Positions 1-64,000 of a stretch of 64,000 nt of DNA are shown here, in pieces (within the stretch, counting starts at the first letter, position 1; every line of letters begins with the position of its first letter). A model generated the notes under the pieces. That model ran no database searches, was not told the DNA's origin, and saw only the letters and a list, made by a program, of their open reading frames with translations. Location: contig CAWJKT010000011.1 in NCBI GenBank assembly GCA_963843375.1, positions 384,001 through 448,000 on the forward strand. The letters run 5' to 3'. The position numbers were made by a program, and so were the translations under genes. Origin of the DNA: an uncultured Pseudomonadota bacterium (GTDB lineage: Bacteria; Oederibacteriota; Muellerivitia; Muellerivitales; Muellerivitaceae).

Positions 1-6
1 TTTACT

Positions 7-363
7 ATGAGCGGGCTCGTGATCGCGCGCGATTCGGAAAAAAACAAGACCGTCGAACCATGGGGGACTATCGCCTGGATGGCCAACCAGCCCCTCTCCG
101 GAAGCTCTGTGACCGTTGGTCGCTTGATTCTTTACCCAGGCTTCACCAATACCTTGCACAGTCATTCGAACGCCGATGAAGTTATCTTCCTGCTCCGGGG
201 AAGCGTCCGGGTTAAACTGGGCGGCACGGAATTGGCCATGGAGGCGGGGGACGCCCTGACGATCCCACTGAAGGTCGTCCATCAGATCAAGAATACCGGG
301 GATGAGGAAGCTGTAATGACCCTTTCCTATTCTTCCGGCGTCCGGAAGTACACGTCGGAATAA
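7..363 (+). CDS. Cupin domain protein
   Basis: Cupin motifs HSHxxxDE and H (VHQIKNTG); 118 aa. Confidence 0.85.
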   Translation: MSGLVIARDSEKNKTVEPWGTIAWMANQPLSGSSVTVGRLILYPGFTNTLHSHSNADEVIFLLRGSVRVKLGGTELAMEAGDALTIPLKVVHQIKNTGDEEAVMTLSYSSGVRKYTSE

Positions 364-598
364 AGGGTTTGGCCAACGCAAAACATTTTAGATGCTTTCC
401 ACCTCAAAGATTTCTCTCCGCATCTTTCTCCTTCTTTTGCCTATTAAATAATGGTCAATCGCTTGCTTTATGACCCAAGGGTCGATCCATGTTGGCCCTC
501 ATCAATTGGTTGCGGGTTTTCCCCTTAACTTCTTGAAGGGACAGGCATACTTTTTCCCTCAGGGAAAAAAGCCAGGTCTCAGGGTTTCTTTTAGAGGG

Positions 599-1576
599 TT
601 AAAGACTGTCTAAAGTATCCGCCAAGTCGGACTCGGTCTGATAACCCACGTTTTCATCCATCTTGACCCCATTCAGAATGAAAACCGTATCCGGAACACC
701 ATAGGTGTTGGCGGCGATAGGCGTACAAAATTCACCTTCGAGGGTCGAATAAGAGGTGCAGTCCACCCTGACGACGATCACCTGACCCGCGTAATCCTTC
801 GCGAATTGCTCGACTACCGGAGTATATAAAGTACAGGTTGCGCACCAGGACGCCCAGAATTCCAGCATCACCGGCGCCTGGGCATTGGCGAGAATAGAGC
901 TGATATTGGTGGTGGTCCCTGTCATGATCGTTCCCGGAGGGATGGGGGTCGGCGTGAAGGTATTCGTGGGGGTGTGTGTTACGGTGGGTGTGTCGGTTGA
1001 GGTTCGAGTGTCGGTCGGGGTATGGGTGGGAGTATCGGTTTTGGATTCGGTCCCATCGGGTGTGGAAGTTGAAACAACCTGGGTCGTATTTGTCGAGGTG
1101 GCGGTAAAGGTTGCGGTGGAAATATCCGTTACCGTATAGGTGTAGGAGGGGGTATTGACGGGAAGGCTCGTGGAAGTATTTGTAGCGGTAAGGGCAGGGG
1201 TACTGGTATTGAGGGGAATCGCGGGTGTATTTGTTACCGTAAACGTGAAGGATGCGGTGTTAGCGGGAAGGCTGGTCGAAGTGTTCGTCGGTAATGGGCT
1301 GTTGACGGGGATAGAGGTGGCCGTCGACGGGGGCGGGTTATTGGGAGTAGGTGTCGGTGTTCCCAGGGGAGTTGATATGGGAGTTGGGGTTGCCGGTTGA
1401 GGGGAGATCGTGGTGGGTGTAATGGTCAAAACACTCCCAGAAGTCGGGGAGGATTCCGGGTTTGAGGTGGCGACGGGCGCGGCGGGAGAAAGATCGTACC
1501 CCTTGGTACAAGCAAGGGGTACAACCATCAAACCTGACAGGGCCGCGAATATTCCAAATCGATATATAGTTTTCAT
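599..1576 (-). CDS. Lipoprotein with long Thr/Pro-rich linker and C-terminal thioredoxin domain
   Basis: Lipobox-like VPLAC; about 190-aa T/P/S/N-rich stretch; LEFWASWCATC (CxxC) and cis-Pro motif GVP. Confidence 0.8.
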   Translation of the reverse strand: MKTIYRFGIFAALSGLMVVPLACTKGYDLSPAAPVATSNPESSPTSGSVLTITPTTISPQPATPTPISTPLGTPTPTPNNPPPSTATSIPVNSPLPTNTSTSLPANTASFTFTVTNTPAIPLNTSTPALTATNTSTSLPVNTPSYTYTVTDISTATFTATSTNTTQVVSTSTPDGTESKTDTPTHTPTDTRTSTDTPTVTHTPTNTFTPTPIPPGTIMTGTTTNISSILANAQAPVMLEFWASWCATCTLYTPVVEQFAKDYAGQVIVVRVDCTSYSTLEGEFCTPIAANTYGVPDTVFILNGVKMDENVGYQTESDLADTLDSL

Positions 1577-1626
1577 AGAGTCATACCTTCGTTCTAAATA
1601 AGTTTAAACATATATGACTGTTGCAA

Positions 1627-1642
1627 TGCATTTTGAATGCCA
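1627..1642 (-). promoter_or_regulatory. Candidate sigma-54 (-24/-12) promoter
   Basis: Minus strand TGGCATTCAAAATGCA has GG and GC at sigma-54 spacing, about 50 nt upstream of the ATG at 1576. Confidence 0.35.
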
Positions 1643-1854
1643 ATTCCCAAACCCAAAATGATTGAATTTTTCAGGTTAAAATAGAGTTCCAAATTCGACC
1701 TTCATTATCCGGATAAGTCATAAAATCATCGAATGGGTACATAAAACTTACAGAGAGGGGAATCCTCCCCCGGCGACAGGCCCCCCAATAGGGCTTTTTA
1801 AAGACATTCCGCGCTTTTGATATACTATCTTCAGAGTTCTCACAAGGAAGAGCC

Positions 1855-2616
1855 ATGAACGTGAAAAAGTTTTTCACCGCCGCGGGAACGCTATTGCTGG
1901 TCCCGGCCCTTGTGATTTTGAACATTGATTGTTCCAAAAAATATTCCCTTCCGGCCAGTCCCTCCTCCGGCCCCACACCCACACCGACCTCTTCTATTGG
2001 AACGAACCCCAACGGGCCCCTGATCGAGGTTTATTTTCTCAATGTCAGCATCACCGGCGTTTCCACCAACAGTTACGTCTCGGCCTTTATCGAGGACAAC
2101 CTCGGAAATCCCGTCACCACGGCCGCCGTCACCCTGACTACCGTCAGCGGCTCTATTCCCGTGACCTGCGTAGGGGTCGGGTCCCCCAATCCCCCTGCGA
2201 ACATGGGAATCTCGAATATTACGGGCGGGCAATATTACAACAGCACGGCTTATACGCCCGGCCAGTTATGTACCGTTTCAGTGCTGACGGGGGGAATCAC
2301 CTATACGTCGAGTTTCACGGCCTCCAATGCGTCCGGTAATCTCAGCACGGGCTCCGGAGGAGTAACCGCCACCTATACCGTTGGTGGAAATGAAAACCTG
2401 GTTGAGGTGGAGGGAAAAGACACCTTTCAAGTCGGGCCTGTCCCCCCTATTACGTCCCCCTATCTCATCCCGACCTCCAGTTTCCCCAATGATCCGGCGG
2501 GCGCTGGGAATGACTTGGTGGTTCTTCTGTTGATGCAGCTGATTGAACCGGCCTTTTCGGGCGCTAACGCTTCTTCCGTGATAGGCTCGGGTATTGAAAC
2601 AGGGTTTTATTACTGA
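1855..2616 (+). CDS. Putative lipoprotein, unknown function
   Basis: AAGGAAG RBS; signal peptide ending NIDC; PTPTPT linker; beta-rich body. Confidence 0.7.
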   Translation: MNVKKFFTAAGTLLLVPALVILNIDCSKKYSLPASPSSGPTPTPTSSIGTNPNGPLIEVYFLNVSITGVSTNSYVSAFIEDNLGNPVTTAAVTLTTVSGSIPVTCVGVGSPNPPANMGISNITGGQYYNSTAYTPGQLCTVSVLTGGITYTSSFTASNASGNLSTGSGGVTATYTVGGNENLVEVEGKDTFQVGPVPPITSPYLIPTSSFPNDPAGAGNDLVVLLLMQLIEPAFSGANASSVIGSGIETGFYY

Positions 2617-2816
2617 CGGGGCAGAGGGCCGCCAGGAAGAAAGGGGAAAAAGAAAACTTCCCCGGGTACCTATCTCAATCTGCCCGAGTATAAGCCAAAC
2701 TTTTTGACGATTCTTGACGGCCCCTGGAATATTGCTATCCTAACTCCAATTCACTGAACAAGACCCTTCTTTAAATATATGCAACAACCTAATAAATAAA
2801 TTGGAAGAGGTGTTTC

Positions 2817-3950
2817 ATGCAACAACGGTTCTGGCTGGCAACGGCATTAGCGGTTTTGGTTTTGAGCCTGTCTTGCGGGCCCAAGTTGAACCCCAACGAA
2901 ATCCGAATTGGAGAATTCGGTTCCCTCACCGGGGCCCAGGCGACCTTCGGGATTTCCACACAGAATGGCATCCAATTGGCAGTGGACGAAGTGAACGCGG
3001 CGGGGGGTGTGAACGGCAAAACCCTCAAGGTGATTGCTCTGGACGACCAGGGAAAGCCGGAGGAAGCGGCGGTCGTGGTGACCAAGCTGATCACTCAAGA
3101 AAAGGCCCAAGTAATTATGGGTGAGGTGGCCAGTTCCCTTTCCCTGGCGGCGGCACCCATTTGCCAGGAGCATAAGACCCCCATGATCTCCCCCTCCTCC
3201 ACCAACCCCAAGGTGACCCAAGTGGGAGATTATATTTTCCGCGTTTGTTTCATAGATCCTTTCCAAGGCCAGGTCATGGCGGATTTTGCCATGGGCACCC
3301 TGCATGCCAAGACCGCGGCCATCCTGCGGGACCAAAAGAGCGACTATAGCATGGGCCTAGCGGATTACTTCATCAAGCGCTTCAAGGAAAAAGGGGGGAC
3401 GATCCTGGTCGACCAGAGTTACGTAGCGGGGGACGTGGACTTCAAATCCCAATTGACTAATATCAGAGAGCAAAAGCCTGACGTGATTTTCGTGCCTGGT
3501 TATTATGGCGAAGTGGGGTTGATCGCCAAACAAGCGAGAGAATTGGGCATCAAGGTCGCCCTTCTGGGAGGCGACGGGTGGGAATCTTCCAAGCTCTATG
3601 AAATAGGAGGGGCCGCTTTGGATGGCTGCTACTTTTCAACCCACTACTCTTCTGATTCCACCGATCCCAAGGTGCAGGATTACGTGAAAAAGTACCAGGC
3701 TAAGTTCGGACAAGTGCCGGACGGTCTTGCGACCCTTGGCTATGATGCTGCCGGAGTGCTGGTAGCCGCCTTGAAAAACGCCAAATCGCTGAATACCGTT
3801 GACATTCGTGACGCCATCGCAGCCACCAAGAACTACGCCGGGGTGACTGGATCCATCAGCCTGAATGCGGACCGGGACGCCGTGAAATCGGCGGTGGTGT
3901 TGAAAATTTCAGGCGGCAAATCCTCTTTTGTCACTTCAGTGAACCCCTAA
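2817..3950 (+). CDS. livK: Branched-chain amino acid ABC transporter substrate-binding lipoprotein
   Basis: Lipobox LSC; SLTG..A.FG, DD.GKPEEA, FRVCFIDPFQG and GGDGW motifs; GAGG RBS. Confidence 0.92.
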   Translation: MQQRFWLATALAVLVLSLSCGPKLNPNEIRIGEFGSLTGAQATFGISTQNGIQLAVDEVNAAGGVNGKTLKVIALDDQGKPEEAAVVVTKLITQEKAQVIMGEVASSLSLAAAPICQEHKTPMISPSSTNPKVTQVGDYIFRVCFIDPFQGQVMADFAMGTLHAKTAAILRDQKSDYSMGLADYFIKRFKEKGGTILVDQSYVAGDVDFKSQLTNIREQKPDVIFVPGYYGEVGLIAKQARELGIKVALLGGDGWESSKLYEIGGAALDGCYFSTHYSSDSTDPKVQDYVKKYQAKFGQVPDGLATLGYDAAGVLVAALKNAKSLNTVDIRDAIAATKNYAGVTGSISLNADRDAVKSAVVLKISGGKSSFVTSVNP

Positions 3951-3975
3951 GTGGCGACGGCCGGTTGAAGGATGT

Positions 3976-5139
3976 TTAGGCTGGTTGGAGTTCGATGAGG
4001 CTGATTTCCGGTGAGAGACCGAACCGGACCGGCAGGACCCAAAAGCCGGTCCCGGGCGTCACGTAAAGCTGGCTTTCTCCTTCCTTAAAAATCCCCATAT
4101 GGTATTTCATGAACAGCTTGGCCAGGGACCAATTCAAGACTTTGAACCCTACCTGGCCCCCATGAGTGTGGCCACTCAAGGTTAACTCGACTTTGCGTTC
4201 GAACGCATCCTTGAAGCCCTGGGGCTGATGGGCTAAAAGAACCGTGGAAGTCCCTTCCGGTTTGCCTTCCAAGGCCTTGTCGAAATCGGGGGCAACCGAA
4301 CCCCATTGGCCGAAACGCCGAGCACCCTGATCACCGACTCCCGCCAGCCAGAGTCGGGCTTCTCCCCTTTGAATGATCATCCCCTCGTTCACGAGCATTT
4401 GCAGGCGGCTGTCCGCCAGCACGAGCAGCGTTTTTTCCGGATTGGCGTAAACGTCGTGATTTCCCAACACCCCCACTGCGGGCAGGTAGGGCTCCAAGGT
4501 CTCAAGGCTTTTGAGGAACTTGGGAAGGTATTGGGGGTCGTCATCAGTAATGTCGCCGCAAACCACGAAAAGGTCGGGGTTGGCTTCCTGAGCCACCCGG
4601 GCGAATTGTTGGAGCCGGGAGAGGCGGGTGAAAAGACCCACATGCAGGTCGGAAACCATAGCAATTTTATAGCCGGCAAACTCCGGGGGGAGGTTCTTGA
4701 TGCGGATGGAGACTTTTTCCAGTTTCACGGTGAAGAGGGCCTGGAAGAAGCCCACCACGGTAATGAAAGCGATGATTCCCAGGAAGATGTTGGAGGGAAA
4801 GTGAGCGAATTGCACAAAGGGGATCCATCGCCAGCCGAAGAGCGCCGCCCAAACCAGCCCCAAGAGAAGGACGAAAGCGGAATAAAGGAAGATCAAAAAA
4901 TTCCAATAAACCCAAAGGGGCCCCAGGAGGGCCCGGGAAAGCCGGAAGAAGGGGGAAGAGTGTCGTTTCAGGATGAGCGGCAGCAGCAGCCAAAGCAGGT
5001 TGCCCAGGACCGCTCCCAGCATCAGGAAATGGGTCCCCGCAGGATAAATGTTCAGGCCGGCCCAAATGGAAAGGGCGTTCATCAGGAAAAAAAGGCTTAA
5101 GACCAGGTTGAAGATAAAAACGGTTCGACGGGTGGCCAA
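3976..5139 (-). CDS. Membrane-anchored metallophosphoesterase (YkuE/YaeI-like)
   Basis: N-terminal TM helices; DLH, GD, GNHD, LLAHQP and GHTHGGQ motifs. Confidence 0.9.
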   Translation of the reverse strand: MATRRTVFIFNLVLSLFFLMNALSIWAGLNIYPAGTHFLMLGAVLGNLLWLLLPLILKRHSSPFFRLSRALLGPLWVYWNFLIFLYSAFVLLLGLVWAALFGWRWIPFVQFAHFPSNIFLGIIAFITVVGFFQALFTVKLEKVSIRIKNLPPEFAGYKIAMVSDLHVGLFTRLSRLQQFARVAQEANPDLFVVCGDITDDDPQYLPKFLKSLETLEPYLPAVGVLGNHDVYANPEKTLLVLADSRLQMLVNEGMIIQRGEARLWLAGVGDQGARRFGQWGSVAPDFDKALEGKPEGTSTVLLAHQPQGFKDAFERKVELTLSGHTHGGQVGFKVLNWSLAKLFMKYHMGIFKEGESQLYVTPGTGFWVLPVRFGLSPEISLIELQPA

Positions 5140-5358
5140 GAGATCCTCCAGATTGTAAAGCTACGTACTATTCAATTTAAAGTGGGTTTTTGTCAAGGGT
5201 TTGAGCCGGGGAAGTGAAGGTTTTTATGTTTGGCGGGGGTGGAACGGCGAGTAAAATCGCTTTGGACAAATTAATGCGTTATAGATCAAATTAATTTCAC
5301 GGATTTTTTTGCCCTTAACAGCGGAGATTTTCCGAAAATTCATTATTAGGAAGTTTGG

Positions 5359-6261
5359 ATGGAAGGCTTTCTGCAACTGCTTTTGAACGGCACCGCCCTG
5401 GGGTCCATCTACGCCCTGATAGCCTTGGGTTATACCATGGTTTATGGCATCCTGCGTCTGATTAACTTTGCCCATGGGGATGTGGTCATGGTGGGAGCTT
5501 ATGCTGGGCTCTTTACCGCTCTTGCGCTGCACTCATCCGACCATCCGACCTTGCTGAGTTTCCTTGTCGTACTGGCAGCGGCCATGCTAGCCTCGGCTTT
5601 TTTGGGTTTCCTCATCGAGCGTTTCGCCTACCGCCCCTTAAGAAACGTGCCTCGTTTAAATTTATTGATTACCGCAGTGGGTATTTCGCTGCTTTTGGAA
5701 AATCTGGGCCAGGTGGTGTTTGGGGCGACGCCCCGTGTTTTTCCGGACATTCTGCCCAGCATCACTCTGCTTCAGGCTGGGCAAGTGGCTATCACCAACC
5801 AGCAAGTCACGGTCTTCGGGACTTCGCTTTTTCTGATGTTTGTCCTGGAATGGATCGTGCAGAAAACAAAGCTGGGGCGGGCCATGCGGGCGGTTTCTTA
5901 TTCACATGAGACGGCATCCCTGGTGGGGATTCCAACGGACACGATTATCACGGTCACTTTCATTATCGGCTCAGCCCTGGCGGCGGCGGCGGGCATCCTG
6001 ATTTGCGTCTCCTATCCCCGGGTGGACCCCTTGATGGGTATTATGATCGGACTGAAGGCTTTCGTGGCGGCAGTTTTAGGTGGCATTGGAAGCATTCGGG
6101 GCGCGGTGGTGGGCGGTTTCTTGATGGGAATTTCCGAGGCTATGGTGGTGGGTTATGGTTCTTCCACATACCGGGACGCGCTGGCATTTGCCATCCTTAT
6201 CCTGATTCTCATTTTCAAACCCGCCGGCCTGTTTGGCAAATTCCAGCCGGAGAAAGTATGA
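5359..6261 (+). CDS. livH: Branched-chain amino acid ABC permease
   Basis: GSIYALIALGYTMVYGILRLINFAHG, GRAMRAVS and KAFVAAVLGGIGS. Confidence 0.93.
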   Translation: MEGFLQLLLNGTALGSIYALIALGYTMVYGILRLINFAHGDVVMVGAYAGLFTALALHSSDHPTLLSFLVVLAAAMLASAFLGFLIERFAYRPLRNVPRLNLLITAVGISLLLENLGQVVFGATPRVFPDILPSITLLQAGQVAITNQQVTVFGTSLFLMFVLEWIVQKTKLGRAMRAVSYSHETASLVGIPTDTIITVTFIIGSALAAAAGILICVSYPRVDPLMGIMIGLKAFVAAVLGGIGSIRGAVVGGFLMGISEAMVVGYGSSTYRDALAFAILILILIFKPAGLFGKFQPEKV

Positions 6262-7217
6262 AATCCAACATTACCTCTTTATTCATCCTTCTTGGAGTTT
6301 CGGCTCTCTCTCAAGGTTTGTCGATGGTGATGCCGGATTATTTCACGCAGTTGTTCATGTATGGTTGTATCAACGCCATTCTTGCGGTGTCGTTGAATCT
6401 AGTGAATGGGCTTTCGGGGCAATTCTCCCTGGGCCACGCGGGTTTCATGGCGGTGGGAGCTTATACTGCGGCGTCGGTGGATGTATTTTTTTTCCCGGCC
6501 CTTCACGGCACAGTCGTGGGCGACCAGCTTTCCCTTCTTATTTCATTGGCAGCGGCGGCATTCGTCAGCGCCATCGCGGGTTACTTGGTGGGGTTGCCTT
6601 CCCTTCGATTGAAAGGGGATTACCTAGCCATCGCTACCCTGGGATTCGGCGAAATCATTCGGGTTATCATCCTAAATATTCAAAAGGTGGGAGGGGCAAG
6701 GGGATTTATCGGCATACCCACCACCTCCACGCCGTTCCTGGTTGTTTTTATTTTGGTTCTGGGTGTGCTTTTGACCCACCGGTTTACTCTGTCTTCCCAT
6801 GGCCGGGCCCTGCTTTCCATCCGTGAAAACGAAATCGCCGCGGAAGCCATGGGAGTGGATACGACTTTTTATAAGGTGCAGGTTTTCGTGGTTTCGGCGG
6901 CTGGGGCGGGCGTGGCGGGGGGGCTTTTCGCCCATTACCTTTCCTATATCAATCCCAGTTCTTTTGATTTCATGAAATCGGTGGAAATCGTGATCATGGT
7001 GGTCTTGGGTGGCATGGGCTCTGTATCCGGGTCCATTATCGCGGCTTTTGTGCTGACGCTTCTTCCCGAGGCTTTGCGGCCCCTTCAGGATATCACCCAC
7101 GTGGACCTGCGCATGGTGATCTATTCCTTGGCGCTTATTCTCATGATGCTCTTGAGGCCCAAGGGGCTTTTTGGACGTAAAGAATTGTGGGAAATACTTA
7201 GAAGAAAAACTTCCTAA
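6258..7217 (+). CDS. livM: Branched-chain amino acid ABC permease
   Basis: GQFSLGHAGF, RLKGDYLAIATLGFGEI and VVLGGMGS; ATGA overlap with the livH stop puts the start at 6258. Confidence 0.92.
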   Translation: MKSNITSLFILLGVSALSQGLSMVMPDYFTQLFMYGCINAILAVSLNLVNGLSGQFSLGHAGFMAVGAYTAASVDVFFFPALHGTVVGDQLSLLISLAAAAFVSAIAGYLVGLPSLRLKGDYLAIATLGFGEIIRVIILNIQKVGGARGFIGIPTTSTPFLVVFILVLGVLLTHRFTLSSHGRALLSIRENEIAAEAMGVDTTFYKVQVFVVSAAGAGVAGGLFAHYLSYINPSSFDFMKSVEIVIMVVLGGMGSVSGSIIAAFVLTLLPEALRPLQDITHVDLRMVIYSLALILMMLLRPKGLFGRKELWEILRRKTS

Positions 7218-7223
7218 TCGGCG

Positions 7224-7668
7224 TTATTCTTTTGGTTTGGCGTGTCTCATATGGTTCGCGTAGTGCATGGCATGGAAAACCTCCCATTGTCTTTTGTTGA
7301 GAGAACCCATGATGGGATGATCGCTATAGGGCCCGTTGTATTTCTCGAAAGCTTCCAGGGCTTTTCGGAATTGGGTAAGCGCCTCCAATACATTCCCCTC
7401 AATGCGTTCCGCGGGGGGGCCCTTGAATGCCGGCCGGAATATAACCCCTGAGCGCGAAAAACTGGTAAAGCAATGGCCCCCGGATATGTTTTTTCCAAGA
7501 AGGCATATCCCGTTTGATCCCTTTGATGCTCCCGTTCACGGCCTTAGTCAAGTGTTCGATTATCTGGAAATGGGACCATTTGCCGATGGTTTCCACGGGC
7601 CCTTTATCAAGATGGTCCAAATCTTTTCGGATTTCGTCGAAATTTTTGCATCGAAGGTCGCGGGACAT
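7224..7668 (-). pseudogene. DUF1569/DinB-like protein, frameshifted in a 7-base homopolymer (probably a consensus error)
   Basis: ORF 7668-7399 (WS..QIIEHL) continues after a shift at 7413-7419 as AERIEG...HPIMGSLNKRQWEVFHAMHYANH to a stop at 7224. Confidence 0.75.
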
Positions 7669-7690
7669 CGTTAACTCCTCACCATTCTCT

Positions 7691-8689
7691 TTATTTTAAT
7701 TCCTTGGTTGGCACGAAGGGTTCAGGGGGCGCAACCGATTTTGTTTTCTTGAGACGAGCCACGAAAAAACCCTCAATATCCGGCGTGGGCAAAACCCGGA
7801 TGGACTTTATCACCGCCGGATCGAATTTCAAATCTCCCCAAATTGTCAGACCGTGAGTATAAGAGGGAAGGGGTTGGACAACCTCTTCCAATTGAAGGGC
7901 ATCCCCGTAAGTTTCAATGGCCCAATTGAGAACCATCTCGTTTTCCTCGGGGGCAAAGGTGCAGGTGGAATAAACCATGCTTCCTCCCGGCTTCAAAGAA
8001 AGAAAAGCGGACTTGAAAAGCCGACGCTGATTCTTGGCCATTTTTCGATTGGTGTCTTCTTTCCAATAGCCATAGGTAGAAGGTATTTCCAGTTGAAATC
8101 GGCCCTCTGAACTACAAGGCGCATCCAGAAGCACCCGGTCAAATTTCTCGAAGTTGTCCTTCCATACCATTCCCCCGTCATCCGCGGGTAAGGTTTCCAC
8201 GATGGAAGCCCCCTGGGTTTGGGCATTGGCTTTGAGCTTCTCCAAGCGGATGGGATTGTTGTCATTGGCGAGTATGCGGCCTTGGTTATTCATAAGGACA
8301 GATAGCTGGGTGGTCTTGCTTCCGGGAGCGGCGGTCAGATCCAAGACGATGTCGCCGGGCTGGGGGTCCAGGACCAAAGGAGGAATCATGCTGGAAAGGC
8401 CCTGCACATAAATTTCTCCCTGGAGGTAAAGATTAGTCTTCTCCAGGTCCTTTTGTTTGCCCTTGCGAAGGATAAAAGCATCCTTGTACCAGGGCACATT
8501 TTCGACTTTAAAGCCTTGGGGTTCCAAGGTTCCTTTCAGCGAGGAAAATTTTTTTTTAAGGTTGTTCACCCTAAAAGTGGCGGGTTTTTCAATCGAAAAT
8601 GTTTTAAGGGTTTTTTCCCATTGATGAGCGGGTATCAGCTGGCGGAGTTTTTCGAGGAAAGCTTCGGGAAGATGACGGCCTTTTACCAT
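7691..8689 (-). CDS. RsmB/RsmF (NOL1/NOP2/Sun) RNA m5C methyltransferase
   Basis: VLDLTAAPGSKTTQ, LLDAPCSSEG and VYSTCTFAPEENE. Confidence 0.92.
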   Translation of the reverse strand: MVKGRHLPEAFLEKLRQLIPAHQWEKTLKTFSIEKPATFRVNNLKKKFSSLKGTLEPQGFKVENVPWYKDAFILRKGKQKDLEKTNLYLQGEIYVQGLSSMIPPLVLDPQPGDIVLDLTAAPGSKTTQLSVLMNNQGRILANDNNPIRLEKLKANAQTQGASIVETLPADDGGMVWKDNFEKFDRVLLDAPCSSEGRFQLEIPSTYGYWKEDTNRKMAKNQRRLFKSAFLSLKPGGSMVYSTCTFAPEENEMVLNWAIETYGDALQLEEVVQPLPSYTHGLTIWGDLKFDPAVIKSIRVLPTPDIEGFFVARLKKTKSVAPPEPFVPTKELK

Positions 8690-9368
8690 TCCAGCATCAA
8701 GGCTTTGGAAAGGAATTCCATCAGGGGCGCGCCGGCGGCGCAGGCCTCGACAAAGCGGTCCATGAAATTGGGGGAACAGGCTTCTTTTTCGCTGAACTGG
8801 GCAAAAAAGGTGAAGTCTTTGTATTTCAGATCTTCGATGAGTTCGTGGTTGGGATCAAAACCCTTAGGGGGACGCTGGAGCTTTTCCCCTTCTAAGGTGC
8901 AATGTTTTTTAAAATTTTTGTCTTTCAGGACCGCCTTCCAGGCAGAGGAATGATGGGCCAAGTAGTCCCGGATTTGAGCCAGCACCGGAGCCTCGGGATG
9001 CCAGATGCCGCCGCCGCTGAAAACCTCCCCGGGCGCCAAATGGATGTAATAGCCCGGAGAATGCACGTCCTTGCTGCGGGAAGTTCGGAAGTGGGCGGAG
9101 GCTGCGGTTTTATAGGGGGTCTTGTCCTTGGAGAAACGGGTGTCCCGGTAAATGCGAAACATGGAACCTCCCATGGGGCTGTTATCCACGATTAGGTGTT
9201 TGCTTATTTTTCTTAAAGGCGGACCCAACTCACCGATGAAATCCAAGAGGGGATTACGCACGGTCTTTTCGTACCGTTCCTTATTGGCCTGGAACCAAGG
9301 ACGGTTGTTGTTCGACTTAAGTTCTTTGAGGAACTTAAAAAAGGATTCGGAAAATAGGATTTTTTCAT
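8683..9368 (-). CDS. DUF2461 (TIGR02453) protein; 1-bp frameshift close to the 5' end
   Basis: FRIYRDTRFSKDKTPYK; the conserved N-terminus FLKELKSNNNRPWFQANKERYE is in frame upstream of the GTG at 9261, but the ATG at 9368 is one base out of frame. Confidence 0.85.
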
Positions 9369-9391
9369 AGTTTGTAATAATTGAATGGGTA

Positions 9392-9601
9392 TTACGTCAT
9401 CATTTTCTTCGGGCGCACCCAAAGGGCAATCTCGTCGGCGGCCCAGATCTCATCAGGCATATCCGACTTGATGAAAACTCGGACGTATTTTTTGTGGTTT
9501 GAAAGGGAAGAATTGACTTCCTTGACATTTAAGACGGTTCCCACTTTTCGGGTCAAAAGATTAAATACTTCATCATTAGGCTCATAATTGGCATCCGACA
9601 T
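9392..9601 (-). CDS. Small hypothetical protein
   Basis: GGAGG RBS before the ATG at 9601; 69-aa ORF co-oriented with neighbours. Confidence 0.55.
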   Translation of the reverse strand: MSDANYEPNDEVFNLLTRKVGTVLNVKEVNSSLSNHKKYVRVFIKSDMPDEIWAADEIALWVRPKKMMT

Positions 9602-9670
9602 TACCGCCTCCTTTGACTCACCCGAATATATTTTACCTTTCACATCAAATTTTAAGAAACGAAAAGAAGG

Positions 9671-9706
9671 AAAATAAAAAAGGCCGAAGCCTGGAGGCTC
9701 CGGCCC
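9671..9706 (-). terminator. Intrinsic terminator after yceI
   Basis: Minus strand GGCCGGAGCC-TCCA-GGCTTCGGCC followed by a T-tract. Confidence 0.8.
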
Positions 9707-9720
9707 TTGGGAAATAGCGG

Positions 9721-10395
9721 TTAATTCGCGGGAGTGGCGGCCGGCGGGGCTTTCTTCATTTTATCCATCATTTTTTTCATCGCTTCCAGGCTATGTTTGT
9801 CCATGCCGGCGATGTCCAGGCTGATATTTACGTCGTTACTTACCATCAGGTTGCCGCTGGCCAGGGTCTTGTTCCAAACCAGCCCGTAATCCCGGCGGTC
9901 AATGGTCGTGGTGGCTGAAAAACCAACGATCTTGGCCACCATTTTTCCATCCTTGCCCATGGGCATGGTATCCGCGCCCAGGTAATTCACATCCAGGGTC
10001 ACGGATTTGGTCACGCCGTGGATCGTCAGATCGCCGACGACTTTATATTTATTGTCGCTATCGCCCTTGCTAACACCGGTGCTCTTAAAGGTAAGAGTGG
10101 GAAATTTTTCAGCGTCGAAAAAATCCGCAGACTGCAGATGGTGATCGCGCATCTCGTTATCTGTGCTGATGCTGGCGGCTTGAATCGTGACCTTAATCTT
10201 TCCGGATTCGGGATTGGCGGGATCGAAGCTAAAGCTTCCGTCGTAATCTTTGAACTCTCCCGGAACCTTGCTAAGGATGTGGGTTACCGAAAACCCGATG
10301 TGGGAATGGGCCTTATCAAATCCATATTCGGTGGCGTTAACAGAAGCAACAGCTAAAAAGGCAAAAGAAGCGAACAACAAAAAATATTTTTTCAT
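9721..10395 (-). CDS. yceI: YceI family polyisoprenoid-binding protein
   Basis: Signal peptide; D.AHS.IGF, RD.HL.S.DFFD..KFP, GDLTIHGVTK and IDRRDYG. Confidence 0.92.
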   Translation of the reverse strand: MKKYFLLFASFAFLAVASVNATEYGFDKAHSHIGFSVTHILSKVPGEFKDYDGSFSFDPANPESGKIKVTIQAASISTDNEMRDHHLQSADFFDAEKFPTLTFKSTGVSKGDSDNKYKVVGDLTIHGVTKSVTLDVNYLGADTMPMGKDGKMVAKIVGFSATTTIDRRDYGLVWNKTLASGNLMVSNDVNISLDIAGMDKHSLEAMKKMMDKMKKAPPAATPAN

Positions 10396-10544
10396 TTTTC
10401 TAAATCCTTTCTTGATTTAAATCCGGCTTGGTTTTATATATACGAATGTGCTTACTAAAAGAAAGTAGGTACCCGAAGGTAACTACCAAGCGACGTTACC
10501 GCTATCCACTGCATCCTTTGGACGTTTATAGCGAAAGGAAAGTT

Positions 10545-10940
10545 ATGATCCGCCATCGCGCCAATAAATCCGGCCCCCCACCGGTGGGATGTCCGTTGGA
10601 GGCCAGTCTCAAATTGTTAGCAGGAGCTTGGACGCCCCAAATTCTATGGTATTTGCGGACAGAAACCCGGCGTTTCGGCGACCTCAAAAGGGACCTGGGG
10701 AATATTTCCGCGAAGGTTTTAACCACCCGGTTAAAAGAATTGGAAAAGAGGGGAGTCGTTACCCGGGAAGTCAAACATACCTCACCTCCGACGGTCGAAT
10801 ACGCCCTGACTGGGTTAGGACATAGACTGAACCCCATCCTGAAAACCATCGCCGAAGTTGGAACCGAAATTGAACGCCACGTGGTTTCCAAGGAAAATTC
10901 CGCCAAACCAGTCAAGGCTGAGGCGCTTTCCCTGGGATAA
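10545..10940 (+). CDS. HxlR family winged-helix regulator
   Basis: CPLE, RRFGDLKR.L..IS.KVL..RLKELE and PPTVEYALT; AAGGA RBS before the ATG at 10545; divergent from yceI. Confidence 0.9.
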   Translation: MIRHRANKSGPPPVGCPLEASLKLLAGAWTPQILWYLRTETRRFGDLKRDLGNISAKVLTTRLKELEKRGVVTREVKHTSPPTVEYALTGLGHRLNPILKTIAEVGTEIERHVVSKENSAKPVKAEALSLG

Positions 10941-10989
10941 CCCCTTGGGGTTTTTCTTTCAAAACCTCATCCGGGTTTTGAAGCCGGAG

Positions 10990-11352
10990 TTAAACCGCCT
11001 GGGCCAGGTAGGTTTTCAAGGATTCCTTGTCTTCATCGGGCATCAGCATCAAGTGAAGACCGACCCCGATTTCATTCATCCAAACAACTTCACCGAATGC
11101 GAACAAGTGCCGAAGGGTTTTGGTGAGTGAAATATCTAGACGGATGATTTCCCCGATTTTCACATCGCTATCCCTGGCGATTTTAATATACATGCCCTCC
11201 AGACTAAGGTCCTTCGCCAGGGCGACCTTACCCCGGAATTTTTCCTCTTCCTTTGGGTTGTCGAGTAAGCGGTATTGGACGGGGAGCCTTACGCGGACAC
11301 GGACATGGGTTCTTTGTTCGAGGTAGGAATCTTGGTCTTTCATTGGCGGCAT
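10990..11352 (-). CDS. Stand-alone PilZ domain protein
   Basis: RxxxR (RTHVR) and DxSxxG (DLSLEG) c-di-GMP motifs; EVVW. Confidence 0.85.
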   Translation of the reverse strand: MPPMKDQDSYLEQRTHVRVRVRLPVQYRLLDNPKEEEKFRGKVALAKDLSLEGMYIKIARDSDVKIGEIIRLDISLTKTLRHLFAFGEVVWMNEIGVGLHLMLMPDEDKESLKTYLAQAV

Positions 11353-11560
11353 CCGTTTTAAAAAGATAATATTTTGGAACCCAGAAAAAACATCAGGAGC
11401 TAATAGGTGTGGAATATTATTTCATGAGAAAGAAGAGAAAAAGTAAAAAATCGGTAAAAAAAATAGTTTGAAACGATTTTATATTTTTTTAGATCATTCC
11501 ATCGCTGAAAATATTTTTATTTTTATCAATCAACCAACTTAGTTTCGCCTCAAAGGCGAT

Positions 11561-12610
11561 TCAGGGTTGGTTTGTCCGATGGGATTCTTCGGGAATAACC
11601 TTCAAGTCGAGCTTGATCGATTTACGGATGACGGATAAGACGGATATAGATCCCAGTGATTCATCGCTCAGGAACCGGTGCAAGTCGTCCATACTTTCAA
11701 CCGGATTTCCCTCGAACTCTACGATGACATCCCTTTCCACTAATCCGGCTCTTTGGGCGGGGCTATTTTCCTCCACCGCCACGATCAACACGCCTTTTTC
11801 GGCCGACAGGCCGAAATGGCGGACGATCTTTCGGGGTATATCGATGTTTTGGCCGCCGATGCCGATGAAGCTCCTGCGGACTTTGCCGTATTTCATGATC
11901 TGCATAGCCACCCTTTTGGCCGTGTCGATGGCGATAGCAAAGCAAAGCCCTTGGGCCGAGGGTATGGTGGCGGTATTCACCCCAACCACTTCCCCGCGGG
12001 AATTGACCAAGGGGCCGCCCGAATTACCGGGATTCAAGGCCGCATCGGTCTGAATAATGTTGTCGATGAGCCGTCCCGATTGAGACCTGAGGGAACGCCC
12101 GAGGGCGGAAACCACGCCCGCCGTCACCGTCGTTTGGAACCCCAGGGGACTTCCGATGGCCACCACCAACTGCCCTGGCCTGAGCGCTGACGAGGATCCC
12201 AGGACGGCTGGCCGGAAACCCGTTGTGTCATCCACGCGGATGACGGCTAGGTCCGAATCCGGGTCCTCGCCGATCAGGCGGCCATGGTGTGACTGGCCGT
12301 CCAGTAAAGTGACCTCAATATCCTGGGCTCCATGTACCACGTGGCTGTTGGTCAAAATAAAACCATCGGGAGTAAAAAAGAATCCCGATCCGCTTCCAGC
12401 TTTATGGAGGGCGCTGTCGGAAGGTCGCCACCGACCCCCCTTCTGAAAAACGTCGATATTTACCACCGAAGGGGACACTTTCTGCGACGCGTAAATAACC
12501 GCGCTGGAATAAGCGTCCAAGAGTCCTTCGTTGTCATAGGGAACCATATCCTGCGGCAGGCTTTGCCGGACCTGAATATTCTCGTTCGATAAAAATTGAG
12601 GATGTTTCAT
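11561..12610 (-). CDS. HtrA/DegS-like serine protease with one PDZ domain
   Basis: LTNSHVV, DLAVI and QTDAALNPGNSGGPL; PDZ motif SPAQRAGL. Confidence 0.93.
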   Translation of the reverse strand: MKHPQFLSNENIQVRQSLPQDMVPYDNEGLLDAYSSAVIYASQKVSPSVVNIDVFQKGGRWRPSDSALHKAGSGSGFFFTPDGFILTNSHVVHGAQDIEVTLLDGQSHHGRLIGEDPDSDLAVIRVDDTTGFRPAVLGSSSALRPGQLVVAIGSPLGFQTTVTAGVVSALGRSLRSQSGRLIDNIIQTDAALNPGNSGGPLVNSRGEVVGVNTATIPSAQGLCFAIAIDTAKRVAMQIMKYGKVRRSFIGIGGQNIDIPRKIVRHFGLSAEKGVLIVAVEENSPAQRAGLVERDVIVEFEGNPVESMDDLHRFLSDESLGSISVLSVIRKSIKLDLKVIPEESHRTNQP

Positions 12611-12681
12611 GGGTTTCTCCTTATTTTCATCACAATAGGAAGAACGAACCCAAAGTCCAATAGGAACAACATGTTCCGGCT

Positions 12682-13539
12682 TTAAGACTTGAACGCCGGG
12701 GCATGATCCTTCAAAAACTGGTCCACGGTATTGGGCTTTTTCTTCGCCACTTTTTCCACCACATCGGTAGTGGCCGCGCCGTGCCCAGACGCGAAAACTT
12801 CACCTAATTTGGCCAAGTCGCCCGCCAGCCAATCGGGCACCCCCATGGAGGTCATGGATTTGACGAGGCCGGCAGAGGGAACATCCACATAATTCACTTT
12901 TTTCCCCGTGACCGCCGAAAGCTTATCCGCCACCTGGGCGTAATTCAACGCCTCACCGCCGGTAATGACATAGGATTGACCTTCATGTCCCGGTTCGGTC
13001 AAAGCCGCCACGGCCACCGTCGCGATATCGCGGGCGTCCACCATGGCGACTTTACCGTCCTTAAAGTTTCCGTAAATGGCGCCTTGAGACTTGACTCCTC
13101 CGGCCTGGTTCAAAAGGTTTTGCATAAAGGAGTGGGGTTGGAGGATTGTCCAGGCGATGCCTGACTTTTTCAGGTATTCCTCTGTCTTGGCATGGTTGCG
13201 GGACAAGGCAATCGGGGAATCAACGCTCACGCCTAAAGCCGAAAGGAGGATCACCTGCTTGACTCCGGACTTTTTCGCAGCGTCGATGACCTTGATTTCC
13301 AGCGCCGATTGGTTGGGGGACGCCGGAGTCAGGAGAAAAAGTTTCTCTACTCCCTTCAAGGCTGCCTCAATGGTTTCGATTTGGTTGATGTCGCCTTGAG
13401 CCGTTTCAAATCCAAGGTTTTTGATATCGGCTTCCTTTTGCGCGTTGCGAACCAAAATCCGCGCCTTGGCCTTCTTTTGCGAGAGTTGCTTGACAACTTC
13501 CTTTCCCACCATTCCCGTGCCGCCGATGACAAGAATCAT
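12682..13539 (-). CDS. NmrA-like/atypical SDR NAD(P)-binding oxidoreductase
   Basis: ILVIGGTGMVG and VDARDIA; AGGAG RBS before the ATG at 13539. Confidence 0.88.
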   Translation of the reverse strand: MILVIGGTGMVGKEVVKQLSQKKAKARILVRNAQKEADIKNLGFETAQGDINQIETIEAALKGVEKLFLLTPASPNQSALEIKVIDAAKKSGVKQVILLSALGVSVDSPIALSRNHAKTEEYLKKSGIAWTILQPHSFMQNLLNQAGGVKSQGAIYGNFKDGKVAMVDARDIATVAVAALTEPGHEGQSYVITGGEALNYAQVADKLSAVTGKKVNYVDVPSAGLVKSMTSMGVPDWLAGDLAKLGEVFASGHGAATTDVVEKVAKKKPNTVDQFLKDHAPAFKS

Positions 13540-13682
13540 GCCCAGCTCCTTTTTGCTTTGGTAAAGACGATTCATCATGGGAAGGATGTGGAACAAGTAT
13601 CAAGGGAGTGTCTGAAATTTTTTAGGAGTTACTGAATGGTAACAGTTGAATCGGGTGGAAAAGCGGAGTACCGTAAGCTCCT

Positions 13683-14429
13683 ATGACCACGCCTTTTCTC
13701 TATATGGTCCTGAGCGTTGTGTTGGTAAGCCTCTTGTCGCTCATCGGTATTTCCCTTTTATCCTTTAGCCACGAGGCTTTTCATAAGATCGTTTTCGGAC
13801 TGGTGGCCTTGGCGGTGGGCGCCCTCTTTGGTGATAGTTTTTTGCACCTTTTGCCCGAGGCTTACAAAGACCCGGCGCGAGCTAACACCGCTTCGTTTTT
13901 CGCGATGGCGGGAATCCTGCTTTTTTTCGTCTTGGAAAATTTCCTGCATTGGCGGCACCAGCACTCGGATGAGCATGAAAAAATCGCGCCCTATGGCTAT
14001 CTGAACATTTTGGCCGACATGACCCATAATTTTATCGACGGCCTAATCATCGGCGCTTCCTACCTGGTTGGAACCAAAATGGGGTTGGCTACCACCTTGG
14101 CGGTGATGCTGCACGAAATCCCCCACGAATTCAGTAATTTCGGGATTTTGGTGAAATCCGGGTTTACCCGTTGGCGGGCCCTCTTCATCAATTTTCTCAC
14201 CGCTCTAACCGCCTTGGCGGGAGGGTTTATCGCCTGGTGGTTGGGCGGTCAAACGGGGGACTTCATCCGCCTTTTGATTCCATTGACCGCCGGAGGTTTT
14301 ATTTACATCGCCGGGTCGGACCTGGTTCCCCAACTCCACAAGGATGTCAAATCCTTGCGAGCGGTAGTTCAATTTTTCGCCATTCTTTGCGGTGCGGGAT
14401 TGATGCTCCTGGTGAAACTCCTGGAATAG
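13683..14429 (+). CDS. ZIP family divalent metal transporter
   Basis: HLLPEA, His-rich loop HWRHQH, D..HNFIDG and HEIPHE. Confidence 0.92.
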   Translation: MTTPFLYMVLSVVLVSLLSLIGISLLSFSHEAFHKIVFGLVALAVGALFGDSFLHLLPEAYKDPARANTASFFAMAGILLFFVLENFLHWRHQHSDEHEKIAPYGYLNILADMTHNFIDGLIIGASYLVGTKMGLATTLAVMLHEIPHEFSNFGILVKSGFTRWRALFINFLTALTALAGGFIAWWLGGQTGDFIRLLIPLTAGGFIYIAGSDLVPQLHKDVKSLRAVVQFFAILCGAGLMLLVKLLE

Positions 14430-14653
14430 TCGCCAGCGGCCGGGTCTCGTCCTTTTTGTTTCACGAAAAAAACTTTGAAATTAGCGTTTTGTTAAGAAGA
14501 TTAAAAAGAATTAAACAAACAGCCCAAAGGCGAAGACAAAAGAACCGCAACGCCACAAAACACAAAGTTAACGTTTTTACTATGGTTCTTTTGGGGTTCC
14601 TCTCATAAAATAACTCGGTTTCTTTCCAAGGTCTTTCGTGGTTTTGTCGCTGT

Positions 14654-14678
14654 GAGGCCTTTGAGGTCTCGTTTTTTT
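14654..14678 (+). terminator. Terminator-like hairpin upstream of coxB
   Basis: GAGGCCT-TTG-AGGTCTC followed by GTTTTTTT. Confidence 0.55.
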
Positions 14679-14740
14679 CAACGCTAACCGCCAGGCCGAC
14701 CGGGTCGGATCCCCGTTTAATTCATTGAAAGGAAATTTTA

Positions 14741-15427
14741 ATGCTCGATACCCTTCCCCAAGCCATCTCTTCTTTCGCCCCCTCGATCGACCAGATGCTT
14801 TACTTGATTTATTACATCACCGGATTTTTCTTCATCGTGATGGAAGGTTACTTGGTTTACTTGGTCGTTCGTTACCGTCATAAGAAAGGAACCGCCGCCA
14901 AATACGAACCCGGCAATACCTGGGCCCAAATTCAATGGATCATTGTTTTCTCGGTCGTTATTCTCGTCCTGGATTTAAGCATCGATATTAAGGGCGGAAA
15001 AACGTGGGCCGAAGTCAAGGAAAGCATGCCCGCCACCGATTTAACCGTCAAGGTTCAGGCCAAGCAATTTGACTGGACGTTCTTTTATCCCGACAAGGAT
15101 GGGAAGTTCGACACGCCTGGCGCCATTTCATCCTACCGCGAACTGCATGTCCCGGTGGGAAAGAAAATCCACGTCATCATGACTTCCCTGGACGTCATCC
15201 ATGATTTTTTTCTTCCTGAAATCCGTTTAAAACAGGATGTCATGCCTCAGCGGGAAATCAACGAATGGTTTGACACGACGCAAACAGGGACTTTCCACAT
15301 TGTTTGCGACGAACTTTGCGGTTTCGGCCATACCCGCATGACCGGAGTTTTACAAGTGGACGACCAGAAAACTTTCGATGATTGGCTGGCCCAAAAAGAT
15401 AAAGAAGAACACGGAGGTCAACAATGA
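14741..15427 (+). CDS. coxB: Heme-copper oxidase subunit II (CuA)
   Basis: Two TM helices; DVIH and CDELCGFGHTRM CuA ligands; no fused cytochrome c. Confidence 0.93.
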   Translation: MLDTLPQAISSFAPSIDQMLYLIYYITGFFFIVMEGYLVYLVVRYRHKKGTAAKYEPGNTWAQIQWIIVFSVVILVLDLSIDIKGGKTWAEVKESMPATDLTVKVQAKQFDWTFFYPDKDGKFDTPGAISSYRELHVPVGKKIHVIMTSLDVIHDFFLPEIRLKQDVMPQREINEWFDTTQTGTFHIVCDELCGFGHTRMTGVLQVDDQKTFDDWLAQKDKEEHGGQQ

Positions 15428-17115
15428 CGCAGGAACACGGCGAACATCACGATAGCCACGAGCACAAACAGAGTTTCTTCAGCCACTACATTTTCTCCAC
15501 CGACCATAAAATGATCGGGAAGCAGTTCCTTTTGCTTTCCATTGTCATGGCTTGTTTTGGCGGATTCATGGCTTACTTGATTCGATGGGAAGTGGCCTAT
15601 CCCAATGTTCCGGCGCCTTTTTTCGGTTTGGTCACGCCGGATAAATTCAACGCCATCATCACCCTACACGGAACCATCATGATCTTCTTCGTGGGAATGC
15701 CCTTCCTCTCGGCCTTTCCCTCGAACTTTTTGATTCCCTTGATGATCGGGGCGAGGGACATGGCTTTTCCCAAATTGAATATGGCTTCCTTCTGGCTGAC
15801 TTTCGCAGGCGCCACCAGCTTGATTTCGTCGCTTTTTGTTCCCGGAGGCCCGGTGGCAGGGGGCTGGGTAGGCTATCCGCCCCTCTCCGCTAGTTCGGAG
15901 TTCACGGGGGTGAAAATCGGCGCGGTCCTTTGGCTTTTGGCCCTCGCTTGCGCCTTTTTCTCCTCGAGCTTGGGTGGCTTGAATTATCTGGTGACCGCCA
16001 TCACCTTGAGGGCGCCCGGAATGACCTATTCCCGTTTCCCCATGACGGTCTGGTTTCTTCTCGCCTCTGCGGTGACCTTCTTCTTTTCAGTTGGTCCCCT
16101 CATCGCGGGAGCTTTTATGCTCATGATGGATAATGTATTTGGAACGGGCTTCTTTCTTCCGGCAAAGGGCGGAGAGCCTATGTTGTGGGAGCATCTATTT
16201 TGGTTTTTTGGCCATCCGGAAGTCTATGTCCTTTTCTTTCCGGCGCTGGGTATGGGGCTGGATATCCTTTCCACTTTCACCCGAAAACCCATTTTCGGCT
16301 ATAAACTCATTCTTTGGAGCACGGTCTCGGCAATTCTCCTGAGCTTCATCGTTTGGGCTCATCATATGTTCATGTCGGGTTTGAACCCGGTATTGGCCAC
16401 ACCTTTCTCCATCACGACCATCCTCATTTCCATCCCTTTCGCCATCATTATTTTTTGCATGTTGGCTACCCTCCGTCATGGCTCCATTCGCTTGGAACTT
16501 CCCATGCTTTGGATGCTGGGATTCCTTTCGACCTTCCTGATCGGGGGATTAACGGGAATCTTCCTGGGTTCGGCCACGGCCGATATTTATTTGCACGGAA
16601 CCTATTTCGTGGTAGCCCATTTCCACTACACACTCTTTCCGTCGGTCTTTTTCGGCGGTTTTTCCGCTGTTTATTATTGGTTCCCGAAAATGTATGGCCG
16701 CAAATTGAACGAGAAGCTGGGGCTTTTGCATTTAGCCCTGACCTTTTTATTTTTCAACGGAACCTTTTGGCCGCTCTTTAGGGTCGGTATGGGCGGGATG
16801 ATCCGCCGTATCGCCGATCCCTCCTTCTATCCCCAGTATCACCAATTTGCCGGTTGGAACATTTTTTCCACCATTTCCGCCCTATGCCTGATCGCTACCC
16901 AAAGCATTTTTCTTTGGAATTTGGTTTTGAGCATGAGGCACGGTCCTCTGGCCGGAAAGAATCCTTATGAGTCCAATACATTGGAATGGCTGGCCGATTC
17001 TCCTCCTCCCCATGGCAATTGGGGGCCCACCCTGCCGGTGGTTACCAGCGGTCCTTATGAATACAGCAAACCCGGAGAAGCCACCGATTGGCATCCCCAG
17101 GCACAAAACATTTAA
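15424..17115 (+). CDS. coxA: Heme-copper oxidase subunit I, A1-type motif, K-channel residues substituted
   Basis: STDHK, HGTIM, DMAFP, WFFGHPEVY, WAHHMF, VVAHFHY and RR pair. Confidence 0.95.
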   Translation: MTQEHGEHHDSHEHKQSFFSHYIFSTDHKMIGKQFLLLSIVMACFGGFMAYLIRWEVAYPNVPAPFFGLVTPDKFNAIITLHGTIMIFFVGMPFLSAFPSNFLIPLMIGARDMAFPKLNMASFWLTFAGATSLISSLFVPGGPVAGGWVGYPPLSASSEFTGVKIGAVLWLLALACAFFSSSLGGLNYLVTAITLRAPGMTYSRFPMTVWFLLASAVTFFFSVGPLIAGAFMLMMDNVFGTGFFLPAKGGEPMLWEHLFWFFGHPEVYVLFFPALGMGLDILSTFTRKPIFGYKLILWSTVSAILLSFIVWAHHMFMSGLNPVLATPFSITTILISIPFAIIIFCMLATLRHGSIRLELPMLWMLGFLSTFLIGGLTGIFLGSATADIYLHGTYFVVAHFHYTLFPSVFFGGFSAVYYWFPKMYGRKLNEKLGLLHLALTFLFFNGTFWPLFRVGMGGMIRRIADPSFYPQYHQFAGWNIFSTISALCLIATQSIFLWNLVLSMRHGPLAGKNPYESNTLEWLADSPPPHGNWGPTLPVVTSGPYEYSKPGEATDWHPQAQNI

Positions 17116-17136
17116 TTTTAACTTAAGGAGAAGACA

Positions 17137-17766
17137 ATGGATAACAGCGCCAACATCTCCATGACTCCCCCGGTCCAAATCCTGGATGAGGGTCCCTGCG
17201 GACATAATTCCGCTCCCGCGGGTTTAACGGCGGGCCGTTTGGGCGTATGGGCTTTGATTTCCTCCGAAATTGTCCTTTTTGCGGGCCTCTTCGGTTCCTT
17301 TATTCTGATGCGCATGATCCATCCCGAATGGGCGGAGGAAGCCCGGCACCTGAATCTCGCTGCCGGTTCACTCAATTCCTTGGTCCTTTTGGTGAGCAAT
17401 TTTTTCATGATGAAGGCCGCTACTTCTGTCAAAGAGAGCCGACCGGATGATGTGAAAAAATTTCTGTTTTTAACCATGTTGATGGGGGTCGTCTTCCTCG
17501 GCATCAAAGCCTATGAGTACACCAATGAATTCGCCCATGGGGAGTTTCCATCCAGCCTGGGTTTCTGGTCCTTCTACTTTCTGATGACGGGCATCCACGC
17601 CACCCACATCATTGGAGGGTTGGTGGCCCTGGGAATCCTTTGGGTTAAGGCCATGAAGGGAACCCTGGGACCGATGCAAGGCCGGGTGGCCCTGACCGGC
17701 ATCTACTGGTCTTTCGTCGAAGTGGTCTGGATTTTCTTGTTTCCCATGCTTTATCTTTTAGCTTAA
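17137..17766 (+). CDS. coxC: Heme-copper oxidase subunit III (first copy)
   Basis: SEIVLFAGLF, EY, FYFLMTGIHATH and YWSFVEVVWIFLF. Confidence 0.9.
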   Translation: MDNSANISMTPPVQILDEGPCGHNSAPAGLTAGRLGVWALISSEIVLFAGLFGSFILMRMIHPEWAEEARHLNLAAGSLNSLVLLVSNFFMMKAATSVKESRPDDVKKFLFLTMLMGVVFLGIKAYEYTNEFAHGEFPSSLGFWSFYFLMTGIHATHIIGGLVALGILWVKAMKGTLGPMQGRVALTGIYWSFVEVVWIFLFPMLYLLA

Positions 17767-17791
17767 TCGGTTTTATCAAGGAGGAATCAAA

Positions 17792-18091
17792 ATGGAATCG
17801 AAATCAACTTCCGGCAACCACATGGCTATCTTTTCGGCCCTGGTGGTATTAGTCCTCTGCGCGGTGGGGATCTTTTTCTTACATTTGCCCATCGTTCTTA
17901 ATAACCTTGCCATTTTCTCCGTTGCGATCTTGATGGCGGGTCTGGTTTTTTTCCAATACATGGATTTGAAATCGGAAGGCAAACTGATCTATTGGATTAT
18001 GGTCATCCCCATGGTCCTTTTCGCCATTCTTTTCGTTCTTTTCATTCCCGACGTCTGCCACTACTCCATCGATTTCCTTAAGGAGCTATAA
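17792..18091 (+). CDS. Oxidase subunit IV-like membrane protein
   Basis: Three hydrophobic segments; LV...YMDLK.E resembles the subunit IV FMHLK.E motif; operon position. Confidence 0.75.
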   Translation: MESKSTSGNHMAIFSALVVLVLCAVGIFFLHLPIVLNNLAIFSVAILMAGLVFFQYMDLKSEGKLIYWIMVIPMVLFAILFVLFIPDVCHYSIDFLKEL

Positions 18092-18092
18092 A

Positions 18093-18695
18093 TTGTTGGT
18101 CCTGGCCCCCGAGCCGAATGTTTCATCCGCCGGGCCCGTCTCCAACCGCCGCATGAGTCCCGCCAAGCTTGGCATCCTTCTGTTTATAGCGGCTGAAATC
18201 ATGTTCTTCAGCGGTTTGATCAGCGCTTTCGTGGTTTTCCGTTTCAGCCCGGTCCAATGGCCGCCCGCGGGACAACCCCGCCTTCCATTGGAAGTAACCG
18301 CCGTGAATACCCTTATCCTGCTTTTAAGCGGGTTCACTTTTTTCATCACCTTCCGAGCGTTGAGAGCTTCCCAAGAAGACAAATTCAAAAAACTCCTGAC
18401 CCTGACCGCGGTTCTGGGTTTGGTTTTCCTTCTGGTGCAAGGTTTTGAATGGATCCGTTTGCTTCATTTTGGACTGACCCTTCACAACAGTATCTTTGGG
18501 GGATTTTTTTACTGCCTGGTGGGCGTCCATGCGCTCCACGTGGCGGGCGGTTTGGCGGCCCTTCTTTACGTTCTTTCCCGGGCCTGGAGCGGAGCCTATA
18601 GCGCCCGTAATAGCTTGGGGGTTGAACTCTGCCAGATGTATTGGTTTTTCGTGGTAGGCCTTTGGCCGATCCTTTTCGCGCTGGTTTACCTATAA
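18093..18695 (+). CDS. Heme-copper oxidase subunit III (second copy)
   Basis: AEIMFFSGLISA, NT.ILLLSG, Q..EW, G.HALHV and YWFFV. Confidence 0.88.
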   Translation: MLVLAPEPNVSSAGPVSNRRMSPAKLGILLFIAAEIMFFSGLISAFVVFRFSPVQWPPAGQPRLPLEVTAVNTLILLLSGFTFFITFRALRASQEDKFKKLLTLTAVLGLVFLLVQGFEWIRLLHFGLTLHNSIFGGFFYCLVGVHALHVAGGLAALLYVLSRAWSGAYSARNSLGVELCQMYWFFVVGLWPILFALVYL

Positions 18696-18716
18696 GCCGC
18701 CGATCGGAGGTTTGAA

Positions 18717-18947
18717 ATGACGAAAAAAATTCACATTAAAACCTTCCTCCAAAAGTTTTTCCTGTTCCTATCCCTTGGGTTCATTCCTGCCCTAGCAGAA
18801 GCCTGTCCGAGATGTGTGGACGCCACACCTTACAAAATGGGCATGCAGATCGCGGTCGGAGTGCTTCTGCCGATTCCCTTTATCCTGGCTTACGGCATTT
18901 ATCTTTTCATTCAAAAAGAATCCAAAGCCGACTCTTCGCAGACTTAA
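18717..18947 (+). CDS. Small exported CxxC membrane protein ending the cox operon
   Basis: GGAGG RBS; signal peptide ending AEA, then CPRC, then one TM helix. Confidence 0.7.
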   Translation: MTKKIHIKTFLQKFFLFLSLGFIPALAEACPRCVDATPYKMGMQIAVGVLLPIPFILAYGIYLFIQKESKADSSQT

Positions 18948-19295
18948 GGGTTTTCCCCAAGTTGTGGAATTAAAATTTTTTAATTTTTTACCGTCGCTTC
19001 GGTCTGTTTCCCTCCAAAAAATCCGCGCTGTAAGTTTTTTAAAATTTTAAAAATCATGTTAAAAAGTTGTTAACCCAACGCATAAAGCGGGCCAACCCAT
19101 GGAATGGCGTTTAACCCGATGAAAAGTACCAATGTTAATTTTTTTTAATGCCTAGGTCCATTTCCCAAACGAGAGTTAAAATAGGTTTATTCCAATACCT
19201 TCTTTCATCGTTGACCGGTTTAATCCGGACTTTTTTCGATGAAAGTTTTTAATACATATCTACTTTGACTAGATTTTCTTTACCAGGGGGTGCAC

Positions 19296-19568
19296 ATGGA
19301 AATTACCAAGAAAGTCAAGATTCTCAACCGGCTAGGTTTTCATTTAAGGGCCGCCGCGCAGTTCGTTAAGACATCCTGCAAATTCAAATGCCGGATTATC
19401 GTGAAAAACCATATGGGTCTGGTGGATGGCAAGAGCCTGTTGAATCTGATGACTTTGGCGGCCAGTTACGGTTCCGAACTGACCATTGTATTCCAAGGCG
19501 AGGACGCCAGAGATGCCTGGAATGAAATTCAAACCCTCTTTCTGACAAAGTTCGGGGAAAAAGATTAA
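19296..19568 (+). CDS. ptsH: HPr family phosphocarrier protein
   Basis: N.LGFHLRAA (His15), DGKSLL (Ser46) and GEDA. Confidence 0.88.
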   Translation: MEITKKVKILNRLGFHLRAAAQFVKTSCKFKCRIIVKNHMGLVDGKSLLNLMTLAASYGSELTIVFQGEDARDAWNEIQTLFLTKFGEKD

Positions 19569-19590
19569 AAGATTCACAAACCGAGTCGTA

Positions 19591-19627
19591 AAGGCCTTCT
19601 TCCTCCGGGAAGGGGCCTTTTTTATTT
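19591..19627 (+). terminator. Intrinsic terminator between convergent ptsH and MFS genes
   Basis: AAGGCCTTCTTCC-TCC-GGGAAGGGGCCTT followed by a T-tract. Confidence 0.8.
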
Positions 19628-19665
19628 AGGGGAGGGTTTCGAATATCCTTCGAAAGGTCGGAAGT

Positions 19666-20853
19666 CTAAGAGGCTTGGCGGGATGCCGATCTCTTGACGA
19701 AAAACAGAAGAAGGGAAGCCAGGCCCGCGAAGGCGGCGCCAAGCTTGAAAGCCATGGGATAGCCCCATTGCTGGCCAACAAAACCAAAAAGCAGGCTGGC
19801 GGGCAGGGCCCCCAACCCCGTCACAAGATAGTAATAGCCGAAGGCCGTTCCCCGCAGGGTTTTGGGGGCCAAGTCCCCGATAAAGGCCTTCTCGGAGGGT
19901 TCGCAGAGGCCGTAATAAAGCCCATAAGCGAGGAAGACAAAGATCGCTGTTTCCTTCTGGGCCACCAGGCCAAAGGCCAAGTATATGAGGGCGTAGTAGA
20001 TCCATCCGGAGACAATAACCGGTTTTCGCCCGAAACGGTCGGATAGAGACCCCCCGGAGTAGGCAGAAAGCATCCGAACCCCCCCATGTAGGCCCCAAAG
20101 TATTGCGATCAACCAGGCGGAGACACCCAGTTGGGCCAGCCGGATCATCAAAAAAGCATCCGTGGAGTTACCCAAGGTGAATATAAGAAGGATTCCCAGC
20201 AAAAATTTAAAATCCCCGCCCAGTTTTCCCCAATCCCCCGCCAGGTTTAGGGCTTTTCGGGCTGGCGGTTTTTTTGAGGGCTTTTCCCCCACCCAGGCCA
20301 GGGTGAGCCAGGCCACCAAGCCCGGCACAATGGAAAGCAAAATAACATGTTCATAGGAAAATCCAATTATTGGAAGAAGGAGAATCCCGGCCAAAATGGG
20401 GCCCAACAATTGCCCCGCGTCGTCCATCGCGCTGTGGAAACCATAGGAAGCGCCCAGGTTCGAAGGTTTGGTCACATCGGCAATCAGGGCATCCTGCGGA
20501 GCGGACCGCAGGCCCTTTCCCATACGGTCCAAAAACCTGAAGAGAAGAACGGCTGGCCAGGTCTGGACGAGGGCAATCATTGGACGGAACAGTCCGGAGA
20601 TACCGTAACCCCAAAGAAGGAATGGTTTTTTGCGGCCCAGGCGGTCCGAACTGATCCCCGAGAAGACCTTCAGAACGGAGGAAGTGGCTTCCGCCACGCT
20701 TTCCACCAACCCCAGGGCCACCGGGCCCGCGCCCAGCACCAGGGTGAGGAACAAGGGGACTACGGGATAGATCATTTCTTTTGCCAAGTCGTTGAAAAGG
20801 CTTACGATCCCCAATTGGAAAACGGTTTTGGGTATGGATTTGAATAATTTCAT
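19666..20853 (-). CDS. MFS transporter
   Basis: About 12 hydrophobic segments; G.SSDRLGRK, DRMGKGLR.AP.DALIAD and SDRFGRK. Confidence 0.92.
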   Translation of the reverse strand: MKLFKSIPKTVFQLGIVSLFNDLAKEMIYPVVPLFLTLVLGAGPVALGLVESVAEATSSVLKVFSGISSDRLGRKKPFLLWGYGISGLFRPMIALVQTWPAVLLFRFLDRMGKGLRSAPQDALIADVTKPSNLGASYGFHSAMDDAGQLLGPILAGILLLPIIGFSYEHVILLSIVPGLVAWLTLAWVGEKPSKKPPARKALNLAGDWGKLGGDFKFLLGILLIFTLGNSTDAFLMIRLAQLGVSAWLIAILWGLHGGVRMLSAYSGGSLSDRFGRKPVIVSGWIYYALIYLAFGLVAQKETAIFVFLAYGLYYGLCEPSEKAFIGDLAPKTLRGTAFGYYYLVTGLGALPASLLFGFVGQQWGYPMAFKLGAAFAGLASLLLFFVKRSASRQAS

Positions 20854-21560
20854 CCGCTGATCAGTCTGGCCAGCCCAAAAGCGGCACCCGCTGCGGCGAT
20901 GCCGATCAGGGTGACAGTGGCGGCTCCCATCCAGGGGTTTTGACCTGTGAACTTGGCTTTAAAATAACCGAAGAGCATCAGGCATAGGACGGTGATGATG
21001 GAGGAATCGATAAGGCCCTGACGGGGAGTTGCGCAAAAAAAATAGGCTGAAAGGGGCACCAATCCGCCCAGTGCATAAGAAAGCCCGATGCGGATGGCGC
21101 TGTAGTAGGCCTGTTTCGGGTCCGGCTTTTGCAGGCCCAACTCGAAGCGCATCATGAAATCCACCCACTTTTTGTGGTCCCTTGCCAGTTCGTCGGCGAC
21201 CTTCTGCTGTACTTCCTCCGAAATGCCATAAGTCTCCAGGATATTCTTTATCTCGTCCTCTTCTTCCTTGGGGATTTCCCTCACTTCCCGTTCTTCTCGC
21301 CTTTTCTCGCCCTCATAATGCTCAATTTCGGTCTGGCCAGCCAGATAGCCGCCTAGCCCCATGGAGATCGTCCCGGCGATGATTTCGGCGAGTCCTCCGA
21401 TCAGGATGATGGAATTGTTCGAAACCGCTCCGCTTAACCCCGCCGCCAGGGCAAAGGGCACGGTCAGGCCGTCGGAAACGCCTACCACGATATCCCGGAT
21501 GGCCAGGGTGGAAAGTGAATGTCTTTCACCATGATGGTGGTGGGGGATGTAGGTCGCCAT
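20850..21560 (-). CDS. VIT1/CCC1 family Fe/Mn transporter
   Basis: RDIVVGVSDGLTVPFAL, AE..AG.ISMGLG.YL and MM.FELGL; His-rich N-terminus; overlaps the MFS start by 4 bp. Confidence 0.92.
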   Translation of the reverse strand: MATYIPHHHHGERHSLSTLAIRDIVVGVSDGLTVPFALAAGLSGAVSNNSIILIGGLAEIIAGTISMGLGGYLAGQTEIEHYEGEKRREEREVREIPKEEEDEIKNILETYGISEEVQQKVADELARDHKKWVDFMMRFELGLQKPDPKQAYYSAIRIGLSYALGGLVPLSAYFFCATPRQGLIDSSIITVLCLMLFGYFKAKFTGQNPWMGAATVTLIGIAAAGAAFGLARLISG

Positions 21561-21727
21561 AAATGCCTTCCGGCTAAAATGAAATGAAAAAGCCGACGGT
21601 GGTTCGAGGGCTTTTTGATCTTAAGGCACAGCGTGTCCCAACTCAAGGGTTCCGTTCAGAGGAGCCAACAGGCAGAATATTCCAATCCAGGCGGGAGCCC
21701 GCCTGGGGTTTTAATATAGAATAGGCC

Positions 21728-22980
21728 ATGCCTCCGAAAGACAAAGCCCCCCACGCCCCCGACCCCTACGCGGTTTTCCGCCATCCCAATTTCCGATCTT
21801 ACCTCCTGGGCAACTTTCTGGCGGAAGCAGGTGAGCAGATGATCCGGGTGGCAGTGGGGTATGAAATTTTCCAGCGAACCCATTCCCCGATGGCACTGGG
21901 CCTGATCGGCCTGGCCCTTTGGCTGCCCATCTTTTTTTTCATGCTTCCGGGAGGCGCGGTGGCGGACCGCTATAACCGCAAGGCCATTGTCCTGATTTCC
22001 ATCTTTTTTTCGCGATTTGGGCTCTGGGTTTAGGACTAGCCCCTTTGACTTCCTTTCCCATTCCCCTCATGTATGCCTTCTTGTTTCTCACTGGGCTCAC
22101 GAAGGCCTTTTGCGATCCGGCCTACCGGGCCTTTCTGCCACAACTGGTTCCGGAAAAACATTTCACCGATGCCGTCAACTGGGGAAGCAACCTCTTTCAG
22201 TTGGGAACGGTAGTCGGGCCGGCCCTGGGCGGCATGCTTTACGCACGGCTTGGATACTCCTGTGTTTGTTGGCTGGAGGGAGGAATGGAACTGGCTTTTT
22301 TCGGGGCGGTACTGGCCATCCGTCAATCCCCGACCAAGTTCAAGGGTCGGCCCGTGAGCCTTCAATCCATCCTTTCGGGCCTGCAATATGTCCGCAAAAA
22401 GAGTCTCATTCTGGCTACCATCACAATGGACCTCTTTGTGGTGCTTTTCGGAGGTGCCATGGCCATGCTGCCCGCTTATGCGGACGATATCTTGCATTGC
22501 GGAGCTGCGGGGATGGGCTGGCTTTACGCCGCCCCGCCCACGGGGGCCTTTCTCGCTTCCCTCGTCCTGGCCCACCGGCCTCCCTTAAAAAAAGCTGGCG
22601 CCACCCTGCTTTGGTCGGTCGCGGGTTTCGGCCTTGCCACCATCGGTTTTGGGTTCTCCCGGTGGTTTTGGCTGTCCTTCCTTATGTTGGCGGCGACGGG
22701 GGCCTTGGATATGGTCAGCGTACTGGTGCGTGGAACCTTGGTGCAGGTCTTGACCCCCGATGCCCTCCGGGGCCGAGTGAACGCCGTCACCTTGATTTTC
22801 ATTCACTCCTCCGGCGAATTGGGAAGTTTTGAATCGGGTGTGGCGGCGTCTCTTTTGGGGCTGGTGCCTTCAGTGGTCTTGGGTGGGGTGGGTAGCATCC
22901 TGGTGGTGCTAGCGGTACTTCGGATTTGGCCTGAGGTTGGGCGGTTAAAGTCACTTCAAGGAGCCCGAAACCCGGGCTGA
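21728..22980 (+). pseudogene. MFS transporter (EntS/DUF894-like), split by a frameshift near the T7 run at 22004-22010
   Basis: ORF 21728-22033 (G.VADRYNRK) plus ORF 22045-22980 (DLFVVLFGGA.A.LP, TPDALRGRV) make one 12-TM protein. Confidence 0.8.
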
Positions 22981-23197
22981 AATTCTTCACCCAGGTGAGT
23001 CCCAAGAGCGGGGAAATCTCTATTGGCGCCTTTTATTCTTCCAAATTAATTCACAATGCATAAAATTGTAAGAATAGCCGTCGAAAATATATCTTCAAAG
23101 TTTTTTTAAAAGATTTCTAAAAGGCTAGCCTAGTCCAAAGGGGTTAAAAGCACCCGGACTCATTTAACCGCGTGTTTCCGAAATAAAAGGTTAGACC

Positions 23198-23554
23198 ATG
23201 GTTCCTGCTAAATCGTTTAATTCGAACCAGAAAATTACCAGTTTTGCCCTGTTCTGGACCTATTACCTGGGGGAGCATTCCAAACCCTTAACCCGGTGGT
23301 TGCATCTGTTTGGAACCATGGCGGGGCTGCTGACTGCCATGGTTTCGCTTATCACGGGAAACTATGGGGGTCTTCTCGTCGCCTTAGGCCTGGGCTATGG
23401 TCTGGCATGGCTTTCCCATTTCCTCGTTAAAAAAAACAAACCCGCCACCTTGCGTTATCCCCTTTGGTCTTTATTAGCGGATTTCAAAATGGCGTCCCTG
23501 CTTTTGTTGGATTTGCGTCGCATGGCGGTGGGCAAAAAGCCAAATTTAAAATGA
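23198..23554 (+). CDS. DUF962 (Mpo1-like) membrane protein
   Basis: FW.YYL.EH, R.LH..G, AW.SH...K.NKPAT and SL..DFKM. Confidence 0.85.
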   Translation: MVPAKSFNSNQKITSFALFWTYYLGEHSKPLTRWLHLFGTMAGLLTAMVSLITGNYGGLLVALGLGYGLAWLSHFLVKKNKPATLRYPLWSLLADFKMASLLLLDLRRMAVGKKPNLK

Positions 23555-23737
23555 GTGGATAGGGAAAGAACGGGAAAAAGTGCATTTCCTTACCCAAAAT
23601 ATTTCGGGAAGAGGGGTTGTCAAAATGGAAGCCTGGGCACTTATAATCAGGGACGAATTTCCCGGCGGCTTGACTAAAAGTTTTTCCGGGAATTTGCGGA
23701 TTTGTTTTCGGATAAGAATACGAGGAGGTAAGAAAGT

Positions 23738-24280
23738 ATGGAAAAATTATTTTTGACTTTGCTTTTTTTTATTTCAACTGGGTTGGCCTGCGCGGATGAC
23801 ATGGCCGGTATGTCAACACCCACCATGGCATCAGCCTCGGTGGCGGCATCTACTCCCATCACGGCAGTGGCGGAGATGAGCCCTACCCAAGGAAATACGG
23901 TCCATGGTGAAATCAAGTTCATCCAGAAAAAGGGATATTTGCTGGTCAAAGCTAATATCGAAGGTCTGACCCCCGGCAAACACCCTTTTCACGTTCATGC
24001 GGTCGGCGACTGCTCCGCCACGGATGGCAGTTCGGCGGGGGGACATTTTAAACCCAGCCAAGCCCCAACCCCCGCGCCTGGCGCCAAGGCACTCGACTGG
24101 GCCGACTTGGGCAAGTTGAACGCCAACAGCAGTGGAACCGCCCATTACACCTTCAAGGATAAGGTTCTTCAATTGTCCGGGGCGGATTCCATCATCGGAA
24201 AGTCGGTCGTGATTCACGCGAGCGATTCCCCGGCGCGGATGGCCTGTGGCGTCATTCAAGCGGTGCAGGATAACAAATAA
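23738..24280 (+). CDS. sodC: Exported Cu/Zn-family superoxide dismutase, apparently lacking the Zn site
   Basis: Signal peptide; HPFHVH, GDCS, SAGGHF, DLG, IGKSVVIHA and RMACGVI. Confidence 0.88.
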   Translation: MEKLFLTLLFFISTGLACADDMAGMSTPTMASASVAASTPITAVAEMSPTQGNTVHGEIKFIQKKGYLLVKANIEGLTPGKHPFHVHAVGDCSATDGSSAGGHFKPSQAPTPAPGAKALDWADLGKLNANSSGTAHYTFKDKVLQLSGADSIIGKSVVIHASDSPARMACGVIQAVQDNK

Positions 24281-24310
24281 TCTTTCGGCGCCGTTTTAAA
24301 ACCAGGAAAC

Positions 24311-24721
24311 TTACATCATTTCAAAGCCCCTCAGCTTGAGGGGCTTTTTTTCGTTTTTATCGATGACCTCGGCTTTTTGCGGATGAATCAGGTTGTCGCC
24401 GTAGGGCTCGCCCGTGATTTCAACCTCTTTGCCAACGACTTCCGCGAAAGCTTTGGGTGGGAAAATTAAAACATACACCTTGTCCCCCACTAAGACTCCT
24501 GCGGGTTCACCCGACAACAGACAAGCTTTTCCACAACCTGCCATGCCGTCATGTTCATCGCCCGTTTGTCTTTCCTCAAAATAACAGGAGGTATCCACCA
24601 AAATTCCACGAACTGTAATAGTTTTTGTTTTTGACCCCTGGTTTTTATCCATGGTTTCATCCGCGAATGCGAAACTCGCCAAAAGGCTCCACAGTGCCAA
24701 TATCAAGAATGTGTTTTTCAA
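24311..24721 (-). CDS. Secreted Cys/His-containing hypothetical protein
   Basis: AGGAGG RBS before a TTG at 24721; signal peptide ending AFA; G.LVD..CY...H...C.KAC...G.P.G pattern. Confidence 0.7.
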   Translation of the reverse strand: MKNTFLILALWSLLASFAFADETMDKNQGSKTKTITVRGILVDTSCYFEERQTGDEHDGMAGCGKACLLSGEPAGVLVGDKVYVLIFPPKAFAEVVGKEVEITGEPYGDNLIHPQKAEVIDKNEKKPLKLRGFEMM

Positions 24722-24884
24722 AGCGCTCCTCCTTGGTTTGAATCCGGAATTCCCACATGAGCTTTCCTCAGGGTAGAATAGCGCCAAACCTGGAAAGCCG
24801 AAACTGTCTTTTGTCAAATACCCGATAAAGGATTTATGTGCCAAGCCATTCCAATGGATAGAATTTAAGACTCAGGAGGCACAG

Positions 24885-25748
24885 ATGAAAAGACGCTTAT
24901 GGACCCTGGGACTGACCATGGGGCTTATACTTTTCTCCACTTGGGCTTCGGGCGGGACGGTGAACACATGCGCCCGGTATCAAGCGGTGACGGTTGGGAA
25001 CTACATCGTCCAAACCGACTATTGGAACCAGGGACAGTGTCCCGGCACCCAGTGTGTGAGCATCGACGACCAGACCGGATCCTATACAGTGACGAAAGGC
25101 GATTACAAATGTTCCAACGACTACACCGTGGCGGCCTATCCTTCGATCATGTACGGAACCGCTTTCGGCAGTACCAGCCCCAACAGCGACCTGCCGGCAC
25201 CCTTGAGCGCCTTAAAATGCGTGAACAGCAGCTGGAGTTTCCAGGCCACCGATACGGGAGCCTGGGACGTAGCCTATGACATTTGGCTTTGCCCCGATAA
25301 CCAATGCGGGCCGGAAGGGTTCAAGGGCGGTGCCGAAATAATGATCTGGCTTGATTATCGCAATACCAACGGCTGGCAAACCGATATGGGGCCCGCGACC
25401 GTAAACGGCATGAACTGGGAGGTTTGGCGGTGGGATGTGGACGAGGGAGGTGGTCAACGCAACTACGTAGCTTATTTGGCGAAGACCTTCACGACCTCCA
25501 TCAAGGATTTTGATCTCAAAAAGTTTCTGGACGATTCCCGGGGTCGGGGTTATATCAAACCCTCCTGGTACCTTTACGCGGTGGAGGCTGGGATTGAGCT
25601 GCATTCGGGGGGCATCCCTTTCACTAGCAAGAACTTTTCGGTTTCCGTGAACAAAGATTGCGGGGCGAAACCCGTCTTTACCCCGCTTCCGGTCAAGCCG
25701 ACACCTACCCCGAATTTAACGCCTGAGGTGATTCCGCCCCCGCCCTAA
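24885..25748 (+). CDS. GH12 endoglucanase/xyloglucanase with Pro-rich tail
   Basis: Signal peptide; YPSI, WDVAYDIW, GAEIMIWL (nucleophile Glu) and AGIE (acid/base Glu). Confidence 0.9.
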   Translation: MKRRLWTLGLTMGLILFSTWASGGTVNTCARYQAVTVGNYIVQTDYWNQGQCPGTQCVSIDDQTGSYTVTKGDYKCSNDYTVAAYPSIMYGTAFGSTSPNSDLPAPLSALKCVNSSWSFQATDTGAWDVAYDIWLCPDNQCGPEGFKGGAEIMIWLDYRNTNGWQTDMGPATVNGMNWEVWRWDVDEGGGQRNYVAYLAKTFTTSIKDFDLKKFLDDSRGRGYIKPSWYLYAVEAGIELHSGGIPFTSKNFSVSVNKDCGAKPVFTPLPVKPTPTPNLTPEVIPPPP

Positions 25749-25860
25749 AAAAGGCCGGTTTTGGGAACGATTCAAAAAGCATCAGGGTTTATCTCAAAAA
25801 AACTGTTATAGTAGAGATAATCTTTTTGATGTAGCCATTTCGTTTCAGAGGTGAGGAAAA

Positions 25861-26211
25861 ATGATTAACCCAATCCATTCAAACAACACTAATAATTTGA
25901 ACCCAAATCCGCCTCTCCCTCCTGCGGCTAATCCAGAAGAAAACCCGAAACCCAAGAACCCCGCTTTCGATAATGTAGTTGACCAAACCAAAGCCCAGAG
26001 CCAAGGCCAAAAACCCAATAACGGCCCAATCAGCCAAAGCGTCAATCTCAATCCAACGAATTTTGCCAAAAACAAGGGCGGGATCAATCCGGTGGACCAC
26101 GCCCAACCCCAGGGGTTACCTGAAACTCCGAAAACGGTTTCTAATCCCACCCCGAAACCTACGACGAATAAGAATGAAAACCAAGGCTCGACCTTGGACG
26201 AACTGGCCTAA
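25861..26211 (+). CDS. Asn/Pro-rich low-complexity hypothetical protein
   Basis: GAGG RBS; 116-aa ORF ending GSTLDELA. Confidence 0.6.
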   Translation: MINPIHSNNTNNLNPNPPLPPAANPEENPKPKNPAFDNVVDQTKAQSQGQKPNNGPISQSVNLNPTNFAKNKGGINPVDHAQPQGLPETPKTVSNPTPKPTTNKNENQGSTLDELA

Positions 26212-26495
26212 GAACTCCTAATCAAAATCGATTGAACCACTTTGGCGGAAATGGCCCCATTTCCGGCTTTCATAATTCTTTCAATGTTTTTTTAAATCCT
26301 GGCAAATCGGCTTTGCTCTGCGGAATTGAAGCGATGGATCTGAACAAAAGGTCCCGGTAACACTTTTCCAATTCTGGGGCGTCTAAACTTTAACAGTTAT
26401 GAATTTCCCCTTTTCTGCCCTTCCGTTTATTCCGGGTTTTCAAGTTCCAGCCTGCTCCAACGCAAGAGCAAAACAAAGGGGGTAAAGGCTTTCTC

Positions 26496-26924
26496 ATGAA
26501 GAAGCAAAAGTGGTCGAAGGAAAGAATAGTTCAAAACATCCAGGAATTGCTAAGGCAAAATACCGACCTTTCTGCGGGATACGTTTCAAGGCATCACGTC
26601 CCCCTTTTTAGCGCCGCTATCAATAAGAATTATTTTTCGAGCTGGGGGAACGCGGTTAAGGCCGCCGGTATTGATTATGGCTCGATAATGAAAGCCGGAA
26701 AAGAACGCCGCCGCGACTTATTGACGAAATGGACTAAGGAAAAAGTATTAAAGGAAATCCGGCGCCCCGAAACCGAAACCCTGTTGAAAACCTATCGGGA
26801 TCAAATGGATCTTTATTCGGCGGCCCGAAGGAAATTTGGAAGCTGGGAAAAAGCCCTGAAGGCGGCCGGGTACCGCCTCGCTAAAGGTTCCCACAAAAAC
26901 TCAAACCGGATTTTTACTTCTTAA
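26496..26924 (+). CDS. Basic protein with two homing-endonuclease-associated-type repeats
   Basis: Two units: KWSKERI...YFSSWGNAVKAAG and KWTKEKV...KFGSWEKALKAAG. Confidence 0.7.
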   Translation: MKKQKWSKERIVQNIQELLRQNTDLSAGYVSRHHVPLFSAAINKNYFSSWGNAVKAAGIDYGSIMKAGKERRRDLLTKWTKEKVLKEIRRPETETLLKTYRDQMDLYSAARRKFGSWEKALKAAGYRLAKGSHKNSNRIFTS

Positions 26925-27085
26925 AAAACCAACGAAGAAATCTTTGGATAACCTCCGTCGAAAAAGTCCCGGCCTTCTGGGGCGTCCTTTCGTTTCCCCC
27001 TTTTCCCGCTTTTCAGTTTTACTTTGGCAAAATTGAAAAAGTGGGATAATGCGCCTATTTCTACCCTCTTCAAGGTTGGGCCGGA

Positions 27086-27913
27086 ATGAAAAGCGCCTTG
27101 ATCGGGTTTCTGGTTTTGATTTCTTGGCCGAAAGTCGTCCGCGGCCAAACCGCTTCGGACTATTACCATGAGGGATTGACGGAGTATCAGGCGGGGAACT
27201 GGATAAACTCCATTTCTTATTTAGAGGGGGCGATCCAACAAAATCCCAATTTTTGGCAAGCCTACCAACTCATCGGTTATTCCTATTATGGAATGAAAGA
27301 GATTGAAAAAAGCATCCATTGTTGCAAGGCGAGTCTCCATATTCACCCGGACAATCCCACTCTCCAGGGCTTTGTGGATAAATTAAGGGCCCGCAACGCA
27401 CAAAAGCGAAAGTTCACTCCCATTGAGATAAGGACGGCCGGGCCGGATACCAGGCCGTCCCAGGACTATTATTACAACGGAACCAAATTAGAAACCTTTG
27501 AGCAATTAAAGATCGTGATTGCTCCCATTCGGGACACTCAGGCAGTCCATTTTCTGAACGTCTCGGCAGATCAGGAATTAACCGGCATAATGATGATCGC
27601 AGGAGGGGCCGCCTTGTGTTTGGGAGTCGCCCTTTATGCGGTCCTGGCAACAGGATCTTTCCAGACCGAGGTCAGTCCTTTGGGGCAGGTCTATATCCTT
27701 CATTCCCCCGCCGACCTAATTCCAGACTGGGTTCTCGGGGGTACTGAGGCCCTTGCGGGCCCCATTGGAATCGTTCTGGAATTGGACGCAGGACAAAACC
27801 GTCAAAATGCCGTGCTGCGTTATAATTACCTGGTTGAGTCCGACTCAAATCTGTCCATGATCCCCTTGACTCATACCGCCTTACCAGGGTTGGAATTAAC
27901 CCAGAGGTTTTAA
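27086..27913 (+). CDS. Exported TPR-containing protein
   Basis: Signal-like N-terminus; TPR-like helices (NPNFWQAYQLIGYSYY, HPDN); internal hydrophobic segment; C-terminal Phe. Confidence 0.7.
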   Translation: MKSALIGFLVLISWPKVVRGQTASDYYHEGLTEYQAGNWINSISYLEGAIQQNPNFWQAYQLIGYSYYGMKEIEKSIHCCKASLHIHPDNPTLQGFVDKLRARNAQKRKFTPIEIRTAGPDTRPSQDYYYNGTKLETFEQLKIVIAPIRDTQAVHFLNVSADQELTGIMMIAGGAALCLGVALYAVLATGSFQTEVSPLGQVYILHSPADLIPDWVLGGTEALAGPIGIVLELDAGQNRQNAVLRYNYLVESDSNLSMIPLTHTALPGLELTQRF

Positions 27914-28166
27914 AACCAATGAATCACCTTTTGTAAATTCCAGGAAAAGATTCAATCCTGGAAGTTAGCTCTTTCCTTTAAGCCGGGGGAGGATGAAACT
28001 ATCCACTTGAGCTTTCTCCAACAGCCGATGTTAGTAGCGAGTTCCAGGCTTCACTGTCGCCGCTATTGCAAATAGGATCTTTTGGTTTTGGTGAATTTTA
28101 TAAAATAGCTTGTGGGTAAACAGTGATGGATGGGGATCCTTTGGATTGTCCTGACGGGGGAACAGC

Positions 28167-28334
28167 ATGTTCTGCAGGCGATGCAAGATCAAGATGAGGG
28201 AAAAGGCCCATTCGGCCCATAAAAAGAGAAAGTTCGTGTGCCCCCTTTGCGGCGGGGCCCGCATGATGGCTGGAAAAGAAAAAGCCGGTGACCGTCGGCG
28301 GGACCGGACGCAGGAAATGGGGCATGGGTGTTAA
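28167..28334 (+). CDS. Small basic zinc-ribbon protein (55 aa, not in the ORF track)
   Basis: Own translation MFCRRCKIKMREKAHSAHKKRKFVCPLCGGARMM...; two CxxC pairs; G-rich RBS. Confidence 0.6.
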   Translation: MFCRRCKIKMREKAHSAHKKRKFVCPLCGGARMMAGKEKAGDRRRDRTQEMGHGC

Positions 28335-28369
28335 ACAGTGCCTAGCCGACTATGACCCAGGAGGAGAAT

Positions 28370-28681
28370 ATGGCTTGGTATGTTTATGTCGCTTATTTTT
28401 TTGGCGGGGCTTTCCTTGGGAATTTCCTTCCGCATTTCGTTCATGGAGTTTCCGGGAAGAAGTTTCCGAGCCCTTTTTCCAAGCCTCCGGGGAAGGGATT
28501 ATCCTCACCTCTCGTCAATGTACTTTGGGGTTTGTTGAATCTCATTATCGCCTACTTTTTGATTTTCAAGGTGGGTGATTTTGACATTCGGCAGGTCGCC
28601 CAGGCGGGAACGGTCGGGTTGGGGATATTAACCATCGGCATTCAATTGGCGATAGTCTTTGGGCGCTTGAAACAAAAATAA
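28370..28681 (+). CDS. Small membrane protein, unknown function
   Basis: GAGGAG RBS; GAFL.N.LPHFV.G.SG..FP.PF..PPG.G.SS...NVLWG; three TM segments. Confidence 0.75.
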   Translation: MAWYVYVAYFFGGAFLGNFLPHFVHGVSGKKFPSPFSKPPGKGLSSPLVNVLWGLLNLIIAYFLIFKVGDFDIRQVAQAGTVGLGILTIGIQLAIVFGRLKQK

Positions 28682-28719
28682 AGAAAGGATTGAAGAGGCT
28701 TGGAATCCTCTTCCCATTC

Positions 28720-29448
28720 ATGAGCGATATTTTTTTCACCCTTTCGATGTCCTTGTTCGACAGCCTGTCAACCACACTGCAAATTATTATTTTTGTTCTT
28801 CTGCTGACAACGGAAAAACCGCTTCGGAACGCGCTAACTTATCTGGCCGGGTTGAGTGGCGCCTATTTTGTTTGTGGACTCGCGGGATATCTGGCCTTGG
28901 ACGAATTGCGCCAATTTTTGAGCCGGTTTTTTCCATCCCAGGACGCCCTGCCTAATTCACTCTATTATCAAACGGAATTTCTCATGGGCCTCATCATGGT
29001 TGGACTTGGATTTTGGTATTTTTACCGGAAGAAAAGGGCGAAGCCGGGTCGGGCACTCCAGTGGTTTCTCTCGAAATTGCGCAATATGAACAGCTGGTTC
29101 GCCTTTGGTTTAGGTCTCTTCATATCCGTAACCTCCTTTCCCTCTTCCCCCCCGTACCTCATCGCCCTTGGCAAGTACTCGGCCCTTCACCTTGATTTTC
29201 CAGCGGCAACCGGATGGATTTTGTTTTATAACCTCGGCTACGCTTTGCCGATGATCTTGATTTTGGGGGTGTACCTGGTCGCCCGACGGGAAATGGGGGT
29301 TGATCACGACCGCCTGCATGAACACGCTAACCGGTTGAACGCCCATTTAACTGCATGGACCATGGTGGGTTTCGGGCTCTTTTTCATGATCGACGCGGGG
29401 TGTTTCTTTGCCCTGGGGCAAGCCCTGATCAAAGGAAGATATTTTTGA
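28720..29448 (+). CDS. GAP/Sap-like (LysE superfamily) membrane protein
   Basis: About six TM segments; DSL, P...PYL.AL and YN...LP patterns; start could be the TTG at 28690. Confidence 0.7.
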   Translation: MSDIFFTLSMSLFDSLSTTLQIIIFVLLLTTEKPLRNALTYLAGLSGAYFVCGLAGYLALDELRQFLSRFFPSQDALPNSLYYQTEFLMGLIMVGLGFWYFYRKKRAKPGRALQWFLSKLRNMNSWFAFGLGLFISVTSFPSSPPYLIALGKYSALHLDFPAATGWILFYNLGYALPMILILGVYLVARREMGVDHDRLHEHANRLNAHLTAWTMVGFGLFFMIDAGCFFALGQALIKGRYF

Positions 29449-29494
29449 TTTTTTTCAGGAAAACGGGATCTGTTTCATGAGAGGGAGGCGTTAA

Positions 29495-29881
29495 ATGGAA
29501 AAAAATTTATTCCAAGAGGACATGAAAAAAATCGCCCAGATTTTGGAATCCAACCAAGCCCATATTATTTACCAAAAATACCGGCCCGACATTTACGGCA
29601 TTTGGAGGATCGTGGCTTCCATGGAAGGCAAGGTGGTTATGTTGTTTTGGGATGCGCGGTATGGAGTGGCGGAATATTCGATTAAAGACCGGGAAAAAGT
29701 GGGGGGGTACTTAAAGAGAATGAACCCCGGCTGGTTAAGCCGGCTTTTATTTAAGAATTATGAGGAAACCTACGAAGGATCCATGGATTGGAAAAAAGTC
29801 GGGTCCGATTCCTTTCGAAAAGAGCCCCAATTGACTTCCCAAGATATTGCCGAAAGATTCATCAAGCTTTTAAAAGGTTAG
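29495..29881 (+). CDS. Hypothetical protein
   Basis: GGAGG RBS; 128-aa ORF. Confidence 0.6.
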   Translation: MEKNLFQEDMKKIAQILESNQAHIIYQKYRPDIYGIWRIVASMEGKVVMLFWDARYGVAEYSIKDREKVGGYLKRMNPGWLSRLLFKNYEETYEGSMDWKKVGSDSFRKEPQLTSQDIAERFIKLLKG

Positions 29882-30077
29882 TTCCATTGCGAAACACTCC
29901 CGGATTGGCCTTGGAGCGGGAGGCGGAGCTTTAAAAGGCACTGCTGAATTGAAGCAATAGACCAATTTGTGGCTTCTGAAATAATTTTCGTTAGCCTGCT
30001 AGGTTTTTTTTCGGCCCTCCCGCAAAATATCCGGCACCACCGCCCGTCGTTTTTGAATGGAATCAAGGAGGTCCACC

Positions 30078-30746
30078 ATGGATGTGAACCAAGCTTTAAG
30101 AAGCCGTTATACCTGCAGGGATTTTAAAACAACTGCCGTGCCCAAGGGAATAATTTTGGAAATACTGGAAGAGGCCAGCCGGGCCCCCTCCTGGGCCGAT
30201 ACTCAGCCTTGGGAAGTTTTCGTGGCGGGAGGCGACGCCTTGGACAGACTCCGCAAGGCCTACGCCAACAGCTTCGCGAAAGGCGCCGCCCCCCACCCGG
30301 ATATTCCTGCGCCTACCCAATGGCCGGCGGAACTGAAGCAACGCATGGACGAACTGTTGGTACTCCATAAAAAAGAAGCCCAAGCCCTATCAGGGAACAC
30401 AACCGATCCCCAGGCTTATCTGACCCGACAGATGAAGTTTTTCAACGCCCCTGTCGTGGTTTTCATTGGCATGGATAAAAACCTCACCTCCTGGTCAATA
30501 TTCGACTTGGGCTTTTTCACCCAAAGCCTCCTGCTGGCAGCAAAGGAAAAAGGTCTGGACACAGCCCCCGCCTACCGGTTGGTCTCCTATCCCGACTTGG
30601 TGCGCGAAGAATTGGGAATACCCTCCCAGCTTTCTCTCGTATTTGGGGTAGCTTTGGGCTTCGGCATGGAAAGGTCTGATGCCATTGGATTCCAAAGCCC
30701 CCGGCGACAGATCTCGGATATGGCTCGATTCAAGGGTTTTGAGTGA
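30078..30746 (+). CDS. Nitroreductase family protein
   Basis: RYTCRDF, RAPSW..TQPWE, FNAP and L.LAA...GL; AAGGAGG RBS. Confidence 0.9.
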   Translation: MDVNQALRSRYTCRDFKTTAVPKGIILEILEEASRAPSWADTQPWEVFVAGGDALDRLRKAYANSFAKGAAPHPDIPAPTQWPAELKQRMDELLVLHKKEAQALSGNTTDPQAYLTRQMKFFNAPVVVFIGMDKNLTSWSIFDLGFFTQSLLLAAKEKGLDTAPAYRLVSYPDLVREELGIPSQLSLVFGVALGFGMERSDAIGFQSPRRQISDMARFKGFE

Positions 30747-30910
30747 GGCGGAGGAAATTCCGGTCCTACCCCTGCTTTTTGGCCGATATTATTCCCAAAA
30801 CCGGAAAAGCCGGGTCTGGATAAAGATGGGATAAGAGCATGATAATAGTTTTGACATGACATGGGTAAGGCGACCACCGAGAGAGTATTTTTTAAAGAAG
30901 GAGGATTGTC

Positions 30911-31174
30911 ATGAAAGATAAAAAAGCCAAAAAGCTTTTTAAGGAAGCCAAAAAACTCGTGAAAAGAATTAAAAAGCACGGCCATGAAGGAGAGGCGCTT
31001 TTAAAGGAAATCAAAAAACTTTTGGAACCAGCTAAAGCCGACTCTCCCAAAAAGAAAACCGTGAAAAAACAGCCCACCAAAGCCAAGACTCCAAAACAAA
31101 GTGAACCTATTCTCAAACTGGAGCGTCCATCGGCCACGACTTCGCCAACTTCCGAAAATGCGCCACTGACATAA
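30911..31174 (+). CDS. Small Lys-rich hypothetical protein
   Basis: GGAGG RBS; 87 aa, strongly basic. Confidence 0.6.
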   Translation: MKDKKAKKLFKEAKKLVKRIKKHGHEGEALLKEIKKLLEPAKADSPKKKTVKKQPTKAKTPKQSEPILKLERPSATTSPTSENAPLT

Positions 31175-31291
31175 AAGCCGGCTGGGTATCAATGCGGCGT
31201 TAGAATTTACGCACCGGCAAAATCGGAAAGAAATTACCTTGTCCGTAATCACAGTTGCCTGGGTGGCGATATCTTTTTCTGTCAGGACCCG

Positions 31292-31645
31292 ATGCACTTC
31301 CTCATCCGGGTCAAAACAGCTGTCCTTAACGACAAAACATTAAAAATAAAAGTCGGCTTTTTTCTCCTGGCCTTACCCCTTCACGCCCAGTTCAATAGCG
31401 ACGGGCTTTTGGCCGTTTATTATGACAGCTCCAAACTTACCAGCCCCGCAGTTACTGAAGTGGACCCCAACATCAGCTACGGCTGGGGTAAGCGTAATCA
31501 TAATTGGCTCAATGGTTCTCAGCAATTGGGTGGATGGACCGGTGGAGCCGGCAGGCGCGGTGATCACCTTGACGACGGGGTCAAGGTTCCTCTGGAAGTG
31601 GATTATTTTTGGGGGCGGTCACCAATTACTCCACCATCCAAATGA
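31292..31645 (+). pseudogene. Remnant of a secreted PA14-domain gene
   Basis: GLLAVYY...VDPNISYGWG, then in another frame GVSVII.GSMVLSNWVD...ITLTTG, then KVPLEVDYF; the middle of the domain is missing. Confidence 0.55.
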
Positions 31646-31894
31646 TGTGGCAAAGTCGTTTCTTTTGAGCCCTTGGTTGTTCGTGGTTTTTTTGCCCTTT
31701 GCCTTAGGCAAGAAATGAGGTTTTTTAAGCCTTTTATTAGTTTTTTTCAGCTCTTGATAATTTTTATCAATTTTAGGGAATAAACCCCCCCCGACCAAAC
31801 ACTTATCTGGTGGATAGTCTTGTCCCACCTGACGGCGGGTATGACTTTGCCTAGGCCTATTAAAGGCACACTAAACATTTAATTGCGGAAATCC

Positions 31895-34615
31895 ATGCAA
31901 GGTTCCAAATCCAATTTAAAACGTTTTTTATTCCTTCCACCGACCGTTACTCTATTGTTTTTATCTTTCGGGGTCACTTGGGCACAAACCGTAACGGTCA
32001 CGTCAGGTACCACTTATCAAACGATCTCCGGTTTCGGGGCATCAAGCCAATGGGACAATACATTCTCATCCTCGCTGGCCGACATTTTTTGGAAGGACGA
32101 TTCTAGCCAGCCCCCTGCTGACCAGATCAACGGCAATGTGGGTCTCTCTATTTTGCGCCTTGGGATAGACGATTCCGGCAACGCCGACTGGGGCACGCAA
32201 TGCGCTTTTGCGACCCAGGCGCTTGGAATCAATGCCAATGTCAGGGTCTTCGGCAGCCCGTGGAGCCCTCCGGCGAAGTGGAAGAATAACAACAGCGTGG
32301 ATGGCAACAACACCGGAAGCGACAATTTCAATCCCGGCACCAATACCGACCAGCTCAACACTGCGGACTACGCCGACTATGCCTCTTACCTTACAAGCTT
32401 CGCCACAGCCTGCAAGAATACCTACGGCTTTACACCCTATGCGATTTCGGTCCAGAACGAACCTGACTATGACCCCAGCTACGATGCCTGCCTATGGTCG
32501 CCCTCGGCCATTGACACCTTCGTGGGGACTTATCTTGGCCCTGATCTGAAAAACGCTGGTTTTAGCGATATCGTCATGCTGCCGGAGTCCTTTGCGGATA
32601 ACCTAACCGGGTCCAATACCGCTATGGCCGACTCTACCGCCGCTGCCTTTGTGAGAGTCATTGGTATGCACCTTTATGGAGGCGGCCCCAACACGATTCC
32701 AGCAAGCTATTCCACCACGGCCGGACATACTGTCGAGAGCTGGTGCACCGAAACCTCGGAGAAAACAAGTGATAACAATATCGATAGCGGCATTTTTTAC
32801 GCCGGTGAGCTTCACAGCTGCATCGTGGACCATAACTTCAACGCCTATTGCTACTGGTGGCTAGTTAACATTAATTCCGATGACGAAGGGCTCTGCACCA
32901 GCGCTGGGACCCCCACCCCCCGCCTCTATTGCATTGGAAATTACAGTAAGTTCATCCGTCCGGGATATGTAAGAATCGGTGCAACCGAAGTGCCCTCCGC
33001 GGGCGTTTCCGTTTCCGCTTACTACAGCGCTTCCGCGGGTAAGGTTGTGATCGTTGCCATCAATGGCAATACCGGCTCCAGCGAGAACGAGACCTTCAAA
33101 TATAGTGACTTGAATGTTTCCACGGTTTATCCTTGGATCACGAGTTCGTCCCTGAACCTGGTCCAGCAGACTTCTGTAGCAGTGAACGGTGGAAGCTTTA
33201 CTTATACCCTGCCAGCCGAAAGCGTGGTTAGTTTTGTTGCCTCGGTTTCCAGTGGTTCAACACCTACCCCAACCAACACGGCTGCTCCAACGGCCACGGC
33301 TACCCGGACCAATACCCAAACCTCCACCCCTACATTCACCGCCTCGAGCACTCCGACCTCAAGTCCTACCGCCACAAAGACCAATTCACCCACCAGCACT
33401 AAAACTTCCAGTCCTACCCCCTCCGCAACCTCCAGCTTTTCACCCACTGCCACGAAGACCGCTTCTTCTACACCGTCTAACACCATAACCAACACCGCCA
33501 CGGCCAGTTCAACCCCGACACTCAGTTCCACGACTACACGGACAAATACTGCGACCAGCACGTCCACTCCAAGCCCTACGATTACTAATACCCCGATTTA
33601 CACGATGACTTCCACCCCATCCAATACAACCACAGGTACGGCCACTGAAACAAGGACAAGCACGACAACTTTCACTGCCACTAATACAGGTACGACGACT
33701 CCGACCCTAACCAGTACCAACTCCTCGACAGTAACTCCGAGCGTGACTCAGACCAATACGGCAACTATTACTTTGACGTCCACGTCTTCCAACACCCAGA
33801 CCGGAACAGTGACCGCTACAAGTACGAATACCTTATTGAATACAGTTACTTCCACTTGCACCAACACAGTTTCGACCACTCCAACGGTAACCATTACTAA
33901 TTCCGCCACAGCCACTCCGAGCGTGACTCAGACCTATACGCCAGCCTACACGATGACATCCACCCCCACCAACACACAGACCGGAACAGCGACAGCTACC
34001 AGCACGAATACCCCATCAAATACGGATACTTCCACTTCCACCAGCACGGTTACAGCCACCGCGACCCTGACTCGAACCTATTCTCCGACCAGTACTTCAA
34101 CCAATACTTCATCGATTACGGCTACTAAAACAACCACCTCTACCGCAACTGATACCATGACGAACACGGCCACTCTAACCGCCACCGCGACTTCAACCTA
34201 TACCAGAGTGGATACCTTTACCAACACTGTAACCTTTACAACTACGAGCACTCTCACCAAAACCACCACTCCAAGCGCTACGGCAACTCCAACCAACACC
34301 CATATGGAAACCGAAACTCCCACTGCTACCCCCACAAGCAATAAAGGGGTGGTGATCTATCCCAACCCGGTCACGGGACCGACGGTAAACCTTCTGCCAC
34401 CGGCTTATCCGGGCGATTCGAACGTGCAGGTGGAAATTTTCACCATCGCCTTCCGATTAGTCAAAGATGAAATCCTCTGGAATGTTCCGTCGGGTAAGGC
34501 GGTAACGTTGGAACTTACGGATAAATGGGGCACTCCTTTGGCGAATGGGGTTTATTACGTCGTCGTCATTGTTGATGGTCATCAATCCATCGGGAAACTG
34601 CTGGTCATAAGGTAA
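31895..34615 (+). CDS. GH30 xylanase-like hydrolase with Thr-rich stalk and C-terminal CTD-like domain
   Basis: YQTISGFGAS, GLSILR, SPWSPPA.WK, SVQNEPD, WCTE and YSKFIRPGY.R; about 360-aa Thr/Ser stalk; C-terminal YPNP...LANGVYY...KLLVIR. Confidence 0.9.
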   Translation: MQGSKSNLKRFLFLPPTVTLLFLSFGVTWAQTVTVTSGTTYQTISGFGASSQWDNTFSSSLADIFWKDDSSQPPADQINGNVGLSILRLGIDDSGNADWGTQCAFATQALGINANVRVFGSPWSPPAKWKNNNSVDGNNTGSDNFNPGTNTDQLNTADYADYASYLTSFATACKNTYGFTPYAISVQNEPDYDPSYDACLWSPSAIDTFVGTYLGPDLKNAGFSDIVMLPESFADNLTGSNTAMADSTAAAFVRVIGMHLYGGGPNTIPASYSTTAGHTVESWCTETSEKTSDNNIDSGIFYAGELHSCIVDHNFNAYCYWWLVNINSDDEGLCTSAGTPTPRLYCIGNYSKFIRPGYVRIGATEVPSAGVSVSAYYSASAGKVVIVAINGNTGSSENETFKYSDLNVSTVYPWITSSSLNLVQQTSVAVNGGSFTYTLPAESVVSFVASVSSGSTPTPTNTAAPTATATRTNTQTSTPTFTASSTPTSSPTATKTNSPTSTKTSSPTPSATSSFSPTATKTASSTPSNTITNTATASSTPTLSSTTTRTNTATSTSTPSPTITNTPIYTMTSTPSNTTTGTATETRTSTTTFTATNTGTTTPTLTSTNSSTVTPSVTQTNTATITLTSTSSNTQTGTVTATSTNTLLNTVTSTCTNTVSTTPTVTITNSATATPSVTQTYTPAYTMTSTPTNTQTGTATATSTNTPSNTDTSTSTSTVTATATLTRTYSPTSTSTNTSSITATKTTTSTATDTMTNTATLTATATSTYTRVDTFTNTVTFTTTSTLTKTTTPSATATPTNTHMETETPTATPTSNKGVVIYPNPVTGPTVNLLPPAYPGDSNVQVEIFTIAFRLVKDEILWNVPSGKAVTLELTDKWGTPLANGVYYVVVIVDGHQSIGKLLVIR

Positions 34616-34927
34616 AAAAGGCAACTTTCTCTGGTATGAAGACGGGGACAGTGTGTACCACAACCTCATCCAAGGGCATTCCGAGCCCCCAACTTTTCCG
34701 CCCGGATGCCGGGACCACTTCGGGATAAAACCGAAGGGCATGGTTGGAATGAAATCACTCCGGTAACAAGATAACAATCCATGGCGTCCACATTTTATTC
34801 GTGGATTTCGATATACGATTTTTTAAAAAAATTAAATATCGGCAGTAATGGGAAGATTGAAATCTTCCAAAAGCAGAATAACCAATCTTATTTAGAAAAA
34901 TAAAACCCGGCTTAAATCGGGTAGAGG

Positions 34928-37900
34928 ATGATCATGGTAGGAGTCAGATTAAGGGAGGGTTATAAAGGTTTTAATCGCTTTCTAAGGCCACCATTCATCA
35001 ATTCGTCTTGTCTTTTGAATCACCCTACCGAATGTTCCCAAGTGAAGAACCCTCATTCTTCAAGTATTTGGGGTTTTTTCAATATACCTGAACGGTTTTA
35101 TCCCAATCATTTGAGCTTTCCTCCTCTTTGGTTGGTTATGCTTCTTTTCATCCTGGCGTGGGATTTCATTTTTCCCGCATCCAGAGCCCTGGGGCAGTTC
35201 ACGAAAATTACCGTTACGGGGCCTAGCGGGTGCGTGACCGTTGGGGAAACAATTGCAGTAACAGCTGTCTTTGGGCCTGCCAACCAGCAAAACCAAACCG
35301 ATGACTACAGCATCGGCTTTGGTAATGCTTCGACCATCGTCTGGCCGGGAGGATGCACGGCTGCGGATAACACTGGTGAACTTCCAAGCAGCGACCCCGT
35401 AACAGTGGTTAATTCCGTCGTTGTCCCCGCCGCCGTTTCGGGGACATGGACAACCGTCGATGTTGTAGGAATACAGAACAGCACTTATTTATGCGGGGGC
35501 AGCACGGTGATCGGAAACGCCTCCCTCGATGTTTGTTCCAGCATCTATACGCTCACCTTTACTCCGACCAAACTCACCAGTACACCCACATTGACCCGGA
35601 CTTTCACAAACACGGGCACACCAACTAAAACCCCCACTATGACTCTAACTCCAACCATTACCTTGACCCCAACCATTACTAGCACACCATCGCCGTTACC
35701 CTGCGGCGCGAGCGCCACTCTTTTCATCGCAAGCGATACCACTAATGAGGTTGATCCCGACTTGCTTGCCCCCGCGACCCCACCCCCGGATGGCAACGGC
35801 AACAAGTGGAACGCGGCGAATTACGACTATACCACTGCTTCCGGTTGGGCTCGGGCTGTAATTATTAACCCGGTTGCCACGGAATGGGCGGCGCCCTGTA
35901 AAATCGCTGGTTCGCCACTGACGCCTTATTGGATTTCTTCGGCCTCCACGGCGGGGGATACTAGTCTGGGCAATGGTTACTATTATTACATTAAAAATTT
36001 CAGCGTTCCCCCGGGTACGGTCGTTACTTCCGTGACCCTCAATATTGCCGCGGATGACGGGAACCAAAACGGGGAGACCTTTGGAATTTTTGTCAATGGC
36101 AATTCGGTCAATGGAAGCGCCGTGACTTTCGCCGCTTGTACCTCGCTAACTATTCCCGTCTCAGACCTTAATTCCGGAAGCAATGTTTTGGCGATATCAG
36201 ATGATAACGCTAGTGCATATTGGAATGGCATTGATTACACCCTTTCTTATGTCGTATCCAACCCATGTTCACCGACCCCAACATCTACTCCCACGGCTAC
36301 AGCTACATTTACTCCGACCCCCACACTGACGAACACGGATACACCAACGCTAACTAAAACTCCCACACTCACACCGACCGATACACTCACACCTACTCCA
36401 ACTAATACCTTGACTAACACACCAACCCCTACACCCCCGAACACTCCTTCGAAATCTCCAACTCCCACTGACACCCCAACCAACACTCCTACCAACACCA
36501 ATACCCCAACCCCAACTAACACCCCGACCATTACCAATACCCCCACCCCCACAAAAACCCCCTTGCCGACCCATACACCCACAATTACAAATACGCCCGG
36601 AATAACTAATATATCGACAGCGGTGACGGCCCCCAGCAACACACCCACCGTTGACCCGACTCCTATAAACACTAACGATTCCACAGTGGTGGCGGCACCC
36701 AGTAATACACCCACCATTGACCCCACACCGATAAACACGGTTGTGTCCACGACGGGAACGGGACCGACGAACACGCCTACGATTGATCCGACACCCATAA
36801 ACACCGTTGTATCTACAACAGGAACAGGCCCGACCAACACACCCACCATTGACCCCACACCGATAAACACGGTTGTGTCCACGACGGGAACCGGACCAAC
36901 GAACACACCTACGATTGACCCCACACCAGCGGCAACCGTTGTGTCGACGACTGGAACTGGACCGACTAATACACCCACCATTGACCCCACACCAGCGGCA
37001 ACCGTTGTGTCGACGACTGGAACGGGACCGACTAATACACCCACCATTGACCCCACGCCAGTAGCAACGGTTGTATCAACGACTGGGACGGGACCGACGA
37101 ACACACCTACGATTGACCCCACACCAGCAGCAACGGTTGTATCGACGACTGGAACGGGACCGACTAATACACCCACCATTGACCCCACGCCAGTAGCAAC
37201 GGTTGTATCAACGACTGGGACGGGACCGACGAACACACCTACGATTGACCCCACACCAGCAGCAACGGTTGTGTCGACGACTGGAACTGGCCCGACGAAC
37301 ACGCCTACGATTGACCCCACGCCAGCAGCAACGGTTGTATCAACGACTGGGACGGGACCGACGAACACACCTACGATTGACCCCACACCAGCAGCAACGG
37401 TTGTATCGACGACTGGAACTGGCCCGACGAACACGCCTACGATTGACCCCACACCAGCAGCAACGGTTGTATCGACGACTGGGACTGGACCGACTAACAC
37501 ACCTACGATTGACCCCACACCAGCAGCAACCGTTGTGTCGACGACGGGAACTGGACCGACGAACACGGCTACTATTGATCCCACACCAGCGGCAACCGTT
37601 GTATCGACGACTGGGACTGGACCGACTAACACACCTACGATTGACCCCACGCCAGCGGCAACCGTTGTGTCGACGACTGGGACGGGACCGACGAACACGG
37701 CTACGATTGATCCCACACCGGTGGCAACGGTTGTTTCTACAACGGGAACCGGACCAACGAACACGCCTACGATTGACCCTACACCAGCAGCAACGGTTGT
37801 ATCGACGACTGGAACGGGACCGACTAATACGCCCACGATTGACCCCACACCAGCGGCCACGGTAGGGTCAACAACTGGAACAGGACCGACGAATACAGTT

Positions 37901-39640
37901 ACCGTTGACCCGACGCCGATCAATACGGTCGTGTCCACAGTTCAAACGGGACCAACGAATACACCTACGATTGATCCCACACCAGCGGCAACGGTTGTGT
38001 CGACGACTGGAACCGGACCAACGAACACGCCTACGATTGATCCCACGCCAGTTAACACGGTTGAATCCACAGTTAAAGCAGGGCCGACCAACACAGTTAC
38101 TAACACTTTCACGCCAATGAATACCTTTGTATCAACGATTGGTATAGTTCCCACTAATACCCCAATGGACACCAACACACCCGCAAATACGTCTACGATT
38201 ACCCGCACGCTTACAAGCACCAATACTCCGACAATTACAGGAACAAATACGGCCGTTTGGACCTACACAAATACACCCACTGCCACCTACACTTTTAGTG
38301 TTACCGGCACCCCAACAATTACTTATACTCCAACATCCACTCCCACCTTCCAGGTGTCCATGAATAAAACGGTATCTTCCACCTCGGCGGAATCGGGGAA
38401 CTTACTTAATTATTCCTTGAACTTAGTAGTGACGGGAAATACGGCCTCAGGAGTGGTCCTAACTGATACCCTTCCCGCCAACGTTACTTACGTGGGCAGT
38501 ATTGTTAACAATCCCCCCACCCTACCAACGCCGGTGTTTAACTCCTCGTTGGATCAATTGACTTGGACTTTGCCGCCTCTGAATCCGGGTACTTACCAAC
38601 TTTCTTACCAAACCCAAGTTAATAACTTCGTTGCGAATGGAACTGAGCTTATCAATAGGGCGGTCATGACTTATCCGGGATCGGTTCCGGTAACAAGCGT
38701 CGCTCCTGTTCAGGTGATAGCCGATGATGTTGTGATCATCGCCGTCTACAACGAAGCTGGGGAATTAGTGAATCAGGTAGCGACAAAAGAGCAATCCCAG
38801 GCACTCGAAAACGTTTCTTTGGGATCTAGTAGCGCCATTACGGGTATTAACAGTCCGGGTGGGGCGGTAACGGTCTATTTTGATGGCACGCCGATTGCGA
38901 TTTGGAACGGACTTAATTCCAATGGGACGCCGGCTACCAATGGTACGTACTTTCTCAAGGTGGACAATATCGAAAGTTCAGGAACAGTGGTCAGCGAGAC
39001 CCTCCCCGTAGTGGTAAGCCGAACCATAAACCAGATAGCCGTTCTGATCTACAACCAAGCTGGGGAAGTGGTCCGGCATCTTTATGCCTATTTGTCGAAC
39101 ACTGGATCGGCATCCACCTTGGATATGAATCTTTCAGTTCCGATGATTGCCCCCTCCGAAACGGGATCGGGTGGTTCAGTGCCAACGCAATTGAATATTC
39201 TCTTAAGCAATGGGACCACGATCATTTGGGACGGGAAGAGCGACAATGGAAGTTTCGTCCAAAGCGGCGAGTATTTTGTGGAACTCAATACCAATGGAAG
39301 CTCCGGTGGCCTCATAGTTAAACAAGTATCAGTGGAGGATAACAATAACTCTGCTGGCGCGGGTACGGTGACCGCTTGGCCGAATATTTTGAAGGCTTCC
39401 AATGGTTCATTAGTGACCAATTTCCATACAAATTCCTCCTTGAGCCTGACTTTGAACGCGTCCATATACACGGTATCGGGTGAGCTGGTTCAAGTCATTA
39501 ATGGAAACCAGGGAAGCAATCAAGTTGCGTGGAATGCCGCCGGAGTTGCCAGTGGAATCTATATCGCGGTTGTAGAAGAGATGGACACTGATGGGGGCTT
39601 GCTGAGCCGTCAGACTGTTAAAGTCGTGTTGATCAAATGA
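34928..39640 (+). CDS. Giant secreted or surface protein: jelly-roll domain, Thr-rich tandem repeats, DUF11 and FlgD-like Ig domains
   Basis: ADD...VNG...G.N.LAI jelly-roll pattern; 22-aa repeats; KTVS...G..L.Y....V.LTDTLP (DUF11); repeated YN.AGE.V...W.G...G.Y modules. The true start may be nearer the signal-like segment at about 35130. Confidence 0.8.
36653..38104 (+). repeat. Intragenic tandem repeat, 22 copies of 66 bp ([22 protein letters not shown])
   Basis: First DPTP codon at 36653 and last at 38039, exactly 21 x 66 bp apart. Confidence 0.95.
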
Positions 39641-39850
39641 TAACTTAGGTAAAAACGTGGTTTTATTGGATGTTCATATGGGTTCTGCGATTAAGGGCGC
39701 GATCCCAGAAACCCAAGCCTTGGTGAAGCAATAACAGTTGAAGGAAAAATGGTTTCTCGAACAATTGGCGAGTTTATTCAAGGTTCACTGTCATTAGGGT
39801 GACAAAATCTTATTATTTTTTATCTAAATGCTTTAAAAGCGAATAATTAC

Positions 39851-40195
39851 ATGAAAAAAATCTTTGAAAGACGGAAATTTGATCGTATCGAGTTTCAAAA
39901 GCCAGTCCGAGTTTTCGCTGTTAATATTTCAAAATCGGGCCATATTTGGGAGGTGTCACGAAATTCAATCGAGGTTTGGGCTAACAACATTAGCGAAGGG
40001 GGATTAAGGCTAGAATCCATTCAGCTCTTCGACGTAAATTTAACGCTCAAATTTTATTTTGAATTCGAAGAAAACATGGGGGCGGAAGAATATGGGAGGA
40101 TCGCTTGGTCCTATGATCACCATTGCGGAGTCCATTTTCTGGAAGTGGATCAGAACCTGCGAGCTGGAATCAGGGCGATGAGGTACAAAACTTAA
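39851..40195 (+). CDS. Stand-alone PilZ domain protein
   Basis: ERRKFDR, NISEGGL and GVHF. Confidence 0.8.
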   Translation: MKKIFERRKFDRIEFQKPVRVFAVNISKSGHIWEVSRNSIEVWANNISEGGLRLESIQLFDVNLTLKFYFEFEENMGAEEYGRIAWSYDHHCGVHFLEVDQNLRAGIRAMRYKT

Positions 40196-40431
40196 AATTT
40201 TATTCATTTGCAAGGCATGAAGAGAGAGATTTTTCCACTCCGGGACGAGGAACGTTTACATCTTTGCATTACTTTGCCCAGAGAAGAGTTGGATGAAACG
40301 ACTGTCTCAAAAAAGGCGAAAGAATTAACGAGCCGGCGAAATCGGATTTAAAATCCTTGGCCGCGATCATTTTTGACCAACATTATAATTGGACCAGTTT
40401 TCGGGGTTCAGACCAGTCTTTCGGGATTTTC

Positions 40432-41705
40432 CTATCGGATCGGAAAGCCGCCCCCATAGGGGCTGGAGTTATCGGGCGTGGGGGTAGGGGAGGGTGGAAT
40501 GGGAGTATCGGTGGCGGCGGGCTGGCTTCCCCCGAAATGACCAGGGCTGTATCGGGCACAATGGGCTTCAGCCGGATGATACAGTTGTTCTGGATGTCGG
40601 TGATATAAAGCCGGTTCAAGGAATCGCAAGCTAAGGATCGAAACCGAGGGGGAGAGGCCAGGTTTAATTTCTCATCCGCGGCACGCCATTCGCCGATGAA
40701 TTCAAAACGGGCGTTAAATATATTCACTCGGCCTGTCAGGCCGTCTGCCACGGCGATCAGTTTGGTTTTGGTGACAACCACTCCGGCCGGTTCCTCGAAT
40801 TGGTAGGGCCCGTCCCCATACCAGCCCTCCACCGTAACAGGGATGTTAGGCTGTGGGGTTGGCTCAAATGTGACGCTGCCCGAAGCGTCGGTGACCGGGG
40901 ACTGGTCGATGTTGGACGGAGACTGGTCATTGAAGACCTGGATGCGGAAGTTGCCCGTATCGGCCACGATGGCCTGGTCAATATTGTTCAAGGCCAGTCC
41001 GAGGGGAAAATTAAGTGTGCTTGTCGCGGTGCCGAAGGTTCCCCAGGTAAAGTTGAATTTTCCCATGTTGCTGAAGTTGGAAATCCGGGAGTTTCCTGTA
41101 TCCAGCACCCAGATGTTTCCAAAGTGGTCCTTCACAACCACCCGGGGATTCGTGAACTGGCGATGACGGGTACCCATGCTTCCCCAGGAAAGAAGGACAA
41201 GCCCGTTTTGGTCCAGCAGGACGATTCGGTTATTGAGAGTGTCGGCGACGTAAATTTGTCCATCGGGTACGACCAAAACACCCGCGGGATGGTCGAATTG
41301 GGGGTCATTGCGCCAGACGGCGGAAGAACCGTAGGAACCCAAGGCTTTGATGGGCTTTCCGTCGCAGGTCCATTCCAGAATTCGGTTGTTTTGTGTGTCC
41401 GCAATATAAAGATTGCCGTCGGGCCCTACGCAAATCCCCTCCGGGCCGTTGAGCTGGTTTAAACCCGAACCCTTGGTTCCAAAGAGGGTATCGAAAGTAT
41501 AGATTTTTTCGCCGGTCCAAGTTTTGGGCAAGGCGTTAGCCGGGGGCGTCTGAACGGGCGGGACGTTGGGGGTAGGAGTGGGAAGAGGTGCGGAAATAGG
41601 CGTGGCGGCTCCATTGACGTCATCGGCCCGGGTGACGCCGGGGGCGGCCGCTAGGACAAAGCCAAAGGCAAGGAAACCCAGGAACCATTTTGATGGGGAT
41701 AACAT
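40432..41705 (-). CDS. Secreted NHL-repeat beta-propeller protein; probable frameshift near the C-terminus
   Basis: Signal peptide; repeats of P.G.......IY.ADT.NNRI; after the 5-base run at 40529-40533 the other frame reads PAATDTPIPPSPTPTPDNSSPYGGGFPIR-stop. Confidence 0.8.
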
Positions 41706-41807
41706 GTATACAATGCTATAGGCCAACCCAAACGGCGTCAATGGTCACGGGACGGTGGAAATATTGGACATATCCGGCTCTTAAAAAAAATAAAAAATAA
41801 ATTTCCA

Positions 41808-42170
41808 TTATTTTGCGGGGGAAACCAGGACGTGGGACAACTCCACCAGCTTTCGCACCAGACTATCGGGAAGAGAGCCGTCCATGGTGAGTGTGTTCCA
41901 ATGCTTCTTATTCATATGGTAGCCGGGTTGAACGGCGGGATATTGCTTGCGCAGGGCCTGGGCCCAAAGGGGATCGCACTTTAAGTTGATGAACCAAAGA
42001 CCCCTTTCCTGGGACAGAGTCGCGAACATTTTGCCCTTGGTTTTATAAACCGCTACTCCCGGACCGAACGGAAAGGTTTCCACCGCTCCGGGTTTCGCCA
42101 GGAATAATCTGCGGTATTTTTTGAAAGTTCTTCCGGTGAAGGGGGAAAAAGGAGCCATGACTTTTTTCAT
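41808..42170 (-). CDS. MmcQ/YjbR family protein
   Basis: PFG....YK..GKMFA, NLKCDP and PGYHMNKKHWN. Confidence 0.9.
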   Translation of the reverse strand: MKKVMAPFSPFTGRTFKKYRRLFLAKPGAVETFPFGPGVAVYKTKGKMFATLSQERGLWFINLKCDPLWAQALRKQYPAVQPGYHMNKKHWNTLTMDGSLPDSLVRKLVELSHVLVSPAK

Positions 42171-42207
42171 GGACGCTATTCTCCGTGCTTTTGGGGTTTG
42201 GATAAAT

Positions 42208-42241
42208 AAAAAAGGAGGACGGGTTCCGCCCGACCTCCTTT
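42208..42241 (-). terminator. Intrinsic terminator after the Hsp20 gene
   Basis: Minus strand GGAGGTCGGG-CGGAA-CCCGTCCTCC followed by TTTTTT. Confidence 0.75.
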
Positions 42242-42274
42242 GAACTACAGCCAAACGGGGGAAGTCCCGCCGGC

Positions 42275-42739
42275 TTAGCTGATCTTGATCTCCACGTTCT
42301 TTTCCTTAGCTTCCTCGGCCTTGGGAACAGTCACCGTGAGGATCCCGTCCTTGAAAGCCGCCGAAACCTTGTCCGCCTTGATGGAGTTCGGGAGAACAAA
42401 ACTGCGTTGGAAGGAGCCATAATAGCTTTCCACGCGGTGGTATTTCTTGTCCTCGTGCTTGGCCTCCGACTTCTTTTCGCCGGAAATCGTCAGAACGTTG
42501 TTGTTGACCGCGATCTTCGTGTCTTCCTTTTTCATCCCCGGTATTTCCGCCCGGATGGAGTATTCCTGCGGCGTCTCGGAAATGTCCACCGAAGGGAAAA
42601 GCTCCCCGCTCTTCAAGGGGAATTCCCAGTCCTTCGGGAAATCCAAAAAATTATCGAAAATCTGCCGGATATTCCTATCCAAGGTCCAGGGCCTCCACAG
42701 CGATTTTTCTTCCGTGGGGTCGTACTTAATAATGGCCAT
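42275..42739 (-). CDS. Hsp20/alpha-crystallin small heat shock protein
   Basis: P.VDISET, AEIPGM.KED, LTISGEK, YGSFQRSF.LP and A.F.DG.L.V..PK; GGAGG RBS. Confidence 0.93.
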   Translation of the reverse strand: MAIIKYDPTEEKSLWRPWTLDRNIRQIFDNFLDFPKDWEFPLKSGELFPSVDISETPQEYSIRAEIPGMKKEDTKIAVNNNVLTISGEKKSEAKHEDKKYHRVESYYGSFQRSFVLPNSIKADKVSAAFKDGILTVTVPKAEEAKEKNVEIKIS

Positions 42740-42981
42740 AAGCCACCTCCTTATTTTGTATCTTGGCCTTATTATTAGGACCGTTTGAAATATTTTTCCA
42801 TGATTCCCGTCACAAAAAAATAAATTTACGAATTTTTCACGTAAGCATGACAAACCGGGCCAAAAGGCTTCATGAAAACAATTTTCGGGAAAACCTGAAA
42901 CCTGACGCCGGTCATAAACCATTGAATTTTTTTAGATAAGATGAATAAGATTCAGGAAAGCCTTTTCAAGGAGGCGAAAAA

Positions 42982-43158
42982 ATGGCGAAGGTAAAAGAAA
43001 AAGAATCACAGAAAAAACAAAACGAGGAAGTTTCCAAGGATAACCTCGAAGTGGCGGCTTATTTCCGCTGGCTGGAAAGGGGCTGTCCGCTGGACGACGC
43101 CTTGACCGATTGGGTGGAAGTTGAAAAGAAATTTCCGGCGCATCATCTGCAGAATTAA
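42982..43158 (+). CDS. DUF2934-like small protein (58 aa, not in the ORF track)
   Basis: AAGGAGG RBS; own translation includes AAYFRWLERGCPLDDALTDWVEVE, matching AY..W...G.P......DW...E. Confidence 0.75.
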   Translation: MAKVKEKESQKKQNEEVSKDNLEVAAYFRWLERGCPLDDALTDWVEVEKKFPAHHLQN

Positions 43159-43197
43159 AATCAGCGGATTAAACAATCTGGCTGGAAGTGGGGCAGT

Positions 43198-44046
43198 TCA
43201 GCCGAAATTTCCCGTCTGGTAGTCGGCGAAGGCCTTCTTCACCTCGCCCGGGGTGTTCATGACAAAGGGGCCTCCCCTGGCGACCGGTTCCTTAAGCTTT
43301 TGGGCCGAGGCGAAAAGAAAGTGTAGGGGCTTGTCTGTGTCAGATTGGATTTTCACCGAGTCCCCTTCCCCGAAGACTCCCAAATAACCCGCTTTGACGT
43401 AAGAAGGTTCTTCTTCCGGCCCAGTTTTCGCTTTGCCTTCGATAACATAGAGGAAGGCGTTCTGATCCTGCGGAGCGGGCACCGTGAAAAGTTTTCCAGG
43501 TTCAAGTTTGACGTCTAAGTAAGTGAAGGGAATAAACGACTGGCCGGGGCTCTTGGCACCCTCATACTCTCCCGCCAACACCTTCACCTTACGGCCGTCC
43601 TTCTCAAAAATGGGAAGTTTTTCGGAGGGGATGTCCTGGTATTTGGGCTCGGTCATCTTGAGCCTGGCAGGCAGGTTCAGCCAAAGCTGGTAACCCCAAG
43701 CTAGGCCGTCGGTTTGCTCCGGCATCTCGCTGTGGATGAGCCCTTTCCCGGCGGTCATCCACTGGATGGAACCGGCGGTCAAATGGCCTTCGTGGCCTTT
43801 GGAATCACGATGCGTAAAGGCCCCGGCCATCATGTAAGTTACGGTCTCAAAACCCCGGTGAGGGTGGTCCGGAAAACCGGCGGCGTAATCGTCCGGATCG
43901 TCGTTTTTGAACTCGTCGAGAAGTAAAAAAGGGTCCAGCATATTGAGTTCGGGGGAGCCCAGGATTCTCTTGAGCTTCACGCCCGCCCCGTCGGATGTAT
44001 CCATTCCCCGGATGATTTGAGTGATTTTACGGTCGGTGGTTTTCAT
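43198..44046 (-). CDS. Pirin family protein
   Basis: DPFLLLD, HPHRGFETVTY, WMTAG.G..HSE, QLW.NLP and GPFVMN. Confidence 0.94.
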   Translation of the reverse strand: MKTTDRKITQIIRGMDTSDGAGVKLKRILGSPELNMLDPFLLLDEFKNDDPDDYAAGFPDHPHRGFETVTYMMAGAFTHRDSKGHEGHLTAGSIQWMTAGKGLIHSEMPEQTDGLAWGYQLWLNLPARLKMTEPKYQDIPSEKLPIFEKDGRKVKVLAGEYEGAKSPGQSFIPFTYLDVKLEPGKLFTVPAPQDQNAFLYVIEGKAKTGPEEEPSYVKAGYLGVFGEGDSVKIQSDTDKPLHFLFASAQKLKEPVARGGPFVMNTPGEVKKAFADYQTGNFG

Positions 44047-44188
44047 GGCCCCCTCCTTTTGATTTTTCAACCATAAGAAAAAAAAGGTTTCGCGTCCAGG
44101 CACCGTCTTCAATAACTGGTAACCGCCGGGAAACGCGGTTTTTTTTCAAACCGGGTTAGGCCAGGGGTTGAAAAGAAAACAATGGGGT

Positions 44189-45037
44189 TCAGGCCAACAT
44201 CCACACCGCTACCGATGCGGTCAAACAATAGTAGCCAAACCAGGGCCAATGGCCCCGTTCCAGCCAGCTCGACAGCCATTTCAGGGCCAGGAGGCCGGCG
44301 AGGAAACTGAAAGCCATACCCAGAAATCCCGGGGAAAAGAGGCCGATTTTTTCCCCCAGGGTGAGGCCGGAAAAGGCGTGGGCTTTCATGAGTCGGTGGA
44401 TCTCCCGCCAATCCACGGCGGGCGTCAATACGACCGCCAGGGCGAAACTGAAATCCTCCGCCTTTGTCTTGGCCAGGCCGAGGATGAGTCCGGTGGAAAT
44501 GGTGGCGCCGGAGCGGGAAAACCCGCGGAAAGGAAGGCAAAGCCCTTGGACCAGGCCGATCCACAAGGACTCCTTCGGTCCCAAGCCTTTTTTCCCCCGG
44601 GAGGTCTCCTGAAAGCTGGAAGAAAAAAGGATCAAGCAACCGGCGGCTCCCAAGGAAATGGAAATCAACTTGAAGTTACCGAAGATCATTTCAACCTCGG
44701 CGTTGGGTGTCTCTCTTAAGACTACCTTTTCGATCAGGAATTTCAGGGCAAACCCCAAAATCACGGTGGTAAGGGTCGCCAGGAAAACCTGCTTGAGAAA
44801 GACCAGACTGTCGGTGAGAGACTGGAAATAACGGGAGCCCCAACTCTTTCCGAAATAAAACAAAACGGAAAACATCGTTCCCGTGTGAAGCATGACCAAC
44901 AAGAGGGTCATTTCCGGGGCGGTGGGGTCCAGGCCCATGAGTTTTTCCGCCACGATGACATGGGCGGAACTGGAAACCGGCAGGAGTTCGGCGAAGCCCT
45001 GAACCAGGGCCAGGCCCAAAATTTGAAAGTAGTGCAT
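44189..45037 (-). CDS. uppP: Undecaprenyl-diphosphate phosphatase
   Basis: QG.AELLPVSSSAH and GFSRSGATI. Confidence 0.9.
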   Translation of the reverse strand: MHYFQILGLALVQGFAELLPVSSSAHVIVAEKLMGLDPTAPEMTLLLVMLHTGTMFSVLFYFGKSWGSRYFQSLTDSLVFLKQVFLATLTTVILGFALKFLIEKVVLRETPNAEVEMIFGNFKLISISLGAAGCLILFSSSFQETSRGKKGLGPKESLWIGLVQGLCLPFRGFSRSGATISTGLILGLAKTKAEDFSFALAVVLTPAVDWREIHRLMKAHAFSGLTLGEKIGLFSPGFLGMAFSFLAGLLALKWLSSWLERGHWPWFGYYCLTASVAVWMLA

Positions 45038-45118
45038 TTTTATCCTTTGCTTCGAGCGTTTGAGGCGGGAACGGGCCCTATTTCACTCCGAAAGGGCGAA
45101 ACTTCAAAGAGAAAAATT

Positions 45119-46197
45119 TTAAAACCACGGACCCAAACCAAAGGCCAAGAGGTCGTCGTTCAATGGGATTTGGTAAGGGGCTTTAGAAACACCGGATTTA
45201 CGCCATTGGTCCAGAACCTTCATGTTGCCCAGGGTATCGGCCCAGGACATATCCGGGCATTCTTTCTTGCCCGCCCGGACGCATTCGGCCACCCGGTCGG
45301 CTTCCACGGTGTATAAATTGCGGTTGCAGTGAACGGGAATTTTCCGAGATGATTTTTTTGCCGCGGGTTTCAAGGAGAAAATAGGAGGTTCCGGCGTCCC
45401 ACTTGGCGAACCAGGGGGAAAGGACGGTTAAGCTTCCCTTAGACCCGTCGATTTTAACCCTGGATTCCCCCCAGTCGACCCGGATGGCGCAGGAAAGCTC
45501 CGCCAGGATGCCGCCGGGGAACTTGAGAGAAGCGAGGGCGATTTCATCCACCCGGCTTTTGAGCCGATAACGGCCGTGCCTTTCACTTCCAGCGGTTCGG
45601 CGAAGGGTTTACCCAAGACAGCGCCCGCGATAAGCCGGGCCATGGAAACGGGATAACAGCCGATATCCAGGATTCCCCCTCCCCCCAGGCGGGGATTGAA
45701 AAGCCGGTGGTGGACATCCACGGGGGCCTCAAAACAAAAAGATGCCTGGATCAGGCGGACCTCACCGACGCATTTTTTGCGGATAAGTTCCACCAGCCTT
45801 GCGGTTTGGGGATGACACCGGTACATGAAGGCTTCCATTAGGAATACCCGGTTACGCCGGGCAGCATCCACAACCCGCGCCGAGTCAGGATGATTCATCG
45901 TCAATGGCTTTTCGCAAAGGATATGTTTGCCCGCTTTCGCGGCCTTGAGGGCCCAGTCGGCGTGCATCGGATGGGGCGTGGCAATATAGACGGCTTCCAC
46001 CGATGGATCTTTCAGAAGAGAAGCGTAATTTCCATAAGCTTTTGGGATTTGATGTTCGGCGGGCGAATTTTTCCGCCGATTCGATCGAGCGGCTGGCTAC
46101 CGCCGCCAAACGGCCGGTGCGGGAAGCTCGCACCCCCCGGGCAAAGACTCCGGCGATGCGGCCGGTAGTTAATATTCCCCAATGGAATCGGTTTCAC
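45119..46197 (-). pseudogene. Gfo/Idh/MocA oxidoreductase broken by several frameshifts
   Basis: WGIL.TG.IA, AVASRS, VYIATPHPMH, GKHILCEKP, MEAFMYR.HP and GGG.LDIGCY spread over at least four ORFs. Confidence 0.8.
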
Positions 46198-46208
46198 AGT
46201 CCACCCCA

Positions 46209-47562
46209 TCAGTGGATGATAGCGAATTTTTCCGGTTTTAACCGGCGGCTGCCCGAAGCGGAATCCACCTGGATGATGTAGTAATAAACTCCGAAGGCCA
46301 GTCCTGGAACTTGCAAGGTGAAATCATTGGGTCCCTGAACACCGGGATTGGAGGCCTGGCCGATCAATTCGCCCACGGTGTTATACATTAAAACGTGGTC
46401 TGGCCCGGGTCGCACAGCTGCAGGTGTATTTTCATGGTGTTTCCCGAGACCGGGTTGGGATAGGCGTAACTTTGGTCGCAGGCAACATCCGGAGGAGTCG
46501 GGGTTCCGGTTGGAGCCGTGGCGGTCGGCGTGAGGTGAAGGTCCCGTGGCGGTGGGGGTAACGGTTTTGGTGAAAGTGGGTGTGACTGTTGGAGTGGTGG
46601 TGACCGTGGAAGTGATAGTAAAAGTAGGGGTTGCCGTCGAAGGGCGGAGGTTCCACAGCCTTCCAGAAGGGTGACGGAACCACCATTGATCAGGCTGAAG
46701 AAAACCTGGCCCCGATCGTTCACCGCGGCGCCCAAATGCCCAAGGCCCGGGAAGTAGACATTGTTTTTCCACGCTGAAGTCGAGCTGAATTCGTCCAAGT
46801 ATTCGGGGCCCGCGCGGATTGTTGTCTTCTCACCACGTAAATATTGCCCGGATGGGTCGGTCCGGAACCCAGAAGGGTCGAGCAGGTTGGTCAGGACCGT
46901 CACCGGCGGTGGCGGTCGGGCGGACAGGATGTTGAATTTCACGATTTGATTATTGTAGCTGTCCACCACATAAAGCCAATTTCCGATGTCCACCAATTGT
47001 TGGGGTTAGTCAATATTCCCGGGCTTCGCCATAAGTGGCCGCCGCCGCGTAGGCGGTGGCGCTGCCGTTGTATTCGAAGCACTTCCCGGCCGCGGTCGAA
47101 AAATAAACCGAGTCCGCCGCCCCGGAAGTGATCCGCCCAGACCCCGTAAGCCGTCACCCCGGCCGGCCCCATGGCTCCCAAGAAAGCGAAATTGGAGTCA
47201 AATATTTTCAGGGGCTGGGGGGCGCCCCAATATCCGCAACAAAGAGGTTGCCGTTGCCATCCACGGCCGCGTCGATGGGAATCACGAAGGTCACCCCTGA
47301 AGTGGCGCTGTTTAAAACTGTCAGCGGACTTTCGGTATCGCTGTTGAAAACCAGTACCTCCTGGGCATTGACGTCGCTGACATAAAGGCGTTTGTTGGGA
47401 TAATCAATGGCCATGCCCGCGGGGCCGTTGAAGCCGGCGATTTGGGTCAGGCCTTGGCAGCAGACGCTCGTGTCGGGGCGTCGGCGTGAAGGTTGAGACC
47501 TGGGCGAAGAGGGAGGGCGAGGCCAGAAGAAGGGCGATAGGAAAAATAAGTGATTTATTCAA
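46209..47562 (-). pseudogene. Secreted NHL-like propeller with Thr linker and CTD-like domain, many frameshifts
   Basis: Fragments GPAGMAID...LYVSD, AVDGNGNLFVAD, LYVVDSYNNQI, TATPTFTIT, AYPNPVSG and YNTVGEL...LAFGVYYY...KFAIIH. Confidence 0.7.
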
Positions 47563-47654
47563 ATGACCCTCAAATATAATGGACTGCGATCAAATGCGAT
47601 CGAATATGGAATAGTTTACCTTGAATGGATGGGTTGGTGGAGGGGCCTTTTTCC

Positions 47655-48154
47655 TTAAAGGACCAATTCCATCCGGTAATCATCCATCATGAATCCATTT
47701 CCAATATCCGTCACAACAGGGCCGGTGATCTGAAACCCCAGCTTTTGGTAGATTTCTACTGAAGGGTTGCGTTTATGCACGACCAGGATGATTTTGGTAA
47801 GACCTTGGTTTCCGGGAAAAGGATTTAAGCCATTCCAATAAGAGATGGCTATACCCTTTTCCCCTTGCTTCCTTTAGCAGGTAAAGCTTGCTCAAAAACA
47901 GCCCGCCTTCCCGCGGCTGGACGGCCAGGTAACCGATGCGGTCTTTTCCGTCGTTTTGGATCAAGTAATAGAAGTAACCTTCGTTTATTTGCTCCCCAAC
48001 GGCCTTTTGGGTCTGGAACTTTTCCAGCATGTAGGAGACTTGGGCTTCGCCAATGATCGGGGATGTAATATTCGGGCCAAATTTTACGTGCGAGAGTTTC
48101 CACCCGGGTTGCTAAGGCCCCATCGAGAACGGGTAACAGGTGAACGGTTTTCAT
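47655..48154 (-). pseudogene. GNAT acetyltransferase, frameshifted
   Basis: LA..IW.EYY, YML.KFQ, LFLSKLY....RGKG, Y.KLGF and DIGNGFIMDDY.ME across three frames. Confidence 0.78.
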
Positions 48155-48186
48155 GGAATGAAAAGAGGATGCCCGACAGGTCAAGA

Positions 48187-49245
48187 CTATGAATTTTTAG
48201 AAAGGGCTACTTGGGCCTGGCGTTTTTCGGATAGATAGGGCTGGTAATATTTTTCAATAAATTCATCCTTGAAATCCCGGTAACGGTCGATGCCGCCGAT
48301 CATATGCAAGCCAAGGATATAAATCCACGCGTAATCCCATTGGTTCGGCAGGAACCCCGCCCGGGCACCGTTGGGATACAGATGATGGTTGTTATGCCAT
48401 TCGCCGGTGATCATGCCCGGCCAAGCCTGGTTGATGGAAAGATCGCTGCGGTTGAAATCAACGCCTTCCCGGCGCTTGTCCTTGCCCCCGCCATGGCCGT
48501 CAAAATTGAAAGTCCTGACCCCCACCGCCCAAAAGGCGGTCCATCCAAAAAGGGTCGCGACGAGTGGCATGCCTCCCAAAAGATAAAAGGCGGCGAACCA
48601 AAAAATCCAGTTCGTGGCGAAATCCAACAGAGTCCAGGCTGGATGGGTGATGGATCCCCATTTCTGGTATTTCTCATAGCTGTTCACGTGGACGCCCATG
48701 TGCTTGATGAGGTTGGCCGTTTTGGCATAATCTTCCCGGGACAAGTCCCGGGCGATGGCCTGGTGGTTCACGTCGGCCAGGAAGCAATAAAGCCACCCGC
48801 CGTACACGTTGTAGGGGTCGCCGGGTTTTTCCGAAAGGTAATGGTGCACATGGTGGGAGACCACGTAAGCCTCCTCCGGGATGGTCTTGACCACCAGACT
48901 GCGCGTGAGGAATAGCCAGAAACCGTTCTTGAAGGTGAAGGCGTTATGGGAGCCATAGCGGTGAAGGTAAATCGTGCCGTGGGTTCCCAAAACCACCATG
49001 CCGTAGATGAACCCGATGATGAGAAGCTTCCAGGTGAAGTATTGGAAAAGAAACATGAAAAAGAAGGGCGCCAGGGCGACGATGACTAGCCAGCTGAAAA
49101 GGGGAAGCCAGCATTTGACCGATTTAAAAATGTTCAAGCGGCTGAAAAATTCTCTAAAAATCTCCCGATGGCTGGGAACGTAGAGTTTTTCATTGCGAAC
49201 ATAACCATAGGAAGGGGGATCCAAAACATTATCCAGAAAAGCCAT
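48187..49245 (-). CDS. Membrane fatty acid desaturase (delta-9-like)
   Basis: His boxes HRYGSH, HHVHH and WHNNHH. Confidence 0.88.
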   Translation of the reverse strand: MAFLDNVLDPPSYGYVRNEKLYVPSHREIFREFFSRLNIFKSVKCWLPLFSWLVIVALAPFFFMFLFQYFTWKLLIIGFIYGMVVLGTHGTIYLHRYGSHNAFTFKNGFWLFLTRSLVVKTIPEEAYVVSHHVHHYLSEKPGDPYNVYGGWLYCFLADVNHQAIARDLSREDYAKTANLIKHMGVHVNSYEKYQKWGSITHPAWTLLDFATNWIFWFAAFYLLGGMPLVATLFGWTAFWAVGVRTFNFDGHGGGKDKRREGVDFNRSDLSINQAWPGMITGEWHNNHHLYPNGARAGFLPNQWDYAWIYILGLHMIGGIDRYRDFKDEFIEKYYQPYLSEKRQAQVALSKNS

Positions 49246-49488
49246 TTGTTATCCAGTCGACTAATAACACCTTAAGAGGGAGTCACTTGTCATTCGTTTT
49301 TTTAACAGTACATTATAGCTTTTTTGAGGGGTCTGCGGTTGTTAAATCGGGGCGACTAAAATAAAACCCAAAGAGAGCCCTATTGGCCGATTAATCCTTT
49401 TCCAGGGGTCAAGGAAGTGAGGGAAAAGACAGGAAGGTATCAAATTGATCGATTCCAGAAAAATGCTTAAATCAAAAAGACTTTTCGT

Positions 49489-51246
49489 TTAAAAGGGGAG
49501 AGCCGGCGGGTCCATCTCGATCTTGACGGAAACCCCGAGGGTCTCAAGGCCGCCTCCCTTGAAGAGAGTGCCCGAAGTGGGAGTGGCGTCCAGGTAGTGA
49601 CGGCCGCAGGCCACCCGCACATGATCTAACTCGACGATGCTTCCGTTGGTGGGGTCGAAACCTACCCAGCCGCTTTGGGGCAAGTAGATCTCCACCCAGG
49701 CGTGGGACGCTTCCGACCACATTTTATTCTCGTAATTTCCGCCCGTGTAAATGTAGCCCACCCGATAGCGGGCAGGCAAGTTCAAGAGCCGGGCCATGCA
49801 GATGAAAAGGTTAGCGAAGTCCTGGCAGACCCCCTGGCGGCTGGTATAAACCTCGAAGGGCGTGGTGTTGGTGTTGGTGGAACCGGTTACGTAGGCGTAA
49901 TCGTCGTGGATGGTCTGGTTCATGTCCATGAGCGTGTCCAAAAGATCCATATCGTTGCGTTGAGCGAACCCCAGGGCGTAGTCGGTGAGTTCCTTGAGCT
50001 GGGTCTCGGGAAGTTCCGGGGGCAAGAGGAAAGGCAGCATCATTTGGCGCTGGCCGGGCATCCAGACAACGGGCAGGTTCTCGCGTTTCGGGGCCAGGGC
50101 CAGCCAGCGGGCCGGGCCCTCGGTCAGGCGCACCCGGGAAAAGGCGCGGATCACCATCTCGCTGAAAGGCTTGTCGACTTCCAGTTGTAGGGTCGAATTG
50201 CCGAAGACATCCTGATATTCCTGGCGCCGCCCCTCCACCGAAATTTCCAGGTTGAATTCCAACAGTTCCTGGAAACGGTCTTGGACGGGTCTCAAGCGTA
50301 AGAGGTGGCAAGAGCGCTCTACCGGCATGCGGTAATGGTAGGTGGTCTCGTGCGCCACGTTCATCACGCATTTGTCCATTCCCTTTCGTACGGCGGGTGG
50401 AGGAGGGACGAAAAGTGAAGTCTGCTGGGCCTGGCTGCCCACCAGGGTCCAGGTTCCGGAAATTTGGCTGGCGATGGAACTGTCGAAAAGCAAGCGGCTG
50501 TTCCTCACCGCCCGCAGACCTCCCGGTTCCAGGGGCTGCCAGTTCTCATTGGATAAGGGGACGTTGGAAAAAAGATAAACCGTCCGGTTTGCGTCCATGG
50601 CGCTTCCCAAGTCCATGGTCAGCTTGTCACTTTCCAGATGGCCCGACGGATGGGGAGGAATCCGGCGAAGCCCAAAGAGGCCGCCACGGCCTTCCCGGTC
50701 GCGGTAGGCCACATGATTCTTGCCGTCACTCAAAACGCAATTGATCTCGCCCAAGGCATTGATCTCGGCGAACCAACTCTGTAAGTCCCTCCAGGGCACG
50801 TCGGATAAACGACGGGCCTGTCTGAGGAAAAGCTGGTGCAGGAACCAGCAAAAGGCGTGTTCCTGGGCCGAGGAACCCAGGGGCTCGAAACTGGGGTCGC
50901 CTCCGAGCGAAAGCACCTTCTGGAAGTCGCCTTTGATGGTTCCGTCGAAGATGAATACGAACTGGCGGCCGCCATAACTGCGCAGGAAGGGCGGGAGGTT
51001 CTTGCCGGACTGGCGCTCGCCGGAAATGGCGAAAAAAGAGGCGGAGCGGAAACGGTTCCAATCGGACAGCACCCGCTTCAAATCCTCATCGCCGATTCCC
51101 GAACCCCTCATCAGGGTGGCGGGACCTTCGTCGCCCATATACCAGACCAGGCCCCAATCGCTGGGAGCGTCGGATTCGGAAGGGGCTTTTAGGCGCAAAG
51201 AGGGTGAAGCGACATTATCGAAGGAGAGGGAAAAGAAATTCGACAT
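49489..51246 (-). CDS. Fusion of a degenerate class II glutamine amidotransferase (YafJ/EgtC-like) and a transglutaminase-like domain
   Basis: N-half: WG..WY, N..PF, EP.G...E.AFC and N..LSDG; C-half: HETTY.Y, D.FGN, GVCQDFA, ASHAWVE and GFDPTN. Confidence 0.85.
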   Translation of the reverse strand: MSNFFSLSFDNVASPSLRLKAPSESDAPSDWGLVWYMGDEGPATLMRGSGIGDEDLKRVLSDWNRFRSASFFAISGERQSGKNLPPFLRSYGGRQFVFIFDGTIKGDFQKVLSLGGDPSFEPLGSSAQEHAFCWFLHQLFLRQARRLSDVPWRDLQSWFAEINALGEINCVLSDGKNHVAYRDREGRGGLFGLRRIPPHPSGHLESDKLTMDLGSAMDANRTVYLFSNVPLSNENWQPLEPGGLRAVRNSRLLFDSSIASQISGTWTLVGSQAQQTSLFVPPPPAVRKGMDKCVMNVAHETTYHYRMPVERSCHLLRLRPVQDRFQELLEFNLEISVEGRRQEYQDVFGNSTLQLEVDKPFSEMVIRAFSRVRLTEGPARWLALAPKRENLPVVWMPGQRQMMLPFLLPPELPETQLKELTDYALGFAQRNDMDLLDTLMDMNQTIHDDYAYVTGSTNTNTTPFEVYTSRQGVCQDFANLFICMARLLNLPARYRVGYIYTGGNYENKMWSEASHAWVEIYLPQSGWVGFDPTNGSIVELDHVRVACGRHYLDATPTSGTLFKGGGLETLGVSVKIEMDPPALPF

Positions 51247-51407
51247 GCGAGGATATTCTACTATTGAATCCCCGTGAATGGTTCTCTCAAAATATGCCCT
51301 TCCAAAAAATCAAATAGAAAAGGCAAAGTTACTCCGAGAACAAGGGTCCAAAAGTCCAAAAAAGGCCTGACTGCCTTTACCTTCACCCGGTTCGGAGCAA
51401 AAAAACC

Positions 51408-54400
51408 ATGGCAACCCAAGTTTTCCTCGAACACATCACCCGCTACCGCTACGACCGGTCCGTGCGCTCTGGGGCCCCATAGCATCCGCTTGAAGCCCGC
51501 TGCCCATTGCCGGACCCCCATCCTGTCCTACTCGCTCTCCGTTAATCCCAAAAAAAATTTCCTCAACTGGCAGCAAGACCCTTTCGGCAATTACGTGGCC
51601 CGGGTGGTGGTGCCCGAATCCTGCAACGAGTTCGAGGTGACGGTGAGTCTTCGGGCCCAGATGGACCCCATCAATCCCTTCGATTTTTTCATCGAGGATG
51701 AATACCTTCAACTATCCTTTCAAGTACGAAAAGAAACTGGCCCAGGACCTGCGTCCCTACCTCGTGGCGGAGGAAAAGGGCCCGCTCCTGAAGAAATTCG
51801 TGAAAGGATTTGGAAAAAAGAAACGGCACATGGTGGAGATGCTTTCGGAGGTGAACCAGAAGATCAACAAACTAAGCCGCTACGTGGTGCGAATGGAACC
51901 AGGGGTGCAGACCGGCTGAGGAAACGCTCTCCCTGAAGAGCGGGTCCTGCCGGGACATGGCCTGGCTGGCCTGCCAAGCCTTCCGGCATCTGGGAATCGC
52001 CGCCCGTTTCGCCTCCGGCTATCTCATCCAACTGGTGGCGGACGAGGAACCGGTAACCGGCCCCAAGGGTCCGGAAAAAGATTTCACGGACCTGCACGCC
52101 TGGGTGGAAGTTTATCTTCCGGGAGCGGGCTGGGTTGGGTTGGACCCTACCTCCGGTCTTTTTGCCAGCGAGGGACACATCCCCTTAAGCTGCACGCCCC
52201 ATCCCACCAGCGCTGCCCCCATCAGCGGAAGCCTGGAGGATTGCGAAACGACCATGGAGCACAGCATGACCCTGCAGACGAGTGCTGGACACGCCGCCGC
52301 GCCACGCTGCCCTTGAGCGAGGGCCAATGGGAATCGCTGTCGACCGCCTCGGGGACGCGGTAGACGACCGGCTGAACCAACTGGGCGTGGGGATCACCAT
52401 GGGCGGCGAGCCGACTTTCGTTTCGGTGGAAAACCGCGACGACTTGCAATGGCAGACCGGAGCCCTTGGCGCCGAAAAATTACGGAAGGGATGGGAACTG
52501 CTCTCGCGCCTTCGCAAGCGTTTCTCGCCCGGGTTCGCTGGCCCAGGCGGGGCAAGGTAAATGGTACGGCGGCGAACCACTGCCACGCTGGTCACTGAAT
52601 AGTTTTTGGCGGCTCGACGGGGAGCCGGTCTGGATGAACGAGTCCCTTTTGGCGGACCCCACGGTTTCCGGCAAAACGCCTCCCAACGCCGCCCGGGCGC
52701 TCTTGACAAAACTGGCTCAGGACCTGGGGCTTTCCCCTTCCCGCATCCTCCCGGCTTTTGAGGATGGGGAGGAGATTCCCGGCGTTGCGGCCGCCCATCC
52801 TTGCCCATGCTCCCAAGCCCCCGGAGATCTCACCGGCCCTAAGACGGAAGGCAAAAAACCGGTCAAGACCCACCCAAGACGGATTCTTCACAGCCCGTGG
52901 GTTATGTTTTGCCCGTTAACTTGGAGCCTGACCCAGGGGGGGTGGGCCACCGAGTTATGGCTTTCACAAAAAGACCGCCTCTCGCTGATCGAGGGGGATT
53001 CTCCAATGGGTTACCGCTTGGCCCTCAATGATTTGCCGAAGGACAAGACGTTGGAGCCAGTGCCCTTCGCCCAGGACCCCTTTCTCATCCGCCGCCCCTT
53101 GCCTTCTTACAAACAATTCTCCAAGGTTCCGCCGAACGAAAATCCAGAAGCCCGAGGCGCAGTGCGCACCGCCCTTTGCGTGCAGGTGCGCGAGGGGAAA
53201 CTTCACGTTTTCCTGCCGCCTCTGTACCATCTTGAGCATTTCCTTGAACTGGTGGCCAAAGTTGAAGGGGCGGCGGCAGCGCTCCACTTGGCCGTGGTGC
53301 TGGAAGGCTATGAGCCCCCGGCGGACAGCCGTCTGATGTCTTTTCGCATAACGCCCGACCCCGGCGTTTTGGAAGTCAATATCCATCCCGCCGCCGATTG
53401 GCCCTCTTTAAGGGACAACACCGAAATAATTTACGAGGAAGCCCGGCAGATTGGACTGAGCGCGGTTAAGTTCACCGTCAACGGTAGGCCCGTGGGCACC
53501 GGCGGCGGAAGTCACCTGGTCCTGGGTGCCGCCCGCCCCGACTTGAGCCCCTTCTTCCGCCAGCCCCGTCTTTTGCCCGCGATGATCGCCTATTGGCAGA
53601 GACACCCTAGCTTGTCCTATTTCTTCACGACCCTTTTCGTCGGGCCCACCAGCCAGGCCCCGAGGCCCGATGAGGCCCGGCATGATTCGCTTTATGAATT
53701 GGAAAACGCCATGCGTCGCGTCCCCAAGGAAGGAGAACTGCCTTTTTGGCGTCTCGATCGGCTGTTCCGGCACCTGTTGGTGGACGTCTCAGGCAACACG
53801 CATCGCACCGAATTTTGCATCGATAAGCTTTATGATCCCGGATCGGGCCGGGGCCGCCAGGGCTTGCTGGAGCTTCGCGCCTTCGAGATGGCTCCCAATC
53901 CCCGCATGGCCCTCCTGCAACAGTTGTTGGTGAGGGCATTGGTGGCCCATCTCTATAAGGCCCCGCTGCAGACCAACCTGGTGCGCTGGGGGACCCGTTT
54001 GCACGACCAGTTTTTATTACCCTGGTACATGTGGGAGGACCTGTCGCACGTTTTGGATGAACTGCGCCTGGACGGATTCCCATTCGACCTGGAATGGTTC
54101 CGAGCGCATTATAATTTCCGTTTTCCGCTCTGCGGCAAGGTGTTGATAGAGGGAGCCGAACTGGAAATCCGCCCTGCCTTGGAGCCATGGCCGGTCTTGG
54201 GAGAGGAAACCATAGGTTCCACGGTGAGCCGTGCCATCGACGCTTCCACCGAAAGGGTTCAGGTGACCCTCAAGGATGCCCGGCCCGGACTGGTGCTATC
54301 CTGCAATGGACGCCGGGTTCCCTTGATGTCCACTCCGATTCCAGGGTTCCAAGTGGCGGGTATCCGCTACAAGGCCTGGGACCAGCCTCTCTCCTTATAT

Positions 54401-54667
54401 GGAGACCTGCCCGCTGTTTCTTTTTTGGAATTGGACCTGATTGACCCGGTAAAGGGGATTTCCCTGGGGGGCTGCGCCTTGCACACCTTCCACCCGGGCG
54501 GGAGGGCTTTTGACCTGATGCCAGTCAACGTGGAGGAAGCGGAGTCCCGTTGGAAGGCCCGTTTCGAGCCCCATGGACGAGCCAGCGGCCGCATGAGTGC
54601 CCCGCCGGAAGAGCCCAACCACGATTTTCCGCACACGCTTGACTTGAGAAGGCCCAGGACGGTTTGA
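51408..54667 (+). pseudogene. DUF2126 transglutaminase plus putative amidoligase protein; several frameshifts in the 5' half
   Basis: [85 protein letters not shown] and ELRAFEM. Confidence 0.88.
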
Positions 54668-54802
54668 GAGGGCTGTTTAAAGGATGATCAACGGCGCCAC
54701 CCCACCCTTCAGCCGAAACTTATCGTAAGTTAAAGTTTTATTTTAAGGCCAGTGGAGCGGACGGGAAGAATGAAGGCGCATTGGTTTGAAGGAAACCTTG
54801 GA

Positions 54803-54988
54803 TTAATTGGCTTGGAAACGGCTAATGACGGCTATGAATTCCATTCCTTTTTCCGTGTAGCGGCAAAGGGCTTCTTCCGGGGTTTTCCCGTTGGCGACTT
54901 TGATTAGCCAGCCTTTCTTGATAAAAGCCTCGACGGCGGATTTGTCGTCGAAAAGGGCTAGGGTTTGGGGTTCAATTGTTTGGTTCAT
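54803..54988 (-). CDS. Small hypothetical protein
   Basis: GAAGG RBS before the ATG at 54988; 61 aa. Confidence 0.5.
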   Translation of the reverse strand: MNQTIEPQTLALFDDKSAVEAFIKKGWLIKVANGKTPEEALCRYTEKGMEFIAVISRFQAN

Positions 54989-55147
54989 GGTTACCTTCTT
55001 TAATTTGGGCTTCACGGGCAATCTAGGTAAGTTGTCGCACGGGTTCAAGGTGTGATCTAAATCAGGTGGGGATGATCTGGGCTTTTTATTTCCGGGGGGG
55101 GGTAAAAACGATTAGCTTGGTTTGCCCCTCGCCCGAGCAATTTCGAG

Positions 55148-55765
55148 CTATCTTTTGGTCAAAACGCAAAAGAACGAAAAGGGTTGGCGCGGGCCATGGA
55201 AGACGCCTTCTTTTAGATCCTTTAATTCAAAATCCTCCTTGAAAACCTTCAGAATCTCATCAGGCGTGAAACGGTAGGGCCCAAAACCTGGGGGCATTTT
55301 AAAACTGAAGACCTTCAAGGCCAGGACACCGTCTTGAGTTAGCAATCCCGCGACCGTTCGGCGGTATTCGTCCCAAATCTTGGAAGGGAAGGTGTGAAAA
55401 CAGCCTCGGTCATGGACCAGTTGGGCTTCACCCGTTTTTTTCAGCGACAAAATGTCCGCCACCAGGAACTTGATTTTCCCCTCCACCCCCGCCTTGCGGG
55501 CGGTTTCCCGGGCCAGGGCGATAGCCGATTCGGCGATATCCACCGCGGTTACCGACCAGCCCTGCTGGGATAGATAGGAAGCGTCATTGCCCGGCCCACA
55601 ACCAAGATCGTAGGCGTTACCGAAGGGAATGGAACCGGTTTCTAAAAGATCCCGAAGATCGGCGTCCACCATGCCTGCGTTCCAGGGCAAATCGGAAGGT
55701 TGGGTCTTTTGGTATGATGCTTCCCAGGACTCGTGCGGCCCGGTGGTGCCTTGATAGTCGGCCAT
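55148..55765 (-). CDS. Class I SAM-dependent methyltransferase (TPMT-like)
   Basis: LPW, DLGCGPG, AVDI...AI and DRGCFH. Confidence 0.88.
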   Translation of the reverse strand: MADYQGTTGPHESWEASYQKTQPSDLPWNAGMVDADLRDLLETGSIPFGNAYDLGCGPGNDASYLSQQGWSVTAVDIAESAIALARETARKAGVEGKIKFLVADILSLKKTGEAQLVHDRGCFHTFPSKIWDEYRRTVAGLLTQDGVLALKVFSFKMPPGFGPYRFTPDEILKVFKEDFELKDLKEGVFHGPRQPFSFFCVLTKR

Positions 55766-55887
55766 GAGTGACTCCTCTTGTTCGAAAAGCTAACCGATTT
55801 TTTTCGAAGTTTAAAAATATTTCCTGTCTTGAGTTTCTCCTACCTCTATCCCTAAAATTCATCCAAGAAGAAATCGGGGGCATTGAA

Positions 55888-56838
55888 ATGAAAAAACGTG
55901 AACTTGGAAAATCCGGACTCGAAGTGGCGCCTTGGGCCCTGGGGGGAAATGTGTTTGGCTGGACGACCGACGAGGCCACCTCCTTCAAGATATTAGACGC
56001 CTTTGTGGACGCCGGTTTCAACCTCATCGACACGGCGGATACCTATTCCCGTTGGGTTCCCGGACACGTAGGGGGCGAATCTGAATCGGTTATCGGCAAA
56101 TGGTTCAAGCAAAGCGGCAAAAGGGACAAGGTCGTTCTCGCCACCAAGGTCGGGTCGGACATGGGGGAGGGAAAGAAGGGTCTGGCCAAAAGCTATATTC
56201 TGAAAGAAGTGGAAGATTCTTTGAAGCGCCTTCAAACCGACCGTATTGACCTTTACCAGTCCCATCAGGACGATGAAACCGTTCCATTGGAGGAAACCCT
56301 GGATGCCTTTAGTGAATTGGTTAAGCAGGGAAAGGTGAGGGCCATCGGCGCGTCCAACTACAAGGCGGGCCGCATGTATGAGGCTTTGACGGTCAGCAAG
56401 AAGAAGGGAATTCCCCGTTATGAAAGCCTACAGCCCAACTACAACCTTTACGACCGGGCGGACTACGAGACTCTTTTGGAACCCCTGGTTCGGGACAAGG
56501 CCATCGGGGTCATCCCTTATTTTTCCCTTGCGGCGGGGTTTCTGACAGGCAAGTACAGGTCGGAGGCGGATTTCGCCAAAAGCCCCCGGGGCGGGGGCAT
56601 GAAGAAATACCTGAACGACCGAGGATTCCGCATCCTGGCGGCTTTGGACGAGGTGGCGAAGAATTTAAATTCCACCCCAGCGCGGGTGGCCCTGGCTTGG
56701 TTGATCGCACGGCCCAGCATTACCGCGCCCATCGCCAGCGCCACAAGCCTGGAACAATTCAATGACCTGCTGGAAGGGACGAAGTTGGAGTTAGACCAGG
56801 CTTCCATGGGGAAACTCGACCAAGCCAGCAGTTATTAA
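55888..56838 (+). CDS. Aldo/keto reductase
   Basis: GGNVFGWT, IDTAD.Y, LATK, SLKRLQTD.IDLY, GKVRAIGASN and GFLTGKY. Confidence 0.94.
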   Translation: MKKRELGKSGLEVAPWALGGNVFGWTTDEATSFKILDAFVDAGFNLIDTADTYSRWVPGHVGGESESVIGKWFKQSGKRDKVVLATKVGSDMGEGKKGLAKSYILKEVEDSLKRLQTDRIDLYQSHQDDETVPLEETLDAFSELVKQGKVRAIGASNYKAGRMYEALTVSKKKGIPRYESLQPNYNLYDRADYETLLEPLVRDKAIGVIPYFSLAAGFLTGKYRSEADFAKSPRGGGMKKYLNDRGFRILAALDEVAKNLNSTPARVALAWLIARPSITAPIASATSLEQFNDLLEGTKLELDQASMGKLDQASSY

Positions 56839-56952
56839 GCAAGACAACAAAAATTTTAACCACCCTGATCACCCAGAACCACGAAACGCAAGTTTGTCAT
56901 AAAGGGATTTAAAGCTAATTTTATTTTGGTTTTTCTTGGAGCTCTTGGCGAT

Positions 56953-58752
56953 TCAATCGCCTTTTTGTTTTTCCAATGTAATTTTTTGGTAGATGGGATA
57001 TTGGGGTTCCCAGAACTTCTGAAAGATCCTTTGCCGGATTTCATCCTCCTCAAAATGCGGGGCCACACCTTCCTTTTGCGCCTGCTTGACCACCGCCAGA
57101 GCGATACGGCGGATGATTTCTTGGATACCTTCCAGGGGTGGAAGCAGGGAGGCAGCCGGGTCGTGAAGGGCGGGGGAATAGCTCCCCAGAGTCCGGGCGG
57201 CGGCCAGAAGCATGCCATCGGTAATCCGGCGGGCTTCACAGGCGGCCACTACCAGCCCCATGGCCGGAAAGATGAAAAAGTTATTGCATTGGCCGATTTG
57301 GATGGGTTTATCTGCGACGGTCACGGATGAGAAGGGGGCTCCGGTGGCGACGAGGGCCCGGCCCCCCGTCCAGGCCATCAAATTCGAGGGGGTTGCCTCG
57401 GCGTGGCTGGTCGGGTTGGAAAGGGGGAAAATGATAGGACGGTTCACCTTGGAAGCCATCTCCCGCACCAAGGGCTCTGTGAAAAGCCCCGGTTGCATCG
57501 AAACGCCGATCAGGATCGTGGCAGGGATTGATTGAATGGTTTCTATCAGACCCACCCGCCCCTGGGCGTCCCTGGGCCAGCCGGCGATTTTTTCGGAGGG
57601 CTGGGCGAATTTCATCTGAATAGGGGAAAGGTTTTTCATCTCCTGAAGGATTAGACCTTCCTGGTCAACCAGGTAAAAGCGGCCAAGGGCTGCGGCTTCG
57701 GACAGGCCTTCCGAAACCATGGCGGCAAGCAGGTATTCGGCGATGCCCGTTCCCGCTCCGCCCGCCCCCGCCAAAACCACCTGTTGGTCGCGGAAACTTT
57801 GGCCAGTCACTTTCAATGCGCCAGAAATAGCCCCTATGGCCACAGCCGCCGTGCCCTGAATGTCATCGTTGAAGGTGCAGAGGCTATCACGGTATTTGTC
57901 CAGGATGGGGCGGGCGTGGGGCCGGGCGAAATCTTCCCATTGCAGAAGCACTTGTGGCAGTTTCTTTCGCACGGCCTGGACGAACTGGTCAATGAAGTCC
58001 CAATAGTCCTGCCCGGTAATGCGCTCGTGCCTCCAGCCCACGTAGGTGGGGTCACGCAAAAGCCGTTCGTTGTTTGTGCCCACATCCAGGAAAATGGGCA
58101 GGGTACGGGATGGCTCGATACCACCCAGAAGCGAATAGAGGGAAAGCTTGCCGATGGGAATGCCCATGCCGCCGGCTCCCTGGTCGCCAATTCCCAGAAT
58201 TCTCTCCCCGTCGGTGGCCACAATGACGTCGACATAGCGGTAAGGCCGGTTTTCTAGGATTTCCTGCATATGGTTCCGCAGAGGATAGGCCAAAAAGAGG
58301 CCTCTGGGCTGGCGGTAGATTTTGGAAAAGTTCACGCAGCCTTGGGCCACCACCGGGTTGTAAATGACCGGGGTCATTTCGGAAAGGTTGCGGTTCAGGA
58401 GCGCGTAGAAGAGGGTCTCGTTGGTGTCCTGCAGGGCCCGAAGGAAAATGTGGCAGTCCAAGTCATTGTCCTGGAGGCAGTAGGCGTTATAGGCCCGGGC
58501 GCATTGTTGTTCAAGGGTTTCCACCACCGGGGGAAGAAGTCCGGAAAGCTTGAACTGCTCCCTTTGCTCAAGGGTAAAAGCGGTGCCGGCGTTCAGGATG
58601 GGGTTAAGAAGGATCTGTTGGCCGGTGAGATGAGTTCTAAAAAGCGTAGAGCCTGGGGGAAAATATTTTTGGGGTAAATCTTGGTCCGACATACTGGCCC
58701 TTTTCCCCGGCCCAAAGGCCGGCCCGATGGAAAACCATCGACGATTTATCAT
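56953..58752 (-). CDS. maeA: NAD-dependent malic enzyme
   Basis: TDGERILGIGDQG, GKLSLY, LDVGTNN, QWEDF, FNDDIQGT, GAGGAG.GIA and PLSNPT; start may be 58692. Confidence 0.93.
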   Translation of the reverse strand: MINRRWFSIGPAFGPGKRASMSDQDLPQKYFPPGSTLFRTHLTGQQILLNPILNAGTAFTLEQREQFKLSGLLPPVVETLEQQCARAYNAYCLQDNDLDCHIFLRALQDTNETLFYALLNRNLSEMTPVIYNPVVAQGCVNFSKIYRQPRGLFLAYPLRNHMQEILENRPYRYVDVIVATDGERILGIGDQGAGGMGIPIGKLSLYSLLGGIEPSRTLPIFLDVGTNNERLLRDPTYVGWRHERITGQDYWDFIDQFVQAVRKKLPQVLLQWEDFARPHARPILDKYRDSLCTFNDDIQGTAAVAIGAISGALKVTGQSFRDQQVVLAGAGGAGTGIAEYLLAAMVSEGLSEAAALGRFYLVDQEGLILQEMKNLSPIQMKFAQPSEKIAGWPRDAQGRVGLIETIQSIPATILIGVSMQPGLFTEPLVREMASKVNRPIIFPLSNPTSHAEATPSNLMAWTGGRALVATGAPFSSVTVADKPIQIGQCNNFFIFPAMGLVVAACEARRITDGMLLAAARTLGSYSPALHDPAASLLPPLEGIQEIIRRIALAVVKQAQKEGVAPHFEEDEIRQRIFQKFWEPQYPIYQKITLEKQKGD

Positions 58753-58833
58753 AACGCCGGACCCCCGGGAAAATCAGGGAAAAATGGGGAGGAGGGGTTG
58801 CGGATAAAACAGGATGAAGGGCCTGGGACCGAT

Positions 58834-59262
58834 TCAAAATGAAACGTCCGCCGGTGTCCTCACCTTCATGACCGATTCCTGGTTAAATCGCTTTTTATAA
58901 GCGTTGATGATCTCTTGGATAGCCTCATCAGCTTTTCGACTGTCCAGGTGGATTAACAGGAGCACCTTGGTTTTTTCCTTTCCAACAGACCCGCTTTTTC
59001 CTTTCCATTGTCCTTTTGCGTCCCAAATCGTCAAGCCTTCGGGAAATTGAGGCGTGACAACCGAACTCACAAAGGAATCCCATTGCGGGGTTGTTACCGG
59101 GCCTTTGGAAGTGGAGGTTCCAAAATAAAGAGTGTCGGAAACAAATGGGGAGCTTGTTGAACCATTGGGCGTTTTGACCAAGGCTTTTGAAGGGGCGCAA
59201 GCAGGGGAAAGAAGACTGATGATTAAAAGAAGGGTTGGAAATTGTTTTGATAAGTTATTCAC
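58834..59262 (-). CDS. DUF3574 family lipoprotein
   Basis: Lipobox-like PAC; LYFG, W..F....VTP.FP.GLT..DA.GQW and YK.RF.QESV. Confidence 0.85.
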   Translation of the reverse strand: MNNLSKQFPTLLLIISLLSPACAPSKALVKTPNGSTSSPFVSDTLYFGTSTSKGPVTTPQWDSFVSSVVTPQFPEGLTIWDAKGQWKGKSGSVGKEKTKVLLLIHLDSRKADEAIQEIINAYKKRFNQESVMKVRTPADVSF

Positions 59263-59295
59263 GCCATGAATAATAATTATTCACGGCGTGAATAA
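59255..59295. promoter_or_regulatory. Tandem 19-bp palindromes, candidate repressor operator
   Basis: TTATTCACGCCATGAATAA-TAA-TTATTCACGGCGTGAATAA overlapping the DUF3574 start. Confidence 0.65.
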
Positions 59296-59373
59296 AAAGT
59301 GAAATCATCTAAAGCCGGGAGAAGGACTTTCCTCAAAGTAAAATGGGTTTGGAAAGCTTGATTTTTTGGAGGC

Positions 59374-59724
59374 TTAAAACTCGTTAACCGCGTCTTGTTC
59401 GGTTTTAAGAATATGGAACAATCCCGGCAGTTCCAATAATTGGAAAACAGCGAAAACATCCGGCCTGACATTGGAAATCTTGATATCTCCTCGTTTTCGG
59501 CGGACATCTTTTATGGTACTCATAAGAACCCCATAACCAGCGCTGGAGATGTAAGTGAGGCCCGCCATGTTTAGGACGATTTTAAAAAAACCTTTAGATA
59601 GGAGTCCTTTTAGCTCGGATTCAAAATCACTAACCGTGTTAATGTCCAGCACCCCATCCAAATGAATGACATTGACCGAGGTATTGGACGCGGCTTGCCT
59701 GGATTCCACCCCAAAGGTTTTCAT
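59374..59724 (-). CDS. STAS-domain anti-sigma factor antagonist
   Basis: L.G.LD, IVLN...L.YISSAG.GVL (phospho-Ser site) and VF.LL.L. Confidence 0.88.
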   Translation of the reverse strand: MKTFGVESRQAASNTSVNVIHLDGVLDINTVSDFESELKGLLSKGFFKIVLNMAGLTYISSAGYGVLMSTIKDVRRKRGDIKISNVRPDVFAVFQLLELPGLFHILKTEQDAVNEF

Positions 59725-59747
59725 AATTCTTCCCTTCTTAATTTGAA

Positions 59748-61187
59748 TTAAGATAACAACGCTGAAACTTTTTTGTTTGGATTACTCAAGTAAATCTGAA
59801 TGTCCCAAATCATTTTTTCAACATCCACATATTCAAAACACCTGGCCTTTTCACAAGTTTTTAGCATCTTGTTGACACAAGTGATGTTGCGGCACGGACT
59901 TTCGGAAACGTAAGTTTTCGACAGGACATCCTGGTTTGAAGGTGGATAAAGGGAATTGGTGGAATCGTACCCGGACATTCTCGACGGGGTTGCCCCAAAA
60001 ACCGATATGACGAAAGTGGTGTTCCTGAATTTAAAATTCCCTGAAAGGGAAACTTTTCGGGCTGCCGCGATATGAAGCGGCCCCGTATCCCCGGAAATGA
60101 AAACGTCGGCAAAATCGATCAAAGAAGCATAGGCTTCAATGGAAAGCGTTGGTGGGGGAAGAAAAAGCTTGCAACTTTCAGCCTGGGAAAGGGTTTTAAG
60201 CAATCTTCTTCCCATTTCCTTGTGTGTAAAAGATGCCCCTAAGAAAACAGTGCAATCCATCATTAGCAATTTTTTAAGGATTTGAGCCTGGAATTCAAAG
60301 GGGATCAACGTATAGGGGGAGGCCGTATCGGGGTTTAAAAAAACGATGGGTTGGTTTTGGGGGACATTTTCTTCACGCAGAAAGGCCTTGGCTTCCTCGA
60401 TAGCTTTATCCGAAAGGGTAACAGAGACTCCTTTAAATGTCTTGGCTGTGTTCGTAAAACCACGGCCCGCCAAAAGCTTATCAATGAATGTATAAGACTG
60501 ATGAAGAAAATGATTGATTCCCGTCCGGTCCAATTCGTTTCGCAGCAGTTGGGGGGCTACTGTCATAAAATTCAAGAATACCTGGTCCTTGGGGAACAAT
60601 TTAGCGTTCTCGAAAAAAGGCGAAGCATTGAAACAGAGGTCGTAATTGTTTTTCGAAACAAGTTCTTGAAGGCTTTGAATATCACCAGGGGTAGGAAAAA
60701 CCGTTCCGGTAAACCGCGGGTAAACATTGGTAATGGATGGATTTCCCATGATAAGGCCGCCCATCGATTGTTTAATGACGTAATCGATCCGGGCTTCCGG
60801 AAAAAAATCCCTGAAAGCTTTGACCGCGCCTTGCATCATGATGGCATCGCCAATATGGATGTCCGGGATGACCAGTATTTTCCGGAAATGTTTTACGCTT
60901 TTGACGATTTCAGTGTTTTTGTTGAAGATCCCCCGGACCAACAATTTATGGCCCAGGACAGGCCGGATAAGGGCGTTCAAAAATCTGGCCCCGCTCCGGG
61001 GAAACCATTGGGTTAGGACACTTGTGAGGTGAAAAATAACTTTTTGGAATTTGTTTTCAAACGTAGGAGCTTTCTGTTTTTTAACCGATCCCTGAGTTTG
61101 AAATAATCTTAAGAGTATACCTGGGAATTTAATCCGGTTGGGTTTCTTCCAATCGCGCCGATCTGTTGTGACGGATAAACATTTCAT
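59748..61187 (-). CDS. GT9 family glycosyltransferase (heptosyltransferase-like)
   Basis: HIGD, FP.A.ID, NP.I, FISGDTGPLHIAAA and VFGAT; start uncertain. Confidence 0.82.
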   Translation of the reverse strand: MKCLSVTTDRRDWKKPNRIKFPGILLRLFQTQGSVKKQKAPTFENKFQKVIFHLTSVLTQWFPRSGARFLNALIRPVLGHKLLVRGIFNKNTEIVKSVKHFRKILVIPDIHIGDAIMMQGAVKAFRDFFPEARIDYVIKQSMGGLIMGNPSITNVYPRFTGTVFPTPGDIQSLQELVSKNNYDLCFNASPFFENAKLFPKDQVFLNFMTVAPQLLRNELDRTGINHFLHQSYTFIDKLLAGRGFTNTAKTFKGVSVTLSDKAIEEAKAFLREENVPQNQPIVFLNPDTASPYTLIPFEFQAQILKKLLMMDCTVFLGASFTHKEMGRRLLKTLSQAESCKLFLPPPTLSIEAYASLIDFADVFISGDTGPLHIAAARKVSLSGNFKFRNTTFVISVFGATPSRMSGYDSTNSLYPPSNQDVLSKTYVSESPCRNITCVNKMLKTCEKARCFEYVDVEKMIWDIQIYLSNPNKKVSALLS

Positions 61188-61870
61188 TTCTTTAACCGTT
61201 CCGTCCGGGAGTCCTTAAAATTCTAATTGGCTTTCGTGGTCAATTTGATGGTGGAATATATTCATTGTTTTAATGATTGAAAGAATTGGGTTCTGCTGAT
61301 CTGGAAAATAGATGGTCCTAGATTTCTGATGAGTCAACATGAAATCTCCCAAGGTCAAATTAGAAAGTTAAAATATTTTTGAAATTTCAAAAAACTATAT
61401 TTGGGTAGTATTTTAAATTCAAGATTAAATCGAGTCTTGACCCATGTCATATAAAAACGATTTTAAAATCTCACTTTTTTGTGTAAGAAAAAAGCCCCCA
61501 CTAAAAAATTTTTGATATTTTTAAATGTTTTCGATTAACGCTGAAATTAAACCGTTTTCCAAAAAGGTAAGTTATTAAATCAAGAATAGCGGCCACAATC
61601 CCAAATCCCTCCGGTCAGGGGAATAATTAAGTCGCATTTTTGTCCCTGGCCTTAAATTTTTTAAATACCAACTGTTAATTGGAGCATATTTTTAGAGTTT
61701 GATCTAAAAAAATATTCCTTCGGATTGGATTCTTCCTTTTCAAAAAATCTGTCATACAAAGTCGGGTAGCTTTTGTTTAGGAAGAGTTTGAGAAAAAGTT
61801 TTTGGTTTTAATTGCGAGTTTAATGAATAGGTACAAAAGTGTGTAACCGGATACCAATGGATCAGGGGAG

Positions 61871-62089
61871 CTAAAGGCCGCGGAACAAATTGTTAGAACT
61901 ACAACCAAGACCCTTACAGAGACGATGTATGGTTTGAAGAGTAGGGTTGATTTCACCCCGTTCAATGAAACCAATTTGGCGGAAATCTAAGCCGCATTTT
62001 TCGGCTAATTCTTCCTGTGTCAAATTCAATTTGACTCGGGCTTCGCGGACGTTACCGCCAAAAGTTCTTAAGAGGGTTGTTTTCTTCAC
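61871..62089 (-). CDS. XRE family HTH regulator (controller-protein-like)
   Basis: FG.NVR..R....LTQEELAE..GL....IG.IERGE.NPTL. Confidence 0.85.
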   Translation of the reverse strand: MKKTTLLRTFGGNVREARVKLNLTQEELAEKCGLDFRQIGFIERGEINPTLQTIHRLCKGLGCSSNNLFRGL

Positions 62090-62409
62090 AGTTTACAAAT
62101 AAACGAAGGCGGGTCTTATTCACACTATTAACCCATAGTATTTTCGTTTTACTTCGTCTCCAATGGAAAATATAGATTGGTGGTAAACGAATTTTCAAGC
62201 TTTTCGCCTGAAATTTAAGGAAAAATCAAATTTAAAACTTATAACCATTAAAGGTAAAGGATTCTCCGGATTTTGTTTTGAATCATTATTGGAAACAGGG
62301 GACAAAACCGTTAAATCTTCGACCCTGACTTACATCATCAATTGAAATAATGGAAAATTGGATTACTACCCTTGGATAGTATATTAAGGGGGCTAGAAGG
62401 AGTTCGGAA

Positions 62410-62428
62410 TGGCACCCGAGCCAAGATT
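62410..62428 (-). other. Possible isolated tRNA 3' end (att-site remnant)
   Basis: Minus strand AAT-CTTGG-CTCGGGT-G-CCA fits T-loop end, 5-nt T-stem strand, 7-nt acceptor strand, discriminator and CCA; no tRNA body upstream. Confidence 0.4.
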
Positions 62429-62576
62429 TATTTTCTCGACAGTCCTATTAATCCTCATTCTAAAATTTATTATTCCGTAAAAAGCGGAAGCCAAGCCCTC
62501 TTGGTTATTTAAAAACCGATCTTCCTCTCGATAAAATTCATTATTGAAAATACTTAATTTGCCCATGGGTCAGTCC

Positions 62577-63362
62577 CTAACGAACCACTTCATAATGAAT
62601 GGTTCCCCGGCCCAGCATGCCCGCGCCCGGTTGGGGTGAGGGGATGGGCGAACTGACATAGTGAGGCAGACCGGTTTTTCCATCCACGATGAAATAAATT
62701 TTGGGAGCAAAAACGGCGAACAAAGGATCTTCAATTTCCATCCGTATTTTGAGCCACTCGCCCGATTTCACCTGGGGCAGAAGCTCATGATCATCAATCT
62801 TTTCCCGAATCAGCCTAAAACCATACATTTTCAGTCTGTCCACGACCACCATTTGAAACGATATCGACTTGCCCGCCGTCAAAGCCACCAGTGAATCCAT
62901 AATGATGCGGTTGATGGAAGGCCCCACCGCGAAAAGTTTGGGCCGAGGGAATTGGGCCTTCTTGGTTTGGCCCTTTTGGGTCGTCTCAAGGATTAACGCC
63001 TTATCGGTCACCGTGAGATGGTTGACTTGTTCCAGTAAGGGATTGGTAGAAATAAAGGTTTTAGGCAAGCCTGCTTCAAACTCAACGGTCTGCACACTGA
63101 AAGGCTCTCCGTTATTATCCTTATCCACCAGTCGCAGTCGGTCCACGCCCTTCCCTTTTTCAGTCACGATACTAAGTGAATAAATCGGTTTCGCGTCCTC
63201 AAAATCCGAAAAATGTTCCCCCGCGCAAGCCTGGCCCATTAGGGTAATGGTTTGAAGCGCCCCTGCGACGAGGCCACTATTCGAGTCCTGGGCCGGAGCC
63301 ACCGAAACCATCAGCGCAAAGCCAACGTAAGCGAAAAACCCATTTCGGCATGATAATTTCAT
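62577..63362 (-). CDS. Secreted hypothetical protein
   Basis: 261-aa ORF with a signal peptide ending APA. Confidence 0.7.
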   Translation of the reverse strand: MKLSCRNGFFAYVGFALMVSVAPAQDSNSGLVAGALQTITLMGQACAGEHFSDFEDAKPIYSLSIVTEKGKGVDRLRLVDKDNNGEPFSVQTVEFEAGLPKTFISTNPLLEQVNHLTVTDKALILETTQKGQTKKAQFPRPKLFAVGPSINRIIMDSLVALTAGKSISFQMVVVDRLKMYGFRLIREKIDDHELLPQVKSGEWLKIRMEIEDPLFAVFAPKIYFIVDGKTGLPHYVSSPIPSPQPGAGMLGRGTIHYEVVR

Positions 63363-63563
63363 ATGGTTCTAAAGTATCCCATTACCTGTCCGCGTTGCTC
63401 GAAAGTGTGACGGTGGGCGGTCCAAAAGTATGACACCGCCCGCCTTGCAATCACCTTTCAATATGAGCATTTAATTTTAGCGGACAACCTTCCATGGTTT
63501 TAATCTGGACTCCGGTAAGGCGCTGAGACGGATGTTAACGAGTTCACGCCCTAAGACTCGAAG

Positions 63564-64000
63564 CTAATGTGGCGCCGGTCGCTCTGACACTTCTATTGGT
63601 TGTTGCATAATGACATCGAGCGCGACCACGTAGGCGAAAGCGACCGTAAAGAAGTCGATCGTTAACGCCGTGATGTAGACTGCGGCGGTATATTGAAGGC
63701 CGTCTAAAACGTAACAAAGCATCGCCATTGTCGCAGCGGAGCCTAATACAACGAAGACCAAAAATATTGTAGGCGGCGGTCCTTTGCCGACCACCTTGCG
63801 ACGTCGGTGCGGATAGGTGACCTGAAGCGACAGCATCGGTAGCGCGAAAAGCAAACCAGAGCCTCGCCAAATCCACTTTTCTGGAATGTCGTAGAGCGCA
63901 AAGAGCGTCGGCAGCAGCGCTCCCGCCGTCAAAACGAAAATGTGCGTCATGATCGTTTTTGCGAGGAATCTGTCAAGCAGTGAAAACCTTCCTCCAACGG
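63564..64000 (-). CDS. Membrane protein, 5' end probably outside the window
   Basis: Four hydrophobic segments; the frame stays open to the window edge. Confidence 0.6.
   Translation of the reverse strand, partial: VGGRFSLLDRFLAKTIMTHIFVLTAGALLPTLFALYDIPEKWIWRGSGLLFALPMLSLQVTYPHRRRKVVGKGPPPTIFLVFVVLGSAATMAMLCYVLDGLQYTAAVYITALTIDFFTVAFAYVVALDVIMQQPIEVSERPAPH

Follow-up and report, generated by a model that had tools for sequence, protein, structure and literature searches.

The window analysed here, a stretch of 64 000 nucleotides taken as a whole, carries genes for a predicted aa3-type oxidase in which every polar residue of the canonical K proton path is replaced, namely the Glu of subunit II, the Ser of helix VI, and the Lys, Thr and Asn or Ser of helix VIII. 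The enzyme keeps an intact O2-reducing site, CuA electron entry, Arg pair and D channel, the last with its gating Glu, and all are held under strong purifying selection. On the favoured reading, to which we assign about an even chance of being correct, the product would be a working aa3-type cytochrome c:O2 oxidoreductase from a large, widely distributed lysine-free lineage of the A family, putatively fed with protons through the D channel.

All genes of the operon lie on the forward strand. Subunit II is encoded by coxB (14741-15427; 228 aa; Pfam COX2, E 2.4e-15), whose product has two transmembrane (TM) helices and a CuA cupredoxin domain, without a cytochrome c domain, and subunit I is encoded by coxA (15424-17115; 563 aa; Pfam COX1, E 6.6e-132). 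Both products passed the Pfam cut-offs and stayed below the curated equivalog scores of NCBIfam, CoxB with 147.4 bits against TIGR02866 (cut-off 147.7) and CoxA with 558.1 bits against TIGR02891 (CtaD_CoxA; cut-off 670.75). Among solved chains searched with phmmer, the closest relative of CoxA was 8hcr_F (E 3.3e-113). The AlphaFold2 model of CoxA (pLDDT 78.8, pTM 0.84) contains twelve long helices, the first at residues 28-58. Downstream follow coxC (17137-17766; 209 aa; a short form of subunit III; Pfam COX3, E 5.7e-14), coxD (17792-18091; 99 aa; small and subunit IV-like) and coxC' (18093-18695; 200 aa; a second subunit III-like gene; Pfam COX3, E 2.6e-25). The matches of coxD are below threshold, with 36.7 bits for TIGR02229 caa3_sub_IV (cut-off 37.25) and 23.1 bits for Pfam COX4_pro, again under the cut-off. 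The order C-D-C' recurs across the clade, in which the operon is conserved. Two COX3 genes after COX1 are the mark of COX operon subtype a-III, and a pair of COX3 genes is likewise found in lysine-bearing sister clades, there ordered C-C-(D). As the published a-III type is tabulated with 'K-channel: yes' (PMC8239418 supplement), the window operon departs from it in this respect.

Perhaps to be included in the operon is a small conserved ORF of 76 aa after coxC' (18717-18947, forward strand), which is present in the ORF list. By eye, its translation is hydrophobic at both ends, the N-terminal stretch resembling a signal peptide, and contains an 'ACPxCVD' motif. It had no match in Pfam or NCBIfam at E up to 1. 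A homologue directly follows coxC' in two related genomes (G001 and G018), and an ORF with the motif is also present in the coxA loci of two others (G009 and G013). It is a putative member of the operon and may encode an accessory or assembly protein. Neighbouring genes in the window (ZIP transporter, HPr, MFS, VIT1 and others) were uninformative on function; no electron-donor gene adjoins the operon in the window, nor are cyc2, cyc1 or rusticyanin-like neighbours present there. A scan for promoters and terminators gave nothing usable, promoter-like sites being fewer than in shuffled sequences. Within the window, a Cu/Zn superoxide dismutase gene is located 5 kb away from the operon. Beside the operon in related genomes are genes for O2-using enzymes, namely a fatty-acid desaturase and an AurF-like oxygenase, and for a hemerythrin.

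The K-channel residue set, in P. denitrificans numbering, comprises Lys354, Thr351, Ser291 and Tyr280 (PMC3084760 Table 2), together with the subunit II Glu; only the Tyr is kept here, the other positions being occupied by I342, F339, L279 and Q63. Helix VIII, TILISIPFAIIIFCMLATL, was located at 16417-16473 (CoxA residues 332-350), as the original prediction had placed it. In phmmer alignments to solved chains, 'ittilisipFaiIifcmlatl' was matched with mycobacterial CtaD 'fmtyliavpTgiKffnwigtm', so that Thr becomes Phe (F339) and Lys becomes Ile (I342); C345 stands for Asn/Ser, M346 for Trp, and S336 is a clade marker. In helix VI (16210-16263), GHPEVY is kept (H264, E266, Y268) and the K-channel Ser is replaced by L279 (codon 16258-16260; 'lGmgLDil' aligned with 'fGivSEif'). 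In TM2 of subunit II (residues 61-84; 14921-14992), which also contains D78 and D82, Q63 (14927-14929) occupies the position of the K-channel entry Glu, 'gntwaQiqW' being aligned with R. sphaeroides 'hnsplEiaW' at E101. The replacements are thus hydrophobic in subunit I and Glu to Gln in subunit II, and the four substitutions originally read from the letters were borne out by alignment to solved oxidases.

The loss is shared by the homologues. At the Lys position a hydrophobic residue was found in all 120 best database homologues (56-95% identity), and 118 of the 120 have Phe at the Thr position. Within the subclade of the window sequence, F339 was present in 132/134 rows and position 342 was hydrophobic in 134/134; at the helix VI Ser column, Leu was found in 93 of the 134, Ala in 18, Met in 9, Cys in 6, Phe in 4 and Ser in 2. 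In the lysine-bearing rows that column is S or T in 68/68, and all five K-path positions as well as Trp358 are kept in 68/68 each, against L/A/M, F, I/L/V/M, A/C and M in the same columns of the window subclade. The 134 rows are related sequences, a few of them identical (e.g. P0017/L097 and P0018/L098), so row counts do not correspond to independent events. The entry position of CoxB was more variable, with Q in 71, E in 23, D in 2, H in 2 and K in 1 of the 99 rows that share an insertion described below; since 25/99 retain a carboxylate there, the channel entrance is not uniformly dismantled in the clade. The Lys had been called nearly invariant in A-family oxidases, a statement that fails in metagenome sequence space: it is missing from 60 of the 147 nearest 50%-identity cluster representatives, a sample biased towards the neighbourhood of the query.

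After the K-channel columns had been removed from the alignment, CoxA of the window still fell within a clade made up of lysine-free rows only (30/30; SH-aLRT 99), and the suggestion of a distinct subfamily is thereby supported. The tree requires at least two changes at the Lys position, with strongly supported branches forcing only one. A member of the sister subclade occurs in the named isolate Puniceicoccaceae bacterium K14 (locus L016), which is not a metagenome-assembled genome (MAG).

Gene decay, or an error of sequencing or assembly, would be another account of the missing residues, and the draft state of the genome (32 contigs, 80% complete, 4% contamination) and a frameshifted oxidase copy elsewhere in it could be taken in its favour. 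It is refuted by several lines of evidence and retains a negligible probability. The reading frames are intact; coxA has dN/dS = 0.014 (dS 0.94) against a genome of the same genus, and 0.035-0.135 against eight of ten more distant genomes with computable dS, dS being saturated in those eight; for coxB the ratio was 0.06-0.19 where dS was computable. A 600-base contig belonging to a sequencing run of another study matches 16219-16818 at every letter, the helix VIII DNA is identical in contigs of two studies, and the same residues recur in 120/120 homologues. The original proviso that dN/dS might reveal decay was thus answered in the opposite sense.

Retention of the catalytic core was as complete as first described, in the window and in its 134-row subclade. 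CoxA keeps H82, H264, H313, H314, H399, H401, Y268, E266, N101, D112, N119, N187, R461 and R462. The six His residues that coordinate hemes a and a3 and CuB, and likewise R461 and R462, are present in at least 133/134 rows, Y268 and E266 (in GHPEVY, residues 263-268) in 134/134, and the D-channel residues N101, D112, N119, S122 and N187 in at least 132/134. Subunit II likewise retains its CuA ligands, 'cdelcgfghtrm' being aligned with R. sphaeroides 'cselcgishaym'; with the His, Cys-x-Glu-x-Cys, His and Met ligands in register, the enzyme has the features of a cytochrome c rather than a quinol oxidase.

These residues bear directly on a second alternative, raised in the original prediction, by which the enzyme would not be a respiratory oxidase but would act as peroxidase, as NO reductase or as an O2 scavenger that conserves no energy. 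Lys mutants of canonical oxidases keep peroxide-driven turnover, the point from which the proposal started, and the O2-related genes beside the operon in related genomes and the dismutase gene of the window would fit such a role. The active-site Tyr (Y268), the three CuB His, E266 and the whole D channel are, however, invariant, and two copies of subunit III and a subunit IV are kept and conserved. NO reductases are recognised by loss of the Tyr and by FeB with Glu or a changed His, and the accessible part of PMC11214002 defines new, oxidase-derived NO-reductase families by loss of the active-site Tyr. For these reasons the peroxide or NO reading is not favoured, and changed chemistry is considered very unlikely.

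The alignments yielded a signature of the lysine-free forms examined: subunit I has Ser336, Ala303 and Thr403, and subunit II has an insertion that brings Asp78 and Asp82. Ser336, which lies a turn above the position of the lost Thr, was found in 153/153 lysine-free rows (134/134 in the window subclade) and in 0/68 lysine rows, which have Ala or Gly there; among the cluster representatives, Ser at this position was present in 29/60 non-Lys and 1/87 Lys rows. Ala303 occurs in 127/134 subclade rows compared with Ile in 68/68 lysine rows, and Ser307 in 150/153 lysine-free rows compared with 28/68 lysine rows. The insertion in TM2 of subunit II is of four residues, with the motif 'LDLxIDxxG', in which D78 is encoded at 14972-14974 and D82 at 14984-14986. 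Of 99 CoxB homologues with the insertion, all have D78 and 98 have D82; neither Asp78 nor the insertion was found in any of 44 CoxB sequences from lysine-bearing loci. The sister subclade, marked by 'PIAEM', has a Glu beside the Lys position (7/7) and Thr at 299 and 303 (7/7), and in another, separate clade without the Lys, TM2 of subunit II bears a second Glu two turns further up. A Glu in TM1 of subunit II (E35) was also considered as a compensating residue and rejected, being present in 76/115 CoxB homologues yet also in 12/44 rows from lysine loci.

Such co-variation could mean that the K path has been rebuilt, with another route leading to the active-site Tyr through residues that changed together with the loss of the Lys: Asp78 and Asp82 in TM2 of subunit II, Ser336 in helix VIII, Ser299 and Ser307 in helix VII, and the exchange of Ile for Ala303, which would make a cavity. 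The constancy of Asp78 and Ser336, the bias at positions 303 and 307, and the Glu and Thr residues of the 'PIAEM' subclade all agree with this, and the second Glu of the separate clade suggests that TM2 of subunit II can supply a channel carboxylate. The proposal is close to an idea of Degli Esposti, similar A1 patterns being classed as 'KC-channel' in the supplement of PMC8239418. Against it, the alignment puts Asp78 14-15 residues higher than the entry position and hence in the membrane's upper part; hydrophobic residues (F339, I342 and L279) lie beneath it, and the sequence shows no polar chain to the cytoplasm. The helix VII Ser positions of the 'KC-channel' were rejected as a sole explanation: they are enriched in lysine-free rows, yet Ser299 and Ser307 also occur in lysine-bearing relatives (19/68 and 28/68, respectively). 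A rebuilt K path is rated as rather unlikely.

The position of the two Asp residues near the outer end of TM2, spaced i, i+4, would also suit uptake from the other side, in which the protons of the K path come from the periplasm along an Asp78-Asp82 ladder and fewer charges are moved per O2. Lys or Arg at position 84 in 64/99 insertion rows is in keeping with this. The rus-operon oxidases of acidophilic iron oxidisers work with a very high-potential donor. They are among the lysine-free forms tabulated in PMC8239418 (Table for Fig. S7), and proton uptake in cNOR is periplasmic according to PMC11214002. The case is nevertheless drawn from sequence; in the sister subclade the second Asp is missing and the first is succeeded by a hydrophobic stretch ('CDVFIIVAA'), the apparatus for pumping (D channel, E266) is retained in full, and no high-potential donor genes lie near the operon within the window; for the enzyme of the window the reading is therefore held to be unlikely. 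The same low standing is given to its extension, that in lysine-free A-type oxidases in general, Phe and Ile having closed the cytoplasmic K path, the protons for reduction of the active site might be taken up from the periplasm through Asp78-Asp82 and then Ser336 to the Tyr region. Were it true, these enzymes would move fewer charges per O2 than any A-type oxidase studied, would be suited to donors of high potential or to membranes at high potential, and the new TM2 carboxylates of subunit II in several lysine-free clades would be explained.

Under the favoured reading, a working oxidase supplied through the D channel, the former K path would be closed, with the nearly invariant Phe at the Thr position. 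All cytoplasmic protons, including the share that the K path delivers during reduction of the active site, would then pass through the D channel and E266. Ser336, on the same helix face and one turn above the lost Thr, may take over the hydrogen bond to the region of the Tyr and the farnesyl hydroxyl, a role derived from helix geometry and not from a measured distance, and the invariant Asp78 of subunit II TM2 would be a co-evolved part of the remodelling. In canonical A1 enzymes, laboratory mutation of the Lys leaves almost no activity despite an intact D channel, so that supply by the D channel only would need further adaptation. The suggestion that the enzyme runs on the D channel alone thus stands in part: full conservation of that channel agrees with it, while Ser336 and Asp78/Asp82, as conserved replacements, could form or feed another route.

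The host genome also encodes a canonical caa3 oxidase and cytochrome bd, beside which the enzyme of the window would be an additional terminal oxidase, and a match to CtaA (heme A synthase) indicates that the host is able to make heme A. The K-channel Lys is treated as essential in textbook A-type oxidases, the mitochondrial enzyme included. A large and diverse lineage that has dropped it and kept the rest makes it possible to ask, with a natural example, for which purpose the K path is required and whether its place can be taken by the D channel or by a carboxylate of subunit II. What is new here is the residue signature marking the lysine-free forms examined, which defines the exact mutants to make; bench work looks possible, since a sister-subclade oxidase is available in the isolate K14.

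Loss of the Lys as such had been recorded before, tabulated from sequences in a 2020 preprint (bioRxiv 10.1101/2020.03.01.968255) and in a 2021 supplement (Degli Esposti 2021, PMC8239418). The proviso that the clade might already be characterised therefore applies weakly, lysine-free A-family oxidases having been catalogued; our literature search returned no biochemical study of one. In the accessible text of the sources searched, such oxidases were mentioned only in the Degli Esposti papers and in a preprint on Ferrigenium straubiae (bioRxiv 10.64898/2026.01.22.701106). The combination of Ser336, Ala303 and Thr403 with Asp78/Asp82 was not found in the accessible portions of the literature consulted on lysine-free oxidases, and the available part of PMC8239418 makes no mention of the subunit II Asp or of Ser336. 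Flavobacterium johnsoniae COX1 is tabulated with the Lys (PMC8239418 Table for Fig. S7).

Compared with canonical A1 aa3 oxidases (R. sphaeroides 1m56, P. denitrificans 1ar1, mycobacterial CtaD 8hcr/6adq; E 3.3e-113 to 1e-102), the window enzyme has in common the twelve-helix subunit I, the six His, the Tyr and Glu of HPEVY, the D channel, the Arg pair and a CuA subunit II. It differs in that Lys, Thr, the helix VI Ser, Asn/Ser357, Trp358 and the subunit II Glu are all replaced, in two short subunit III genes and in a score below the NCBIfam CtaD cut-off; Ser336, Ala303, Thr403 and the subunit II insertion with Asp78 and Asp82 are found only on its side of the comparison.

Further counterparts are the A1 oxidases listed with K-channel 'no, KC' from Elusimicrobia, Ca. 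Calescamantes, Methylacidiphilaceae and Oligoflexia (Degli Esposti 2021, PMC8239418, Suppl. Table S1 and Table for Fig. S7). With these the window enzyme shares the A1 type, the absence of additional helices at the N terminus and, at K354, a non-ionisable residue (I342), the feature by which lysine-free oxidases are catalogued there. The Elusimicrobia pattern Y A I S C E G I S S T resembles Y L I F C D G I S S Q of the window, the latter being our own mapping to the published columns; this group was compared by residue patterns. At the T351 column the window has Phe, and the listed A1 rows have Ser, with one Phe. Non-conservative replacement of the COX2 entry Glu (E78), a further catalogued feature, is seen in the window (Q63), though not throughout the clade. 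An additional pair of TM helices at the N terminus defines only the '2TM' subgroup of iron oxidisers; the twelve-helix model excludes that subgroup and leaves the A1 'KC' subgroup.

The rus-operon aa3 oxidases ('2TM, modified K-channel') have K354 changed to Ile, Val, Met or Phe and the COX2 Glu to a non-acidic residue, according to the accessible part of the 2020 preprint (bioRxiv 10.1101/2020.03.01.968255). As far as that text goes, they share with the window enzyme both replacements, the HPEVY motif and a conserved D channel; they differ in having two extra N-terminal helices and Thr at T351 (PMC8239418 supplement), where the window has twelve helices and Phe. The same part of the preprint describes Gemmatimonadetes MAG clusters, related to the rus type, with a diheme c4-type cytochrome and two COX3 genes, and these match the annotated loci of the sister subclade. 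A further A-family oxidase, from Ferrigenium straubiae, is reported to have no K channel in subunits I and II, and its authors write that its function 'remains unclear' (bioRxiv 10.64898/2026.01.22.701106); it belongs to a different operon (coxBA11C) and is compared here by description. Outside the A family, B-type oxidases use a Thr/Ser/Tyr path (PMC3084760 Table 2), and B-family ba3 and cNOR are heme-copper enzymes that work without the A-type Lys, as is proposed for the window enzyme. The latter nevertheless keeps the D channel that is absent from B-type oxidases and the Tyr that is absent from NO reductases, and by every score it belongs to the A family.

The oxidase operon lies on the forward strand and begins with coxB (subunit II, 228 aa, 14741-15427; Pfam COX2), which overlaps coxA (subunit I, 563 aa, 15424-17115; Pfam COX1), followed by coxC (17137-17766; Pfam COX3), a small subunit IV-like gene (17792-18091; Pfam COX4_pro, below cut-off) and a second coxC-like gene (18093-18695; Pfam COX3). 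Subunits I and II matched the NCBIfam CtaD and CoxB models with 558.1 bits (cut-off 670.75) and 147.4 bits (cut-off 147.7), respectively, and as both thresholds were missed the window oxidase is a divergent family member. The gene order coxB-coxA-coxC-coxD-coxC' was conserved through the window's clade. Two COX3 genes were present in lysine-bearing sister clades as well, and the pair is therefore older than the loss of the K-channel Lys. The second coxC-like gene is followed on the same strand by a conserved ORF of 76 aa that carries an ACPxCVD motif (18717-18947), in which hydrophobic stretches were read by eye at the N-terminus (signal-peptide-like) and C-terminus, and which had no match in Pfam or NCBIfam. 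Homologues directly follow the second coxC in the related genomes G001 and G018, and in G009 and G013 the coxA loci likewise include an ORF with the motif. The product may serve the oxidase as an accessory or assembly factor.

The operon is flanked by genes for a ZIP transporter and HPr. Operon neighbours in related genomes were ZIP, fatty-acid desaturase, AurF-like oxygenase and, once, hemerythrin; the O2-dependent desaturase and AurF-like diiron oxygenase, with the single hemerythrin, were seen around oxidase loci L107, L109, L111, L112 and L113. Further along the window, adjacent forward ORFs at 21728-22033 and 22045-22980 matched the N-terminal part and the remainder, respectively, of one MFS_3/MFS_1 transporter and may be one gene split by a stop or frameshift. 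The host also encodes cytochrome bd, a CtaA match and a canonical caa3 oxidase with the Lys, Thr, Ser and subunit II Glu and an adjoining cytochrome b gene, intact on contig C9 (L001). A second, frameshifted caa3 cluster lies outside the window (G000:C11:339400-346200; L003-L005, L119), comprising a coxA-coxC fusion with subunit I spread over three reading frames, a coxB that includes a cytochrome c domain, and an adjoining cytochrome b gene; the broken frame may reflect a pseudogene, misassembly or mixed strains.

Subunit I was searched with phmmer against all solved chains and matched mycobacterial, Rhodobacter, Paracoccus, Thermus and mitochondrial chains (E 1e-113 to 1e-99). In the alignments to solved subunit I chains, Phe339 was aligned to the channel Thr, Ile342 to the channel Lys and Leu279 to the helix VI Ser. 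Canonical R. sphaeroides subunit II has Glu101 at the channel entry, whereas the window subunit II has Gln63 at the aligned position, with the CuA ligands all matching. The six His ligands, Tyr268, Glu266, the D-channel Asn/Asp residues and the Arg pair were kept. The original prediction, an A1-type oxidase with these residues retained and the four K-channel positions replaced, with helix VIII at 16417-16473, was thus borne out in all details.

Among the best 120 of 8000 scored homologues (56-95% identity), the Lys position was hydrophobic in 120/120, none of these close homologues keeping the Lys, and the Thr position was Phe in 118. Public-run contigs of two studies spanned the genes with no differences; the best holder is possibly the source sample, and in the second study a 600-base contig spans helix VIII. 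For coxA, dN was 0.013, dS 0.94 and dN/dS 0.014 against a same-genus genome; against ten more distant genomes, of the same family and one of the same phylum, dN/dS was 0.035-0.135 where computable, with dS saturated or not computable. Sequencing error, already argued against in the original prediction, and gene decay were rejected on homologue conservation, dN/dS and the identical contigs of two studies.

For phylogenetic analysis, subunit I sequences from 80 named genome loci (found with generic A-family patterns), 20 related-genome loci and 120 database homologues were collected, giving an alignment of 221 sequences (68 with Lys, 153 without), and a maximum-likelihood tree was built after removing the K-path columns. 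The lysine-free rows fell into three supported clades. The window protein belongs to a clade in which 30/30 rows are lysine-free (SH-aLRT 99), as expected of the distinct subfamily that had been proposed. The lysine-free feature is real, and this sublineage is well defined and widespread. At least two Lys state changes are needed on the tree, and the well-supported branches are compatible with one origin.

The window's clade comprises two subclades, named after their helix VIII patterns: 'PFAxI', with MAGs recorded as NC10, Rokubacteria, Binatia and Thermodesulfobacteriota, and 'PIAEM', from Gemmatimonadota, Myxococcota, Eisenbacteria, one Puniceicoccaceae isolate and one Flavobacteriaceae MAG. 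The 'PIAEM' loci carry an extra diheme c-type cytochrome gene upstream (of coxB in L006, L007, L008, L024 and L025, 5/5 annotated upstream, and also in L016). In 'PIAEM' proteins (L006, L007, L008, L013, L024, L025, L040) the residue immediately preceding the lost Lys is Glu (7/7) and two positions of helix VII are occupied by Thr (7/7 each); this subclade seems to have solved the same loss in its own way. The second lysine-free clade, 'PSS[VI]F', occurs in four genomes of the window's own bacterial family (G016, G010, G021, G012; L100-L103, L112, L113); its oxidase shares only about 50% identity and is encoded with one coxC, and its subunit II keeps the entry Glu in 3/3 full rows and has the TM2 Asp. 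A fatty-acid desaturase gene adjoins the oxidase at the annotated loci (G016, G012), the G012 locus also having the ZIP transporter found beside the window's operon. The third clade, 'PSVxI' (L035, L042, L044, L053, L061, L076), has AHPEVY and comes from Verrucomicrobiota, Neomarinimicrobiota and Thermoanaerobaculia. A subunit II-like gene was found at four of its loci, downstream of coxA in three and upstream in L076; it was without the CuA Cys/His/Met motif in a regex test and had two TM2 Glu seven positions apart in 3/4. This enzyme may oxidise quinols, with a carboxylate taking the place of the Lys.

All 68 lysine rows had Ser/Thr291, Ser/Thr351, Lys354, Asn/Ser357 and Trp358 (P. denitrificans numbering), a helix VII Ile, and Ala/Gly one turn above Thr351. 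In the window's subclade, counted over 134 related rows of which a few are identical, the canonical K path was replaced throughout: Ser/Thr291 by Leu/Ala/Met, Ser/Thr351 by a conserved Phe (132/134), Lys354 by Ile/Leu/Val/Met, Asn/Ser357 by Ala/Cys, Trp358 by Met and the helix VII Ile by Ala (127/134). The Ala/Gly became Ser336 (window numbering) in 134/134, and Thr403, just after the HFHY motif, was present in 131/134 as against 4/68 lysine rows. Ser336 and subunit II Asp78 are new conserved residues, the former found in 153/153 lysine-free and 0/68 lysine rows. Among the 147 nearest 50%-identity cluster representatives, which cover the nearest part of sequence space, Lys was absent in 60, and Ser336 was present in 29/60 of these and 1/87 with Lys. 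In 18/147, Gln replaces the channel Lys ('PSGVQVF'; e.g. P0286, P0292-P0297, P0312, P0313); these proteins are mostly about 800-850 aa, a length that may reflect a subunit III fusion.

At loci that yielded both coxA and coxB, the entry Glu of subunit II was present in 43/44 lysine loci, the 44th row being truncated, and in 5/25 lysine-free loci. From 120 CoxB homologues among the matches listed, those with 200 aa or more (115) were used; in 99 of them the outer end of TM2 carries four inserted residues. Asp78 was present in 99/99 of these and Asp82 in 98/99, and the entry residue was Gln in 71, Glu in 23, Asp in 2, His in 2 and Lys in 1. The remaining 16 had no insertion, no Asp and the entry Glu in 16/16. 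Asp78, the first TM2 Asp, is found as well in the 'PIAEM' subclade and 'PSS[VI]F' clade. By alignment to R. sphaeroides subunit II it lies 14 residues above Glu101, and therefore in the upper membrane part, not level with the lost Lys. A proton route rebuilt via Asp78, Ser336 and helix VII Ser residues may exist, or some substrate protons may be taken from the periplasmic side along Asp78-Asp82.

The catalytic core, CuA site and D channel are intact and strongly constrained, and the window enzyme is most likely a working aa3-type cytochrome c oxidase, in which cytoplasmic protons would enter via the D channel and the old K path would be closed. The invariance of the Tyr and of every CuB ligand makes changed chemistry, the peroxide or NO reduction also considered in the original prediction, unlikely. 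The signature residues of the clade offer clear experiments on lysine-free oxidases.

In the standard classification A-type enzymes have a K channel (PMC3084760, Table 2; likewise PMC11214002). An A-type oxidase without the K-channel Lys is nevertheless already documented from sequences; no biochemical work on lysine-free A1 enzymes was found in the searched literature, most subscription journals lying outside it. A missing K-channel or K-pathway, as a phrase, was found only in Degli Esposti et al. (bioRxiv 10.1101/2020.03.01.968255), who describe COX1/COX2 pairs from acidophilic iron oxidisers and relatives; in these, K354 gives way to Ile, Val or Met, the Glu of COX2 is likewise replaced, and the authors inferred a missing K channel and a conserved D channel. 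A 2026 preprint (bioRxiv 10.64898/2026.01.22.701106) mentions a Ferrigenium COX without the K channel, its role being called unclear there. K-channel variants were tabulated by the former group in 2021 (PMC8239418, Suppl. Table S1 and Table for Fig. S7), where three A1 subclades are marked 'no, KC': Elusimicrobia, Calescamantes with Methylacidiphilaceae, and Oligoflexia. The residue pattern given there for the Elusimicrobia subclade is close to that of the window.
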